This document shows positions 1 to 64,000 of a stretch of 64,000 nt of DNA, one piece after another. The notes below the pieces were generated by a model. That model was not told the origin of the DNA, ran no database searches, and worked only from the letters and a program-made list of their open reading frames with translations. Both the position numbers and the translations under genes were made by a program. Numbering within the stretch: position 1 is the first letter of the stretch; each line of letters begins with the position of its first letter. The DNA is from an uncultured Thermoleophilia bacterium (GTDB lineage: Bacteria; Actinomycetota; Thermoleophilia; UBA2241). Location of the stretch: the NCBI GenBank assembly GCA_963702475.1, contig CAVPCT010000006.1:313709-377708 (forward strand), given 5' to 3'.

Positions 1-1476
1 TTCCCAGTGCTCTACGGCTCGGGCCTCGAGGGTTGGATCGTCAACGACATCGACGAGTACAAGAAGGAAGAGCACGAGCGCGAGGAGCACCTCCACGACG
101 GCGCCGGGCTCTCGCCGGCGCTGTTGCGGGAGCTGGCCGACGCCGGCATGAACGACCTCTTCGAGACGATCGTCGAGAAGGTGCCGGCGCCCCAGGTGGT
201 CCAGGACGCGCCCTTCCTCATGCAGGTCAGCACGCTCGCCTGGAGCGACTACATCGGGCGCATCGGCTGTGGCCGCGTGCTGCAGGGCGGCCTGAAGGTC
301 GGCGACGAGCTGCAGCGCATCACGACGCGGCACCTGGAGGTCGGCGATCCGGACGCCGGCTGGGAGATCACGGGTTCGCAGTCCGCCCGTGTGACCCACG
401 TCTGGGTGACGCGCGGCCTCGAGAACCGCGAGGTGGACGAGGCGGTGGCCGGCGACATCGTCTGGCTCGCCGGCCCCGACGACATCACCCTCGGCGACAC
501 CCTGACCGCGCCCGGCCTGGAGCCGGACGCCGCGGCCCTGCCGCCACTCGAGATCGAAGAGCCCACGGTCTCCATGTTCTTTCTCGTGAACAACGGCCCG
601 TTCGCCGGCCAGGACGGCAAGGCCGCCACGCTGCGCCAGATCAAGGACCGTCTGGATCGAGAGCTGCGCGTCAACGTCGCGCTCCGTGTGGAGGACCTGG
701 GGCGGCCGGACGGCGTCAAGGTGTCCGGCCGCGGCGAGCTGCACCTTGCCATCCTCATCGAGGAGATGCGCCGCGAGGGCATGGAGCTGTGCGTGAGCCG
801 GCCCGAGGTCATCACCCACCGCGACTCGGCGGGCCACCTCATGGAGCCGATGGAGCAGCTGATCATCGACGTGCCCGAGGAGTACCAGGGCGCGATCATC
901 CAGGAGATCAGCCTGCGTAAGGGCGAGCTCGTCGCCGTGGAGGCCACCGGCACCGGCCTGGTGCGACTGGAGTTCACGATCACGACACGCGGGCTCATCG
1001 GCTACCGCAACGACTTCCTCACGGAGACGCGCGGCCTGGGCGTGATGAGCTCGCGGTTCACCGGCTATGGCCGCTGGAAGGGCGAGCTCCCCGGGCGCGA
1101 GCGCGGATCGCTGGTGAGCCAGGCGGCCGGTGAAGCGGCGAGCTACTCGCTCGAGAACCTGCAGCAACGCGCGACCCTCTTCGTGACGAACATGACGCCG
1201 GTCTACGAGGGCATGATCGTCGGTGAGAACTCGCGCGCCGACGACATGCTGTGCAACCCCACCAAGCGCAAGCAGCTTGGCAACTACCGCTCGTCCACCA
1301 AGGAGATCGACGCCGGCCTCAAGGTGCCGCGCCCGCTCACCCTGGAGTCGGCCCTCGAGTGGATCGCCGACGACGAGCTCGTCGAGGTGACGCCCAAGAT
1401 CGTGCGCGTGCGCAAGCACATCCTCAGCTCAGAGCAGCGCAAGAAGTTCGAGAAGCACGGGGCGGCCGAGGCCTGA
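1..1476 (+). CDS. typA: Translational GTPase TypA/BipA (5'-partial)
   Basis: Typical BipA motifs VSGRGELHLAILIEEMRREG, EPMEQLIIDVPEEY, VYEGMIVGENSR and DDELVEVTP. The frame is open from base 1; the G domain lies before the window. Confidence 0.95.
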   Translation, partial: FPVLYGSGLEGWIVNDIDEYKKEEHEREEHLHDGAGLSPALLRELADAGMNDLFETIVEKVPAPQVVQDAPFLMQVSTLAWSDYIGRIGCGRVLQGGLKVGDELQRITTRHLEVGDPDAGWEITGSQSARVTHVWVTRGLENREVDEAVAGDIVWLAGPDDITLGDTLTAPGLEPDAAALPPLEIEEPTVSMFFLVNNGPFAGQDGKAATLRQIKDRLDRELRVNVALRVEDLGRPDGVKVSGRGELHLAILIEEMRREGMELCVSRPEVITHRDSAGHLMEPMEQLIIDVPEEYQGAIIQEISLRKGELVAVEATGTGLVRLEFTITTRGLIGYRNDFLTETRGLGVMSSRFTGYGRWKGELPGRERGSLVSQAAGEAASYSLENLQQRATLFVTNMTPVYEGMIVGENSRADDMLCNPTKRKQLGNYRSSTKEIDAGLKVPRPLTLESALEWIADDELVEVTPKIVRVRKHILSSEQRKKFEKHGAAEA

Positions 1477-1502
1477 GGCCGGGCTGGCCCTGTGCCGGAC
1501 TG

Positions 1503-1688
1503 TCAGGGCTCCGTGATCTCGAGATCCCGGCAGATCTTACGGGCGAGGAAATCGTTGATCTCGCGATGCCTGGGCACCGCGGTCGCTTCGCCAACAGACC
1601 GATTCACGTCGACGGAGTGCCGGCCGCCCTCGCGGAGCAGTTCGCAGCCATGACTCTCGAGGTGGCGGACGAGATCGGCGTGCTTCAC
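1503..1688 (-). CDS. hicA: HicA-family toxin (mRNA interferase)
   Basis: 61 aa with LVRHLESHGCELLREGGRHS and VPRHREI, the HicA pattern with the conserved His. GTGA overlap with the upstream antitoxin. Confidence 0.85.
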   Translation of the reverse strand: MKHADLVRHLESHGCELLREGGRHSVDVNRSVGEATAVPRHREINDFLARKICRDLEITEP

Positions 1689-1906
1689 GCGGAGATGCGC
1701 AACGGCTCGCGGATCACGTCCCGGTCGCCGAGCCGTTCTTCTGCCAGAAGGCGGTTGGCGTCCAGAACGAGCTCGACGGCCTCGACGAGGTTCTCTCGAG
1801 CCTCGTCCAGAGTAGCTCCCTGCGTGTTCGCCCCCGGGAGCTCCTCGACGTAGCCGATGTAGCCCTCAGGCACCTGTTCGAAGACCGCTGTCAACTCGAG
1901 CTGCAT
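1685..1906 (-). CDS. hicB: HicB-family antitoxin (short, no DNA-binding domain)
   Basis: GYIGYVEELPGANTQGATLDEARENLVEA HicB motif. AGGAGG SD precedes the ATG at 1906. Confidence 0.85.
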   Translation of the reverse strand: MQLELTAVFEQVPEGYIGYVEELPGANTQGATLDEARENLVEAVELVLDANRLLAEERLGDRDVIREPLRISA

Positions 1907-2068
1907 GTGAACGCTACCTCCTTGATCCCACTGTAGCATGCGGCCGGCGAGTCACGACGGCTCCCCGCCTCACGCGGAGGTGACGTTGTCATGGAGTCTC
2001 AGGCGTTCCGCCGGTCGCGCACCATCAGGCCGACCTCGCAGCCCAGCACCCGCAGCGGCGACAGCGCT

Positions 2069-2975
2069 TCAGAGCCTGCGCAGCTCCGCTATGGCCTCTG
2101 CGATGATCGCCTGCTGCCGCTCGATCTCGTCGAGCAACTCCTCGGGCGTGCGCATGTCCTCCTCGATGATCCGGTGCGGGTTGACCGCCTTGAGGTCGTA
2201 GTTGCTCGTCTCGATGGCGTCGCGAGTCACCGTCCAACGCCGCTCGGAGTCCGGCCGTCCCACTGTCCCGGCCGCGCGACGATCGCCGACGAGTTCGAAG
2301 AACTCCTCCATGCGCACCAGCGTGAACGGCGTCTTCTTGCCGACCTTTAGGTCGCTCCGGTCGTGGTACCAGATGCGCTCGGTGGGCCGGCCCTTGTTGA
2401 ATAACAGGAGGTTGGCCTTCACGCAGGCGCCGACCTGGCTGAACACGCCGGGCGGCACGCTGACGATGCACCGCAGGTCGCAGTCGTCGAGGAGCTTGCG
2501 CTTGGTCTGGACGAAGGCGGTCTCGTTGGTGCGGAGCAGGACGCCCTCGTCGATGACGAGGCCGCGGCGGCCGCCGGTGAGCGTGTTGCCGTGCCACAGG
2601 TGCGGCGCGTCGATGCCGTGCAGTACCACGTTGGCGAGCGCGATGGGGTAGTTGGCGTTGTCCTTCTCGCGGCCGTAGAGGGTGCGATCCTGCAGCGTGA
2701 CGAGCTGGTCGGCGCAGGTGATCTTGCCGTTGCCGGCCCCTGCTCGTAGGACTGCGCAAGGAGACCGCCGGTGCCGCTACCGGCTGCGAGTCGGGGTGCG
2801 GCTTGATGCGCAGCGGGTAGTCGGTGCGGCCCTCGGCCTGCTTGAACGGCCGGCCGTCGATGATCTCGATGGCGCCGGCCGTCTCCTCGCGCGGGATCAG
2901 GTCCTCGGTCCAGCCGCGCGCGTGAATGGCCGGGTCGATGAGCCTGGCGCGAGTATCGGCCTCTGAGAGCCCCAT
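2069..2975 (-). pseudogene. Collapsed type I restriction-modification locus (HsdR N-terminus joined to HsdM fragments)
   Basis: MGLSEADTRARLIDPAIHARGW..GRTDY resembles an HsdR N-terminus. Another frame gives LYGREKD..LANVVLHGI..HGNTLTG and then GLVIDEGVLLRTNE..NYDLKAVNP (HsdM). No NPPF motif and no hsdS. Confidence 0.8.
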
Positions 2976-3070
2976 GGCCGCCGCCCCGTTGGATGCTTGC
3001 GTGGACCCGCAGGGCATCGCGTCTCGCGACGTTCGCCGTAGTCCACCCCGTAGGGTTGACGACTGGAGGA

Positions 3071-3343
3071 CTACGAAGACTCGGTCTGGCCTTCGTGCCC
3101 CGAATCGTCAGAGTCCACGGATTCGAGCGACTCCAGGACTTCTCGGGCCTCGGCGAGGCGGTGCTCCTCCACCAGCACCTGGACGAGGCCCAGCCCGCCG
3201 CCGGACCCGGCGAACAGCCAGCTGCCGTGCTGCTCGCCTCGGGTCATGGCGGGGATGCCGGCGGCCTCGAGCGCGCCCTTGACGGCCTCCGCAGCGAACG
3301 TACCCATGACCATCGTGACGACGACCAGGCGGTCCTCGGTCAC
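3071..3343 (-). CDS. DUF2007-like putative signal-transducing protein
   Basis: AEAVKGALEAAGIPA..VQVLVEEHRLAEAREVL pattern. The GTG start overlaps the decarboxylase stop (GTGA). Confidence 0.7.
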   Translation of the reverse strand: MTEDRLVVVTMVMGTFAAEAVKGALEAAGIPAMTRGEQHGSWLFAGSGGGLGLVQVLVEEHRLAEAREVLESLESVDSDDSGHEGQTESS

Positions 3344-4683
3344 GGCGTCTCCCGTTCGAGGTCGGCCACGATGAGGTTGACGTCGTCGGGCGTGGTGAGG
3401 GGGTTGATGAAGCAGAGGCGGAGGACCGTCTCGCCGTGGTGCTTGGTGGGGGTGATCATGCCGAGACCGCTGTGCAAGGCCTCGTCGCTCCAGCGGTCGT
3501 AGTCGGCTGCGCACCAGCCCAGCCGCCGGAAGACGACGACCGTGAGCGACGGCTCGAGCACGAGTTCGAGCACGGGGCTGCCTGCGATGCGTTCGGCCGC
3601 GTACGCGGAAATGTCGAGACAGTGCTCGACGGCCTGGACGTAGGCGTCGGTACCGTAGGCCAGGACCGACGCCCACAACGGCAGGCCGCGAGCTCGTCGC
3701 GTCAGGTGCACGGCGAGATCCGCGGGGTTGCCCGCCTCCTCTTCCGTCATGACGTCGAGGTAGTCCGCCCGCTGCGTGAACGCCTTTCGCGCCCTGCGTT
3801 CGTCACGGTACACGACCGTAGCGCAGTCGTACGGCAGGTACAGCCATTTGTGCGGGTTCACGATGAACGAGTCGGCGCGCTCGATGCCGGCGAACAGGTG
3901 GCGCACGCGCGGGGACAGCAGCGCGGCCCCGCCGTAGGCGCCGTCCACGTGCAACCAGAGGCCGAGCGCCGCGCAGACGTCGGCGACGGCGGCGAGGTCG
4001 TCCACGGCGCCGTTGTTGGTGGCGCCGGCTGTGGCCACGACCGCGACCACGTCGTCCGGGTCGTGGCCCTCGAGCGCCGCCCGCAAGACGCGCGCGTCGA
4101 GGCGGCCGTGATCGTCGGCCGGCTCTGCGAGCACGAGGTCGCACCCGAGGACGCGCGCGGCGGCCTCGACCGACGCGTGGGCCGAGTGGCCGGCGACGAC
4201 GACCTGGCTGCGCAGGGAGGCGCGCCTGCCGCCCCTCGCCGCCACCAGCGCACTGAGGTTCGCGATCGTGCCGCAGCTGACGAACGTGCCGCCGGCGCCG
4301 GCGGGAAAGCCGGCCGCGCCGGCCAGCCAGCGCACCGTGGCCTCCTCAGCGTCCACGGCGGCGACCCCCTCCAGCCTGCTGCCCCCGAACACCATCGCCG
4401 CTGACAGCGCCATGTCGGCCAGGGCCGCGGCCACCGACGGCGCTCCGGGGATGAACGCCAGGAAGCGCGGGTGATCGGGCGACACGGTCGTGGCGATCAC
4501 GGTGTGCAGCAGCGCGTCGAGGGCGGCCTTCGTGCCGATGCCCTCGGGTGAGAAGGCCGGGAGCTCGACCGGCCCCCCGGCGGGCGGGAGGGTGGCGCGC
4601 CTGTCGGCGAGACGTGCCAGGGCCCAGTCCAGGAGGTCGTGGGCGGCGGCGACGTCGTCGGGGGTGGGCTGGTGCATGCTCAC
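3340..4683 (-). CDS. Group II PLP-dependent amino-acid decarboxylase
   Basis: WLHVDGAYGG, ADSFIVNPHKWL (PLP Lys) and GATNNGAVD. Confidence 0.9.
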   Translation of the reverse strand: MSMHQPTPDDVAAAHDLLDWALARLADRRATLPPAGGPVELPAFSPEGIGTKAALDALLHTVIATTVSPDHPRFLAFIPGAPSVAAALADMALSAAMVFGGSRLEGVAAVDAEEATVRWLAGAAGFPAGAGGTFVSCGTIANLSALVAARGGRRASLRSQVVVAGHSAHASVEAAARVLGCDLVLAEPADDHGRLDARVLRAALEGHDPDDVVAVVATAGATNNGAVDDLAAVADVCAALGLWLHVDGAYGGAALLSPRVRHLFAGIERADSFIVNPHKWLYLPYDCATVVYRDERRARKAFTQRADYLDVMTEEEAGNPADLAVHLTRRARGLPLWASVLAYGTDAYVQAVEHCLDISAYAAERIAGSPVLELVLEPSLTVVVFRRLGWCAADYDRWSDEALHSGLGMITPTKHHGETVLRLCFINPLTTPDDVNLIVADLERETP

Positions 4684-4797
4684 GCCTACATCCTATCGCG
4701 GAGCGGCGTCGCGCCGAGCACGGTCTCACAAAGGCGGGCCGGCGTGCGCCGCCCGAGAACCCGCCTGAGAACCCCGCCGCCCGGGCATGACAGAGGC

Positions 4798-5547
4798 ATG
4801 GCGCACGAGGACCAGAAACGGGCCGCAGCCGAGGCGGCGCTCGAGTCCGTGCCGCCGGCCGCGGTGATCGGCGTCGGCACGGGCAGCACCGTCGCGTTCT
4901 TCATCGAGGCACTCGCAGGCCTGCCTTTCGGCAGAAGACCGGCGGCGGCGGTCGCGAGCTCAGAGGCCACGGCGACGGCGCTCGAGGCGGCCGGCATCCG
5001 CGTCGTCGATCTGGACCACGTCGCGGAGCGCGCGGGGCGAGAGCGCGCCGCCGCGCCGCCGCGCACCGAGGGCGGACCGGCGCTCCTGCCGGTCTACGTG
5101 GACGGCGCCGACGAGGTGGACCCCGAGCTCCGCCTCATCAAGGGCGGCGGCGGCGCGCACGCGCGCGAGAAGGTGCTCGCCGCGGCCTCAGGCCTCTTCG
5201 TGTGCATGGTCGATGAGAGCAAGCTCGTCGAACGGCTCGGGGCGTTCCCGCTGCCCGTAGAGGTGATCCCCATGGCGGCCGCGTTCGTCGGCGCGCGCCT
5301 CACGGAGACGGGCGCGCGCGTCGTGCCGCGGCCGGGTTACCTGACCGACAACGGCAACATGGTACTGGACGTGACCGGGCTCGACCTGGCAGACCCGGAG
5401 GGTCTCGAGGTCGAGCTCGACGGCATCCCCGGCGTGGTGGAGTGCGGGATCTTCGCGCGCCGCGGGGCCGACATCGTGCTCGTCGGGGGCGACCCCGTGC
5501 GGCGCATCAGCGCCGCGGGTCTGCACGGCGGGCCGCTCAGCTGGTAG
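4798..5547 (+). CDS. rpiA: Ribose-5-phosphate isomerase A
   Basis: GVGTGST, DGADEVD, KGGGGAHAREK and TDNGN motifs. Confidence 0.95.
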   Translation: MAHEDQKRAAAEAALESVPPAAVIGVGTGSTVAFFIEALAGLPFGRRPAAAVASSEATATALEAAGIRVVDLDHVAERAGRERAAAPPRTEGGPALLPVYVDGADEVDPELRLIKGGGGAHAREKVLAAASGLFVCMVDESKLVERLGAFPLPVEVIPMAAAFVGARLTETGARVVPRPGYLTDNGNMVLDVTGLDLADPEGLEVELDGIPGVVECGIFARRGADIVLVGGDPVRRISAAGLHGGPLSW

Positions 5548-5706
5548 CGCGGCCCGCCGGCTCCGCGGAGTCCTGGCGGCCGGTGCGGGCCGGCGCCTGC
5601 TCGGCTGCCGGGTGGGTCCTTGATCCCGGCGAGGTGGCCCCACAGCGCGAACCCCGCATGCCAGGGCAGTACGCGCGGTCGTTGGCCCCATGGGGGAGCG
5701 GGACTC

Positions 5707-7008
5707 TCAACGCTGCGCGAACACCATGATGCTGCCGGTGTAGCAGCAGACCCAGACGCTCTTCGTCGGCGTGTCGTAGGTGATGCCGATGGGCAGCGCG
5801 TTCGTGCCCACGCTCTCGATCACCTTCATGTCCCTGGTGCGCACCTGGCTCATCGTGCTGGAGTCGTAGTTCACGACGAAGAGGGACGTGCCGTCAGTGG
5901 CCATCGCCATGCTGCGCGGCTGCTGGCCCGTGTTGACCTTCTTGACCACGCGCCCGGTCTTCGTGCTGATCTTGGCGACGCTGCCCTCGCCGTTCAGCGT
6001 AACGTACAGGTACTTGCCGTCGGGGCTCATGATGAGGTGACGCGGGCCCGAGCCCACGCCGCGGATCCAGCCCACAGAGAAGTCGGTGAGATCAACCTTG
6101 GCGATGTCGTGGCTGCCCATGACCGACACGTAGGCGGTCCGCGAATCGGGCGAGACGGCGATGCCGCGCGGGTACGGCCCGAGGTAGACGTTCTCGACCC
6201 GCTCGCTGGTGTGCACGTCGACCACGCTCAGCGTGTACGAGATCCAGTTGCTCACCAGCAGGTACTTCTGGTCGGGCGTGACGGCGACGTACTTGGGTAC
6301 CGAGCCGACCTTGATGACCTTGTCGATCTCGAGGTCGTCCAGAGCGACACGGTAGACGGTGCTCTTGTCGTAGCCGGAGCTGGGACCGCCGGCGTCGTGA
6401 CCCTCGCGGGAGTAGCCGGGCCCGTACATGGAGTAGTTGGACACGAACATGAAGCGGTGGTCGGGGGTCTCGGCGGCCTCCACCGGGGAGCCCTGCACGG
6501 TGCCGTCCGTCTTCGAGCCGAGCAGGGAGAGTGGGACCCGGTCGGGGATCGTCTTGACCAGCTCGAGCGTCGTCGTGTCGTACACGGTGATCGAGTGCTT
6601 GTACATCATGTTCTGGGCGAACACGAGGCCGGTGCCGGTGGAGACGACCGACTTGGGCGAGATCTCCGAGCTGGTGATGGTCTTGCGGAGCTTCAGTTCG
6701 AGCTTGTCGGAGGACGGGCCGGTCCAAGCCGCGGCGGCTTGGGCGCTCGAGGTAGGGGAGGGCTTGGGAGAAGCGGAGGAACCGGAGGACGCCGACGAGC
6801 CGGAAGCGGCCGAGGCGGCGCCGCCCGCCGAAGCGGGCTCGTCGCCTCCGCTGGTGGTGGCGACGACCACGCCGACGACGGCGGCCACGACGAGCAGCAG
6901 GACGAGCAGGGCGACCAGTCGGCGGCGCCGGTACTTGGCTGCGCGGTACCGGCGCGTCTTTCGGAAGTCACGTCTGGTCATGCTGCGGTCGGGCCTTCTG
7001 GTCGTCAT
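5707..7008 (-). CDS. Membrane-anchored YVTN/YncE beta-propeller protein
   Basis: Arg-rich N-terminus, a TM helix and a Ser/Ala linker, then repeats such as SPDGKYLYVTLNG and TPDQKYLLVSN. Confidence 0.85.
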   Translation of the reverse strand: MTTRRPDRSMTRRDFRKTRRYRAAKYRRRRLVALLVLLLVVAAVVGVVVATTSGGDEPASAGGAASAASGSSASSGSSASPKPSPTSSAQAAAAWTGPSSDKLELKLRKTITSSEISPKSVVSTGTGLVFAQNMMYKHSITVYDTTTLELVKTIPDRVPLSLLGSKTDGTVQGSPVEAAETPDHRFMFVSNYSMYGPGYSREGHDAGGPSSGYDKSTVYRVALDDLEIDKVIKVGSVPKYVAVTPDQKYLLVSNWISYTLSVVDVHTSERVENVYLGPYPRGIAVSPDSRTAYVSVMGSHDIAKVDLTDFSVGWIRGVGSGPRHLIMSPDGKYLYVTLNGEGSVAKISTKTGRVVKKVNTGQQPRSMAMATDGTSLFVVNYDSSTMSQVRTRDMKVIESVGTNALPIGITYDTPTKSVWVCCYTGSIMVFAQR

Positions 7009-7129
7009 GGCGTCGGAGTGTAGCACCGGGCGTACGCGGCTGCCCGGAGCGTCGGAGACTGGAGAGGAGACGCGGCGGGCGGCGCCGTGGCTCGCCCTGG
7101 GGTGAGCCCCGGCAGGGCCCGCCGGGCCG

Positions 7130-8332
7130 TCAGCCGAGGGCGGCCTGCAGGCGGCGCAGCGCCTCCTGCAGCGTACTGCGCGGGCAGCCGAAGTTGAGGC
7201 GCAGGAAGCCCGGGGCGCCGAAGTCGGCCCCGGGTGAGAGCGCCAGACCGGCGTCGAGGCAGGCGCGGGCGGAAGCTCTGCCGTCAAGCCCGCGCCGCCC
7301 CAGACCGCGTACGTCGAGCCAGGCCAGGTACGTGGCCTCGACGTGCGACACGCGCACGTCCGGCAGCTGCTCTCCAACCGTGCGCTCGATGAGGTCGCGG
7401 TTGCCGCGCAGGTAGTCGAGCAGCTGCGCGAGCCACTCGCCGCCGTGCCGGTAGGCGGCCTCGGCGGCGTCGATGGCGAAGCAGCCCGGGAACGGCAGCA
7501 GGCCCTCGTCCGGGCGGGGGAAGCGTTCGCGCAACTCGGGATCGGAGATCACGGCGAAGGCGAAGTTCAGGCCGGGCAGGTTGAACGCCTTGCTCGGCGA
7601 CATCAGGGTGACGATCTGCGCGTGCGCGTGCGCCGACGGCGCGGCCGGAAGCACCCCCGGTTCGCCCGACCGGGTGCCGGTGTCTCCCGCGACCACAGCG
7701 GCGGGCACGTGCTCCAGCGGGTCGAGGATGAGGTCGCAGTGGATCTCGTCCGAGACGAGCACGAGGTCGTGGCGGCGGCAGAAGTCGACGACCGCCGTCA
7801 CTTCATCCCGCCGCCACACGCGGCCCAACGGGTTGTGAGGGTGGCAGAACAGCAGCACGCGGGTGTCGCCGGTGACGGTCGCCTCCATCGCCTCCAGCGG
7901 CAGCCGCCAGCCTTCGCCGGTCTCCTCCGCGGGCACCGTGACGAGGCGCCGCCCCGTGTTCTCGGGAGCGTGCAGAAATGGCGGGTAGACGGGCGTGACG
8001 GTCATCACCGCTTCGCCCGGCCCCGCGTAGGCGGCGCAGGCGGCGTTGAGGCCGGGCACAACGCTGGGCAGCCACCTGAACCACTCGGGTTCTGTGCGCC
8101 AGTCGTAGCGGGCATCCAAGTGGCCCGCGATGGCTTCGGTGAGCGACGGCGGCACCAGGGAGTAGCCGAAGACGCCGTGGTCGACGCGGGCGCGCAGCGC
8201 GGCCACGACCGCGGGTGGAGAGGCGAAGTCCATGTCGGCCACCCACAGCGGAAGCACGCCGGGTGGGTACCTCTCCCACTTGAAACTGGCCGTGCCGCTG
8301 CGGTCGACCGGGGTGTCGAAGTCGTAGTCCAC
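7130..8332 (-). CDS. MalY/PatB-family PLP C-S lyase (cystathionine beta-lyase-like)
   Basis: LPLWVADMDF, CHPHNPLGRVW, SDEIHCD, SPSKAFNLPGL and RLNFGCPRS. Confidence 0.92.
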   Translation of the reverse strand: MDYDFDTPVDRSGTASFKWERYPPGVLPLWVADMDFASPPAVVAALRARVDHGVFGYSLVPPSLTEAIAGHLDARYDWRTEPEWFRWLPSVVPGLNAACAAYAGPGEAVMTVTPVYPPFLHAPENTGRRLVTVPAEETGEGWRLPLEAMEATVTGDTRVLLFCHPHNPLGRVWRRDEVTAVVDFCRRHDLVLVSDEIHCDLILDPLEHVPAAVVAGDTGTRSGEPGVLPAAPSAHAHAQIVTLMSPSKAFNLPGLNFAFAVISDPELRERFPRPDEGLLPFPGCFAIDAAEAAYRHGGEWLAQLLDYLRGNRDLIERTVGEQLPDVRVSHVEATYLAWLDVRGLGRRGLDGRASARACLDAGLALSPGADFGAPGFLRLNFGCPRSTLQEALRRLQAALG

Positions 8333-8528
8333 GGCGCCCAACGTATCAGAACGACGGGGGCCGCCGCCGACGGCTGGGGCCGCGGCCGGGGGCCGACCCG
8401 CCTGACGACGATCAAGGCGGCCCGGGAGTTTGTCCTGTATTCTTGGGGAAAGACCTCATCGGGCCGCGGCGCGCCGCCGGCCGCGGCGCCGGTCCCTGAC
8501 GGCCGGCGTCATCTCCGCAAAGGACGCT

Positions 8529-10019
8529 ATGAAGATCCGCCTCATCGAGCCCGCAGCCCCCAGCATGCACCTCTGGTCCATGTCCTACTTCGTGCGGCTC
8601 GGCCTGCCCATCATCGGAGCGACGCTCAAGCAGGCCGGGCACGACGTCCGGATCTACAACCCTCAGCTCGCGCCCATCGACTGGGACGACGTGTTCACGT
8701 CGGAGCTGGTCGGCCTCTCCTCTACCACCTCCACGGCTCCGGCCGCCTACGACATCGGCGACGAGCTTCGCCGCCGCCGCATCCCCGTCATCGTCGGCGG
8801 GTCGCACGTCACCTTCATGGCTGAGGAGGCCCTCGATCACGCCGACTTCGTCGCGCGCGGCGAGGGCGGCGAGCAGACCATGTTGGAGCTGGTGGACGCC
8901 ATGGAAGGGCGCAAGCAGATCGCCGACGTGACCGGCATCTCGTACCGCCGCAACGGCGAGACGGTGCACAACCGGCTGCACGAGCGCTGCACCGACCTGG
9001 ATACCCTGCCGTTCCCCGACCTCGACCTCGTGGTGGGCAAAGAGCGCCTCGTCAACACGCCCATCATGACCAGCTGGGGCTGCCCGTTCGACTGCACGTT
9101 CTGCTCGGTGACGGCCATGTTCGGCAAGAAGTACCGCTTTCGCAGCGCCGAGAGCGTGATCGCCGAGATCAAGCAGAAGGATCCCGAGAAGATCTTCTTC
9201 TACGACGACAACATGGCGGCCAACCGCAAACGCCTCAAGCGCCTGCTGCGCATGATGATCGACGAGGGCATCAAGGTGCGGTGGGGCGCGCAGGTGCGCA
9301 CCGACGTCGTGCGTGACCGCGAGCTGCTGGAGCTCATGCAGGCTTCGGGTGCCGACTTCGTCGCCCTCGGCCTCGAATCCGTGAGTCAGGCGACCCTCGA
9401 CCACTTCGAGAAGTCGCAGACGGTGGAAGACATCGAGCACGCCGTCAAGGTGCTTCACGAGTACGGCATCCGCACCCACGGCATGTTCGTGCTGGGCGCG
9501 GAGCACGACGAGGGGGACTTCGTGCGCGACACCGTCGACTTCGCGCTCAAGAACCGGATCGACACGGTGATGATGAACATCCTCACGCCGCTCCCCGGTA
9601 CCCAGCAGTTCGAGGAGCTGGAGGCGGCAGGGCGCCTCATCACCAAGGACTGGCGCCTGTACGACGCGCAGCACGTGGTGTTCTGGCCGCGCCACATGAG
9701 CCCGGCGAAGCTCCAGCGCGACGTGCTGCGCGAGCAGCGGCGCTTCTACAAGACCTCGCGTCCTGTGTACTGGTTCCTCGGCTGGCTGCGCGGCCGCGAC
9801 CAGGCAAGCTGGGACCGCATGCTCGAGTCCGGCTGGCTGTGGTGGTACGCCCGCATGTGGTGGAAGGATGCCGGCAATCGTGAGCACCTGCGCATGCTCG
9901 AGGAACTGCCTCCCTACGTTCCGCCGGCACCCGCTCCCGCGGCGCGGGACGCCGCTCCCCGCGAGCCGCGGCACCGGCACGAAGAGCCGGCGGTGTGTGA
10001 GGGCGCGTCGCGGGCGTAG
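8529..10019 (+). CDS. B12-binding-domain radical SAM protein (paralogue 1)
   Basis: GGSHVT..GEGGE cobalamin-binding region, CPFDCTFC motif, FFYDDN, GLES and TPLPGT. Confidence 0.92.
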
Positions 10020-10108
10020 CCGCGGCGACGCGCGGGAACCATGCGCGCAGAGGGCGCGCCGCCTGCAGCACCGGAGCGGCGCGCACACCGCGACACCGAG
10101 GAGACACC

Positions 10109-10579
10109 ATGGCCATCGCGACCTTCGCCGCAGGCTGCTTCTGGGGCGTCCAGGCCCGCTTCGACGACCTGCCCGGTGTGACCTCCACCGAGGTCGGCTA
10201 CACCGGCGGTACCACCGAGCACCCGACCTACCGGCAGGTGTGCTCTCACGCCACCGGCCACGCCGAGGCGGTCCGTGTGGAGTTCGACCCCGACGTCATC
10301 ACCTACCAGGAGCTCCTGGCTCATTTCTTCAGCATGCACGACCCGACGCAGTGGATGAGGCAGGGGCCCGACGTGGGCGACCAGTACCGCTCCGCGGTGT
10401 TCTTCCACGACCGCGAGCAGGAGAAGGCCGCTCTCGCCGCCATCGAGCAGCTCACCGGGAGTCAGGTGTTCAAACGCACGGTGGTGACACAGGTGGCGCC
10501 GGCGGCCGCGTGGTGGCCGGCGGAGGACTACCACCAGAAGTACTTCCAGAAGCACGGCCGGCACGGCTGCGCCGTCTGA
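10109..10579 (+). CDS. msrA: Peptide-methionine (S)-S-oxide reductase
   Basis: [16 protein letters not shown] and AEDYHQKY motifs; GAGGAG SD. Confidence 0.96.
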
Positions 10580-10706
10580 GTGAGGGCCGCGCGCTCGAGG
10601 TCGTCGTGCGCGTCTGCGCCGTCTGAGGGCCGCACCGCGCGCGCTTCGTCTGCACTACGGCCGCCGCGGCCCGTCGCCGTGCGGCCTGCTGGCCGCCGGC
10701 AGTAGG

Positions 10707-11717
10707 TCAGTCGGCGGGCAGGGCCGGCCCCGGCTCCGGCGGCTGGTCGAGGCCGTACTTCTGCAGAAGGCCCACTGTCTTGGCCGAGATCCTGGCCTGA
10801 TACTTCACGCGGCCCGGCTCGACCAGATGCCACAGGTCGAAGAAGTCGGCGTCCACCAGGCCGGATCCCTTGACGGGTGTGACCCAGGGGACGTCGTAGA
10901 TCCTCGAGATCATCGCGCACCCCGCCTTGACCCTTGCGACCTGGGAGTCCAGGGAGCGGCCGATCACGTCCAGATCCCTCGGCAGGTCGAGCAGGACGGG
11001 ATACAGACCGTGCAGCAGGCAGGTCTCTACCACGCGCGCCAGTAGGTCGAGGTTGTACTCGAACCTCTCCTGGAACTGCGGGTCGCGCACCTTGAGCCAG
11101 TAGCGCAGGTAGTGCGCCTTGGTCTCGCGCGGCTGCACGCTCTTCGTCACCGAGTAGATGTGCTGGACGTAGGCGGGTGGGGGGTCCATGGGCTCGGGCA
11201 GGGTGATCGGGGGGGCCGGCTTCTTCGGGTTGGCGAAGCGGCCCAGATTGACGCCGATGAACACGATCATCGGCGCGTTCTCGGGGAGCAGCTTCGCGAA
11301 CTGGAGGTCCTCGGCGAAGGTGTCGTGACGGCAGCCGAGGTTGTGCACCGTCACCGGCGGGCCGCCGAGCCGTGCGATGTCGGCCGCCCACGACGTATCA
11401 TCCACCGTAGCCTCGCGAGCCGACGAGCCCCCGAGGAGGAGCAGCACGGGCGACCGCGGCTCCTCGGCGCGCAGGTTGGCGACGATCTGCAGCCGGTGCA
11501 GCGCGTCCTTGCCCGGCAGGTCGGCGCGTCGCGCGACGTCGTCGCTCTCGGCGAACGCGCGCGGCGCGGCGGACGGCGTCTGCGCCGCGCGCGCAGCTGC
11601 CGGTGTTCCCGCGGGCGCGGCCGTGAACGTCAGGAACGCGACCGCAAACGCCAGGATGACGGCGCCGGCCGACCTCTCGGCCCGACCCCCGCGGCGCGCT
11701 GGGGTCCGCACGGTCAT
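10707..11717 (-). CDS. Exported SGNH-like (DltD/AlgX-like) protein, paralogue 2
   Basis: Signal/TM segment, LLGGSSARE, HNLG and DLWHL. ATGA-coupled to the upstream paralogue. Confidence 0.65.
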   Translation of the reverse strand: MTVRTPARRGGRAERSAGAVILAFAVAFLTFTAAPAGTPAAARAAQTPSAAPRAFAESDDVARRADLPGKDALHRLQIVANLRAEEPRSPVLLLLGGSSAREATVDDTSWAADIARLGGPPVTVHNLGCRHDTFAEDLQFAKLLPENAPMIVFIGVNLGRFANPKKPAPPITLPEPMDPPPAYVQHIYSVTKSVQPRETKAHYLRYWLKVRDPQFQERFEYNLDLLARVVETCLLHGLYPVLLDLPRDLDVIGRSLDSQVARVKAGCAMISRIYDVPWVTPVKGSGLVDADFFDLWHLVEPGRVKYQARISAKTVGLLQKYGLDQPPEPGPALPAD

Positions 11718-12682
11718 GACCCGGCGCCCTCCATGCCGTACTGCTCGAGGAGTCTCACCGTCTCCTTCGACAGCAGGCCCTGCCATACCTCGCGGCCGGG
11801 TTCGACGAGATGCCAGAGGTCGTAGAAGGCGCGGTCGCGCAGGCGCGCCTGAGTGACGAAGCTCACCCACTTCGCGTCCTTCTTGCGCGCCATGGCTTTG
11901 CAGTCGGCCGTGAACCGCTTGACCGGGGCGTCGAGCGACGAGCCGATGACAGCTGTATCGCGGGGCAGTTCCAGGAGGACCGGCCGGTACCCCCGGCTCC
12001 TGCAGGCGTCGACGAGGGCGTCGAGGGTCTTGAGATTCGTCGCGTAGTTCGCCTTGAAGGCGGGGTAGCGCTTGGCCAGCCACTCGCCAAGCAGGGCCTT
12101 CTTCTTCGCCACGGACTTCACCGCACTCTGGGTGTACTGGTGCTGCGCGTAGGGCGGCAGCGTGGCGACCGGCGCGGGAAGGGTGATGGTCGGCGACGAC
12201 GGCGGCGAGGTGAAGCGGCCGACGTTGATGCCGATGTAGACGATGCCCCGTGCCTGCGGCAGCTTCTTCACGAGGGCGACGTCCTGCGCCAGGGTGCGGT
12301 TGCGCGAGCCGAGGTTGTAGGCGGCCACCGGAGGGCCGCCATCTGCCTGGATCTGTGCCGTCCAGGAGGTGTCGCTGACGGTGGATTCGCGCGCCGCGGA
12401 CCCGCCGAGCAGCACGACGATGGGCTCGGCAGGCGGATCGGCGCGCAGGTTCGCGACCACCTGGAGCACGTGACGCCAGTCGTTGCCGGCGGCGGCCCGC
12501 GGGGCGCTCGCCGCAGGGCCTGTGGCCTGGCTTGCCGCCGCCGTCGCTGAGGGCGCGGTGTGACTCTCGCCGGCCTGCGCCGCGCAGGCGGGGAGCGCGG
12601 CGAGCAGCAGCCCGGCTCCTGCGGTCAGGACCGCGGCGAGCCGGGCCCGCCGGCGCTTCGCCGGACGGCGCCGTGCTGCCAT
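11714..12682 (-). CDS. Exported SGNH-like (DltD/AlgX-like) protein, paralogue 1
   Basis: Signal peptide ending in a Cys-containing segment, LLGGSAARE, YNLG and DLWHL. Confidence 0.65.
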   Translation of the reverse strand: MAARRRPAKRRRARLAAVLTAGAGLLLAALPACAAQAGESHTAPSATAAASQATGPAASAPRAAAGNDWRHVLQVVANLRADPPAEPIVVLLGGSAARESTVSDTSWTAQIQADGGPPVAAYNLGSRNRTLAQDVALVKKLPQARGIVYIGINVGRFTSPPSSPTITLPAPVATLPPYAQHQYTQSAVKSVAKKKALLGEWLAKRYPAFKANYATNLKTLDALVDACRSRGYRPVLLELPRDTAVIGSSLDAPVKRFTADCKAMARKKDAKWVSFVTQARLRDRAFYDLWHLVEPGREVWQGLLSKETVRLLEQYGMEGAGS

Positions 12683-12757
12683 GTCCGCGCGTGCCTTCAC
12701 TCGGGATTCGACTGTAGCATGGGGCGAGTGGTCTCGCGACACAGGAGGAGCTCTGGC

Positions 12758-13615
12758 ATGCCGGATACCCTGAGCTGTACGTCCGACGAGTTCGCCGCGC
12801 GGGACGGTGTACGGCTCGTGCGGTGGGCGTGCCGGCCGGGCGACGAGGCTCGCGCGGCGGTCGCCGTCGTGCACGGGTACGGGGAGCACGCCGGCCGCTA
12901 CCGTCAGCTCGCCCGGGAGCTGGCGGAACGCGGCTTCTGCACGTGCACGTACGATCTCCGCGGTCACGGCCGGTCCGCCGGGCGGCGCGGCCACGTCGGC
13001 AGGTTCAAGGAGTACCTCGACGATACCGGCCGGTTCCTCGATTGGGCGCGCCTGCAGGCGCGGGGCCTCCCGCTCTTCCTTCTGGGTCACAGCATGGGTG
13101 GCCTCATCGCGGCGCTGTTCGTCGAGCAGCGCCGTCCCGACGACCTCGCCGGCGTGGTCCTCTCCTCACCCTTCCTGAGGCTGGCGGAGCCGGTGCCCAG
13201 ACACAAGCTCTTCCTGGCCCACATCGCCTCGGCGGTCGCACCTTCACTCGACGTGGGCAACACGCTGGACGCGGCCGGGCTCTCTCGCGACGACGAGGTC
13301 GTCGCGGCGTACCGAGCCGATCCGCTCAATCACGGCGTGGCCACGGCGCGGTGGGCGACGGAGGTGCTCTCCGCCCAGAAGACGGCGCTCGCTCACGCCG
13401 GCCGCATCAGCCAGCGCCTGCTGGTGATGGCCGGGAGCGACGATGCGGTCGCTCATCCCGACGCGGCGCGAGAGCTCTTCGCAGCGGCCGCGTCCCGGGA
13501 CAAGAAGCTCCTCGTGTACCCCGGCTTCCTGCACGAGATCTTCAACGAGGCCGGCAGGGACGCGCCCGTGGCCGACCTGCTGGCCTGGCTGGAGGCGCGC
13601 CTGCCGGAGGCGTGA
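12758..13615 (+). CDS. Alpha/beta hydrolase (lysophospholipase/monoacylglycerol lipase family)
   Basis: HGYGEH, DLRGHGRS, GHSMGG nucleophile elbow and HEIFNE; GGAGGAG SD. Confidence 0.92.
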   Translation: MPDTLSCTSDEFAARDGVRLVRWACRPGDEARAAVAVVHGYGEHAGRYRQLARELAERGFCTCTYDLRGHGRSAGRRGHVGRFKEYLDDTGRFLDWARLQARGLPLFLLGHSMGGLIAALFVEQRRPDDLAGVVLSSPFLRLAEPVPRHKLFLAHIASAVAPSLDVGNTLDAAGLSRDDEVVAAYRADPLNHGVATARWATEVLSAQKTALAHAGRISQRLLVMAGSDDAVAHPDAARELFAAAASRDKKLLVYPGFLHEIFNEAGRDAPVADLLAWLEARLPEA

Positions 13616-13667
13616 GGGGGGCGGGCCGGGAGGCGCCCGCTCCGGGCGGGCGCCGGCGCCCGCCTGC

Positions 13668-14411
13668 TCAGCTCCGCGGCCGGCCCACCGTGGTCATGTA
13701 GACGACCGGCTCCTCGTCGGGGTCAACGCCGAGCAGGACCGCCGCCTCCTCGTCGTAGAAGGCGGCGACCTGGCAGGTACCGAGCCCCAGGGCGACGGCC
13801 GCCAGGGCCACGTTCTGGGCGATGTGGCCGGCGTCCAGCAGTACGTAGCGCACGAAGCGCTGCCCGTACTTCCAGCGCGAGCGCTCGAGCACGGCCGTCC
13901 ACAGGAAGACCGCGTCGGCGTCAGCCGCGATGCGCTGGTCGAGGGCGGCGCGCGCCAGGGGCAGGCGCACGTCGCCCGGTCGCACCTGCTCGAGGGCGCG
14001 CTCAAGGACGGCGTGGTGGTACACGCCGGGCTCCAGTCCCGTCACGCGGTGCGCTGCGACGTAGTGCTCGATGGGGAAGAGGCCGCCGGCCGACGGCGCC
14101 GTGCGAAAGGCGAAGCCGAGCTGCTGCGCGGTGACCCCGGCGGCCGCCCAGAGCAGCGCGGAGAGCTCCCCGAGGTCGAGTGACGGCGGCGCGTAGTCGC
14201 GCACGCTGCGCCGCCGCCCGAGCACCTCGAACAGGTCCTGGTGCGCCGCGCCCGGCGGCGCAAGGCGCGGCTCGGGCAGCTGGACGCGCGGCGCGTCGGG
14301 GTATGTCTTGAACCAGGCCGGCTGGCGGCTCCAGTCCATACGCCCGCCCACCAGCCGCTCGCGGGTGTGCCTCGTCTCCTTCAGGTACTGCTCGGCGATG
14401 CCGTCGTCCAC
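13668..14411 (-). CDS. SagB/ThcOx-family nitroreductase-like dehydrogenase
   Basis: RRSVRDY, RTAPSAGGLFPIE, KYGQR and DAGHIAQN. Confidence 0.9.
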   Translation of the reverse strand: MDDGIAEQYLKETRHTRERLVGGRMDWSRQPAWFKTYPDAPRVQLPEPRLAPPGAAHQDLFEVLGRRRSVRDYAPPSLDLGELSALLWAAAGVTAQQLGFAFRTAPSAGGLFPIEHYVAAHRVTGLEPGVYHHAVLERALEQVRPGDVRLPLARAALDQRIAADADAVFLWTAVLERSRWKYGQRFVRYVLLDAGHIAQNVALAAVALGLGTCQVAAFYDEEAAVLLGVDPDEEPVVYMTTVGRPRS

Positions 14412-14474
14412 GTCAGTCTCCTTCCGCGCGGCCGGTCGGGCGCGGCGCATGCCGCGCCCGACCGGCCGCGGCCC

Positions 14475-15317
14475 TCACGTCTTCTCGCCGTCGCCCCCGT
14501 ACGGCACGGGGATGTACTCCACCGACGGCCGCCGCTGCGTCCGCCGTGGGTAGAGGTCCATGAGCGCGTAGACCTCGTCGGGCAGCCCTTCTTCCACCGG
14601 CAGTCCCAGCCGCCCAGCCTCGTCGAGCCTGATTGGGTAGTCGTGGGTCCAGCGGCCCTCACTCAGGGTGGCGGCCAACTCGGCCGCGCGCTCCGGGAGT
14701 CGGTCGCGCACGAGTTCCTCCACCGTGTCGCGGACCTGGGCGATCGCCTTGCGCGAGAGGTCTCCCAGGATCAACGTCTGGTCGTCGCGGTTGGGGTTGG
14801 GCTCCTCCAGGGCGGCGAGGACGGATGCGGCCGGCCACATGCCCCGCAGCGGGTTGCCGAGCTGGGGGTCGACCGGCCCGAGCACTGCGTCGGCGTCCAT
14901 CAGGATGGCGTCGGCGGCGAGTGCCACCAGGGTACCGCCCGACATGGCGTAGTGCGGCACCAGCACAGTCACCCTGCCCGGGTGTCGCCTGAGCGCGTAG
15001 GCGATCTGGTCCGAGGCCAGCACCAGGCCGCCCGGTGTGTGCAGGATCAGGTCGATGGGCATCTCCGGCGGCGTCATGCGCACTGCCTTGAGCACCTGCT
15101 CGGAGTCCTCCACGTCGATGTAGCGGCCGAAGGGGATGCCGAGCAGGCCGACGCTCTCCTGGCGGTGGACCATCGTGATGACGCGCGAGCCGCGGCGCTG
15201 CTCCAGCGCACGGATCAGGCTGCGCCGCCTCTTGTCACGGCGGCGGCGCAGCCAGCGCGGCAGAAGCCACGCGAGGGCAAGAAACGCGGCGATGACGAGG
15301 AGCAAGACCCAGATCAT
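14475..15317 (-). CDS. ClpP-class membrane serine protease (SDH_sah/DUF114)
   Basis: N-terminal TM, LHTPGG, YAMSGGTLVALAAD, LGPVDPQ and WTHDYPI. Confidence 0.9.
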   Translation of the reverse strand: MIWVLLLVIAAFLALAWLLPRWLRRRRDKRRRSLIRALEQRRGSRVITMVHRQESVGLLGIPFGRYIDVEDSEQVLKAVRMTPPEMPIDLILHTPGGLVLASDQIAYALRRHPGRVTVLVPHYAMSGGTLVALAADAILMDADAVLGPVDPQLGNPLRGMWPAASVLAALEEPNPNRDDQTLILGDLSRKAIAQVRDTVEELVRDRLPERAAELAATLSEGRWTHDYPIRLDEAGRLGLPVEEGLPDEVYALMDLYPRRTQRRPSVEYIPVPYGGDGEKT

Positions 15318-15455
15318 GGACTCGTCGTGCCCGCTGCGGCCGGGGGCGACACCTGCCGTCCGCCGGAAGCGGGTGCCCGACTGTGTGCGGATTGGCAACG
15401 ACGAAGCCCGGCGGGGAGCGGCGTGCCGCCTCCCGCCGGGCTTCTGGCGGACTCC

Positions 15456-16912
15456 TTACTCGGCGCCGGTCGCGTCCTGCGGCGCCCGCTCTTGGAACGG
15501 CCACTCGCCAGTGACGTAGCTGACCGCCACCTGGTACAGGGCCAGCAGGATCAGGAGCACGATGATCCACGTCCACGAGGAGGCCGAGACGAGCAGCAGG
15601 ATGAGCAGCACGACCAGACCGATCACGCGCACGAGCGCGACGTTCTTGCGGATCCAGCGGATGGCAGGACTGTCCGACTTGGCGACCTCGTCGGCCCTGC
15701 TGGCGCCGGCCTTGCCTGCTTTGACGGCGAACTCCCGGATGTCGCGGCGCCCGATGATCCACGCCACCACGGCCACCACGGCGCCGATCGCCACGATCCA
15801 GATGGTCATGGTGGTCAGCGGCCGCAGGGAGCTGTCGATGACGTCACGGGCCAGCGTCCGCGCCGCGCCCGCCGTCAGGTTGTCGACGATGTAGGCAGTG
15901 GCTCTCTTGATCACGACGTGTGTGATGACGAGGGCGACGGCCACGCCGATGCCGAGCACGATGATGGTGGTGCGGCGCCGGTGCGAGAGCCAGATGGTCA
16001 GGGCCACGAGGGCGGCCACCATGACGGGCAGGATCCACATGAGGCTGTCGAAGATCCTGATGGCCGTCTGTGCAGGGCCAAGGGCGTCGTTCGTGAGGAG
16101 CGTGAGCTGCCCGAAGTCCGCGGGCAGCGGCTTGCCCGACCACTGAGACACCTGCTGGATGGCCTCGTCCGGAGGCGTCGTCGCCTCGATGACCGGGACG
16201 GCGATGCGGCTCTGCAGCGCGCCGGGCAGCTTGCTCTCGAGCGACAGGAGGACCTGACTCACGAGCGGCAGGACGTTCAGCTTGACGTCGCTGCCCGCGA
16301 TGTAGGTGTACGTGTTCTCGCCACGCAGCAGGCCCACGACACTCTCATGGGCGACCTCGTTGATCCTTAGCCACGCCTGGTAGGCCTTGTCCGTGCTGAG
16401 GAGCTGGTATGTCTGCTCCTGGATGAACGACTCGACCTGGGCGGTGATGGGCCCGGCGAGGAACTTGGCCCTGTCCGGCAGGACGGCCTCGGCTCGCGCC
16501 TGCAGGTCGGTGGCCGTGATGACCTGCAGCGAGATGTACTCGCTCAGCGACGTGATCGCTTCCGGGTCCTTGCCGATCGGCCCGACGATCTTCATGTAGC
16601 CGTCGGTGTTGAGGGTGGTGTAGTGCGCCCACCAGGTGAGACCGGTCACCACGACGGCGAGACACGAGAGGGTCACGAGGACGGCGATCAGCACGGTGTG
16701 GACGCGCCCGCGCAGGCGGTGCTGCTTGGGCGGGGCGTCGCCGGCCGCCGGCGCTTCGACGGCCGCCGCCCTGCCGTCACGGCCGTCTCGCCGTCGGCAT
16801 CGGCGGCCGCGCTGACCGCCTGCGTGACGGCCGTCTGCTCGGCGGTGGCTTCTTCCTCGGTGCCCTCGGCGGGGGCGTCGTCAGCGGCGCCCGCCGGCTC
16901 CTTCTCGGTCAT
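15456..16912 (-). CDS. Integral membrane protein; apparent 1-nt frameshift near 16770
   Basis: MTEKEPAG start with AAGGGG SD. The acidic N-terminus joins AAAVEAPAAGDAPPKQHRLRGRVHTVLIAVL in another frame. Multiple TM helices follow. Confidence 0.7.
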
Positions 16913-17107
16913 GGTCGTCCCCTTCCGGTCACGCGTGCTCGCTCGTCCTCGGCCGCCGTTGTGTCCGCCCGGCGCTCGCACCGGCGCCGTCCGGGCTTCA
17001 GTCCACGTTCGACGGCCCCCCCCGTTCCCCTCGTGACCGGGCGGCCGGCCGCCGTCCGCGATGACCGCAGGCGACGGTGGGCGGATCTCCGCGGGACCGC
17101 CGTGCCG

Positions 17108-18529
17108 CTACAGCTCCGGGGCCACGGCGCGCAGCTCGTCCCACACGAGCCGCACGTGCTCGCGCTCGGTGTGCAGCGCGCCGATGGACACGCGGAGCAT
17201 CTGCCGGCCCTTCAGCAGCGAGGGCGTGAGGTAGGCGCGGCCGGCCCGGTTCACACGGTCGGCGACCGCCAGGTTGTGGGCCGTGAGGGCGTCCTCGTCG
17301 CCGGCCAGGGCCGGTGGCTCGTGCCGCACGCACACGGTCTGGAGCGGCGCCGGCGCGAGGCGTTCCCACTCCGGCGCTGCGTCGACCTGCTCCGCCAGCC
17401 AGGCGGCATTCTCCACGTCGCGCCGCACGCGCGCCTGCAGGCCCTCCACGCCCTGGTCGCGAAGCAGGAACCACAGCTTGAGCGAGCGGAAGCGGCGGCC
17501 CAGCGGGATGCCCCAGTCGCGCAGGTTGCGCACGAGACCGTCCTGGGCCGTGCGCAGGTAGCTCGGGTCGGTGCTCATCACGCGCACCAGGTGCTCCGGG
17601 TCGCGCACGTAGTACGCGGAGAGGTCGAAGACGGTGCCGAGCCATTTGTGCGGGTTGAAGACGACGGAGTCGGCCGCCTCCACGCCGTCCCACATCCAGC
17701 GGTACTCGGGGCAGATCATGGCGGTGCCGGCGAGGGCCGCGTCCACGTGAAGCCACAGGCCGTGGCGCGCCGCCAGCTCGGCCACGCCGCGCACGGGGTC
17801 CAGGGCGGTGGTCGCGGTGGTGCCGACGGCGGCCACCACGGCGCAGGGCCGCCGCCCGGCAGCGAGGTCCTCCTCGACGGCCGCCTCGAGCAGGTCGAGG
17901 CGCAGGGCATGCTCGTCGTCGGTGCCGATGAGGCGCAGGTGCTCTGCGCCGAAGCCGGCCAGCAGCGCCGCCTTGGGGATCGAGCTGTGCGCCTGGTCGG
18001 AGGCGTAGACGACGAGCGGGGTGGCCTCACCCTGCAGGCCGCCGCGGTTCTGGCAGAAGCCACTGGTGCGCTCACGGGCGCAGAGCAGCGCGGTGAACGT
18101 GGCCGTGCTGGCCGTGTCCTGGATGACGCCGGTGAACGTGTCCGGCAGCCCGACCATGCCGCGCAGCCACTCCATGACGACGTCCTCGAGCTCGGTGGCG
18201 GCGGGGCTCGTCTGCCAGCTCATGCCCTGCACGCCGAGCCCGGACGAGACCAGGTCGGCGAGCACGGTGGAGAGCTCGGCGTTGGACGGGAAGTAGGCGA
18301 AGAAGGCGGGGTGGTTCCAGTGCGTGATACCGGGGAGGACGATGTCGTCGAGGTCGACGGTGATGGAGTCGAGGCCGGCCGGCCGCGCCGGAGGCTCGGC
18401 CGGCAGCTTGGCCGCCACCTCGCCGGGCTGTACGCGGCTCATGACCGGCAGGTCGGCGATGTGTCCGCGGTAGTCGGCGATCCAGTCGACCAGCTCGTGG
18501 CCGAGGCGGCGGAAGTCGGCAGGGTCCAT
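17108..18529 (-). CDS. Aromatic-L-amino-acid decarboxylase-like PLP enzyme
   Basis: MDPADFRRLGHELVDWIADY, PGITHWNHP, SPAATELE, NPHKW and DWGIPLGRRFRSLKLWF, all DDC-family hallmarks. Confidence 0.93.
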   Translation of the reverse strand: MDPADFRRLGHELVDWIADYRGHIADLPVMSRVQPGEVAAKLPAEPPARPAGLDSITVDLDDIVLPGITHWNHPAFFAYFPSNAELSTVLADLVSSGLGVQGMSWQTSPAATELEDVVMEWLRGMVGLPDTFTGVIQDTASTATFTALLCARERTSGFCQNRGGLQGEATPLVVYASDQAHSSIPKAALLAGFGAEHLRLIGTDDEHALRLDLLEAAVEEDLAAGRRPCAVVAAVGTTATTALDPVRGVAELAARHGLWLHVDAALAGTAMICPEYRWMWDGVEAADSVVFNPHKWLGTVFDLSAYYVRDPEHLVRVMSTDPSYLRTAQDGLVRNLRDWGIPLGRRFRSLKLWFLLRDQGVEGLQARVRRDVENAAWLAEQVDAAPEWERLAPAPLQTVCVRHEPPALAGDEDALTAHNLAVADRVNRAGRAYLTPSLLKGRQMLRVSIGALHTEREHVRLVWDELRAVAPEL

Positions 18530-18650
18530 GAGGTCTCCCTGAGGGTCGCAGGTCGGGACGGGCGGCGGGGCTGCGCCGGCCGCCGGCCGATTCTACCGGA
18601 CGCCACCCGGCGGCGACGGCGTGTGAGAGATCGTCTGCGCCCCGCGGCCG

Positions 18651-19313
18651 CTACCTGCGCTCGGCAACGATCACCTCTGAGGCCAACACCAGGTCGGTGA
18701 CGATGAGTCGCGCCCGGACCGTCCACAGCTCGGGCGTGAGCAGGGGAACCAGTGTGACCGGGCGGCAGCCGCCCATGAGTGCGGGGTCCAGGCTCCACAC
18801 CGCGCGCCAGGCGCGCGTGAGGCCGCGAGCGATTGCTGTCCGGCCCGGGGTGAGGCTCGCCAGAGCGAGCAAGCCCCCGGGACGGAGCACGCGGTGTACC
18901 TCCGCGAGCAGCCCCTCGCAGTCGTCCGGGCTGAGCAGGTCGAGGACGTAGGTGCCGACGAAGCGATCGCACGAGCCGTCGTCCACGGGCAGGTCCATCG
19001 AGCCGTCGGATCGCTCCACGCGCGCCCGGTCGCCCCACGGGGCGACGGCGGCGCGCGCCAGATCCACCATGCGGGGACTCACGTCCAGACCCAGGTAGCT
19101 CGCCCCGGCCGGGAGGCGCTCGGCCAGCACGCGGGCCGCCAGGCGGCCCGTGCCGCAGCCGAGTTCCAGCACGGCATCGGCGCGCTCGAACGCCGTACGC
19201 TCCACGAGCGCGTCCAGCGCGCGCCGCTCGCTCAGCGGCCGCGTGTCCTGCCAGCGGCCGATGCGGTCGTAGATCCTCTGCGCCTGCGCGTGACTGACGT
19301 AGCGCTCCGGCAA
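18651..19313 (-). CDS. Class I SAM-dependent methyltransferase
   Basis: VLELGCGTG, YLGLDVS and RVLRPGG. The start codon is uncertain. Confidence 0.88.
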   Translation of the reverse strand: MPERYVSHAQAQRIYDRIGRWQDTRPLSERRALDALVERTAFERADAVLELGCGTGRLAARVLAERLPAGASYLGLDVSPRMVDLARAAVAPWGDRARVERSDGSMDLPVDDGSCDRFVGTYVLDLLSPDDCEGLLAEVHRVLRPGGLLALASLTPGRTAIARGLTRAWRAVWSLDPALMGGCRPVTLVPLLTPELWTVRARLIVTDLVLASEVIVAERR

Positions 19314-19526
19314 CCCGCCTCCTCCGTCATGGCCACCCTGAACGTCGCATCGAGCATCCTGTCAATCGAGATGACACCGTATTCAATGATACGCGCAACA
19401 TCCCACACATCCGCGCACCTAGTGACACCCGTCACCCACTGAGACAGAATCGACCGCATCCGCGGCGCTGTGTCGCGAGGTAGGGGGGCCTCCCCCGGGG
19501 GGCCGGGTGCGAGACAGGAGGAGCTC

Positions 19527-21200
19527 ATGGCAAGACGTCTCCGTATTCTTCTCATGGTCGTGCTGTGCGTGGGGGTGGTGCTGGCCCTCGCGGCGCCGGC
19601 GATGGCCAAACGGCCCACGCACTTCATGATCGTCGTCATCGACCAGATGCAGCCCGGCTACGCGCAGCAGTTCGACATGGCGAACGTGCTCATGCTGCAG
19701 AAGAAAGGCGTCAACTTCCCCAACGCGTACGTGGGCCACATGGCGTCGGAGACGGTGATAGCCCACAACGTCATGGTCAGCGGGCAGTTCCCCAAGCACA
19801 TGGGCTGGTCGGACGAGGCCTTCCGCGACGTCAACAACATCATCGGCTACGGGACCGACGCCATCGTCACCAGCGGTGACCTGGGCTACGCCGACTACGA
19901 GAAGCTCATCGCCGAGTGGGACTACAAGAAGCTCGGCGACTACCTGCACGAGAAGTTCCCCGGCACGATCGTCGCCAATGTGGGCCAGAAGGGCTACCAG
20001 GTCGAGTCGATGGCGGCGTCGAGCTCGGACTACTACGTCCGCTACGGCAGCAAGAAGAAGACGTCCGACCTGGCCGACCCGAGCGTCGTGCCGTGGACGG
20101 GCACCTACCGCGGCCCGTCCGGCAAGCTTCCCGACTACATCAAGAGCGACAACCGCTTCCTCGTGAGCGTCGGGAACCCTTCGGACTCGCTCGAGACCAC
20201 CAAGACCGCGCCGGCCTGGATCTACCCGGAGGACGGTCGCTACGTGGTCGACAGCTATCAAGGCCATCAGGGCGGCGACAACTGGGTCGCCGATGCCACC
20301 CTCAAGATCATGGACAACGAGGAGTGGTCCGGCCTGTGGGTGACCTTCAGTTCCATGGACAAGGTCGGCCACATGTGGGGCACCGGCGAGATCGACACCG
20401 TCGCCGAGTACGGCTGGGATCCGAGCTCGCTGTTCGCCCAGATCCACATGCCGTGGGTGGCCAAGAACGCCGACGACCAGCTCGGCCGTCTGCTAGCCAA
20501 GCTCAAGGAGAAGGGCATCGACGACGAGACCCTCATCGTGGTGACGGCCGACCACGCCGCCACCTACGGCAAGGGCGAGGGCTACAGGGGCGTGAACACG
20601 TACGACGGCGGTAACCTGTTCAACTGGTACGCCGGCTCCTGGTTCCCGGGCTACGGCTCCGACCCCAAGGTCCCCAACACCAGCCCCGGCTCGCCGAACC
20701 TCAAGCCGCTCATGGATACGGGCAACGTGGCCTTCAGCTACCAGTCCACCGCCATCGAGACCTGGCTCAAGGACTGGAGCATGGCCAAGAAGCTGGCGGC
20801 CGCGGACGTGATGGAGGATCTGCCGGGCGTCATAGCCACTTACGTGAAGAACGGCGACCGCTACAAGCGGTACTCGGTGGACGTGGCCATGACCAAGTCC
20901 GAGAGCAACTGGTGGACCGCCCACGGTCAGGAGCTGGTCAACACCATGTGTTTCGAGGGCTCGGGTGACGTGGTCGGGTTGCTCGCCGACAAGAACAGCT
21001 ACGGCGCCTTCGGCGACCACGGCGGCGCGCAGATGGAGGTGCAGCGCATCCCGATGGCCTGGTACATGCCGGGCATCAAGCACGCCGTGAACAAGGCCGG
21101 GATCCGGCTGGTGGACCTCATGCCGACGGCGATGAAGGCGCTCGGCATCGCCGCCACCGACCCGATGGACGGCAAGGCGTACGACCTGAAGATCAAGTGA
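19527..21200 (+). CDS. Secreted alkaline phosphatase/nucleotide pyrophosphatase-family protein
   Basis: Signal peptide, VVIDQM, ETVIAH, DKVGH, VTADH and GDHGG metal-binding motifs. Confidence 0.85.
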   Translation: MARRLRILLMVVLCVGVVLALAAPAMAKRPTHFMIVVIDQMQPGYAQQFDMANVLMLQKKGVNFPNAYVGHMASETVIAHNVMVSGQFPKHMGWSDEAFRDVNNIIGYGTDAIVTSGDLGYADYEKLIAEWDYKKLGDYLHEKFPGTIVANVGQKGYQVESMAASSSDYYVRYGSKKKTSDLADPSVVPWTGTYRGPSGKLPDYIKSDNRFLVSVGNPSDSLETTKTAPAWIYPEDGRYVVDSYQGHQGGDNWVADATLKIMDNEEWSGLWVTFSSMDKVGHMWGTGEIDTVAEYGWDPSSLFAQIHMPWVAKNADDQLGRLLAKLKEKGIDDETLIVVTADHAATYGKGEGYRGVNTYDGGNLFNWYAGSWFPGYGSDPKVPNTSPGSPNLKPLMDTGNVAFSYQSTAIETWLKDWSMAKKLAAADVMEDLPGVIATYVKNGDRYKRYSVDVAMTKSESNWWTAHGQELVNTMCFEGSGDVVGLLADKNSYGAFGDHGGAQMEVQRIPMAWYMPGIKHAVNKAGIRLVDLMPTAMKALGIAATDPMDGKAYDLKIK

Positions 21201-21227
21201 TCCCGATCGCCTGAGCGACGCCGACCT

Positions 21228-21265
21228 GCGCCGGGCCGGCCTCCGGGAGGAGGCCGGCCCGGCGC
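21228..21265 (+). terminator. Strong GC hairpin (likely terminator)
   Basis: GCGCCGGGCCGGCCTCC-GGGA-GGAGGCCGGCCCGGCGC is a perfect 17-bp stem just after the stop, followed by CTCTCT. Confidence 0.7.
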
Positions 21266-21392
21266 CTCTCTGTGAGCCGGACGTGATCCGCGCTCGCCCC
21301 GCGGTCGCGTCCGGCCGGTTGCGGCTCTCCTCGCCCGCCCTCAGGATGGAGCTCCGGCCGTGGGGCCGGACATCGGGAGCCGGGAGGCACGC

Positions 21393-22520
21393 GTGCGCAT
21401 CGAACCGTTCTTCGTCGAGCAGTGGATGAACGCCCACGAGACCACGGCCACGTGGAACATCGCCGAGACGTGTGTGCACTCGCTGACCCTCGAGGCGCTG
21501 CTCGAGCTCAGTGGCGACGCCGACGGCGTGCTGCGTCGCCTGCGCGAGACCAGGCTCGGGTACGGGGACATCGTCGGCTCGCCGCGGCTGCGCGCCGCGA
21601 TAGCGGCGCTGTACGGCGAGCACATCGGTCCTGAGAACGTCCTCACGGCCAACGGGGCCATCGGCGCCAACTTCCTGGCGCTCTACGCGCTGGCGGAGCC
21701 GGGTACGTCGGTGGTCAGCGTACAACCCACGTACCAGCAGCTCTACTCAGTACCCGAAGCGCTCGGGGCGGAGGTGCACGCAGTGCGCCTGCGAGAAGCG
21801 GACGGCTACATGCCCGACATCGACGCGATCCGCGCAGCGTGCGACGCTCGTACGCGGCTCGTCATCCTGAACAACCCCAACAATCCGACCGGCGCCCTCA
21901 TCGACGAGCCGTCGCTTAGCGAGATCGTCGAGGTGGCGCGAGAACATGACGCCTGGCTGTTCTGCGACGAGGTCTACCGGCGTCTGGAGCACGAGCCGGG
22001 GACGACGGCTCCGTCGGTGGCCGACCTGTACGAGAAGGGCGTCAGCAGCGGCAGCATGAGCAAGAGCTACTCGCTGGCCGGCCTGCGCACGGGCTGGGTG
22101 GCCGGCCCGCAGGAGCTCATCGAGCGCTGTCTCGAGGTGCGCGACTACACCACGATCAGCGCGGGGGTGCTGGACGACGCTCTGGCGGCCGTCGCTCTCG
22201 AGCACATCGACGCGGTCCTCGCGCGCAGCTTGGCGATCGTGCGCGGCAACCTGGCGGTCGTGGATGCGTGGGTGGCAAGCGAGCCGCGGCTGCGCTACGT
22301 GCGGCCGCGGGCCGGCACCACGGCGCTCGTGAGGTACGAGCACGACATCCCGTCGGTCACGTTCTGCCAGGAGCTGTTCGACCTCAACGGCGCCTTCGTG
22401 GTGCCCGGCGCCGCCTTCGGCGAGGAGCACTCGTTCAGGCTGGGCTACGCCTGCGCCCGCGAGACGCTCGAGGGCGGTCTGGCGGCGGTGTCGGCGTACC
22501 TGCGGAGGCAGGAGGGCTGA
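21393..22520 (+). CDS. PLP aminotransferase class I/II
   Basis: NNPNNPTG, DEVYR and SMSKSYSLAGLRTGW. Confidence 0.92.
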   Translation: MRIEPFFVEQWMNAHETTATWNIAETCVHSLTLEALLELSGDADGVLRRLRETRLGYGDIVGSPRLRAAIAALYGEHIGPENVLTANGAIGANFLALYALAEPGTSVVSVQPTYQQLYSVPEALGAEVHAVRLREADGYMPDIDAIRAACDARTRLVILNNPNNPTGALIDEPSLSEIVEVAREHDAWLFCDEVYRRLEHEPGTTAPSVADLYEKGVSSGSMSKSYSLAGLRTGWVAGPQELIERCLEVRDYTTISAGVLDDALAAVALEHIDAVLARSLAIVRGNLAVVDAWVASEPRLRYVRPRAGTTALVRYEHDIPSVTFCQELFDLNGAFVVPGAAFGEEHSFRLGYACARETLEGGLAAVSAYLRRQEG

Positions 22521-22760
22521 GGGCCGGACCGAGTTGTGGCTCCGGAGCTGTGAGTCTTCGTGGTCATCGGGCCGCTCCCTCTCTCGCCAGGCCGTGCGGT
22601 GCCGTGCTGGGCACCCTGTCTCGATCTGACTGTAGGGCCCCGTCCCTCGGCAGTGACTCACCCGCACGAGGTGAAGTGGACGATGGCGCCGTCGGCACAG
22701 GCTGCCGCAGCCACCGGCCTCCGGCCACGGGTCCGCACGGCCGGGTAAGATGGGCGGGAC

Positions 22761-23171
22761 ATGGATCCCGGGACTCAACCGCGTGGGAACGGCGCCGACA
22801 CCAACGGATGTGGCGGGTCGGGTGCGGCGAGCGACGACTCGGCGCCGCGCAGGACCTGGCTCGCCGCGGAGCGTACGTATCTCGCCTGGGTCCGCACGGC
22901 GCTCGGGGCGCTCGGCATGGCCCTCGCGGTAGGGCGCCTGCTGCCCGCGCTGGCCGACGTCTCTCACGTGGCCTTCGGCCTGTTGGGCGCCGCGTACGGG
23001 GTCTTCGGCGTGCTCCTGCTCCTGTTCGCCGCGCACCGCGCCCGCGGCGTGCGGGGCGCGCTCGCCGCGCAGGAACAGCTGCCCGAGCACGGCTGGACCA
23101 TGACCGCCGTCACCGTCTTCGGTCTGGTCCTCGCCGTGCTCACCATCGCGCTCATCGTCGTGGAGATTTGA
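22761..23171 (+). CDS. DUF202/YidH-family membrane protein
   Basis: RTWLAAERTYLAWVRT motif and three TM helices. Confidence 0.88.
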   Translation: MDPGTQPRGNGADTNGCGGSGAASDDSAPRRTWLAAERTYLAWVRTALGALGMALAVGRLLPALADVSHVAFGLLGAAYGVFGVLLLLFAAHRARGVRGALAAQEQLPEHGWTMTAVTVFGLVLAVLTIALIVVEI

Positions 23172-23214
23172 GCCTGAAGGCCGGCGACCGCCGTCGGCAG
23201 GGGGAGGGGATCGC

Positions 23215-25479
23215 GTGAAGCGGTACGCTGCGTCGCGGGAGCAGGTCGTCGCGCTGTGTCGCGGTCTGCTTGAGCGCGGCTATCTCAAGGCCACGGAGGG
23301 CAACGTCTCGGTGCGCGTGCCCGGCGAGGACGCCTTCGCCATCACGCCGTCCAACTACGACTACGCCATCATGCACGCGGAGGACATCTGCGTCCTCGAC
23401 CACGACCTCAAACGGCTCGAGGGCGCCATGAAGGCGTCCATCGAGGCCGGTATGCACGCCGCGGTGTACGCGCGCCGCGACGACGTGAACGCCATCATCC
23501 ACACGCACCAGCCCTACGCCAGCGCGCTCGCCCTTGTGCGGCGCCCCATCCCCGCGCTGTTCGACGAGCAGGTGCGCTTCCTGGGGCGCTCCGTGGAGAT
23601 CGTGGACTACGCGCCGTCGGGCACATCGTTCCTGCGCAAGAACGTGGAGAAGGCCGTGGGGAGCAACGCCAACGCGTACATCCTCGCCAACCACGGCGTG
23701 CTGGTGCTGGGGGGCGACCCGGAGCGCGCCGCCTTCAATATGGCGTTGCTCGAGAAGGTCGCCCTGGACTACCTCCTGGCGCTGATGACGGACGAGAAGG
23801 TGCGCAAGGTGCCGGCGCCGATCCGCGAGGTGGCGTTCGGCAGGCTGCGCAAGGACGAGAAGAGGCTCAGGAAGCAGCTCGAGGCCGCCCGGGAGGCGGC
23901 CGCTCAGGAGGAGGGTGCGGCGGCAGACGAAGCGGCGGCGCGGGCGGAGACGGCCGCGCCTGAGGCCGTCCCGGCCGGGAAGGAGGCCGGCGCTGCGGGG
24001 CCGGGCGAAGCCCGGCTGACCGGCGCCCAGCTCGCCGGCTACGCCATCGGGGCGTACCCGGACGTCGAGGACGTCTACGCGCGCCTCGACGCGCTCGTGC
24101 GGCAGCCCATCCGCCCGCTCAGGCGTGACGCCATGGCGGAGGCGCTCGACCACTACGAGACGAAGTGCCGCCGCAGCCGGGAGCTCACCGACGAAGCGGG
24201 TGAGCTCATCCCCGGCGGCGTCCAGCACAACCTCGCCTTCAACTACCCCTTCCCGCTCGCCATCGAGCGGGCTGAGGGCGCCCACCTCTGGGATGTCGAC
24301 GGCAACCGCTACATCGACTTCCTCCAGGCCGGCGGGCCGACCGTGCTCGGCAGCAACTACCGGCCGCTCCGGGAGAAGGTCGCCGAGGTCGTGGCCGCCT
24401 CCGGCCCGGTCACCGGGCTGTTCCACGAGTACGAGCTCAAGTTGGCCGAGCTCGTGCACCGCCTGGTGCCGGCTTGCGAGCAGTTCCGCATGCTCGGCTC
24501 CGGCACCGAGAGCGTGATGGCCGCCGTGCGCGCCGCGCGCGCGTTCACCGGCAACAAGTGGGTCGTCAAGGTCGGCGGCGCCTACCACGGCTGGAGCGAC
24601 CAGATGGTGTACGGCCTGCACGTGCCCGGCACTTGGCGGTTCGAGGCCAAGGGCATACCGTTCGGGGCGACGGCGCTGACGCGTGAGGTCTTTCCGAACG
24701 ACCTCAAAGCGCTGCGCCGCAAGCTCCGGGAGAACAAGGCCCTGGGAGGGACCGCAGCCGTCATCGTGGAGCCGGTCGGGCCCGAGAGTGGCACGCGCCC
24801 GGTGCCGTTCGGCTTCAACGCTGCCGTGCGCAAGCTGTGCGACGAGTTCGGCGCGCTCCTCATCTTCGACGAGGTCGTCACCGGCTTCCGCCTCGGCCTG
24901 GGCGGGGCGCAGGGCTACTTCGGCGTGCGCCCCGATCTCACGATCTTCGGCAAGTGCATCACGGGTGGGTATCCCATGGCCGGCGGCGTGGGCGGGCGGC
25001 GCGACGTGATGGCGAGCTTCGCCTCCGGCATCGGCGGCAGGAGCGGCGAGTGCGCCTACGTGGGCGGCACCCTGAGCGCCAATCCGCTGAGCTGCGCCGC
25101 CGGCTACTTCGCCATCACCGAGATGGAGCGCACCAACGCGCCGGCGCTCGCAGGCGTCGCCGGCGACCGGCTCACGGCCGGGCTCCAGGACATCATCCGG
25201 CGCCACCGGCTGCCGTTCGTCGCGTACAACCAGGGGTCCATCGTCCACCTCGAGACGTCGGGCGTGATGCTGCTCGACCTCAGGCACCCGCTGCGCTTCG
25301 CGAAGGAGATGAAGCCGCGTAAGCACATGCTCGAGGAGATGGGCGCGGCCTACGCGGCCGCCGGCATCGTCACGCTGGCCGGGTCGCGCATGTACACGTC
25401 GATGGCCGACACCGACGAGGTGATCGACGACGCGCTCGAGCGCTTCGAGCAGGTGCTCTCACGGGTCGAGGGCGTCTGA
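23215..25479 (+). CDS. Fusion: class II aldolase/adducin domain + class III (GSA-like) aminotransferase
   Basis: N-terminal EGNVS, HTHQPY and NHG; Ala/Glu linker; C-terminal LWDVDGNRYID, SGTE, FDEVVTGFR, FGK and GGTLSANP. Confidence 0.88.
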   Translation: MKRYAASREQVVALCRGLLERGYLKATEGNVSVRVPGEDAFAITPSNYDYAIMHAEDICVLDHDLKRLEGAMKASIEAGMHAAVYARRDDVNAIIHTHQPYASALALVRRPIPALFDEQVRFLGRSVEIVDYAPSGTSFLRKNVEKAVGSNANAYILANHGVLVLGGDPERAAFNMALLEKVALDYLLALMTDEKVRKVPAPIREVAFGRLRKDEKRLRKQLEAAREAAAQEEGAAADEAAARAETAAPEAVPAGKEAGAAGPGEARLTGAQLAGYAIGAYPDVEDVYARLDALVRQPIRPLRRDAMAEALDHYETKCRRSRELTDEAGELIPGGVQHNLAFNYPFPLAIERAEGAHLWDVDGNRYIDFLQAGGPTVLGSNYRPLREKVAEVVAASGPVTGLFHEYELKLAELVHRLVPACEQFRMLGSGTESVMAAVRAARAFTGNKWVVKVGGAYHGWSDQMVYGLHVPGTWRFEAKGIPFGATALTREVFPNDLKALRRKLRENKALGGTAAVIVEPVGPESGTRPVPFGFNAAVRKLCDEFGALLIFDEVVTGFRLGLGGAQGYFGVRPDLTIFGKCITGGYPMAGGVGGRRDVMASFASGIGGRSGECAYVGGTLSANPLSCAAGYFAITEMERTNAPALAGVAGDRLTAGLQDIIRRHRLPFVAYNQGSIVHLETSGVMLLDLRHPLRFAKEMKPRKHMLEEMGAAYAAAGIVTLAGSRMYTSMADTDEVIDDALERFEQVLSRVEGV

Positions 25480-25533
25480 GGCCGAGGGCCGGCCGGGCCG
25501 GATTCGCCCGCCGGCCCGCTTTCGACCGCCGGC

Positions 25534-26043
25534 TCACCACCGCTCGTACTTGACGAGCTCGTCGAGGGGCCGGCGGCTGGTCTGCGCCCGGTCCTTGTCG
25601 GGGTAGCCGAGCGGCGTGAAGGCCAGCGGCTGCACGTCGGCGGGCAGCCCGAGCACCTCGCGCGCCGCGTCCGGGTCGAAGGCGGCGATCCAGCAGGTCC
25701 CCAGGCCGAGCGCCGTCGCCGCCAGCACGAGGTGGTCCATGGCGATGGTGGCATCCACCTCGTCGTAGGGCTTGTCGTCCATGCGCCGCCAGGCCTCACC
25801 GGGCACGGCCACGAAGGCGAGCACCAGCGGCGCCTGCGTGAACCAGCGGCGCCCGTAGACACGCCCGAGCTCTTCCTCCCGTCCCGCGGTGTGTGCCACG
25901 ACGATGCGAAACGGCTGCCGGTTGGCCGCGGTCGGCGCCTGCCGCGCGGCCTCCAGTACCTTTGTCAGGTCCTCGTCGCTCACCGGGTCGGGCTTGTAGC
26001 CCCGCACGCTGTAGCGGTCTCTGATGGCCGTGAACACGTCCAC
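25534..26043 (-). CDS. Nitroreductase-family protein
   Basis: RYSVRGY, APTAANRQP and GLGTCWI. Confidence 0.92.
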   Translation of the reverse strand: MDVFTAIRDRYSVRGYKPDPVSDEDLTKVLEAARQAPTAANRQPFRIVVAHTAGREEELGRVYGRRWFTQAPLVLAFVAVPGEAWRRMDDKPYDEVDATIAMDHLVLAATALGLGTCWIAAFDPDAAREVLGLPADVQPLAFTPLGYPDKDRAQTSRRPLDELVKYERW

Positions 26044-26200
26044 GTGTCCCTCCCGCGTCGGTCGGTGGTGCCCTTCGCGTGCAGCCTACCCGTGCGCGAG
26101 CGAACGCGCTCCTCGAGAGAACCCCGGGCCGGCGCGCCGGACGCCTGTCCGGGGTCGGGGTTGCAGGGCCGGGGTCGGGCGTCGTGAACTACTCGGTGTG

Positions 26201-27154
26201 ATGGACGACGACCTGTTCAGCGGCAGCGGCACGCGCCCGGCCCGCCGGGAGGAGCGCCGCGCGCGGCTTCGCAGGCGGCGTCTTATCGCGCTGCTGGCCG
26301 TGCTGCTGGGCGCCGCCGCCGTGGCGGCCGTGTTGTTCGCCACGGGGCGCGTTCCCGGCGTCGCCTCGGGCGCCCCGGTCGTGAGCGCCGGCGAAGAGCA
26401 GGGCGGCGGCGGGCCTGCGGAGGCCGCCGCCCCGTCCGTCGCGGCGTCCCCGGTCGTCTCGTCTTCCCCGGCCCTCGTCTCCCCGTCGGTCTCGCCTTCG
26501 GCCGCGCCCACGCCGGAGCCGCCGCCGCTCGACAAGCCCACCAGCAAGGATCCCTACCGTGTGTACTTCGGCGGCGACTCCCTGGCCGGCCTGCCCGGGG
26601 AGCTCTTCGCCATCCTGGGGCGCAAGAACAGGCTCGTGAAGGTGCGCACCGACTACCAGGTGTCGTCCCGGCTCACCGATCCGGACCCCGTCGACTGGCC
26701 GGACCACCTGCGAGCGCAGCTCCGGACGCACGATCCGGAGCTGGGCGTCTTCATGATCGGCGTCAACGACCCCGGCATGCCGATGGTGGCTGAAGGGGAG
26801 TTCACGATGTACCCCGAGAAGGCGTGGCTCGACGAGTACCAGCGCCGCGCCGATCGCCTCATGAAGCTGATGCTGCGCGAAGGGGTGCGGCGCGTGTACT
26901 GGATCGGCCTGCCGGTGATGCCGGAGAAGGGTCAGACCGACCAGATGAAGCGGCTCAACGCACTGTTCAAGGCCGCCGCCGCGAAGCACCCCGACGTGGT
27001 GTACGTGGACACGTTCGACCTTCTCAAGGACAGGAGGGGACGGTTCGACGCATCGGTGCGCAGTGGTGACGGTGTGCACTTCACGAACGAGGGCGCCGGG
27101 CGTATCGTCGACGCGGTGTGGGAGGCCATGAAGCGGGACTGGCGCACGCCGTGA
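26201..27154 (+). CDS. DUF459/SGNH-family membrane-anchored protein
   Basis: TM helix, GGDSL, IGVND and DGVHF catalytic motifs. Confidence 0.85.
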   Translation: MDDDLFSGSGTRPARREERRARLRRRRLIALLAVLLGAAAVAAVLFATGRVPGVASGAPVVSAGEEQGGGGPAEAAAPSVAASPVVSSSPALVSPSVSPSAAPTPEPPPLDKPTSKDPYRVYFGGDSLAGLPGELFAILGRKNRLVKVRTDYQVSSRLTDPDPVDWPDHLRAQLRTHDPELGVFMIGVNDPGMPMVAEGEFTMYPEKAWLDEYQRRADRLMKLMLREGVRRVYWIGLPVMPEKGQTDQMKRLNALFKAAAAKHPDVVYVDTFDLLKDRRGRFDASVRSGDGVHFTNEGAGRIVDAVWEAMKRDWRTP

Positions 27155-27243
27155 CGCGCCGCGGCGGGGTCAGGTCCCCCGCCGGCCCGTCCGGAGGTCA
27201 AAGGCGCCAGTGAACGGGCCGATGCAGGGAGGACATCATCCCG

Positions 27244-27585
27244 GTGCCGGGGCGCCGCCGGGAGAACGCCGGCAAGGCCCGCCGTGAGGGGGAGCAGGTG
27301 AACGAGGGCGGACCGGCAGGAGACGCTCAGGAGCAGCGTACCGCGCTGTCGTGCGGCCGGATCCACGTCCTGTCGCTGGAGGACGACCCGGCCGACGAGA
27401 TCTCGCTAGAGGGCCGCAACCTGGCCGTGGCCGGCGTGCTGGAGGCCATGTCGTCGCACAGGCCATACCGCGCGGCCCTGGGCCTGGAGCCCGCCCTGGC
27501 GAAGATCCGCGATGGCTCGGGCCGGCTCTACGACACCGACGTCGTCACGGCCTGCGCCAAGGTGTTCGAGGAGGAGGGCTTCTAG
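27244..27585 (+). pseudogene. Remnant of a REC...HD-GYP phosphodiesterase
   Basis: IHVLSLEDDPAD (receiver beta1) is joined directly to EISLEGRNLAVAGVLEAMSSHRPYR..LYD (HD-GYP C-terminus). Confidence 0.75.
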
Positions 27586-27631
27586 TTCCAGGCGTGAGCG
27601 CTCCGCCGGCGCTCGGGGTACCATCACGAGC

Positions 27632-28861
27632 ATGGAATCTGTCTCCACGAGGCGACCCCGGCTCACCCGCGCGCAACGCCGCCGCCGCGCCCGCCTGCGC
27701 GGGCTCATCGCTCTCTGCGTGCTGGTCGCCGTGGCCGTGCTCGCCGCCATGGGCATCGCCCGCCTCGCCGGCGGGTCGCAGGCGGCGCCCGAGGCCTCTG
27801 CCGCGAGCGGCGCAGACGCCGGCGGCCGGGCGGTCACGACCGGGGAGACGTCGTCGGGCGGCTCCACGGCGGAGCCGTCGGCCGCCCCCTCTGCCGCCGG
27901 TCCCGTGCGCGTCGTGTCCGGCGGCGACGTGCTCACCGACCGCCAGGTCCGTGCGTACGCGTCGCAGTACGGCGCCGACGCCGTCTTCGCGGGCATCGCC
28001 CCGCAGCTCCAGGCCGGCGACGCCGCCTGGGTCAACCTCGAAGGGCCCGTCTCCAGCGTCGGCAGCCCGGCCGCCGGCAAGGACTACACGTTCGAGGGAC
28101 CGCCGGCCATGGCCGGCGCCCTGGCCGGCGCCGGCGTCGACGTCGTGACCGTAGCCAACAACCACGCCGTCGACTACGGACGCTCGGCGCTCAAGGACAC
28201 GGTCAAGAACCTCGAGGCTGCCGGGGTGCAGGTGGCCGGCGGCGGCAAGGACTTCGACGCGGCCCACTCCCCGGCGATCGTGGAGACGGCGGACGGCGTC
28301 AGGATCGGCTTCCTGGGCTACACCGACGTGATCTGGCCAGGCTTCGCAGCCACCGACACGCAGTGGGGCATCGCCGAGGCCGTCACCGACATGGCCCGGG
28401 TCAAGAAGGACGTGCGCGAGCTGGCGAAGCAGGTGGACTACGTGGTCGTCGGCTTCCACTGGGGGTACGAGTACGAGCACTACCCCATCGCCCAGCAGAC
28501 CTCGGAGGCGCACGCCGTGATCGACGCCGGCGCCGACCTCGTGATCGGGCACCACCCGCACGTGCTGCAAGGCTTCGAGACCTACCGCGGTGCGCTGATC
28601 GCCTACAGCCTGGGCGACCTGGTGTTCGACCACTACAGCGTGGAGACCGGCCAGACAGTTCTCGTGGACGCGGTTCTCACGCCGACGGGGGTCAAGGCCA
28701 CCCTCATCCCGGTGTACGTGTCGAGCGGCGGTATCCCGGAGGTCCAGCGCGGCTCCTCCGCGAAGACGATCCTGAACCTGGTCAAGGAGTACTCCAAGCC
28801 ACTGGACACGTACGTACGCATCAAGGGTGACGTCGCCACGGTGAAGGCCGGCAAGCCCTGA
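27632..28861 (+). CDS. CapA-family metallophosphoesterase
   Basis: GDV, NLE, ANNHAVDYG, HWGYE, GHHPH and YSLG; N-terminal TM. Confidence 0.92.
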   Translation: MESVSTRRPRLTRAQRRRRARLRGLIALCVLVAVAVLAAMGIARLAGGSQAAPEASAASGADAGGRAVTTGETSSGGSTAEPSAAPSAAGPVRVVSGGDVLTDRQVRAYASQYGADAVFAGIAPQLQAGDAAWVNLEGPVSSVGSPAAGKDYTFEGPPAMAGALAGAGVDVVTVANNHAVDYGRSALKDTVKNLEAAGVQVAGGGKDFDAAHSPAIVETADGVRIGFLGYTDVIWPGFAATDTQWGIAEAVTDMARVKKDVRELAKQVDYVVVGFHWGYEYEHYPIAQQTSEAHAVIDAGADLVIGHHPHVLQGFETYRGALIAYSLGDLVFDHYSVETGQTVLVDAVLTPTGVKATLIPVYVSSGGIPEVQRGSSAKTILNLVKEYSKPLDTYVRIKGDVATVKAGKP

Positions 28862-28964
28862 CGGCGGCCGGCGCCGGGATGCCGGCGCCGGGAACGGCTT
28901 CGGCCCGGGCTCCACGCACCGGCTTCGGGCCGGCCTGACCGGCGCCCTCGCCCGACGGGGCGTC

Positions 28965-29585
28965 TCAGCCGGCCGTCCAGGGGACGGTGGGCGGGCCGCC
29001 GGGCCCCAGACGGTCCGCCGAGACCACCGTCGAGCGCACCACCACGGTGCCGGCGGCCAGGTCGCCCAGGCGCTGCTTGCGCGGCGTCAGCCAGATGACC
29101 GAAGCGCCGAGCACGAAGCCCGCCGGCAGCCAGTCGACGGCCATGAGCGCGGTGCGGACGAGCGTGGCGACGATGCCGGGCCGCCGTCCGGACGTGGTGA
29201 GCACGCGCAGCCCGAAGACGCGCATCCCCAGCGTACGTCCCCAGATCGCCTGCGTGAGCCAGAAGTACAGAGGGACGGCGACGACGGCCAGGATCCACAG
29301 CGGCTGCGCCGTGGGCGACTCGGGCGTGACCTCGGAGAAGGACCCGGCGCCGACGAGCGCGAGGTACCAGGCCAGCGCCACCAGGAGCCAGACGACGAAC
29401 AGGAGGAGGCCGTCGACGACCACCGCCTGGGCGCGCGGCCAGACGCCCTGGCACACGCGCGCGCGGTCCAGCTCACCCCGCTTCATGGTCGCCTCGCCGG
29501 TGCGCGGGTCGGCGCCGCACTCGGTGCAGTACGGCGCCTGCGGCGACACGCGTGTCCCGCAGCGCGCGCAGCGGATGGTGTCCAC
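28965..29585 (-). CDS. RDD-family membrane protein with N-terminal zinc ribbon
   Basis: CARCG..CTECG, R-AVVVD, GRTLG and QRLGDLAAGTVVV. Confidence 0.88.
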   Translation of the reverse strand: MDTIRCARCGTRVSPQAPYCTECGADPRTGEATMKRGELDRARVCQGVWPRAQAVVVDGLLLFVVWLLVALAWYLALVGAGSFSEVTPESPTAQPLWILAVVAVPLYFWLTQAIWGRTLGMRVFGLRVLTTSGRRPGIVATLVRTALMAVDWLPAGFVLGASVIWLTPRKQRLGDLAAGTVVVRSTVVSADRLGPGGPPTVPWTAG

Positions 29586-29881
29586 GGAGCCCCCTCTCTC
29601 GGACGCGACGGCCCTCCCTCGGGCCATCCGGCCCGGTGCCCGGCCGCAGTGAGTGTAGCAGGACGGCGGCCGGCCCCGCTCCCACTCGGGGCGATAGAAT
29701 CGGGCCGTCCCATCCCGCGGAGCGGCTGCGGGACGGCCCGCCCACGTGAGGAGCCCGCCATGCGCCCAGCCAGACGCCCGCACGCCGCGCGGCGGCTCTC
29801 GCCGAGAGCGTCCGCGGCGCCGGTCACGGCGGGGGCGGGACGCTGGTCGCCATGAGGCGCGCCTGCGTCCCGGGCGAAGGC

Positions 29882-31066
29882 ATGAGCCGCGCCCTGGTGC
29901 TCCTCTTCGCCGTCGCCACGGGCCAGGCTGTGGCCAGCAACTACCTGGCGCAGCCGCTCCTCGACGTCATCAGCCGGGAGTTCCACATCTCGAGCGGCGT
30001 GGCCGGTCTCGTCGTGACCTCTGCCCAGGTGGGCTACGCCCTCGGGCTCATCCTCCTGCTGCCGCTGGGCGACCTGCTGGAGCGAAGGCGGCTCATCACG
30101 GTGCTGGCGGCGATCACGGCGACAGGCCTGGCCGCCGCCGCCTTCTCCCCCTCGGTCGCCGTGTTCCTCCCTGCGGTCGGCATTGTCGGCTTCACGTCGG
30201 TGATGGCGCAGATCCTGGTGCCCTTCGCGGCCACTCTCTCGGATCCCGCTTCGCGCGGCAGAGTGGTGGGCACCGTCATGAGCGGCCTGCTGCTGGGCAT
30301 CCTCCTGGCGCGGACCGCCTCCGGCCTCATCGCGCAGGTCGCCGGCTGGCGTGGCGTCTACGTCATCTTCGCGGTGCTCATGGTGGCGCAGATGGTGACC
30401 CTGTGGACGGTGCTGCCCACCTATCGGGCCGACGTGAAGCTCGGCTACGGCCGTCTGCTGGGTTCGGTCGTCGTCCTCGCCCGGCAGGAGCCGGTGCTGC
30501 GCCTGCGTGCCTTGTTCGGCGTGGTCTCGTTCGCCTCGTTCAGCGTGCTCTGGACGGTGCTCGCGTTCCTCCTCTCCGGGCCGCCCTACAACTACAGCGA
30601 GGGCGTCATCGGCCTGTTCGGTCTGGTCGGAGCCGCAGGCGCCGCCACCGCCAGCGTGGTCGGGCGCTTCACGGACAGGGGCTGGGCGCGGGCGCTCACC
30701 GGCATCTCAGCGCTGCTTCTCCTGCTCGGCGTCGTGCTGCTGTGGCGAGGAGCCGTCTCGTTGCCGGCGCTGGTGGCCGGCGTGCTGGTGCTCGACGTCG
30801 GCTCCACCGGCCTGCACCTCAGCAATCAGAGCGAGATCTTCCGGATCAGGCCGGAGTCGCGCAGCCGGGTCAACGCCTTCTACATGACGAGTTGCTTCGT
30901 CGGGGCGGCCGGCGGCTCCGCCGTGGCCGCCCTCGTGTACGAGCGCTGGGCCTGGGACGGCGTCTGCGTGCTGGGCGCGGCCATCGCCCTGTTCGGCCTG
31001 GCGCTGTGGGCCTTCGGCCCGCGCCACTCGGCCGTCGCAGACGAGGCCGCCGCGCACGCCCGCTGA
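29882..31066 (+). CDS. MFS transporter
   Basis: SNYLAQPLL, PLGDLLERRRL motif A and about 12 TM segments. Confidence 0.92.
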   Translation: MSRALVLLFAVATGQAVASNYLAQPLLDVISREFHISSGVAGLVVTSAQVGYALGLILLLPLGDLLERRRLITVLAAITATGLAAAAFSPSVAVFLPAVGIVGFTSVMAQILVPFAATLSDPASRGRVVGTVMSGLLLGILLARTASGLIAQVAGWRGVYVIFAVLMVAQMVTLWTVLPTYRADVKLGYGRLLGSVVVLARQEPVLRLRALFGVVSFASFSVLWTVLAFLLSGPPYNYSEGVIGLFGLVGAAGAATASVVGRFTDRGWARALTGISALLLLLGVVLLWRGAVSLPALVAGVLVLDVGSTGLHLSNQSEIFRIRPESRSRVNAFYMTSCFVGAAGGSAVAALVYERWAWDGVCVLGAAIALFGLALWAFGPRHSAVADEAAAHAR

Positions 31067-31209
31067 CGGAGGCCGGCCTGTCCCGCACCGCGACGCTCAC
31101 GGATCGGCGCCGCTCGTTGCCGCGGCCTCCCCGGCGCGAGAGAATCCGGACGGCCACTCGCGCCGGACCGCCCGGCGAGCAGAGCCTGCAGCGAAGGAGA
31201 CAACGCACC

Positions 31210-32005
31210 ATGAGGTTCATCGACGCCCACCTGCACACCGACATGATCGAGGATGTCCAGCTCCAGAAGCTGGTGATGATGGGCATGGAGGCGGCGGTGA
31301 TCCCGAGCCCTCACATGTTCATCGGCACGCACGACGCCGACACCGTCCTGCAGCTGTGGGAGCGTTTCCTCACGATGGAGACGACGACGGCGAAGACCCT
31401 CGGCTACGAAGCGTTCACGTCCATCTCCGTCCCGTTCTTCGGGGTGAGCCGCGCCGACGCCGAGAGGTGCCTGGGACGCATGCCCGAGTTCCTGATGCAC
31501 GAGCGCGTCGTCGCCATGGGCGAGATCGGCCTGGACACAGGTACGGAGTTCGAGGAGTGGCTCTTCCGCGAGCACCTGCGGCTGGCCAAGGAGCACGACC
31601 TGCCGGTGATCCTGCACACCCCGATCCGCCTCGCGCCGCAGGGCCCCACCGTCACCCCGAGGGTGTACGAGATCATCGTGGAAGAGGGCTACCCCGTGGA
31701 GCGCTGCGTGTTCGACCACGCCGGCGAGGAGACCATGGAGTTCCGCATGAGCACCGGCGGCATGGTCGGTCTCAGCATCTGCTGGGACAAGATGCCGCCC
31801 GAGGTCGCCGCGCGCATGGTCATCGACCACCCGGAGTGGCGCGACCGCCTCATCATCAACTCCGAACTGGGTGGCATGGGCAACGACTACTTCATGGTGC
31901 CGCGCGTGCAGCTGGCCATGAAGCTCTTCGGGCTCGACAAGGAGACCATCGACCGGGTCTGCTTCCAGACGCCCGCGCGACTTCTTCTCCCTGCCCGTCG
32001 AGTGA
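31210..32005 (+). CDS. TatD-like metal-dependent hydrolase; apparent extra base near 31973
   Basis: FIDAHLH, AMGEIGLD, LPVILHT and DH; AAGGAG SD. A plausible end, PRDFFSLPVE*, is in the adjacent frame; as given the ORF ends at 32046. Confidence 0.85.
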
Positions 32006-32117
32006 CCGGCGCGGCGGGATCGACGTGTGGAGCGCAGACGGGCTGACTCCACGCATCGGGTCGACGCGCGGCGGGAGCGGCAAGCGCCGCGCGGCTGGCA
32101 CGGGCAGCGGCGGCCGG

Positions 32118-32861
32118 TCAGCGGCTGAGCCAGCGCGCGACGACGAGCCCGCCGACTACGGCGAGCCCGTTGAGCGAGGCGTGGGTGATGACCGGCGCCA
32201 GGACGCTGCCCGAGCGCTTGCGCAGCCAGCAGAACACCATGCCGGCGGCGCCGGTGGCCACCACCGTGCCGGCCACTCCGGCCGCGCGCGCCGCCGTGGA
32301 CGAGAGCGTCTCGCCGGCGGCGTTGCTCGACACCGAGCCGATGGACGGCAGCACGTGCCACAGGCCGAAGACCAGGGAGCTCATGAGCGCCGCCCGCCAG
32401 AACGAGTGGCGGCGCCCGTAGAGCCCCAGCAGGCCGCCGCGGAAGATCAGCTCCTCCGAGAGCGCCGTCCCGAGCGGGATGCGCACGAGGAGCTGGTACA
32501 GCAGAGCGGCGGCGCTCATGCCGGCGAAGCGCGCCTCCACGAAGTACGGGCGCGTGACCGTCAGCGCGACGCCGGTCGCCACCACGGCCGCGATGGGGAT
32601 CGCGCTGATCAGGCCCCACCTCGCGCCGCTCCATAGCTTGGCGGCGGCGAGGCCGAGATCGTCCGCACTCGCGCCGGCACGGTGGACGAGCACGAGCACC
32701 ACGCCGGCCGCCGCCACATTCACCGGCACGTAGAGCGCCTCGGGGACGACCTCGACGATGAAGTAGCCGTAGGCGAGCACCGCAGCGCCGGCGCCTACCT
32801 CGGTGAGCGCGGCCCGCAGCCCTGTCGCCCGGGTCCCCGCGTGTCCCTCCTCCGGGCTCAC
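32118..32861 (-). CDS. CPBP (Abi/CAAX) intramembrane metalloprotease
   Basis: EELIFRG, FGLWH and HASLN motifs. Confidence 0.9.
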   Translation of the reverse strand: MSPEEGHAGTRATGLRAALTEVGAGAAVLAYGYFIVEVVPEALYVPVNVAAAGVVLVLVHRAGASADDLGLAAAKLWSGARWGLISAIPIAAVVATGVALTVTRPYFVEARFAGMSAAALLYQLLVRIPLGTALSEELIFRGGLLGLYGRRHSFWRAALMSSLVFGLWHVLPSIGSVSSNAAGETLSSTAARAAGVAGTVVATGAAGMVFCWLRKRSGSVLAPVITHASLNGLAVVGGLVVARWLSR

Positions 32862-32862
32862 G

Positions 32863-34521
32863 CTACTCGATCGCGTAGCCGTTCACCTCGGTCTGCAGCC
32901 TGTCGGCTTGCGCCTGGGTCCAGCCGGGCGGCGCCGCGATCTGCGACCAGGTCGCGACGCTCATGTTGCCGTAGTTGTGGCCGTAGCCCGGCGGCACCGT
33001 GGTCCCATAGAACTGATCCACCGTCACCTGCAAGAACGTGACCAGCGGGAACCACATGGTGCGCGGTGAGACGTCCGGCGCCCGCGGCTCGCTGAGCCAG
33101 TCCGGGCGCAGGAGCAGCAGGTTCGGGCTCCACCACACCACGGGGTCGGAGCCGTGCTGCAGGTACGCCACGCGGGGCGTGTCCCACGGCCCGTCCGGAT
33201 GCGAGAACGACGAGGAGCCGGAGACGAAGCGGATCGTGCCCCCGCCCCCGTACACGGGCTGCCACTCCGGGGTGCCGGCGTCGCGGGTGTCCTCGATGGT
33301 GCGCCACGGCTCGGTCATGTTCGGCGTGCCGGCGAAGTAGGCGCCGTCGGTGCGGGCGGCGATGTCGGCGGCGTCCGCGAACGCGGCCTGGCACGCGTAG
33401 GAACCCAGGCTGAGGCCGTAGGCGACGAGCAGCGGACGGTCCCCCTCGGGGAGCGTCGCCCACTCGGCGTACACGGCGTCGAAGAGCGCCTTCCCGGCGG
33501 CGGTGGCCTTGGTGCGGTCGACCAGCGTCGAGATCCAGCTCGGCAGGTCGGAGTACTGGATGGTCACCTCGGCCGTGTCGCCGCCCCACATGTACTCGGG
33601 TGGGTTGGCGGACTGTGGCTCGATCCAGCCGGTGCCGGTACAGCCCATCACGATGAGGAGGCCGCGGGAGAAGGCCCCGGTGCGTTCGAGCTCCTTCACG
33701 GCGAAGGCGGCGCGCTCGGCGGCGGTCGGCGCGCTGTCGAGGCCGACGTAGACACGGATGGGCTGCAGGGCCGGCTCGCCGGTGAAGTGCTCGATGTCCG
33801 CGGGGGACGGGCCGCGACCGACGAAGTTGCGGCCCTCGTAGCCGAGTGACTCCCAGGAGACCAGCGATCCCGGGCCGCCGGATCGCTCCGCGGAGGTCGG
33901 CTGCGTCACACCGGGACGCGTGCCCTCGTTCTTCTGACCGAAGACGACGCCGCTGTAGAAGTAGAAGAAGTCCACCAGGGTGGACACGATCATCAGGGCG
34001 ATCACAGCGGTGATGAAGCCGCCCAGGAAGACGCTGAGGCCGCGCGGCATCCGGCTGTGCCGGAACACGCGTCCGCTCGTCCGCCCGAGACGGCGCAGCC
34101 CCCGGCTCGCCAGGAGGAGGAGGAACGCCACCGCGAGGGCGACGGGCACCGAGCCGACCACGGTGACGACGCTCGTGGTGCCCATACTGAGCAACTCGCG
34201 CACCTGGTTCTGCCACGACGTGCCCGCGACGACGGCGACGGCGAACACGGCGACGGCCGCCGCCGCCACGACGACCCAGATGATGCGGCGCGTCCTGGGC
34301 GCGGGGCGCCACGAGGTGAGGCGCTTGCCGACCCAGGCGCCGAAAACGCCGACGCCGTAGCCCGCGGCCATCGCGATGCCGGTGATCACGCCCTGCATCA
34401 GGAACGGCCGCGGGAGCAGGGACGGGGTGTAGGAGAGCGCCAGCAGCACGATGGCGGCGCACGACCCGGCGATGCTCGGCGCCGCCAGGAGACGCAGCGT
34501 CGGCTGTGTGTCGTCTGTCAC
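32863..34521 (-). CDS. Membrane-associated alpha/beta hydrolase (Abhydrolase_9/DUF2319-type)
   Basis: TPSLLPR, PIRVYVGL, TGTGW, QYSDLPSW, GLSLG, DPVVWW and GHNY. Confidence 0.88.
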   Translation of the reverse strand: MTDDTQPTLRLLAAPSIAGSCAAIVLLALSYTPSLLPRPFLMQGVITGIAMAAGYGVGVFGAWVGKRLTSWRPAPRTRRIIWVVVAAAAVAVFAVAVVAGTSWQNQVRELLSMGTTSVVTVVGSVPVALAVAFLLLLASRGLRRLGRTSGRVFRHSRMPRGLSVFLGGFITAVIALMIVSTLVDFFYFYSGVVFGQKNEGTRPGVTQPTSAERSGGPGSLVSWESLGYEGRNFVGRGPSPADIEHFTGEPALQPIRVYVGLDSAPTAAERAAFAVKELERTGAFSRGLLIVMGCTGTGWIEPQSANPPEYMWGGDTAEVTIQYSDLPSWISTLVDRTKATAAGKALFDAVYAEWATLPEGDRPLLVAYGLSLGSYACQAAFADAADIAARTDGAYFAGTPNMTEPWRTIEDTRDAGTPEWQPVYGGGGTIRFVSGSSSFSHPDGPWDTPRVAYLQHGSDPVVWWSPNLLLLRPDWLSEPRAPDVSPRTMWFPLVTFLQVTVDQFYGTTVPPGYGHNYGNMSVATWSQIAAPPGWTQAQADRLQTEVNGYAIE

Positions 34522-34627
34522 GTCGTCATCTCTCCCACGAGATGCCGGGATGTCTGCCCGCGGCGCTCAGGATGCTATAGGCTGCAGGCGTCAAAGTCTT
34601 TCCGGCGACCGGCGTGAGGGGGGAGCG

Positions 34628-35248
34628 ATGACTGAGCCGAAAGAGGTCGCGGGCGCGGCGGAGGAGATCTTCCCGGGCCTGTACCACTGGCGCATCCGCA
34701 ACGGCAACATCGGCGGCGGCACCTCCAGCTCGCACGCCGTCATGGACGAGGAAGAGTGCGCCTTCATCGACCCTGTGAGGCTGGCGCCGGAGGCGCTGGC
34801 GGCACTCAGGCCTCCCAGCGTCATCCTGCTGACCGCGCGCTGTCACCAGCGCGCGGCGTGGCGGTACCGCCGCGAGTTCGACGCCGATGTCTGGCTGCCC
34901 CTCGACGCGTCGACGGCAGACGAGGAGCCCGACTGCACGTACGCAGACGGCGACGAGCTGCCGTGTGGCCTCGTCGCGGTCCGCACACCCGGGCCGGAGC
35001 TGCCGCACTACTCGTTCCTCTGGGACTGCGGCCCGGGCGTGGTCTTCTGCTCCGACCTCATCCTGCGCGACGACGCCGGCGCACTGCACTTCGTGCCTCC
35101 GCAGTACCACGAGGACCCGGCGGAGACGCGGCGCAGCGTGGAGAAGCTGCTCGACCTGCCGTTCGGGATCCTGTGCCTGGACCACGGGGCGCCCATCACG
35201 GACGATCCGAAGGCCGCGCTGCGCGGCCTTCTCGCGGACACCGCCTGA
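34628..35248 (+). CDS. Metallo-beta-lactamase-fold protein
   Basis: FIDP, ILLT..HQR, TPG, SD and DHG; GAGGGGG SD. Confidence 0.75.
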   Translation: MTEPKEVAGAAEEIFPGLYHWRIRNGNIGGGTSSSHAVMDEEECAFIDPVRLAPEALAALRPPSVILLTARCHQRAAWRYRREFDADVWLPLDASTADEEPDCTYADGDELPCGLVAVRTPGPELPHYSFLWDCGPGVVFCSDLILRDDAGALHFVPPQYHEDPAETRRSVEKLLDLPFGILCLDHGAPITDDPKAALRGLLADTA

Positions 35249-35519
35249 CGGCTCCGGTCCCGTGCGCCCGGGTCCGGCGGGCGTAGGCCGGTCGAGACGC
35301 ATCGAGGGCGAGTGCCACCGTCCCCCGGGGAGCCGCGCGCCCTGTAGCCATCGGGTCAAACGGACGCTACTGTCCTCGTGCTCGTGGCCGATGCAGGGCC
35401 GAGGCCGCAGACCGATCGGTGGTGGCGCTTCGTGGGCGTGAGGGCCGGCGCCGTCGGTGGTGGAGCGAGGTGGAGGGCCTGCAGTGGCCGTGGGACTCGC
35501 AGCGAAGGACGGTCGATCC

Positions 35520-35660
35520 GTGACCCCCGCGGTGTCGCGGACGGCAGAGCAGTCTGCGCTCGCGGACAGCATGCTCGAGGGGTTCGCGCACTGCCGCATG
35601 CTGTACGACGAGAAGGGCCGCCGGGACTCCTTCTCCCGGCCACGCGACGCTGGATGTCCT
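35520..35660 (+). pseudogene. PAS-domain N-terminal remnant of a deleted sensor kinase
   Basis: SALADSMLEGFAHCRMLYDEKGR resembles a PAS start and breaks off just before a response regulator. Confidence 0.5.
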
Positions 35661-35662
35661 CC

Positions 35663-36304
35663 ATGAGCAGGTATCGCACGATCCGGGTGGTTGAGGACGA
35701 TGCGAACGACGCCGAGATGACGGTGCGGGCGCTGCAGGCCGACCACCTGCTCAACGAGATCGTGGTGGCTCGCGACGGCGTCGAGGTCCTGCAGTACCTG
35801 CGCCGCGAAGGTCGCTGGGACGGCCGCAGCGGTGGTCTTCCGGGGTTGCTCCTGCTGGACATCAAGATGCCGCGCATGGACGGACTGCAGGTGCTGCGGG
35901 AGATCCGCGCCGACCCGGTCCTCAAGGTGCTGCCCGTGGTGATGCTCGCCCCGTCGCAGCAGAGCCCCGACCTGAGGACGGCCAATGAGCTCGGCGCCAA
36001 CGCCTGTGTGGTCGAGCCGGTGGGGTTCGAGGACTTCTCCGCGGCTGTGCAGCGGATCGGGGACTTCTGGGCGATGGTGGACCACCCCCCGATGACGACG
36101 GGCGGGCGACGGTGGAAGACGTCGCATTCTTCGAGACGAGGTGAGGCGCGGCGCGGGCGGCCCTTCCGGCCGCCCGCGCCGCGCCTCACTCAGCCGTTCA
36201 GGCCGTCTGGGCGGCAGGCGCGTCGGCCGGCCGCCGCAGCGCGTACAGCGCGAGCGCGGCGATCGCGAGGCCGGCGGCGAAGCTGGCCGGCTGCATCCAG
36301 CTGA
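35663..36304 (+). CDS. Rcp1-like single-domain response regulator, degenerate
   Basis: VVEDD, LLLLDIKMPRMDG and ELGAN. The conserved T/S and K are replaced (LAPS, VVEP). The domain ends near 36090 and the tail overlaps the convergent gene. Confidence 0.7.
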   Translation: MSRYRTIRVVEDDANDAEMTVRALQADHLLNEIVVARDGVEVLQYLRREGRWDGRSGGLPGLLLLDIKMPRMDGLQVLREIRADPVLKVLPVVMLAPSQQSPDLRTANELGANACVVEPVGFEDFSAAVQRIGDFWAMVDHPPMTTGGRRWKTSHSSRRGEARRGRPFRPPAPRLTQPFRPSGRQARRPAAAARTARARRSRGRRRSWPAASS

Positions 36305-36602
36305 CCGACCCGATGATCGCCACCTGCGCCACGATCCAGGACATGAGGATCACGCCCATGCCCAGGGAGACGCACGGGGCGATGCGCCGCCGCAGCAACC
36401 AGGCCGCGGTGGCCAGGATCATGCCGCCGCCGATCACGCCGAGCAGGAAGAGGCTGGGGACCGTGTACGTGCTGAAGGGGCTCCCTTCGAGCCACTCGCT
36501 CGGCACGTCTTTCGCGCCGGCGAGGCCGTAGATCCCGCCGCCGACGGCGTTGGCCGCCACCAGCAGTTGCAGTGCTATGAGGGCTGTCTTCACGCGCTTC
36601 AT
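36198..36602 (-). CDS. Small four-TM membrane protein
   Basis: NAVGGG, WLEGSPF..PSLFL..GG and WIVAQ; AAGGAG SD. Confidence 0.75.
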   Translation of the reverse strand: MKRVKTALIALQLLVAANAVGGGIYGLAGAKDVPSEWLEGSPFSTYTVPSLFLLGVIGGGMILATAAWLLRRRIAPCVSLGMGVILMSWIVAQVAIIGSVSWMQPASFAAGLAIAALALYALRRPADAPAAQTA

Positions 36603-36661
36603 GGGTCTGCTCCTTCGCCGGGATGGTTTCTCGCGCTACGACGTGGTAGCGTAGTTCACAG

Positions 36662-36688
36662 TGTTGCGGTAACATCGTTACGGTAACA
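36662..36688. promoter_or_regulatory. Tandem palindromes (candidate TetR operators)
   Basis: TGTTGC-G-GTAACA (36662-36674) and GTTAC-G-GTAAC (36677-36687) lie in an AT-rich gap between divergent genes. Confidence 0.65.
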
Positions 36689-36732
36689 GTGTTATTGGAG
36701 TGATGTCAACACCTTTCTGAGCGGAGGACGCG

Positions 36733-37440
36733 ATGAGCCCGCGGAAGAAGGCAGGCGCCGAGGGGCCGGTGACGCCGGAGCGCGTGGTCGATGCGGCGCT
36801 GCGCGTGATCGACGAGGACGGGCTCGACGCCCTGACCATGCGCCGTCTGGCGCACGACCTGGGCGTCGAGCCCGTCACCGTGTACCGCCAGCTGCCGAAC
36901 AAGCAGGCGATCCTCGCCGCCGTCGGCGAGCGCCTGTGGCTGGAGGTCCGGCCGGTCGGCGTCGAGGAGGCCGGGGACGGCAGCGCCCGGCCGGAGCCCG
37001 GCGGGACGGCCGGGCACGATGCCGGCGCCGGCGACTGGCGCGTCCAGATCAGGAGCATGTGGCTGGGCCTGTACGCGGTGATGCGTGCACACCCGAACGC
37101 CATCCCGGTCATCGCCAAGGGCGGCACGTACTCGGCGTCGGCCGCCGTGGGTACGGCGGGGATGGTCGCGGTGCTCCGCGACGCCGGCCTCTCGCCGGAC
37201 CAGGCCGCGGAGCTGATGCACATCCTCAGCGCCTGCGTGGTGGGGTTCGGCTTCGCGCTGGTATGGGCGCGCGAGATCGCCTCCGGCGGGCGGCCCGAGC
37301 AGCCGGCGGGGGCGCCGGCGGCGCCCCCGCCGGAAGACCTGCTTTCGTACCTCGAGCGCATGGGCCGCTGGGAGCCGGCCGAGTTCGCCACGGCGCTCGA
37401 CGTCGTGCTCGCCGCCTACGGTGCCGCCGGTGAGGCCTGA
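36733..37440 (+). CDS. TetR-family regulator
   Basis: GLDALTMRRLAHDLGVEPVTVYRQLPNK HTH. Confidence 0.93.
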   Translation: MSPRKKAGAEGPVTPERVVDAALRVIDEDGLDALTMRRLAHDLGVEPVTVYRQLPNKQAILAAVGERLWLEVRPVGVEEAGDGSARPEPGGTAGHDAGAGDWRVQIRSMWLGLYAVMRAHPNAIPVIAKGGTYSASAAVGTAGMVAVLRDAGLSPDQAAELMHILSACVVGFGFALVWAREIASGGRPEQPAGAPAAPPPEDLLSYLERMGRWEPAEFATALDVVLAAYGAAGEA

Positions 37441-37574
37441 CGGGCTCCGGCCCGACCACCCTCCGGATTCGCACACACCTGTCGAGTCGGGAGGTGCCGG
37501 CGCCGCGTTGCCGCGGCGGCGCGGCGGCCGTAGCATCGCCGCAGGACACGTCCATCGTCGACGGGGAGGGCCGC

Positions 37575-38618
37575 ATGGGACTGATCAGGTTCGAGCGCAG
37601 CGAGGAGAGGGCCGTCTTCCACAGCCCGCTCGCCGGTATGGAGCTTGCGGAACAGGTCATCGAGGTCCGGCGCGATCCCCTCACCGGCATGACGGCCGTC
37701 GCCTCCGCGGAGCTGCGCACCAAGGAGGAGACCTTCTACGGCAAGACCGACTGGGCCTACGCCGACGCGCTGGCTGCCGCGACCCGGGAGGGCTGCTTCT
37801 TCTGCCCGGAGAAGGTGCTGCAGTCCACGCCCAGGTATCCTGACAACGTGCTGCCGGGCGGGCGCCTGGAGCGAGGCCGGGCCTTGGTCTTCCCGAACCT
37901 GTTCCCGTTGGCGGGCCTTCACGCGGTGGTGACGTTCCCCGAGAAGCACTTCCTGCGGCCGTCGCAGTTCACCCCCGACCTGCTCGAGGAGGGCGTCGGC
38001 GCGGCGGTCGAGTTCATGGGCCGCGCCGAGCTGGCGTACCCCGACCTGGAGCACCTCGAGCTGTGCTGCAACAACATGCTGCCGGCCGGTGCGAGCCTTG
38101 TGCACCCGCACTTCCAGGTGTTCGGAGGACCGGCCGTGCCGTGGCTCCTGCGCTACGTGTGGGAGCGCGCCGAGGCCTTCGTCGCCGAGCACGGCACGTC
38201 GTACTGGCGCGCCCTCGTGGACGAGGAGAGGGAGCTCGGCGAGCGGTTCGTTTTCGAGGACGCCGGCGTCGCCTGGCTGGCGTCGTTCGCGCCGACCGGC
38301 GGGCGCGAGTTCGTCGGTGTCGTGCCCGGCGTGCGGCGCGCGAGCGGGCTGGACGAGGCGCAGGTGGCGGCGCTCGCCGCCGGCCTGTCCAAGGTGCTCG
38401 CGCTGTACGAGGACGAAGGCCTCTCCGCGTTCAACTTCACGCTGGGCGGCGGGCCGCTCGCGGGCAGCGTCGACGTCCACGCCGTCACCTTGCGCGTGAT
38501 CGCACGCTCGGCGTTCAAGCCCGACTACCGCACCGACGACTACTTCCTGCAGAAGCAGCTCGGCGGCGAGCTCATCTTCATCCCGCCCGAGGAGCTCGCC
38601 GCGACGCTGCGCGGCTGA
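37575..38618 (+). CDS. GalT/HIT-family nucleotidyltransferase-like protein
   Basis: RRDPLTG, CFFC, PNLFP and GASLVHPHFQ (HxHxQ). Confidence 0.85.
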   Translation: MGLIRFERSEERAVFHSPLAGMELAEQVIEVRRDPLTGMTAVASAELRTKEETFYGKTDWAYADALAAATREGCFFCPEKVLQSTPRYPDNVLPGGRLERGRALVFPNLFPLAGLHAVVTFPEKHFLRPSQFTPDLLEEGVGAAVEFMGRAELAYPDLEHLELCCNNMLPAGASLVHPHFQVFGGPAVPWLLRYVWERAEAFVAEHGTSYWRALVDEERELGERFVFEDAGVAWLASFAPTGGREFVGVVPGVRRASGLDEAQVAALAAGLSKVLALYEDEGLSAFNFTLGGGPLAGSVDVHAVTLRVIARSAFKPDYRTDDYFLQKQLGGELIFIPPEELAATLRG

Positions 38619-38795
38619 GACCTGATGGCGAGCGCGCGCGGGCGGGCAGCAGACCCCCGCGGGGGGGTGCCCGCCCGCGCACCCTGCCGCAGCCACGGCT
38701 GCGCCCGGCGCGGCCTCACACCCGCGTCGGCGTTGCCGCACCCGGTCGCCGCCGTGGCACGGGGTTCGCCGCGGCGCCGGTGATAGTCTCGGCTC

Positions 38796-40073
38796 GTGGA
38801 ACCCGATCCTCAGCGTGTCCCCCGCGGCCGCCGAGACGTCTCCGTGTTCATCGCCGTCCTTGGGGGCGTGTGCATGCTCAGCGCGCTCGCGAGCGACCTG
38901 TTCCAGCCCGGCCTCCCGGCTGTGGCGGCGGACCTGCAGGCGAGCACCGGCGCCGTCCAGTTGACGGTCACGGCGATGCTGTTCGGTTCGGCCGTCGGCC
39001 AGCTCGCGGTGGGGCCCCTCAGCGACAGCGTCGGGCGTATGAAGCCACTGCTCGCGGGTCTGGCGCTGTTCGTCGTGGCGTCGCTGCTGTGCACGGTGGC
39101 GCCTTCGGTCGGCTTCCTCATCGCGATGCGCCTGCTACAGGGCATCGCCGCCGCCACGGGCATCGCCCTGGCCAACGCCATGGTGGCCGACCACTTCCGT
39201 GACACGGAAGCGGCGCGGGTCCTCTCCCGCCTGGTCATGGTGAGCCTGTTGCCGCCGATCCTCGCTCCGCTCGTCGGCGGCCAGCTCCTGCGCGTCGCGT
39301 CGTGGCGGTGGCTCTTCGTGGTCATGGCCGCCGTCGGCGTGGCTCTGCTGGTCGCCGCAGTGCTCGGGCTTCGGGAGAGTCTTCCCCCCGAGCGGCGCTC
39401 GCGGGAGGGCCTGCGCACGGTGATCGTGGGGATGGGCGGGCTCTGGCGCGACGCGGGTTTCACCGGTCTCACGGTCTCGGCGGCCTTGATGATAGGCGCG
39501 TTCTTCGCGTATCTGACGGCGGCCTCGTTCGTGATGCAGGACGAGTTCGGACTCTCGCCGGCGGCCTTCGGCGTGCTGTTCAGCGTCAACGCCTGCGGCA
39601 TGGCGGCTGCCACCTACCTGAACCACGTGCTGCTCGCGTGGTTCACGCCGCGTGCGCTGCTCACCGCCGGGGTCGCCGGGTGCGTCGCCGGCTCCGTCGG
39701 CGCGTTCGCCGTGACGGTCGCCGGCGGCCTCGGACTGATCGCCCTCGCCGTGCCGCTCTTCGTGCTCGTCTTCAGCATCGGGCTGGCGCTGCCCGACTTC
39801 ACGGCGCTCGTGCTGTCGCGGCATCCCGAAGCCGCCGGGGCAGCCGCCGCCGGCTACGGCACCGTGCGCCTCGGTCTCGCCTCACTCCTCACACCGCTCG
39901 CTGGGGCGGGTGGCGGCATCGCGGCTCTTCCGATGACGGCGACGATGGCCGCGGCGAGCCTGGGCTCCCTCGGCGTGCTCGCCGTCGTCTGGCGCCGCGT
40001 GGGGAGCGCCCGGCCGCTCCCCGGCGCGGCGCTCACGCCAGAGGAGGCCGCGGAGGACGTCGCCGTCGGCTGA
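38796..40073 (+). CDS. Bcr/CflA-family MFS efflux transporter
   Basis: DLFQPGLP, GPLSDSVGR, RLLQG and ESLPPERR. Confidence 0.92.
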   Translation: MEPDPQRVPRGRRDVSVFIAVLGGVCMLSALASDLFQPGLPAVAADLQASTGAVQLTVTAMLFGSAVGQLAVGPLSDSVGRMKPLLAGLALFVVASLLCTVAPSVGFLIAMRLLQGIAAATGIALANAMVADHFRDTEAARVLSRLVMVSLLPPILAPLVGGQLLRVASWRWLFVVMAAVGVALLVAAVLGLRESLPPERRSREGLRTVIVGMGGLWRDAGFTGLTVSAALMIGAFFAYLTAASFVMQDEFGLSPAAFGVLFSVNACGMAAATYLNHVLLAWFTPRALLTAGVAGCVAGSVGAFAVTVAGGLGLIALAVPLFVLVFSIGLALPDFTALVLSRHPEAAGAAAAGYGTVRLGLASLLTPLAGAGGGIAALPMTATMAAASLGSLGVLAVVWRRVGSARPLPGAALTPEEAAEDVAVG

Positions 40074-40186
40074 CCGTGAGGCCGCGCGTCTTGTGACCGC
40101 CGTTCGGGCCGGTCTCGGTTCCTTCTCCCGTATTTCAACGCGGTGCCGTTGGGGCACATTGAGGGTGTGTGAGGGAGGGAGGAGAG

Positions 40187-40336
40187 GTGAACGAGCACTT
40201 CCACTGTGAGGACTGCGGCCACGACTTCCCCAAGACGCGGTTTGAGCCTGATATCGAGGACGACGAGCCGTTGATGTGCCCGAACTGCGGCGGCATGGAC
40301 ATCGAGCTCGTCAAGGGCGAGATCGAGGCTGCCTGA
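40187..40336 (+). CDS. Small zinc-ribbon protein (49 aa; not in the ORF track)
   Basis: MNEHFHCEDCGHDFPKTRFEPDIEDDEPLMCPNCGGMDIELVKGEIEAA, with two CxxC motifs and a strong GGAGGGAGGAGAG SD. Confidence 0.8.
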   Translation: MNEHFHCEDCGHDFPKTRFEPDIEDDEPLMCPNCGGMDIELVKGEIEAA

Positions 40337-40400
40337 TCCTCCGAGGCGCCGGTCCGGGGGATCCGAGGCCGGCGCCCGCCGCCGGCGGGTGGAGGGCCCC

Positions 40401-40747
40401 ATGTCGAGCAGGCGCCGGCGCAGGATCCTCTGGGCCGGATGATGGTGTGCGCCCTCGTCGCCGCGTCGGTCGTCTTGGGCGCGTTCTCACGGCAGCTCGC
40501 GTCGGAGCCCATCCTGGGGCATCCCGCCGGGACGCTGTTCGTCGACGTCGACGACCTTGCGTGCCTCCGTCCTCTCACGCTGACCATCTCCCTGGATCCT
40601 GTCGGCAGCAGGAGCGAGGCGCGTCGCCTGCTGCAGTGGCGGGACGACAGTCACCTTCAGATCCCGCTCGCCGCGGGCGGGGAGGTCGTCCTGGACGTCG
40701 CTCACGCGCCGGGGGACTCTTGCCCGGCGAGCTCACGACCACGATGA
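40401..40747 (+). CDS. Hypothetical exported protein; apparent 1-nt frameshift near 40438
   Basis: GGAGG SD, then MSSRRRRRILWAG continuing as MMVCALVAASVVLG in another frame (signal-anchor-like). Confidence 0.45.
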
Positions 40748-40908
40748 CGGCTGCAGCGGCTGCAGCGGCCACCCTGGTGACCGTGCTTGCCGGCGGCACG
40801 GTGTCGCTGCTTGTACTGAACACCTGGCTGCTCCGTCGTGAGGAGGCGCACTGGGAGGACTGGCCGGTGGACTGGAGCGAGGGTCGCCGTCGTGCGGCGC
40901 AGGGGTAG
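40744..40908 (+). CDS. Small single-TM hypothetical protein
   Basis: ATGA overlap with the previous ORF; hydrophobic stretch followed by a Trp-rich tail. Confidence 0.35.
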
Positions 40909-40937
40909 AGCGCTGCCCTGTGCTATCCTCGCTCCCC

Positions 40938-42632
<1,695 letters not shown>

Positions 42633-42787
42633 CGCGCCGGCGGCGATCGGAGGCTCGCTGCCTCCCGGCGCCCGCTCCCCGAGTCGCGGTCTCTCCTGGA
42701 CCGAAGCCTTGCGGCTCTCCAGGCCGACGTCTCACGGCTCCTCGCTTGAGGAGGCTGCGGACGCTTGCTAAACTACTGTGCCTGCGC

Positions 42788-42863
42788 TGGCGAGTGGCCT
42801 AATTGGCAAGGCACCTGACTCTGGATCAGGGGATTGGAGGTTCGAGTCCTCCCTCGCCAGCCA
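42788..42863 (+). tRNA. tRNA-Gln (anticodon CTG)
   Basis: Acceptor stem TGGCGAG/CTCGCCA, anticodon arm CCTGA-CTCTGGA-TCAGG, T-arm GGTTCGAGTCC and an encoded CCA. Confidence 0.96.
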
Positions 42864-43090
42864 TTCTCTTGCCTGCACCTCTCCCGGCCATCCGCCCTCC
42901 CGTCACGTCCGGCGACACAGGCTCGTCGTCCGGCGATGCAGCCGCGTCTGCGGGAAAGTCCGTGCTCACCGGGTATGCTTCGTCTCGTGGACGACGATCC
43001 GGGATCCGGAAGACCCTCCGGTCCGGCGCCTGCGGCGCAGCCCAGGAGCGCCGGGCCCATCCGCCGCCGACCGGTGCGGGGTGAGCGCTC

Positions 43091-44407
43091 GTGAGTGATG
43101 TGCTGAGCATCCTCGCCGCGCTCGCTCTCGTGGCCCTCAATGCCTTCTTCGTCGCCACCGAGTTCGCCATCACCCGTGTGCGCCTCAGCCAGGTCGTCGA
43201 ACTGGAGAAGCAGGGTCGCCCCGGTGCGAAGGCGGCGCGGCACGCCGTCGAACAGATCGACGCCTACCTCGCCGCCTGTCAGCTGGGCATCACCATCGCG
43301 AGCATCGGGCTCGGCGCCCTGGCGGAGCCAGCCTTCGAACACCTGCTGGAGCCGCTGGTCGGCGCTTTCGCGCCCGGCATCGCGGTCGGGCTGAGCCTCA
43401 TCCTGGCACTGGCGATCGTCACCATGCTGCACGTCGTGCTCGGCGAGCTCGCGCCGAAATCGCTCGCCATCGCGCGCACGACGAAGACCGTGCTGTGGGT
43501 CGCACGGCCGATGCGCGCCTTCTACCTGGTCACCAAGCCGGTCGTGGACGTCTTCAACTGGCTCGGCAACCTGGTGCTCAAGCCGTTCGGCATCCCCCCG
43601 GCGCGCGAGGTCGGCCACACGCCGCACAGCGAGGACGAGCTGCGCATGCTGCTCGAGCAGAGCGTGAAGGGAGGCCTGATCCAGTCGTACGAGCGCGAGT
43701 TCGCGGAGAACGTCCTGGTGTTCGGCGACCTGCGCGCGCGCCAGGTCATGGTCCCGCGCTCCGAGATCGACTACCTCCTCGTCGGCGAGTCGGTCGAGGA
43801 AGCCGTGCGGCGCGCGAGCGACAGCCTGCACACGCGCCTGCCGCTCTGCGAGGCCGAGGACGGCCTGGACGGCACCGTCGGCGTCGTCAACTTCAAGGAG
43901 CTGCTGCGCCTCGCGCTGGACGGTGAGGTCGCCGACCTCACCGACCTGGCGCGCCCCCTCACGCGCGTCTCCGAATCGACGCTCGTCGACCAGGTGCTGC
44001 GCGAGCTGCGCCGGCGCCGGCAGCACATGGCGCTGGTCGTGGACGAGTTCGGTACGACCGTGGGTCTCGTCACGCTGGAGGACATCCTCGAGGAGATCGT
44101 CGGCGAGTTCGAGGAGGAGGAGGACGGTGATCACGCCCCCGAGATCCGGCGCGAGGGCGAGACGCTCGTCTGCGCCGGCACCGCGCCGCTCGGTGAGGTC
44201 GAAGACGCCCTCGGCATCGACCTCGAGAACGCCGGCGAAGCGACGATCGGCGGCCACGTGATCGAGCTGCTCGGGCGCGTCCCGGAGGCCGGCGAGGTGG
44301 TCGATGTACAGGGTCTGGCGGTGTCGATCGACGCCGTCGATGAGGCCCGCATCGTCGAGCTGCGGTTCCTCCACGCTGGGCCGCGGGACAGGGACGCTAC
44401 GAACTGA
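43091..44407 (+). CDS. HlyC/CorC-family (CNNM + CBS) transporter
   Basis: NAFFVATEFA, QLGIT, GELAPKS, VMVPR, VVDEFG and LEDILEEIVGE. Confidence 0.94.
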   Translation: MSDVLSILAALALVALNAFFVATEFAITRVRLSQVVELEKQGRPGAKAARHAVEQIDAYLAACQLGITIASIGLGALAEPAFEHLLEPLVGAFAPGIAVGLSLILALAIVTMLHVVLGELAPKSLAIARTTKTVLWVARPMRAFYLVTKPVVDVFNWLGNLVLKPFGIPPAREVGHTPHSEDELRMLLEQSVKGGLIQSYEREFAENVLVFGDLRARQVMVPRSEIDYLLVGESVEEAVRRASDSLHTRLPLCEAEDGLDGTVGVVNFKELLRLALDGEVADLTDLARPLTRVSESTLVDQVLRELRRRRQHMALVVDEFGTTVGLVTLEDILEEIVGEFEEEEDGDHAPEIRREGETLVCAGTAPLGEVEDALGIDLENAGEATIGGHVIELLGRVPEAGEVVDVQGLAVSIDAVDEARIVELRFLHAGPRDRDATN

Positions 44408-44476
44408 CGCGCCTGCCCGGCGCCGGGGAGGCCCAGTCCTGCCGGGCGGGTGCTCCAGGTGCGGTGCACCCGCGAT

Positions 44477-45139
44477 TCACGGTCTGATGAGGTGGTCGCG
44501 CACGGCGATCGCGACCACCTCGGCGCGCCCGGAGGCGCCGAGCTTGGTGAGGATGCTGCTCACGTGGGTCTTCACGGTCGACAGGCTCAGCACCAGCCGG
44601 TCCGCTATCTCGGCGTTCGTGAGACCCTCGGCGAGCAGAGCCAGCACCTCCCGTTCGCGCTCCGACAGGAGCGCACCGGGAGGCGGCGGCGCCGTCATGG
44701 CCTGCATCAGGATCTCCGCGACCTCGGGCGCCAGCGTCGGAACGCCCACGTGCGTCTGCCTGATGGCCCTGGCGAGTTCCTCCGCGGAGACGTTCTTGAG
44801 CACGTACCCCGTCGCGCCGGCCCGGATGGCGCGCTCGATGAGTTCAGGGTCTGAGAAGCTGGTGAGGGCCAGGACCCTGGCGCGAGGGACGCGACGCAGG
44901 ATCTCCGCCGTGGCCTTGGCTCCGTCCATGCCCGGCAGCACCAGATCCATCAGTACGACATCCGGCTGCGTCTCATCACAGACGGCGATCGCGGCCTCTC
45001 CCGTGGCCGCTTGAGCGACGAGGACGAGATCCTCGTGGAGGCCCAGCGCCATCTCGATGCCGCTTCGCACCAGCTCGTGGTCGTCGACCACGACGACCCT
45101 GATCCTGGCCCGCTCCTGCTCCTCGACGACATCACCCAT
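44477..45139 (-). CDS. NarL/LuxR-family response regulator
   Basis: VVVDDH, DVVLMD and LSEREREVL..TVKTHVSSIL HTH. Confidence 0.95.
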   Translation of the reverse strand: MGDVVEEQERARIRVVVVDDHELVRSGIEMALGLHEDLVLVAQAATGEAAIAVCDETQPDVVLMDLVLPGMDGAKATAEILRRVPRARVLALTSFSDPELIERAIRAGATGYVLKNVSAEELARAIRQTHVGVPTLAPEVAEILMQAMTAPPPPGALLSEREREVLALLAEGLTNAEIADRLVLSLSTVKTHVSSILTKLGASGRAEVVAIAVRDHLIRP

Positions 45140-46655
45140 CGGCTGACCGGCCCCTCTGGTCGCTCGGCCACTCGAGCGTCACCACCGTACCACGGCCGGG
45201 GGCAGTCTCAATGGTGAAGTCGGCGCCCACGGACCCTGCGCGCTCGCGCATGCTGATGATGCCGAGCCGGTCGGGCGAGACCCTGGCCTGGTCGAATCCC
45301 TTGCCGTCGTCGGCGACGGTGAGGACGACAGCCTCGTCGCCGGTCAGCTCGACGCGCGCCGACGATGCCGCGGCGTGGCCCACGACGTTGTTGAGAGCCT
45401 CCTGGGCGACACGATAGAAGGTGACGTGGACCTCTTCCGGGAGCGGCCGCCGGCTGCCGACGCTGAGGTCCAGCGTGATGCGCGACCTGCTCTGTGCGGC
45501 CTCCACCAGGTGCCTGAGCAACTCGCCCAGCGGCACCCTGGCGAGTGCGTCGGGGCGCATCTCGAGGAGCATGGTGCGCATCTCCGCGAGCGCGCCGCGG
45601 GTGAGGCGCTGGAGATCCTCGAGCGCCTGCGCCAGGCGCGGCGTCGGCGCCACGCACGTCTCCGCCACGACGTCGGCTTTGAGGCTCGCTGCGAACAGGG
45701 ACTGCGTCACCGAGTCGTGCAACTCGCGAGCCAGCCTGCTGCGCTCTGCGGCGGCGGCTGCCCGTTCCACGCGCTCGCGCAGCCGGGCGTTCTCGACCGC
45801 GAGGGCGACCTGGTCGCCGAAGGTCGTGGCGATGCTGACGTCCTCGTCGTGATAGGCGTGCCGATCGCGGTCGCTGAAGACGAGCGCGCCGAACACCTCG
45901 TCGCGCACGACGAGGGGCACGGCGAGGCACGCTCCCTCGACAACGGCCTGCCGCCAGTCGACGGCCCGGCCGGCCGCACTGCGGAGCGTCTCGCCATCGT
46001 CCCTGTGCTCCTGGATCGGCGCCCCGGCGCAGGCCGCCGGCACGAGCGAGTCCCCTTCTTCCTCGAGCCGGTACACAGCGCAACGGTCGCTGCCCAGAAG
46101 CTGCAGGGCTTGTGAGGCGACGTGCGCGAGCAGGACGTCCGCTTCCGAAGGCTGGTCGAGGATCGCCGTCTCCTGCAGGGCGCGGAGCTGGGCGGTCAGC
46201 ACGTGGAGCCTCGACGTGGTGCGTCGCTCCGATTCGTAGAGGTGATCGAACCGGTTGTAGAGGTAGCCGAGGGCGAACAAGCCCGCGGCGGCGACGACGG
46301 CGAACCAGAGCAGCAGGATGTTCTGCGTGTTCACACGGTCCTGGATGATCATGACCAGGATCGCCAGCCCGAGTGAGAGCACTCCGACCACGGCCGCCGA
46401 GCGTCCCGGGAGCGCGAAGGCGGCCAGGAGGATCGGGGCCAGGTAGAACCCCGCGATGGCGTACCCGGGGATGACCATGTCGAGCGTGAAGCTCGCCGCG
46501 ATGCCGGCGACGGTCAGGGCGACGGCGAGCCTGGGAGATGCTCGCAGCCAGGAGATCCAGCGGACGGCGCGGGCGAAGAGGCGGTGGTCGTCATGCATCG
46601 GCCCGGGGCCGCCCACGGGCCCACGGCTGCCACGATCCTCGCCTGTCGCATGCAC
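45132..46655 (-). CDS. Membrane GAF sensor histidine kinase (HisKA_3)
   Basis: N-terminal TMs, GAF, ERSRLARELHDSVTQ, QEALNN and DDGKGF. The start is uncertain. Confidence 0.92.
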   Translation of the reverse strand: MHATGEDRGSRGPVGGPGPMHDDHRLFARAVRWISWLRASPRLAVALTVAGIAASFTLDMVIPGYAIAGFYLAPILLAAFALPGRSAAVVGVLSLGLAILVMIIQDRVNTQNILLLWFAVVAAAGLFALGYLYNRFDHLYESERRTTSRLHVLTAQLRALQETAILDQPSEADVLLAHVASQALQLLGSDRCAVYRLEEEGDSLVPAACAGAPIQEHRDDGETLRSAAGRAVDWRQAVVEGACLAVPLVVRDEVFGALVFSDRDRHAYHDEDVSIATTFGDQVALAVENARLRERVERAAAAAERSRLARELHDSVTQSLFAASLKADVVAETCVAPTPRLAQALEDLQRLTRGALAEMRTMLLEMRPDALARVPLGELLRHLVEAAQSRSRITLDLSVGSRRPLPEEVHVTFYRVAQEALNNVVGHAAASSARVELTGDEAVVLTVADDGKGFDQARVSPDRLGIISMRERAGSVGADFTIETAPGRGTVVTLEWPSDQRGRSADG

Positions 46656-46823
46656 TGAGCACCTCCGGGCGTCCCCCGAAGCCTACTTCCGCGCGGCGCC
46701 GGCGGCGAGTGCTGCATCCACCGGCGTTTGGGGGTACGGGCTCGGGGGGCCGACACAGAACGGGCCGCGAGCGGGCCGATCGCCCACTCGCGGCCCGGCA
46801 CAGGCCGTTCGAGTCGCGCCTCT

Positions 46824-47126
46824 TTACGACTCGCGGGTGTGGAAGTAGTCGCGCAGCCGGTCGCGGTCGCTGGTCGTGATCGCTTCCTTGACGTTGATGA
46901 TGGGAGCCATGTCCAGGTAGGACATCGTGAAGGGCACGATGACGGCGTCGCCCCGCTCCTCGATGACGTCGCTCGGGACTACGAGGCGTCGAGAGAACAC
47001 GCTGCCGATCACCAGGTACCTGGCCGACTCCCCGCTGTCGACCACGTCCTTGACCTTGCCGAGTTTGCTGCCCTCCTGCGAGAAGGCGGGAAGGCCCACG
47101 TAGTGCCGGTCTGCCACGGTCGTCAT
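46824..47126 (-). CDS. PRC-barrel protein, copy 2
   Basis: GLPAFSQEGSKLGKVKDV..RYLVIG..VVP pattern. Confidence 0.8.
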   Translation of the reverse strand: MTTVADRHYVGLPAFSQEGSKLGKVKDVVDSGESARYLVIGSVFSRRLVVPSDVIEERGDAVIVPFTMSYLDMAPIINVKEAITTSDRDRLRDYFHTRES

Positions 47127-47466
47127 GATCGACCCCCTGCGTCGACGTTCGCATCACCGTGTGACGGGCGGCGGTGTGCCGCGCCTGCAGTCTAGGAAAG
47201 GCGTGACAGGTCCGCATCGGCCGGGGGTACGGTTCTGCGGCTGGTCGGTCGACAGGCGACCGGCGGCCATCCGTCCGTCCAGTCGGCGCCGGCCCCGCAC
47301 ATGCGCGTCGCTCCGGGCGTCGTGCCGCGACATCGCCGACGAGCCCTGGTGCGCCGGCCAACAGGCCGGGATGCGCAGGGTGCTGCCGATGCGGGACGGC
47401 CGCGAGCGAGCGGGGGGTCTGTTGCCCGCTCGCGGCCCGCATGAGGCGTGCGGCTGCGGTGCCCCG

Positions 47467-47769
47467 CTACGACTCGCGGATGTGGTAGTAGTCCCGAAGT
47501 CTGTCGCAGTCGCAAGGCGAGATCGGCTTCAGGGAGTCGATCGGTGGGGCCATGTCCAGGTACGACCTCGTGAACGGCACGACGACGGTGTCGCCGCACT
47601 CCTCGACGACGTCGGTCGGGACGACCATGCCTCGGGAGAGGAAGGTGCCGATGACGAGGTACTTCGCCGACTCGCCGCTGAAGAGCCGGCCCTTGACCTT
47701 GCCGAGCTTGCTGCCGTCCTGGGAGAATGCGGGGAGACCCACGATGTGCCAGTCTGCCACGGTCATCAT
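47467..47769 (-). CDS. PRC-barrel protein, copy 1
   Basis: Same length (100 aa) and highly similar to 46824-47126. Confidence 0.8.
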   Translation of the reverse strand: MMTVADWHIVGLPAFSQDGSKLGKVKGRLFSGESAKYLVIGTFLSRGMVVPTDVVEECGDTVVVPFTRSYLDMAPPIDSLKPISPCDCDRLRDYYHIRES

Positions 47770-48036
47770 GACCGACCCCCTGCTTCGACGTCCGCACAGC
47801 GTACGACGCGGTGGTCCCGCGCGCCCGAGTCTAGTGCGGGTCTCGCGGGCCCGCATCGGCTGGCGGTACCGTCTTGAGACCGGTCCGTCGACGAGCGACC
47901 GGTGGGGCGACCATCGGCCGGCCGGCCGGCCGGCCGGCCCGATCATGCGCGCCGCGCATGATGGCGGACGGCGATCCCGCCGCCGAGCCGGGCGAAGCGC
48001 TGCGGCTCTGGCTTCAGTCCCAGCGACTGAGTCGCG

Positions 48037-50442
48037 TCAGCGGACGGTGACGACGGTCGTCGCCGGCTCCGCCTCGCTGTTGCCGGCGATGTCGGTGGCA
48101 TGCCAGGTGATGGTGAACGTGCCCCGCGCCGACGGCTGCCAGCCCACGTCCAGGTCCTGCCCGGTGGCGGCGAGCCCGGGGTGACCCGAGGAGATGCGAC
48201 GGCCCGACGCGTTCGTGACCACGAAGCTGACGTCGACGCGGTCGCTGAACGAATCGATCGCCTTGCAGGACAGGCGCACAGAGGTGCCGAGGGTCGTCGA
48301 CGTACCGCTCGTCGCATAGAGCCTCGGTGCTGTGAGGTCGACGACGAGGTCCTTGGCGATGCTGGTCCGGCCGAGAGCCGTCACCGCCTCCACCGTGACG
48401 ACCGGACGGCCACTCGCGACGGCGCCGCCGGAGCGAGCCCGGCCGTTCCAGGTCGCGGTGTGCTTGCCGGCCGTCAGTGTACCGAGCGAGAGCGTGCGCA
48501 CCACCTTGCCGTCCATCGCGATCCTCACGGTCACCGTCGCCTTGCGGGTGAGCTTGAATCCGAGCAGGGTGGCGTCCCGCACGGAGTCGCCGTTCGGCGA
48601 GAAGATGCCGGGCGCCGCCGTCGGGAACCCGAGTGAACGGTCCAGCACGATCTTGACCCCCTGGCGCGCCGTGTTGCCCGCCGCGTCCCGGCGTTCGATG
48701 CGGAAGCGGTAGTGGCCGCTGGCCGCCGCGTCCAGGTTGCCGCGCGAGACCACGCGGCCGTCCCACGTGACGGACTGTCGATCGGCCGCCCCTTCGCGCC
48801 AGCCGTGCAGCCAGCGCAGGACTTCGCCGTCCGCGTCGAGGACGGCTACGCGCACGCTGCACGCTTCGGCCGGGCGGTAGGTGACGGTGGCGGTCTCCTT
48901 CTGGCCGTCGCCGTTTGGGCTGAAGCTCGCGGGGGCCGCAGCCGCACTCGCGAGGCGAGGGGCGGAGGTGTCGACCGCGATCGTCGCGATGGCGCGCTCG
49001 GAGTCGCCCGCGAGGGTCGATGCCCTCAGCTCGGCGGTGTACTCGCCGTCCGGGACGACTCCCCCGCCGGAGGTCCCCTTCCACGTGACGGTCACCTTGG
49101 CGCCGTGCCCGCTCCAGTCGGCCACGCTCTTGCCCGCGGCGTCCCGGACCACCAGGCGCCAGTCTGCAGGGCCGCTCAGGGAACCGGCCAGATCGGCGCC
49201 GTCCATGACGCCGTCACCGTTGGGGCTGATGACCCCCGTGTCGGCCGTGAGCGTAGCGACGACCGGCGGGGCCATGCGCTCGGCCACGTGGGTCCTGACG
49301 GCGGGAAGGAGCGCATACAGCTGGTCGCCCGGGCACGCGGTGAAGTTGGCGTCGCGGTGGCCGGCGATGACCGGGAACGTGACCGTGTCCCCCTTCTCGT
49401 ACTTGTCGGTGAGCCCGCACGTGAGCTGAGCCCTGCCCTTGGGGTCCAGACCGGCGATGCCGAGTCTCCACGCGAGCAGGCGCTCCAACGCCGTCACCGC
49501 CACGGTGGGCGGCGCCTCGTCGGTGAACGTGCCGATCACTGAGACGCCGGTGCTGCCGGTGTTGAAGCCGCCCACCTGAGCGCCGATCACCCCGCTGGCC
49601 ATGCCGCCGTACCGGCCCTCGTAGATGGTGCCGAACCGGTCGATCAGGAAGTTGTAGCCGATGTCGCTCCAGCGGAGGCTCCTGGTGTGGTAGGCGTAGA
49701 TGGCGCGCACCAGTGCCGGAGCTTCGGCACGCGTGTAGGCGTTGCCGCTCGCCGTGTGGTGGACGAACGCCATCTTGATGGCCGCGTACGAGGGGGAGTC
49801 GGAACGCAGGCTCTCGTCGGCGCCCCACTCCGCTCGTGTGACGATGGCGGGCGCGGAACCCTCGCCGGCGTCCGCGCGGGCCGCAGACGCGCCGCGGCCG
49901 GAGAGCGCGAGGCCATCGCTCAGACCGGCGTCGTCCCCGGGGTCGATGGTGACGACGCTGACGCCCGAGAGCTCCACGGGAGTCCCCGCGCCACTCCGGG
50001 CCCGGACCTCCAGAAAGCGCGCCGGGCCGGTCCAGAGCGGATCCGTGTACGCCCGCTCACGACCGCCGTGGTCGGCGACCTGGAGCGGCGCGTCGAGCCA
50101 CCCGCTCCAGGCCGCGCCGTCGGCGCTCGTCCTGAGGCTGATGGTGACGCCGTCCGCGGCGGGGACGTCGCACATGAGACCGGCCGCGCGGAACCGCATG
50201 CCGGCGTCGAGGGTCGCGGCGACAGCTCGGTTCTCGGGTGCCGCGGAGCCGCGGGCTGGTGCGCCGGCGATCGCCAGCAGGCCGGCGCCGGGAACGCGCA
50301 GCGTCTTGACCTGCACCTGCGGGATCCCGTGCGGTGGCGCGGCGCCGGCGCCCGGCGGGAGTACTGAGGCGCACACGACCAGGCTCGCGGCCACGGCGGC
50401 CGCGAGCGCGAGCGCGTGCGCCCGGCAGCGGCGCGGCTTCAT
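48037..50442 (-). CDS. Secreted N-acetylmuramoyl-L-alanine amidase (Amidase_2/PGRP-like) with FlgD-Ig-like repeats
   Basis: TRAEWGADE, FVHHTA, WSDIGYNFLIDRFG..EGR and GHRD..TACPG, then three SPNGD Ig-like repeats. Confidence 0.9.
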   Translation of the reverse strand: MKPRRCRAHALALAAAVAASLVVCASVLPPGAGAAPPHGIPQVQVKTLRVPGAGLLAIAGAPARGSAAPENRAVAATLDAGMRFRAAGLMCDVPAADGVTISLRTSADGAAWSGWLDAPLQVADHGGRERAYTDPLWTGPARFLEVRARSGAGTPVELSGVSVVTIDPGDDAGLSDGLALSGRGASAARADAGEGSAPAIVTRAEWGADESLRSDSPSYAAIKMAFVHHTASGNAYTRAEAPALVRAIYAYHTRSLRWSDIGYNFLIDRFGTIYEGRYGGMASGVIGAQVGGFNTGSTGVSVIGTFTDEAPPTVAVTALERLLAWRLGIAGLDPKGRAQLTCGLTDKYEKGDTVTFPVIAGHRDANFTACPGDQLYALLPAVRTHVAERMAPPVVATLTADTGVISPNGDGVMDGADLAGSLSGPADWRLVVRDAAGKSVADWSGHGAKVTVTWKGTSGGGVVPDGEYTAELRASTLAGDSERAIATIAVDTSAPRLASAAAAPASFSPNGDGQKETATVTYRPAEACSVRVAVLDADGEVLRWLHGWREGAADRQSVTWDGRVVSRGNLDAAASGHYRFRIERRDAAGNTARQGVKIVLDRSLGFPTAAPGIFSPNGDSVRDATLLGFKLTRKATVTVRIAMDGKVVRTLSLGTLTAGKHTATWNGRARSGGAVASGRPVVTVEAVTALGRTSIAKDLVVDLTAPRLYATSGTSTTLGTSVRLSCKAIDSFSDRVDVSFVVTNASGRRISSGHPGLAATGQDLDVGWQPSARGTFTITWHATDIAGNSEAEPATTVVTVR

Positions 50443-50724
50443 CTTGGCGTCGCCTTGTTGACGGGCTCTCCCTCTGTCGACATCGCTGCGCTTGCCGTTC
50501 CAGGGGCGGGCGGCACCCGCGCGGCCCGGATCGGACTCTTTCTCTCTTAACGACGGGACCCCTCCGTCGCTTGACGGTGTCTCTCCTATGGGCACAGTCG
50601 ACAGCACCCGCACGAGGAGCGGGCTGAGGGCGAGGTGGAGGGACACCGCGCATCCCTTCCGCTAACATTGGAGCATCGAGCGGCACCTGCCGGGCGCAGC
50701 GCCGTGGCGAGCGAACCGACGTAC

Positions 50725-52155
50725 ATGAAGCGCATCGAAGACCAGCTCCGCCAGAGTCGCGAGGACCTCGACCGGGCCCAGGCTGTGGGGCAGGTCGGGA
50801 GCTGGCGTCTCGACGTGCGCGAGAACGTCCTCGCGTGGTCGGACGAGAACTACCGCATCTTCGGGTTGCCCATCGGCACCCCGCTGACCTACGAGACCTT
50901 CCTCTCCGTCGTGCACCAGGATGACCGCGCCTTCGTCGACGCCAAGTGGCAGGCTGGCCTGCGCGGCGAGCCCTACGACATCGAGCACCGCCTGCTCGTC
51001 GACGGGCGGGTCAAGTGGGTGCGCGAGAAGGCGTTCCTCGAGCACGACGAGGCGGGCGAGCTCCTCGGCGGCTTCGGTATCACCCAGGACGTCACCGAGC
51101 GCAGGCTCGCGGAGCAGGCCCTGCGCGAACGCGAGGAGCGTCTGCGCCTCGCGACCTCGGCGGGGAACCTCGGTGTGTTCGAGTGGGACGTACCGTCGGA
51201 CGCGGCGCAGTGGGAGAACGAGCGGATGTACGAGATCTTCGGGCGGACGCGTGAGGAGGGCACGCTGGGCCGTGAGGCGTTCTACGCGGAAGCGCTGGAG
51301 CCCGCCGACCGTGAGACGTTCGACCGCGCTCTGGAGGCGGCCATGCGGCCGGGCGCGTTGTTCAACGTGGCCTGCCGCATCCGCAGGCGGAACGACGGGC
51401 GGCAACGCTGGATCGAGTACTCCGGTCGCTTCGACCTCGCTCCCGGCGGGTCGGCGAAGCGGCTGGTCGGTGTCATCGCCGACGTCACCGAGCGCAGGGC
51501 CACCGAGGAGGCACTGCGCCAGAGCGAGGCGGAGCGGGCCGCCCAGCACGAGCGGGCCCGCCTGGCCCGTGACCTCCACGACTCGGTCAGTCAGGCCATC
51601 TTCGCCGCGACCATGAAGGCGGAGGCGCTCCTGCGGTCGAGTGACGCGCTTCCCACGCGCGACGCGGACACGCTGGAGCAGGTGCGGCGCCTGAGCCGCG
51701 GCGCCCTGGCGCAGATGCGCATGCTGCTCTGGGAGCTGCGCGGTGAGCCGCTCCACGAGATCCCGCTGCCGGAGCTGCTGGGCCACCTCGTGGAGGCCGC
51801 CGAGAGCCGCACCGGCGCCGGCATCGAGCTGCGCCTCGAGGTGGGCGGCGAGCTCTCTCCCGAGCTGCACGTCGCTCTGTACCGTATTGCGCAGGAAGCG
51901 CTGAACAACGTCGCCCGGCACGCCCAGGCCAAGCACGCGTGGGTCCGCGTGGCCGGCACGGGCTCGCGCGGTCGTCTGGTCGTGGGCGACGACGGGTGCG
52001 GCTTCGACAGGGGCGTCGTGAAGGCGGGGCACGTGGGCTTGAGCTCGATGCGCGAACGCGCCGCGGAGACGGGGGTCGACCTGAGCATCGAGACCGCGGT
52101 GGGACGCGGGACCGTGGTGACCGCGGAGTGGCGGGCGGGCGGACAGGAGAGGTAG
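50725..52155 (+). CDS. Cytoplasmic PAS-PAS histidine kinase (HisKA_3)
   Basis: Two PAS/PAC units ending in DVTERR, ERARLARDLHDSVSQ, QEALNN and DDGCGF. The start is uncertain (50635-50725). Confidence 0.9.
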   Translation: MKRIEDQLRQSREDLDRAQAVGQVGSWRLDVRENVLAWSDENYRIFGLPIGTPLTYETFLSVVHQDDRAFVDAKWQAGLRGEPYDIEHRLLVDGRVKWVREKAFLEHDEAGELLGGFGITQDVTERRLAEQALREREERLRLATSAGNLGVFEWDVPSDAAQWENERMYEIFGRTREEGTLGREAFYAEALEPADRETFDRALEAAMRPGALFNVACRIRRRNDGRQRWIEYSGRFDLAPGGSAKRLVGVIADVTERRATEEALRQSEAERAAQHERARLARDLHDSVSQAIFAATMKAEALLRSSDALPTRDADTLEQVRRLSRGALAQMRMLLWELRGEPLHEIPLPELLGHLVEAAESRTGAGIELRLEVGGELSPELHVALYRIAQEALNNVARHAQAKHAWVRVAGTGSRGRLVVGDDGCGFDRGVVKAGHVGLSSMRERAAETGVDLSIETAVGRGTVVTAEWRAGGQER

Positions 52156-52262
52156 GTGCGCTGTACCCGGGCACGGGCGCACCACCTCGGCGTGCGAGCT
52201 GGGCCGCGCTCAGCATATGATGGTGCGCCAATGCGCATCACGACACCCCCACAAGCACATCC

Positions 52263-53678
52263 GTGAGAATACGGCTGATCGAGCCAGGGCCCACGAGCCT
52301 GCACCTGTGGTCGTACTCGAGCTACCCCCGCCTCGGCCTGCCGATCATCGGCGCAGCCCTCAAGGCAGCCGGCCACGATGTGCTCATCTACTGCCCGCAA
52401 GTGGCCCCGATCGTCGTCGCCGACGTCTTCAGCGCGGATCTGGTCGGGATCTCGACGACGACGTCGACCGCTCCCGAGGGCTACAGGATCGCCGACGCAC
52501 TGCGCGCACGTGGAGTACCCACCGTCATCGGCGGCTCGCACGTCACCTTCATGCCGGAGGAGGGCCTCGAACACGCCGACTATGTGGCCCGCGGCGAGGG
52601 CGGCGACGAGCTCATCCTCGAGCTCATCGAGGTCCTTCAGGGCGGGCGCCTGCCCGAGACCGTCGCCGGCCTCTCCTTCCGGCGCGACGGCCGGACGGTG
52701 CACAACGAGCTGCGCGAGCACCGTCCGAACATGGACGAGTTGCCGGTGCCGGACCTCTCGCTGATCGCGGGCGTCGAGGCCATGAAGTCGACGCCGATCA
52801 TGACGAGCCTGGGCTGTCCCTTCGACTGCAACTTCTGCTCGGTCACGTCTATGTTCGGGCGCCGGTACCGCTACCGCAGCGCGGAGCACGTGATCGCGGA
52901 GCTCGAAGACAAGCGGCCGCGGCGCATCTTCTTCTACGACGACAACTTCGCGGCCGACAGGAGACGCCTCAAGACGTTGCTGGGCCTCATGATCGAGCGC
53001 GGTCTGGTCGTGCCCTGGTCGGCGCAGGTGCGCATCGATGTGGCGCGCGACCCCGAGCTCCTGACCCTCATGCGGCGCTCGGGCTGCGAGCGTCTCAGCC
53101 TCGGGCTGGAGTCCGTCAACCAGGCCACGCTCGACAGCTACAAGAAGGCGCAGAGCGTGGACGACATCGTGGCCGCCATCCGCACGATCCACGATCACGG
53201 CATCAAGGTCCACGGCATGTTCGTGGTGGGCGCCGACAGCGACACCGCGCAGACCGTGCAGGACACCGTGGACTTCGCCCTCGAACACGGCATCGACACC
53301 CTGATGCTGAACATCCTCACGCCCGGCCCGGGCACGGGTCAGTTCGATGAGATGAAGGCCGAGGGGCGCCTCTTCGACAAGCGCTGGGAGTTCTACGACG
53401 GACAGCACGTCGTGTTCACCCCGAACCAGATGTCACCTCGCGAGTTGCAGGCCGAGTGGCTGCGGGCCTACGCGCGCTTCTACTCATCGCGTCGCTGGAT
53501 CGGCGAGCTCCTCGCTCTGCGCCGCGGTGAGCCGCTCGTCCACACCTGGGGCTGGGTGTATGCGCGCCTGTGGCCCAGAGGCCGGGCCAACCGCGCCTAC
53601 ATGCGGGGTCTCGCCCAGTACACCGAGGCCATGGCCCCGGTCACGGGTCGCCCCGTCTCCAGGAGCAGGCGACCCTAG
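52263..53678 (+). CDS. B12-binding-domain radical SAM protein (paralogue 2)
   Basis: CPFDCNFC motif; colinear with and very similar to 8529-10019. Confidence 0.92.
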   Translation: MRIRLIEPGPTSLHLWSYSSYPRLGLPIIGAALKAAGHDVLIYCPQVAPIVVADVFSADLVGISTTTSTAPEGYRIADALRARGVPTVIGGSHVTFMPEEGLEHADYVARGEGGDELILELIEVLQGGRLPETVAGLSFRRDGRTVHNELREHRPNMDELPVPDLSLIAGVEAMKSTPIMTSLGCPFDCNFCSVTSMFGRRYRYRSAEHVIAELEDKRPRRIFFYDDNFAADRRRLKTLLGLMIERGLVVPWSAQVRIDVARDPELLTLMRRSGCERLSLGLESVNQATLDSYKKAQSVDDIVAAIRTIHDHGIKVHGMFVVGADSDTAQTVQDTVDFALEHGIDTLMLNILTPGPGTGQFDEMKAEGRLFDKRWEFYDGQHVVFTPNQMSPRELQAEWLRAYARFYSSRRWIGELLALRRGEPLVHTWGWVYARLWPRGRANRAYMRGLAQYTEAMAPVTGRPVSRSRRP

Positions 53679-53947
53679 GATCCGCACGCCGTGGGTAGCC
53701 GAGGATCCTCGGCCGGGCCTTGTGTCGCCCCCTGCGCACACGCCTCCGCGGTTGAGACACGGGGTGCCGGGGAAGGTTCAGTGTACGGGCTCAAGCCCGC
53801 CCCGATGACGTCGGTCGCCTCTCGTGACGCTGTCCCGGTCCCACCCCCATGAGACGGTCTCGCGGCACTGGCGGCATCATCGCATCCACCTGATGCTCCC
53901 CGGCCTTCGCCGCGCGCCCGTCGCAGTCACCCTCGAAGGAGGGGAAG

Positions 53948-54295
53948 ATGGACCTTACCGATCCGCTCTCAGGCCAGGGCCGGACGCGCCCGACCGATCG
54001 TCCCATGGTCACCGCCGTCGCTGCGGAGCCCTCGGGCGAGACGCGCGGCGCTCGCTTCGCGCGCAAAGCGCATCGGACACGCCTCTACCTGTATGCAGGT
54101 GCGGCGGTGGCGCTCGTGATCATCTTGACCGCGCTCGTGATCGCGAACACGGGTCACGTCAATGTCTCCTGGCTGGTCGGATCCTCGTCGGTCTCGCTGG
54201 TCTGGCTGTTGATCTTCTCTGCGGTCCTCGGCATGCTGCTCGGTATGGTCCTCGGCGCCCTGTTCCACTGGCGCACGCGCACGCCGCGAAGCTGA
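53948..54295 (+). CDS. LapA/DUF1049-like small membrane protein
   Basis: Two TMs with NTGHVNVSWL between them; GGAGG SD. Confidence 0.75.
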   Translation: MDLTDPLSGQGRTRPTDRPMVTAVAAEPSGETRGARFARKAHRTRLYLYAGAAVALVIILTALVIANTGHVNVSWLVGSSSVSLVWLLIFSAVLGMLLGMVLGALFHWRTRTPRS

Positions 54296-54380
54296 CGTGC
54301 AGTCCCAAGTCCCGTCTCTGCATGACATCTCCCGGGAGCGTCGCTCGGGTCAAGCGGTGTCTGCCGAGGTGTACACCCGA

Positions 54381-54953
54381 ATGTCAGACCAACGCGGCTT
54401 CACACGATGGCGCGCTGGCCCCAAGGCCGAGGTGAGGAGTGCCACAGTGAAGGTCCCGCTGGAGTGGGTCTGGCAGAACGACCCCGAAGAGCTCCCCGAC
54501 CACGACCATGCCCGGTGCATCGCCGCGCCTGGCGAGCGCCTCCTGGCCTGCGGCGAGCATCCGTTCGCGTTGACCACGCGGCCCTGTCTTCACCTATCCG
54601 ACTCGCGCGACTCGCACATCGCGGTGTCGTTCTCGATGCTGCATGTGGAGTATCGCGGCCTCGATTGGGCGCGTGGCATGGCCCAACAGTCCTGGGGCAG
54701 CGATCGCTTCGACAACGGCTCGTGCGGCGGTGAGGCCCGGCAGGCGGCCGGCGTCGCCCTTCTTGCGACTGTGGAGCGAGCACTGAATCCGGACCCGGTG
54801 GTCCGTCGCAGGTCTGCGGCGTCGGTGCACTACGAGGCCGGCGCCCCGGGGCAGCCTCTGAGACCCACGGTACGCGCGTCCCGAAGGCCCCGCCCGGCGC
54901 TGCTGCCGCTCAGGGTCGGCCGCGCCTGCGGCCTTCCGCCGCGCGAACGCTGA
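54381..54953 (+). CDS. Hypothetical protein (NDPE..DH.RCIAAPG family, copy 1)
   Basis: Aligns end to end with 55019-55357. The start is uncertain. Confidence 0.65.
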   Translation: MSDQRGFTRWRAGPKAEVRSATVKVPLEWVWQNDPEELPDHDHARCIAAPGERLLACGEHPFALTTRPCLHLSDSRDSHIAVSFSMLHVEYRGLDWARGMAQQSWGSDRFDNGSCGGEARQAAGVALLATVERALNPDPVVRRRSAASVHYEAGAPGQPLRPTVRASRRPRPALLPLRVGRACGLPPRER

Positions 54954-55018
54954 GACACCAGGACCACGCGGCTTCTCTTCACGGCACGCTGGCCAAAGCC
55001 CAAGGAGAGGAGAGCGTC

Positions 55019-55357
55019 ATGTTCTGGCACTGGGAGAACGACCCCGAAGGACTGACCGACGACGATCACACGCGGTGCATAGCCGCGCCCGGCGTCCGGA
55101 AGCTGCTCTACAGAGGGCGCCAGTTCGAGATGACCACCGTCGCGTGCCCTCGCGTGCCCAGGCTGGCCAGGGTGCCCGTCTCCGGGTTTCGCGCGCGCCT
55201 GCAGATCGAGCACGTGGGCACCGACGCGGAGCACGGCCTCGTCGCGCGCTACTGGCGCAGCCAGCCGTTCGACAGCCGCACGCACGGCGGCGTGGCACAG
55301 TATGCCGCCGGCCTCGACCTCCTTGCGATGGTCGCCGTCGACCTGGCGGCGGCCTGA
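55019..55357 (+). CDS. Hypothetical protein (NDPE..DH.RCIAAPG family, copy 2)
   Basis: AAGGAGAGGAG SD; paralogous to the upstream ORF. Confidence 0.75.
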   Translation: MFWHWENDPEGLTDDDHTRCIAAPGVRKLLYRGRQFEMTTVACPRVPRLARVPVSGFRARLQIEHVGTDAEHGLVARYWRSQPFDSRTHGGVAQYAAGLDLLAMVAVDLAAA

Positions 55358-55417
55358 GATACGGACTGGGCTCGCCTGGGCGGCGCGGGGAGTCCCCCAT
55401 TCACGCGTCGAGAGAGC

Positions 55418-55464
55418 TGGTAGCGCATACGGGATTCGAACCCGTGTTACCGCCGTGAGAGGGC
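55418..55464 (-). mobile_element. 3' half of tRNA-Glu(CTC); probable att site (island boundary)
   Basis: The minus strand reads GCC-CTCTCAC-GGCGGTAACACGGGTTCGAATCCCGTATGCGCTACCA (anticodon loop, T-arm, 3' acceptor strand, CCA). There is no matching 5' half. Confidence 0.85.
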
Positions 55465-55660
55465 ATCTGTGGGTTTGCTGGTAGGTGCTACTGAGTAGCG
55501 TGGAGTGCCTCTCGGGCGTGGCGGGCCGTTGATTTGAGACCACTCAGCGCGTTGAGAGCTACGTCGTGCCAGCAATTCCGGTTGCAGCAGGGTTGCAGAC
55601 TTCCGTGGCCGCCGCGGCGCTGCGGCGAGCTCACGGCGAGAGACCGCCCCCAGAACTGGG

Positions 55661-56040
55661 CTACAGGTCTTCCTCGCACGTATCGCGTGTCGTGGCCGAG
55701 CGTCGTCTCCGCAGTGCCATCAGGACGGCCGCCAGCGCGAGCCCCGCGGCGTCTATCAACGCGGCGGTGACGAAGGCGCTGCTGTAGCTGCCCTGCGCCT
55801 CTTGGATCGCGGCCCCCAGGCGGGGGCCGAGCACCGCCGAGACGGCCACCGTGAGGAACATGATTCCTAGTTGATCGGCAGGTGCCGCAGCCCGAAGGCC
55901 TCGGCCGTCGTCGGCCCGATGAGGGCGAGGAACCCGCCGCAGCAGAAGCCCATGGTCGTGATGCCGGTGACGAGGGTCGCGTAGCTCGATGCGTTCGCCA
56001 GCAGGAGGAGCGTCGCACCCTCGCGCGCAAACATCACGGC
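55661..56040 (-). pseudogene. C-terminal remnant of an OFA-like MFS transporter
   Basis: GFCCGGFLALIGPTTAEAFGLRHLPIN shifts frame into GIMFLTVAVSAVLGP..GSYSSAF. The N-terminal half is absent. Confidence 0.7.
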
Positions 56041-56127
56041 GACCACACGCGGCCGCGTCGCGCCCTCGTAGGCACTCTGCCACCCGCCTTAATCACCAGG
56101 TGGCTAGGCATCGCTGGCGGCCGCCGA

Positions 56128-57730
56128 CTAGGCTGTGAAGTACATCAAGTTGTAGCGATACCGACAGGCTGACAAACCGTCGACGTCAGGGACCACTCCG
56201 CTGAGGTGGTTGCTGTGGCCGTCGAGCGCAGTGTCCCACTCCCAAATCAGCAGGCCGCCACGCTCGTACTCGATTTGCGCGGCCGCTCCGACGAGCTCGT
56301 TGCGCCTGGTTTCGTCCACCGTCCTGAACGCCTCGTTGACGATTCCCAGCCACTCGGCGTCCCTCCAATGTGTCTCGTTAAGACGGGCGGAGGGAAGGCT
56401 GCAAAACGCGGCCTGGGCAAGGTAGTCGTGAGTCGGCCAGTAGTCCTGGGCGAACGTCCACTTGAGGTAGGACTCGCCCCACATGATGCTTGGGTCAACT
56501 TGATTCACCTTCACCGTCACGCCTGCACCCTTGGCCTGCTCGGCGAAGACTTGGGCTGCAGCCACCATGCCAGGACCGACGCCTGTGGACGTGACGAGCT
56601 CGACACTCAGCCCCTGCTGACCCGCCTGCTCGAGCAATGACTTCGCTTGCTCGAGGTCCTGCACTCGCTGCGGCAGATCCCCAGGGTAACCGGGGTCGAA
56701 GACCCCGTACATGTCGTTGCCAGGGGATCCGTACCCTGACAGGGCTTGATCGATCATCTGTTCACGATCGACAATGAGGCGGAAAGCCTGTCGGACTCTC
56801 TCGTCGTCGAACGGCGGCTGGTCGACGCGCATGGTAAAGGGACGCCATCCGCCACTCTTGGCTTGGAGCAGCGTCAAGCCAGCGGTGGACTTGACCACCT
56901 TGGCCTGCGCGCCATCAACGTAGCCGATGTGATCGACGGTCCCCCCCAGCAGAGCGTTCAGTCTCGACGTAGGGTCAGCGAAACAGACTAGCGTTAGCCT
57001 GTCAGCGTTGGGGCCTTCGCCCCAGTAGTTGGGATTGGCCCTTAGTTCGGCCTGCTGGCCCGGGTCGAATCTCTCGACGATCCAGGGGCCAGTCCCGATG
57101 GCGCCAGCGGCATCCTTGGGTTCGAAGCCGACGGGGACGATGGCATTGTTGATGGTTGCCAGCCCTTCGTGGAAGACGGCGTTTGGCTCCTCCAGGACAA
57201 ACCGCACGGTGCGGTCATCGAGCTTCTTCACGCTGCCAGGTCGGAGACCGCGCAGCAACTCGCGGCCGTTTGCGAAGGTCTTGGGAGACAGGATCCGCTC
57301 ATATGTCCAGATGACATCGTCTGAAGTGACCGTTTTGCCGCTGTGGAACTCGAGACCCGCCTTGAGGCGAACTGTATGTTCGCTCCCGTCTGCGTTGTGC
57401 TCGTAGGACTCCACGAGCTGCTTAATCAAGTTGTGTTGTTCGTCCCAGCCAAGCAGCGATTCGTAGAGCTGATACGACATGGCGATTTCCGGCTCGCTGG
57501 TCCTGAAATGGACGTCCAGGTCATCGTTCGTTGACCCACCCGTGATGCCCGACCTGACGTGGCCGCCCTTGGTCGGCTCGGAAGCGACCGAGGACAAGGC
57601 AGTTGCGGGCGAGTAGGAGGAGTCGTCATTTGATTCTCCGCAGGCGGAAACAAGGGAGCCAAGGCCTAGTGTCGCCCCAATGCCGGCTGCCAGCTTCAGA
57701 GCGTCACGCCGCGTTAACACTGAATCCATG
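56128..57730 (-). CDS. ABC family-5 (Opp/Dpp-type) substrate-binding lipoprotein with Tat signal
   Basis: TRRDALK..LVSAC twin-Arg lipobox, LYESL, IGTGPW, NPNYW and PFDDERVRQA. The ORF is open to 57780. Confidence 0.92.
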
Positions 57731-58245
57731 AGATGTGGCCCGCTGACGTCGACTTCACCCTCGACACCTTCCCGTACCATCTCTGCTCCCTCCCAAGCGC
57801 CTGCAGGCCGATGGCCCGCCCTCCTCGTACATGCTGTCCCTTCGTCACTGGCCTCCTACCGCCGGTGATATGGCCAGGACTTCATTCACTGACCAGGTCT
57901 GTAGCTCGAGGGCACCCTGGGGTGATAGGAAGATAGGGACGAGCACCTTGTCGACCGAGGCGGAGCATGCTGTGCACGGGTTGGGCGATAAGTCCAGCAC
58001 GATTGCACGGCTCGGTGCCAGCCTGCAGATGACGAGCTCCGTCGTACTCAGCGTGCATATGACGAGGAGTACTTCTGAAGGATCGGCCGGGACGATCGAA
58101 GAAGGCGCGACTCGAGCGCGCAGGAGAGCGCAATGCATGGCGGGTGGGGCGGCTCAACGGCCGCCCCACCCGATTCCTCTGGAGTCCCATCTCAGTAGGA
58201 ATCACTGTTTCACATCCTTATTACTTCGCCCTGAGGAGGCGACGC

Positions 58246-59619
58246 TCAAGCCTCCTGAAGGCTCGGCTCACTCGCAGCCTTCTCCTGAAGGCGCGGCTCG
58301 CCAGCGATCCCGCTGGCCTCCAGCAAGGTGAGGTCCCGCGTCTCCGGGGCCCACAGATGGGAAGCGATTGCCCCGATGGCACAGACACCGCCAAAGATGA
58401 CCATCGTCCACGAGATACCTACCGCAAGCAACAGACTGGGGAAAACCCACGTTGAAAGCACCGACCCGATGCGGGCGCCTGCGACCGTGACACCTTGGCC
58501 GGAAGCGCGTACTTCGGTCGGAAAGAGCTCCGGCGGGTAGACGAACTCCAGGTTCGAAGCTGCGTTCAGAACGAAGATGAACACCAGGAACACGACGAAG
58601 GCGACTGGTATCGGCAGTGTAATGCCAAGCACAGCCGAAGCCGCTGCGCAAATCCAGAAGGACCAGATGACCCAGCCTCTCCTTGGGAGTCGCGCGCACA
58701 GCCAGACACCCACGATCATCGCCACCAGAGTCAGCGCATCCACGAGGCCGTAAGCGAAGTTCCCTTGCCCAAGCCTGAGCCCAGCCAACACTTCGGGCAG
58801 GAACAGGTAGACGGCGAAGAAGACGCTGACCTGTGCCGTGTAGAAGATCACTGAGAACGCCGTGCGCGCCCGATACTTCGAGCCGAACAGTACGCGGTAG
58901 GAAATGCGTTTGTTGCTCTCGGCCGTCAGGTCGCCGACGTCGTAGTCCGCTCCGTAGTGCCGCTTGACCAGCGCACGAGCTTCGTCGACTCTGCCCTTGC
59001 TGACGAGCCAGCGAATCGATTCGGGTGCGCGCAGACCCAGCACGAACGCCACCAGCATTGGAAGGAAGGCGGTCGCCAGGACCCACTTCCAGGACACACG
59101 GTCGCCCAAGAACAACGCGCCATAGTAGGCGATGATGAAGCCGACCATCCAGACCACGTTCAAGTTCGACAGGAGACTGGAGCGACGCTTGCGCGGCGAA
59201 AACTCTGACAGCAGGGGCGCTGCTATGGACAGAATGGTCCCGACGCCCACGCCGACGAGGATGCGCAAGACCAGGAAGGAGACCTTGTCCCAAACCAAGA
59301 GATAGGCGAAAGAGGCTGCCGCGGTCACGAGGAGAGCGGTCATGAGGACGCCGTGGCGGCCGAGCTTGTCAGCTAGCCAGCTGCCGAGCAGCGCGCCGAA
59401 GAAGATGCCAATCAGCGCACCGGCAGTGAGCAGCCCCTTCCACCCTGCAGAAACTCCGTAGTCGTCACTCACTGAGCCCATCACGATCGCCAAGGCCCCG
59501 AAGACGTATCCGACGGCTAGATAGGACACCAGGTTCATCGACACCACACGCACCAGGAACGGGCTCCATGGTGCGTTCTCTATGCTTGCTGGCTGGCCCA
59601 CTGCTCCCCCTTCACCCAT
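58246..59619 (-). CDS. MFS transporter (sugar-porter/metabolite:H+ type)
   Basis: LADKLGR, PLLSEFSP, PESIRWL, YPPELFPTEVRASG and APETR. Confidence 0.93.
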   Translation of the reverse strand: MGEGGAVGQPASIENAPWSPFLVRVVSMNLVSYLAVGYVFGALAIVMGSVSDDYGVSAGWKGLLTAGALIGIFFGALLGSWLADKLGRHGVLMTALLVTAAASFAYLLVWDKVSFLVLRILVGVGVGTILSIAAPLLSEFSPRKRRSSLLSNLNVVWMVGFIIAYYGALFLGDRVSWKWVLATAFLPMLVAFVLGLRAPESIRWLVSKGRVDEARALVKRHYGADYDVGDLTAESNKRISYRVLFGSKYRARTAFSVIFYTAQVSVFFAVYLFLPEVLAGLRLGQGNFAYGLVDALTLVAMIVGVWLCARLPRRGWVIWSFWICAAASAVLGITLPIPVAFVVFLVFIFVLNAASNLEFVYPPELFPTEVRASGQGVTVAGARIGSVLSTWVFPSLLLAVGISWTMVIFGGVCAIGAIASHLWAPETRDLTLLEASGIAGEPRLQEKAASEPSLQEA

Positions 59620-59632
59620 GACGTTGTTTCCA

Positions 59633-59755
59633 CTTCATGATGAAGGATGATAAGCCGCCTCGCAGCTGTGTCAAGGGCCAGGCAAATGATCCGACAGCAT
59701 TCCCGCCTCCTGCGCTTGACAAGTCAGGTTCACTCAGAGATATTCTACTTCATGT
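59633..59755. promoter_or_regulatory. Divergent sigma70-like promoters with CTTCAT operator-like sites
   Basis: Minus strand: TTGACA (59674-59669), 16 nt, TATCAT. Plus strand: TTGACA (59716-59721), 17-19 nt, GATATT/TATTCT. Palindrome CTTCAT-G-ATGAAG at 59633-59645 and ACTTCATG repeated at 59747. Confidence 0.65.
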
Positions 59756-59791
59756 TGGGGCTGAAATCTTGCGCGGTATGGATTCTGCAGG

Positions 59792-59927
59792 CCGCTAGAG
59801 GGCCGGCCCAAAACCGGGGCCGGACTCGCCCCACTACGTCTGGGGCGAACGATCCAGCCGCTCTCCCTGCGAGCTGACTCTCCAGTCGGTCGAAGTGAGA
59901 TAGACGTCTCGGTAGCCGCTCTAGCGG
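59792..59927 (+). ncRNA. Candidate structured 5' leader of the mttB operon
   Basis: Closing stem CCGCTAGAG/CTCTAGCGG encloses hairpins CCGGCCC/GGGCCGG and TCGCCCCA/TGGGGCGA plus two shorter ones. Confidence 0.4.
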
Positions 59928-59957
59928 ACTTCCAACGCGTGGCACGAAAGGAGATTG

Positions 59958-61433
59958 ATGATGAGACGTGGATCACAAACCGCTCTTCATAGCGGGGGTG
60001 CATCGCTCAGCCTTTTCAGTAGAGCTGATCTGGACGACCTGCATTCGGCCACAGTCCAGGTCCTTGAACGCGCAGGCGTGCTCGTGGAGAGCGAAGAGGC
60101 GGTGGACATCTTCGCAGACGGCGGTTGCCGCGTGGACCGGGACACGCATGTCGTGAAGATCCCGGAGCATGTACTCGCTGACGCCTTGGTATCAGCGAAA
60201 TCGAGCTTCCTGATGTGCGGTCGCGACCCCGAGAAGGACGTGGTCGTGGAGGTCGGCCGCAGCTTGGTCGTGCCGTTCGCAGAGGGGCTGGCGGTCAACG
60301 ACCTCGACACCGGTGAGAACCGCCCGTCCACGGAGAAAGACGTGGCGGAGATCTGTCGCCTCGCCGACGCCCTCGAGCAGATGGACTTCACCCTGGTCGC
60401 CGTCACGGCGCGCGACCGGCCGATTGAGACGGCCGCGGTGCACAACTTCGCGGCGGCTCTGCCTAACACCACGAAGCCGCTGCAGATGTCGATGACCACG
60501 CGACACGAGGCCGAGCTGGTCCTCGACATGGCCGCTGCAGTCGTGGGCGGCCGCGATGCTCTTCCTGAACGGCCGCTTGTCGTCTTCGGCAGCTGTCCCG
60601 TGGCCCCGCTGTACCTCGGTAGGATGCTCACCGACTCGCTCATCCCCGCGGCACGGCTCGGCCAGCCGTTCCTGTGCGTGTCAATGGGCATGGCCGGGGG
60701 CTCCACGCCGATCACGCTCGCCGGCACGCTCGTCGTCCAGAACGCGGAACTGCTGGCCACCTATGTTCTTACGCAGCTCGTGAACCGAGGCAACGCCTTC
60801 CTCTACGGGAACTCGACCTGCACGATGGACCTGCGATGGGGGTCAGGCGCAGTCGGCACTCCGGAGACCGCCCTCTACCAGGCCGGCAGCGCGGCATTGG
60901 GGACGTACTATGGCCTACCAACCTGGTCCGCCGGCTACTAGGCTGACTCGAAGGTGAGCGACTGCCAGATTGGGCACGAGAAGACACTCACCGGACTTGC
61001 GGCGTTGCTGGCAGGGTCCAGCGTCGTCTACGGCCCCGGGATGGTCGAGTCTGGCGTGACCTTCGACTTGGCGCAGTTCGTCATCGACGATGAGATCGTC
61101 GCGATGACGCGGTTCTTCCAGCGGGGAGTGGCCGTCAACGACACCACGACGTCGATCGAGGAGATTATCAGCGTCGGTCCGGCCGGCAGCTTCCTGGAAA
61201 GGGACAGTACACTCAAGGGCTTCCGAGGCCTCACCTCACCACGGCTCATCGACCGCAAGGTCCGCGAGGCCTGGAAGGAGGACGGCTCGCCGGACTTCTA
61301 TCTGAAGGGTCGCGAGAAGGCGAAGCAGATCCTCGCCGAGCACGAGGTGGAGCCGCTCGACGACGACCTGGCGGCCGAGATCCAAGCGATCGTCGCGAAG
61401 GCAGACGCACAATACGCCGGTGTCACGGTCTGA
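59958..61433 (+). CDS. mttB: MttB-family methylamine:corrinoid methyltransferase with in-frame amber (pyrrolysine) codon at 60939-60941
   Basis: ORFs 59955-60941 and 60954-61433 are in the same frame and separated by one TAG in WSAGY*ADSKVSDCQIGHEKT. Also GGSTPITLAGTLVVQNAE and GTPE motifs, AAAGGAGA SD, ~490 aa when joined. Confidence 0.92.
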
Positions 61434-61498
61434 ACACGAATCAGGAATCCCTACTCATGGGGAACGAACCCACGAACCGCGAAAAGGACCAGGATCCT

Positions 61499-62125
61499 AT
61501 GGCAGACTTCGAGTCCCTCAAGCAGATGATCGTCGACGGCAACGACGCCGCCACGGCCGCCACCCAGGCGCTCGTGGACGGCGGCGCCTCCGCCCGCGAC
61601 ATCCTCGACAACGCCCTCCTGCCGGGCATGGACGTGGTCGGCGCGCAGATGAAGAGCGGCGACAAGTTCATCCCCGAGGTGCTGCTCAGCGCCCGCACCA
61701 TGCAGACCTGCCTCGACATCATCAAGCCGCTCCTCGGTGAGGGCGGCGGCTCGCTCGGCACGGTCGTGATCGGCACCGTCGAGGGCGACATGCACGACAT
61801 CGGCAAGAACCTCGTCGGCATGCTCCTCTCCGGGGCCGGCTTCGAGGTCGTCAACCTCGGCAAGGGCATCACCCCCGCCGATCTGGTCGCCGCCTGCAAG
61901 GAGCACGACGCCGACATCCTCGGCATGAGCGGCCTGCTGACGACCACCATCCCGAAGATGCCCGAGACCATCCAGATGCTCAAGGACGTCGGCCTGCGCG
62001 AGAAGGTCAAGGTCATCGTCGGCGGCGCCCCCGTCTCGGCCGATTGGGCCGCAGAGATCGGCGCCGACGCCTACGGCGCCAACGCCTCGCTGGGCGTCGA
62101 GAAGTGCAAGGAGCTCATGGGCTGA
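61499..62125 (+). CDS. mttC: Methyltransferase cognate corrinoid protein
   Basis: FIPEVLLSA, GTVEGDMHDIGKNLV (DxHxxG), SGLLTTT and VGGAPV. Confidence 0.93.
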   Translation: MADFESLKQMIVDGNDAATAATQALVDGGASARDILDNALLPGMDVVGAQMKSGDKFIPEVLLSARTMQTCLDIIKPLLGEGGGSLGTVVIGTVEGDMHDIGKNLVGMLLSGAGFEVVNLGKGITPADLVAACKEHDADILGMSGLLTTTIPKMPETIQMLKDVGLREKVKVIVGGAPVSADWAAEIGADAYGANASLGVEKCKELMG

Positions 62126-62138
62126 CGCCCTGAGATGT

Positions 62139-62173
62139 CCGGCCCCGGTCCGGCGGCTGCGGACCGGGGCCGG
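62139..62173 (+). terminator. GC hairpin after the corrinoid gene
   Basis: CCGGCCCCGGTCCG-N7-CGGACCGGGGCCGG, a 14-bp stem. Confidence 0.6.
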
Positions 62174-62269
62174 CTGGTGAATCTCGCGGAGCCGGCCCTT
62201 CGTTTGACGTACTCTGAGACGCAGCAAACGTCCCCTTCCCGACCAACCACCGAGTAGGACGCGACGAGG

Positions 62270-62413
62270 CTAGTGCCCCGAGTCAGAGATCCGCTGGCAA
62301 TAGGCGGCGAGGGTAGTGAGGATCTCATCGGCGGGCGCTCCACGAGGTTGAGCCAGGACGAGTAGGTGGGCGTGAAGTGGAAGGTGAAGCGCGGATGACG
62401 CAGGAGCCAGCGG
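62270..62413 (-). mobile_element. IS630-family transposase 3' remnant
   Basis: RWLLRHPRFTFHFTPTYSSWLNLVER, then after an internal deletion ADEILTTLAAYCQRISDSGH*. Confidence 0.85.
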
Positions 62414-62414
62414 A

Positions 62415-63449
62415 ATGAGTGAGGACCTGTACTCCCGGCTTGCGGCTGCTCTCGACAGGCTGCCCGGGCGCTTTCCATGCACGCCTTCGGGGACAGAGGT
62501 GCCATTGCTGCAGCACCTCTTCAGCACCGCACAGGCGGAACTGGGCGCAGTCATGGGCCGGGATTACGAGGACGTGGAGCTGATTGCCTCTCGAGTGGGC
62601 CGTCCCTTCCGGGGCGTGGGCGTAGAGCTCGCGCGAATGGCTGAGCGCGGGTTGGTGCTCGGCAGAGAGCGCGACGATCGGCCGACCTACCGCCTGAGGC
62701 AGTTCCTCGACGGGATCCTAGAGCGGAACATAGACCGCATGGGGCCCGAACTGGCCCACCTCTACGAAGCCTACATGGACGACGGTGGTGCGCGACTGCT
62801 GATGGGGGATCCGGCCTATGCGCGCGTGCTGCCGGGGGAGAAGGCCATCCGCTCGGACTGGATCCTGCCCTACGACGACGTGCGCTCGATCCTCGAGCAG
62901 ACGACCTCGATTGTTGTAGGAGACTGCTTCTGTCGAAAGGAGCGAGCACTCGCCGGTGCCCCTTGCCGCTATCCGCTGAACGTTTGCCTCAACCTACGCG
63001 GCGCGCAGACGACCGACGCGAGGACGATCTCCACGGCTGATGCACTGCGCTTGCTCGACGAGGCCGAAGAGGCTGGCCTTGTCCACACCGTCACCAACGT
63101 GTGTGGGGGCTGGGATTGGCTATGCAACTGCTGCTCCTGCTGCTGCATGTGGCTGCGCGGCTTCACCGAGTGGCAGATAGACACGGCCGTGGTGTCCAAC
63201 TACCGCGTCACGATCGAGGCGAGTTCATGTTCGGGTTGCGGAGTCTGCGAGGAACGCTGTCCAGTGGCGGCGATCTCTGTGGCAGACGAGCGAGCGCGCC
63301 CACGGCGAGAGTCATGTATAGGCTGCGGACTGTGTGTTACGTCCTGCCCCACGAGCTCCTTGCAGCTGGAGCGTCTTCCCGAAGCCGCCATCATCCTTCC
63401 ACCGTCAGACCATGAGGCGTGGGAAGACGAGAGGCTGCGTGGGCAATGA
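62415..63449 (+). CDS. Multi-Fe-S protein with C-terminal 2x[4Fe-4S] ferredoxin domain
   Basis: CFCR..C..C, EEAGLVH..CNCCSCCC, CSGCGVCEERCP and CIGCGLCVTSCP. Confidence 0.9.
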   Translation: MSEDLYSRLAAALDRLPGRFPCTPSGTEVPLLQHLFSTAQAELGAVMGRDYEDVELIASRVGRPFRGVGVELARMAERGLVLGRERDDRPTYRLRQFLDGILERNIDRMGPELAHLYEAYMDDGGARLLMGDPAYARVLPGEKAIRSDWILPYDDVRSILEQTTSIVVGDCFCRKERALAGAPCRYPLNVCLNLRGAQTTDARTISTADALRLLDEAEEAGLVHTVTNVCGGWDWLCNCCSCCCMWLRGFTEWQIDTAVVSNYRVTIEASSCSGCGVCEERCPVAAISVADERARPRRESCIGCGLCVTSCPTSSLQLERLPEAAIILPPSDHEAWEDERLRGQ

Positions 63450-63608
63450 TGCCGAGTCAGGGTGTTGAAACGCGCGGGGATGAGCGAAGCACATGGCGCA
63501 GCCTTCGGGCTGAGGAGAGCGGAGAGTGATACTGTCTGCCTCTGGTAGCGAGAGATGGACGGATGAGATGGGAGCGTTGTGATCGCGGAGTCGGGCAATG
63601 ACAGAAGC

Positions 63609-64000
63609 ATGAAGAGCCCCCGAAAGCCTTCGTGGCGACGCTCCCTGGGACCCGACGCGGACACCTCTTCCACTGTAGACCTCATCCTGGCCACCGCCAG
63701 AAGGCTCTTGATCGAACACGGTTACCGCGCTCTGACTTTCGACAGTGTCGCGCAGGAACTGGGGTGCGACAAAGGCACGATTGCCTACCACTTCGGCAAC
63801 AAGATGGGTCTTGTCACTGCCGTTCAAGACTCGCTCGTGCACGACATATTGGCATCGATTATGCAGGACGTGCGTGAGACAGCAGGCAAGACCGACACGA
63901 GCACTGTCGCCAAAGCGATTCTGGTCGCCACTGACGCTCGGGGCGGATGGCTTGACGTCATGCCCTACGCCATCCGCAATCCTGAGCTCAGGAAGATCCA
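63609..64000 (+). CDS. TetR-family regulator (3'-partial)
   Basis: ILATARRLLIEHGYRALTFDSVAQELGCDKGTIAYHFGNK HTH; runs off the window end. Confidence 0.88.
   Translation, partial: MKSPRKPSWRRSLGPDADTSSTVDLILATARRLLIEHGYRALTFDSVAQELGCDKGTIAYHFGNKMGLVTAVQDSLVHDILASIMQDVRETAGKTDTSTVAKAILVATDARGGWLDVMPYAIRNPELRKI

What the first reader, a model, noticed from the sequence alone, without database searches (positions are those of the whole stretch)
59958..62125. Pyrrolysine-type amber codon in an MttB methyltransferase in a high-GC, Actinomycetota-like genome
Seen: two same-frame ORFs split by one TAG (60939-60941, about codon 329) that join into a full ~490-aa MttB. The context is AGY-TAG-ADSK..Q.GHEKT, and a corrinoid protein gene follows. 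Known: Methanosarcina MttB has Pyl at the equivalent position (O334, context AG.O.DAK..DQ.GHEKT), while non-Pyl MtgB-type members have an ordinary residue there. Bacterial Pyl is best described in Firmicutes and Deltaproteobacteria. Inference: this organism decodes UAG as Pyl for anaerobic methylamine demethylation, a genetic-code expansion in a lineage not usually linked to it. Standard annotation would call it two fragments or a pseudogene.
Basis: partly seen in the sequence, partly recalled or inferred. Interest (0 to 1): 0.92.

Follow-up and report, generated by a model that had tools for sequence, protein, structure and literature searches.

The report
Pyrrolysine-encoding trimethylamine methyltransferase in Thermoleophilia
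This gene for a trimethylamine-demethylating enzyme carries an in-frame stop codon that the organism, an uncultured high-GC actinobacterium, almost certainly reads as the rare 22nd amino acid pyrrolysine; the kind of gene is well known, and its presence in this lineage has been noted in print but hardly described.

Summary
One TAG (window 60939-60941) joins two same-frame ORFs into a 491-aa MttB (59958-61433). A corrinoid protein gene follows (61457-62125). The TAG aligns with the pyrrolysine position of the solved Methanosarcina MttB, and the joined protein passes NCBI's equivalog cut-off for the Pyl-type enzyme.

The same genome holds pylB, pylC, pylD, tRNA-Pyl(CUA) and pylSn in one cluster, with pylSc 15 kb away. 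Each of the five protein genes scores over its curated family cut-off. At least 21 further mttB, mtbB and mtmB genes carry one TAG at the family's Pyl column.

The organism is an uncultured Thermoleophilia (Actinomycetota). PylSc was found in 73 of 79 sampled genomes of its family and 9 of 61 of a second family. It was found in none of 260 other Thermoleophilia and none of about 369 other Actinomycetota sampled.

TAG still ends about 15% of ORFs and RF1 is present, so decoding is ambiguous, not reassigned.

It is not new as a kind. A 2022 PylRS survey lists a Thermoleophilia and an Actinobacteria genome, and a 2023 peatland study reports Actinobacteriota expressing Pyl-encoding mttB and mtbB. 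The new points are the family-wide spread and the size of the Pyl gene set.

The parts
59958..61433 (+). mttB, trimethylamine:corrinoid methyltransferase, 491 codons with one in-frame TAG. AAGGAG lies at 59948-59953, 4 and 7 nt before the ATGs at 59958 and 59961.
   Evidence: Pfam MTTB 5.8e-87; TIGR02369 569.7 bits, cut-off 525; PDB 7xcm 3.3e-95.
60939..60941 (+). TAG codon 328, inferred pyrrolysine codon.
   Evidence: It aligns with X (Pyl) of PDB 7xcl. It shares its column with the TAGs of 13 other paralogues. Two DNA assemblies keep it unchanged.
60939..61038 (+). Match to Rfam PYLIS_3 (RF02510), starting at the TAG. Read here as conserved coding sequence, not as a demonstrated RNA structure.
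   Evidence: 39.8 bits against gathering 38. Most model pairs are non-canonical in this match. Fold z-score +0.39, and 128 of 200 shuffles fold at least as well.
61457..62125 (+). mttC-like cognate corrinoid protein, 222 aa, with DMHDIG (the DxHxxG motif, recalled) in its B12-binding domain.
   Evidence: Pfam B12-binding 1.1e-26 and B12-binding_2 1.1e-14. NCBIfam pyl_corrinoid TIGR02370 scores 168.8, below its cut-off of 215.3. It is 91-94% nucleotide-identical to copies beside three other Pyl-mttB genes.
62141..62171 (+). A 12-bp perfect inverted repeat (62141-62152 / 62160-62171) just after mttC. Possibly a terminator hairpin, but no T run follows.
   Evidence: Read directly. Not tested with the terminator scan.
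62415..63449 (+). 344-aa protein with two 4Fe-4S motifs at its C-terminus and no family match at its N-terminus. Possible electron carrier for corrinoid reactivation (inference).
   Evidence: Pfam Fer4 1.8e-12, at 265-317 only. No NCBIfam family over cut-off. No RACo/RamA Pfam match among the families listed for this protein.
63579..64000 (+). TetR-family regulator that runs off the window and contig end. It continues on contig C7.
   Evidence: Pfam TetR_N 9.2e-14. C6's last 1585 bp equal C7:1-1585 at 100%.
58246..59619 (-). MFS transporter, divergent from mttB. Candidate substrate importer (inference).
   Evidence: Pfam Sugar_tr 1.1e-48 and MFS_1 2.3e-34.
56128..57780 (-). Family-5 ABC solute-binding protein at the start of the lower-GC stretch.
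   Evidence: Pfam SBP_bac_5 1.2e-75. GC is 60-66% over 56001-64000 against about 70% for the genome.

Best explanation
The gene is a genuine pyrrolysine-type mttB in an uncultured, probably anaerobic Thermoleophilia bacterium (Actinomycetota) that decodes some UAG codons as pyrrolysine.

Shown by computation:
- The TAG sits at the catalytic Pyl position of MttB.
- The genome makes Pyl (pylBCD) and charges it onto a CUA-anticodon tRNA-Pyl with a split PylSn + PylSc synthetase.
- The same genome has at least 21 more methylamine methyltransferase genes with a TAG at their Pyl column.

Inferred mechanism:
1. During translation of mttB, Pyl-tRNA(CUA) competes with RF1 at codon 328. This gives the full 491-aa enzyme beside a truncated 327-aa product.
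2. MttB uses Pyl to bind and activate trimethylamine and moves one methyl group to the Co(I) corrinoid of the adjacent MttC. Dimethylamine is left for the MtbB paralogues and monomethylamine for MtmB.
3. The methyl group passes from the corrinoid to tetrahydrofolate and into a Wood-Ljungdahl pathway, either for acetyl-CoA synthesis or for oxidation.
4. RamA/RACo-type activases reduce inactive Co(II) corrinoid.

UAG is not reassigned. It still ends about one ORF in seven.

This particular copy lies in a lower-GC stretch with a transporter, a ferredoxin-domain protein and a TetR regulator. It has no close orthologue in sampled congeners, so it was probably acquired or duplicated more recently than the pyl genes.
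For: Position:
- The TAG falls on the Pyl residue of solved MttB.
- 14 of 14 TAG-bearing paralogues, among 54 aligned, have the TAG in one column.
- In 13 other genomes of the class, all 50 homologues at E <= 1e-100 carry exactly one TAG.

Family: TIGR02369 equivalog, 569.7 bits against 525.

Machinery in the same genome, on the 1.14-Mb contig C3:
- pylB 438 bits (cut-off 348), pylC 324 (248), pylD 209 (150), pylSn 126 (51), pylSc 315 (178).
- ARAGORN calls tRNA-Pyl(cta) at C3:641046-641118. Its drawing shows a 6-bp anticodon stem and a short D arm.
- The pyl genes have host-like GC of 64-74%.

Other Pyl genes:
- 7 full-length mtbB plus 2 pieces, with all 9 TAGs in one column.
- 1 mtmB whose TAG aligns with the K that stands at the Pyl site in PDB 1tv2.

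Downstream pathway:
- AcsB/CdhC at C5:445925.
- RACo_C_ter matches at three loci (four matches, two of them adjacent).
- Three pterin-binding methyltransferases, one of each beside acsB.

Ambiguity of UAG:
- TAG ends 403 of 2681 crude ORFs, which is 15%.
- prfA scores 477 bits against a cut-off of 423.

Lineage:
- TypA gives 84-91% identity to MAGs titled Thermoleophilia.
- PylSc is in 73/79 genomes of the own family, 9/61 of a second family and 0/260 of the other families of the class.
- Thermoleophilia PylSc form one clade (95/96) inside the bacterial split type.

Sequence: the TAG is unchanged in contigs of two DNA runs from two studies.
Against: - No protein evidence. Pyl incorporation and TMA activity are inferred from homology.
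- The genome is a MAG (93.8% complete, 6.5% contaminated).
- This mttB sits in a 60-66% GC stretch at a contig end, in a 70% GC genome.
- Its best match in 12 same-genus genomes is only about 50% identical.
- A scan of species-representative genomes found only two Deltaproteobacteria MAGs, at 40-41%. So this copy could be foreign or recently transferred.
- The corrinoid protein is below NCBIfam's pyl_corrinoid cut-off (168.8 against 215.3).
- No methylcorrinoid:THF methyltransferase or RamA lies in the window itself.
- The RNA-library contig across the TAG has one unlocated mismatch. An RNA library does not by itself prove transcription.
- TAG is a frequent stop, so much of the product may be truncated unless the pyl genes are induced.
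Confidence: 0.92

Rival explanations
1. The organism does decode Pyl, but this copy is a recently transferred or redundant xenologue. It contributes little, is silent or mostly truncated, or acts on a substrate other than trimethylamine.
For: - It has the lowest GC of the 14 Pyl-mttB genes (65% against 67-72%), within a 60-66% GC stretch.
- There is no close orthologue in 12 congeners (about 50% identity).
- Its only close relative is an 81% identical paralogue at C3:301162-302622.
- The genome already has 13 other Pyl-mttB genes.
Against: - The frame is intact over 491 codons apart from the Pyl TAG.
- It scores over the equivalog cut-off and has its own corrinoid gene and a good ribosome-binding site.
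- Contigs of an RNA library cover parts of it, including the TAG.
- Near-identical DNA was laid from freshwater, lake-water and wetland metagenome runs of three studies (X1, X2, X7). The run index lists holders in 11 studies.
Confidence: 0.12
2. A binning or assembly chimera: the mttB stretch at the end of contig C6 belongs to another organism than the pyl genes on C3.
For: - MAG contamination is estimated at 6.5%.
- GC drops from about 70% to 60-66% over the last 8 kb of C6.
- There is no close orthologue in congeners.
Against: - The stretch is joined to 370 kb of 70% GC sequence in one contig.
- Its last 1585 bp are identical to the start of C7, which itself carries TAG-bearing mttB and mtbB genes.
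- Its mttC is 91-94% nucleotide-identical to copies on C3, C5 and C9.
- An 81% identical mttB paralogue lies inside C3.
- A 78-bp repeat after mttC recurs on C3, C5 and C6.
- Even if this were true, the genome would remain a Pyl decoder with 13 other Pyl-mttB genes.
Confidence: 0.04
3. A pseudogene or sequencing error: the TAG is a nonsense mutation or a miscall in an ordinary MttB-family gene.
For: The genome does have some degenerate copies, for example C5:363600-365036 with 2 TAG and 1 TGA, and apparently frame-shifted mtbB genes.
Against: - The TAG is exactly at the Pyl column.
- The rest of the frame has no other stop or shift.
- Two assemblies from other runs have the same codon.
- A complete pyl system is present.
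Confidence: 0.01

Closest known systems
Methanosarcina barkeri MttB (Pyl334), PDB 7xcl/7xcm, with its corrinoid protein MttC
   Same: Full-length homology (E 3.3e-95, residues 13-489 on 14-495). The TAG/Pyl is at the same aligned position. The motif after it is conserved (..D.K..D.Q.GHEKT). A corrinoid protein gene lies directly downstream.
   Different: The host is a bacterium with a split PylSn + PylSc synthetase, not a methanogen with a fused one. The methyl group most likely goes to tetrahydrofolate and the Wood-Ljungdahl pathway, not to coenzyme M (inference).
Bacterial Pyl decoders with pylSn + pylSc: Desulfitobacterium hafniense, Acetohalobium arabaticum, Eubacterium limosum, Desulfovibrio/Bilophila, the Olavius delta-1 symbiont
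   Same: Same gene set (pylT, pylSn, pylSc, pylBCD). TAG remains in use as a stop. PylSc is about 49-50% identical to the clusters holding E. limosum, an uncultured Desulfovibrio and A. arabaticum, and falls in the same bacterial clade.
   Different: - The phylum is Actinomycetota and GC is 70%.
- pylSc is 15 kb from the rest of the cluster.
- There are far more Pyl genes. At least 22 were found here, against 8 in the delta-1 symbiont, which a 2007 paper called the largest bacterial set then known (passages read). Later records were not surveyed.
Non-Pyl MttB-superfamily members (MtgB glycine betaine, MtcB carnitine, MtpB proline betaine methyltransferases)
   Same: Same fold and family. PDB 9yce and 2qne match at E about 3e-62. 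The genome holds 40 such paralogues with an ordinary residue at the Pyl column.
   Different: The window's gene has TAG there, scores over the Pyl-type equivalog cut-off, and is far closer to the Pyl enzyme (322.6 against 213.8 bits).
Actinobacteriota MAGs of Stordalen Mire expressing Pyl-encoding mttB/mtbB (Ellenbogen et al. 2023, PMC10805028); the Thermoleophilia and Actinobacteria PylSc in Guo et al. 2022 (PMC9630628, supplement)
   Same: Same phylum and the same kind of gene, called from truncation at the amber codon. Stordalen MAGs titled Actinomycetota appear among the TypA relatives at 74-75%. The supplement's PylSc entries are named Thermoleophilia_bacterium and Actinobacteria_bacterium_ADurb.BinA094.
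   Different: In the passages found by term search, those papers do not describe the pyl cluster, tRNA-Pyl, the family-wide distribution or the size of the Pyl gene set. Guo's table lists no PylSn for either genome, whereas pylSn is present here. I could not tell whether this genome is of the same genus as theirs.

Membership tests
Pyl-type trimethylamine:corrinoid methyltransferase (MttB, TIGR02369 / PF06253) | Full-length homology to MttB over the curated equivalog threshold | tested here: met
   TIGR02369 569.7 bits against cut-off 525. PF06253 292 bits, covering 11-485 of 491.
Pyl-type trimethylamine:corrinoid methyltransferase (MttB, TIGR02369 / PF06253) | In-frame UAG at the position of the catalytic pyrrolysine | tested here: met
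   It aligns with X in PDB 7xcl and K in 7xcm. It shares its column with 13 other TAG-bearing paralogues.
Pyl-type trimethylamine:corrinoid methyltransferase (MttB, TIGR02369 / PF06253) | Cognate corrinoid protein (MttC) encoded alongside | tested here: met
   A gene 23 nt downstream has B12-binding_2 and B12-binding domains. It is below the NCBIfam pyl_corrinoid subfamily cut-off (168.8 against 215.3).
Pyl-type trimethylamine:corrinoid methyltransferase (MttB, TIGR02369 / PF06253) | Pyl actually present in the protein; methyl transfer from trimethylamine to the corrinoid | not testable with these tools
   Needs mass spectrometry and an enzyme assay.
Pyrrolysine-decoding organism (pyl system) | tRNA-Pyl with a CUA anticodon and the unusual fold (6-bp anticodon stem, short D arm, short variable loop) | tested here: met
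   ARAGORN tRNA-Pyl(cta) at C3:641046-641118, with a structure drawing. The list of hallmark features is recalled.
Pyrrolysine-decoding organism (pyl system) | Pyrrolysyl-tRNA synthetase (PylSc catalytic part, PylSn tRNA-binding part) | tested here: met
   TIGR02367 314.6 bits against 178; TIGR03912 126 bits against 51.
Pyrrolysine-decoding organism (pyl system) | Pyl biosynthesis genes pylB, pylC and pylD | tested here: met
   438/348, 324/248 and 209/150 bits (score/cut-off). They are contiguous at C3:637885-640975, directly before pylT.
Pyrrolysine-decoding organism (pyl system) | Genome-wide reassignment of UAG (all TAG = Pyl, as reported for some archaea) | tested here: not met
   TAG ends 15% of 2681 crude ORFs and RF1 is present. 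Among 60 of 62 other TAG-split candidates scanned, only one looks like a single domain cut by TAG.
PYLIS RNA element (Rfam RF02510 PYLIS_3) | Conserved stem-loop structure after the UAG | tested here: inconclusive
   The score is just over gathering (39.8 against 38), but most model pairs are non-canonical in the match. Fold z is +0.39. Mean z is 0.09 over 21 Pyl genes, measured against other windows of the same genes.

The most novel reading that the evidence does not exclude
A whole family of uncultured Thermoleophilia, with part of a second family, forms a third major bacterial Pyl lineage beside Firmicutes and Desulfobacterota. On this reading it inherited one pyl cassette vertically across at least 10 genera. 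It built what may be the largest bacterial set of Pyl enzymes: at least 22 per genome, on top of 40 non-Pyl MttB paralogues. All this happens while about 15% of its genes still end in UAG and RF1 is kept, without any shared RNA signal. These organisms would then be major, overlooked consumers of methylamines in freshwater, wetland and peat sediments, competing with methylotrophic methanogens. They would also be a natural test case for how a cell tolerates large-scale ambiguous UAG decoding.
Probability: 0.5. Interest if true: 0.65.

Novelty: new member of a known kind. Interest (0 to 1): 0.5.

Why it matters
Standard gene callers split this gene, and at least 21 others in the genome, into fragments. 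The organism's main energy metabolism is therefore invisible in routine annotation.

Read correctly, the genome is that of a methylamine specialist within Actinomycetota, a phylum that reviews of the 22nd amino acid hardly mention. PylSc is present in 73 of 79 sampled genomes of its family. Near-identical DNA was laid from freshwater, lake-water and wetland runs of three studies. The lineage may therefore divert methylamines away from methanogens, which bears on methane budgets.

It also offers a high-GC bacterial PylRS/tRNA-Pyl pair, about 50% identical to the nearest characterised ones, and a case of many Pyl genes coexisting with frequent UAG stops.

Tried and rejected
- A search for close relatives of this MttB in species-representative genomes gave only two Deltaproteobacteria MAGs at 40-41%. 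The peptide patterns were too specific, so this says little.
- PYLIS idea. I folded the 90 nt after each TAG in 21 Pyl genes and compared them with other windows of the same genes. Mean z was 0.09. The mttB copies ran from -0.3 to +2.3 and the mtbB/mtmB copies from +0.3 to -1.7. The Rfam PYLIS_3 hit is explained by coding-sequence conservation. I rejected a shared insertion element.
- Search for Pyl in other protein families. A crude screen found 80 in-frame TAGs flanked by coding-like sequence, against 117 for TGA and 17 for TAA. It recovered only 18 of 26 known cases, so its sensitivity is modest. Of the 62 remaining candidates, 60 were scanned as separate halves. Two (C9:19440-20687 and C9:89455-89931) were not fetched. 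The scanned ones turned out to be neighbouring genes in one frame or non-coding frames, except an epimerase (L208) and a repeat protein. I rejected any claim of new Pyl protein families.
- A first attempt to scan them read through with TAG=O failed because too much would have been printed.
- The ferredoxin-domain protein after mttC is not a recognisable RamA/RACo.
- Low or missing contig cover of parts of mttB in runs X7 and X15 is not evidence of absence.
- I did not build a full named phylogeny of PylS. Only three clusters could be named, so the donor lineage stays open.
Full report
**Observation**

The window reads GCC GGC TAC TAG GCT GAC TCG AAG, with the TAG at 60939-60941. Table 11 gives two same-frame ORFs, 59955..60941 and 60954..61433. 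Read through, 59958-61433 is a 491-residue protein with the TAG as codon 328.

- It matches Pfam MTTB over residues 11-485 (E 5.8e-87).
- It matches NCBIfam's equivalog for the Pyl-type trimethylamine methyltransferase, TIGR02369, at 569.7 bits against a cut-off of 525.
- An AAGGAG lies 4 and 7 nt before the two candidate ATG starts.
- Twenty-three bases after its TGA starts a 222-aa protein with B12-binding_2 and B12-binding domains.

**Is the TAG at the pyrrolysine position?**

Yes. In the phmmer alignment to the solved Methanosarcina enzyme, the codon falls on the X of PDB 7xcl and on the K of the 7xcm variant. The flanking motif is conserved.

The genome itself provides a control. PF06253 gives 75 matches. 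I aligned the 54 that cover most of the profile. Fourteen of them carry a TAG, and all 14 TAGs lie in the same column as the window's. The other 40 have ordinary residues there.

Relatives agree. In a search of 20 relatives with this protein, 66 matches reached E <= 1e-100 in 14 of 21 genomes. Of these, 63 have exactly one TAG, including all 50 matches in the 13 other genomes.

**Is the TAG real sequence?**

Logan contigs of two DNA runs from two studies span it without any difference (X1 60707-61159, X2 60804-61002). One of these runs may be the window's own source. A 151-nt contig of an RNA library spans it with one difference whose position was not listed.

**Machinery**

The window is C6:313709-377708 of a 4.31-Mb, 9-contig, 70% GC assembly, estimated 93.8% complete and 6.5% contaminated. 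On the 1.14-Mb contig C3 lie:

| Gene | Position on C3 |
|---|---|
| pylB | 637885-638913 |
| pylC | 638955-640109 |
| pylD | 640193-640975 |
| tRNA-Pyl(CUA) | 641046-641118 |
| pylSn | 642228-642485 |
| pylSc (opposite strand) | 657647-658372 |

- pylSc sits beside a TAG-bearing mtbB.
- All five protein genes exceed their NCBIfam equivalog cut-offs.
- The tRNA drawing shows the 6-bp anticodon stem and short D arm.
- The GC of the pyl genes is 64-74%, like the host's.
- A tRNA-Sec is also present.

**Other Pyl genes**

- MtbB: seven full-length genes and two pieces have one TAG each, all nine in one column.
- MtmB: one gene at 658.6 bits has a TAG that aligns with the K at the Pyl site of PDB 1tv2/1l2q. 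Four homologues have V, M, S or I there.
- In total, at least 22 TAG-bearing methylamine methyltransferase genes (14 mttB, 7 mtbB, 1 mtmB), plus a few broken or frame-shifted copies.
- For comparison, a 2007 paper called 8 Pyl proteins in the Olavius delta-1 symbiont the largest bacterial set known at that time (passages read). I did not survey later records.

**How UAG is read**

- TAG ends 403 of 2681 crude ORFs (15%). TGA ends 81.6% and TAA 3.4%.
- RF1 is present.
- The distance to the next in-frame stop after TAG is no shorter than after TGA.
- A screen for other genes split by TAG found nothing convincing beyond one epimerase and one repeat protein.
- The 90 nt after the TAG are no more structured than other parts of the same genes (mean z 0.09, 21 genes).
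- Rfam's PYLIS_3 matches window 60939-61038 just above threshold, but with most pairs broken. The stretch folds no better than shuffles.

I read this as ambiguous decoding by competition between Pyl-tRNA and RF1, with no cis signal. The hit reflects conserved coding sequence.

**Fate of the methyl group (inferred)**

The genome has the following:

- An acetyl-CoA synthase gene (C5:445925).
- RACo_C_ter matches at three loci.
- Three pterin-binding methyltransferases, with one activase and one methyltransferase next to acsB.

This fits methyl transfer from the corrinoid protein to tetrahydrofolate and into a Wood-Ljungdahl pathway. Whether the direction is acetogenic or oxidative is open.

**Who is it?**

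TypA at the window start is 84-91% identical to many MAGs titled Thermoleophilia, including UBA2241 at 84%.

| Sample | Genomes with PylSc |
|---|---|
| Own family, f1 (10 of its genera) | 73 of 79 |
| Second family, f4 | 9 of 61 |
| Ten other families of the class | 0 of 260 |
| Phylum sample of 401, about 369 outside the class | only this genome and one f4 genome |

These are samples, many of them incomplete MAGs. The result is 'not found in those searched', not 'absent'.

Thermoleophilia PylSc form one clade (95/96 support) inside the bacterial split-type enzymes. They are about 49-50% identical to clusters that hold Eubacterium limosum, an uncultured Desulfovibrio and Acetohalobium arabaticum. 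Fused forms of 374-434 aa, presumably archaeal (none was named), branch apart. This fits one old acquisition and vertical descent. The donor is unresolved.

**This copy in particular**

- Window 56001-64000 has 60-66% GC against about 70% elsewhere.
- This stretch holds a family-5 solute-binding protein, an MFS transporter, mttB, mttC, a ferredoxin-domain protein and a TetR regulator.
- The gene's nearest relative is a paralogue at C3:301162-302622 (81%, also with TAG). The best match in 12 congeners is about 50%.
- The stretch is nevertheless tied to this genome. The last 1585 bp of C6 equal the first 1585 bp of C7.
- Its mttC is 91-94% identical in DNA to copies beside three other Pyl-mttB genes.
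- A 78-bp repeat after mttC recurs on C3, C5 and C6.

I take it as a more recently gained or diverged locus, not a binning error.

**What is known**

- Searches for pyrrolysine with Thermoleophilia, Actinobacteria + pylS, Actinobacteriota, Actinomycetota, and GTDB + pylB, and for mttB with Thermoleophilia, were run.
- Guo et al. 2022 (PMC9630628) state that PylRS genes occur in 'two Actinobacteria' (passage read). Their supplement names Thermoleophilia_bacterium and Actinobacteria_bacterium_ADurb.BinA094, with no PylSn listed.
- Ellenbogen et al. 2023 (PMC10805028, passages read) report Actinobacteriota MAGs expressing Pyl-encoding mttB and mtbB in a thawing peatland. They named the genes by truncation at the amber codon.
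- NCBI already names PylS large subunits in Thermoleophilia MAGs.
- No paper in the library holds both 'pyrrolysine' and 'Thermoleophilia' in a relevant sense.

**Verdict**

This is a correct and well-supported call of a known kind of gene in a lineage where it has been noticed but not described. The family-wide presence of the pyl system and the very large Pyl gene set are the parts worth following up.

Noticed in passing
window 62416-64000 (= G000 C6:376124-377708) and C7:1-1585: The last 1585 bp of contig C6 are 100% identical to the first 1585 bp of contig C7. The two contigs overlap, and the window's locus continues into C7, which carries further TAG-bearing mttB and mtbB genes.
   Followed up: partly
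window 61457-62125; G000 C3:1127493-1128175, C5:930929-931553, C9:317781-318410: The mttC corrinoid gene is 91-94% nucleotide-identical between four Pyl-mttB loci, while the adjacent mttB genes are only about 44-48% identical in protein to the window's. This suggests gene conversion or recent spread of mttC. It also explains the very high contig depth over mttC.
   Followed up: no
window 62335-62412: A 78-bp intergenic repeat between mttC and the ferredoxin-domain gene recurs at 93-96% identity at C6:75539, C3:8038-8115, C5:8627-8704 and C5:926639. No Rfam family matched it.
   Followed up: no
G000 C4:42533-43942 and C4:59973-61373: Two MttB paralogues keep the Pyl-type sequence context (..VAGG-L-(G/S)DGKVSDAQ(A/T)GH) but have Leu instead of TAG at the Pyl column. 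They may be descendants of Pyl enzymes that lost Pyl.
   Followed up: no
G000 C5:571067-572416, C4:65316-66659, C9:248475-249818, C2:42577-43938: Four full-length MtmB homologues (221-308 bits) have no stop codon. They carry V, M, S or I at the column where the true mtmB (C9:301399-302748) has TAG. Their substrates are unknown.
   Followed up: no
G000 C5:869149-870282 (L208), TAG at C5:869790: An NAD-dependent epimerase/dehydratase domain is cut by one TAG: Pfam Epimerase positions 1-119 lie before it and 125-234 after it. It could be a pseudogene, an error or a read-through site.
   Followed up: partly
G000 C5:889589-892951 (L203), TAG at C5:891682: A large repeat-rich surface protein (Big_9, CarboxypepD_reg) has a TAG in '..GASVR-TAG-PNPMV..', where the following repeat units have W. 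It looks like a TGG-to-TAG change.
   Followed up: no
G000 C3:167171-167268: A tRNA-Sec (UCA) is present, so the organism probably uses both the 21st and the 22nd amino acids. Selenoprotein genes were not searched.
   Followed up: no
genomes G110, G002 and G014 (same genus): G110 (93% complete) has three mttB homologues with one TAG each, but no PylSc was found in it. G002 and G014 are 1.7-1.8 Mb, 98% complete, in 1-2 contigs, and also lack PylSc. This suggests loss in streamlined members.
   Followed up: no
window 8430-10019 and 52263-53678: Two B12-binding radical SAM genes lie in the window, in a genome rich in corrinoid enzymes.
   Followed up: no
window 14943-15029: ARAGORN calls an 87-nt tRNA-Gly(gcc), but Rfam's tRNA model does not reach its threshold there. 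It may be a false call or an odd tRNA.
   Followed up: no
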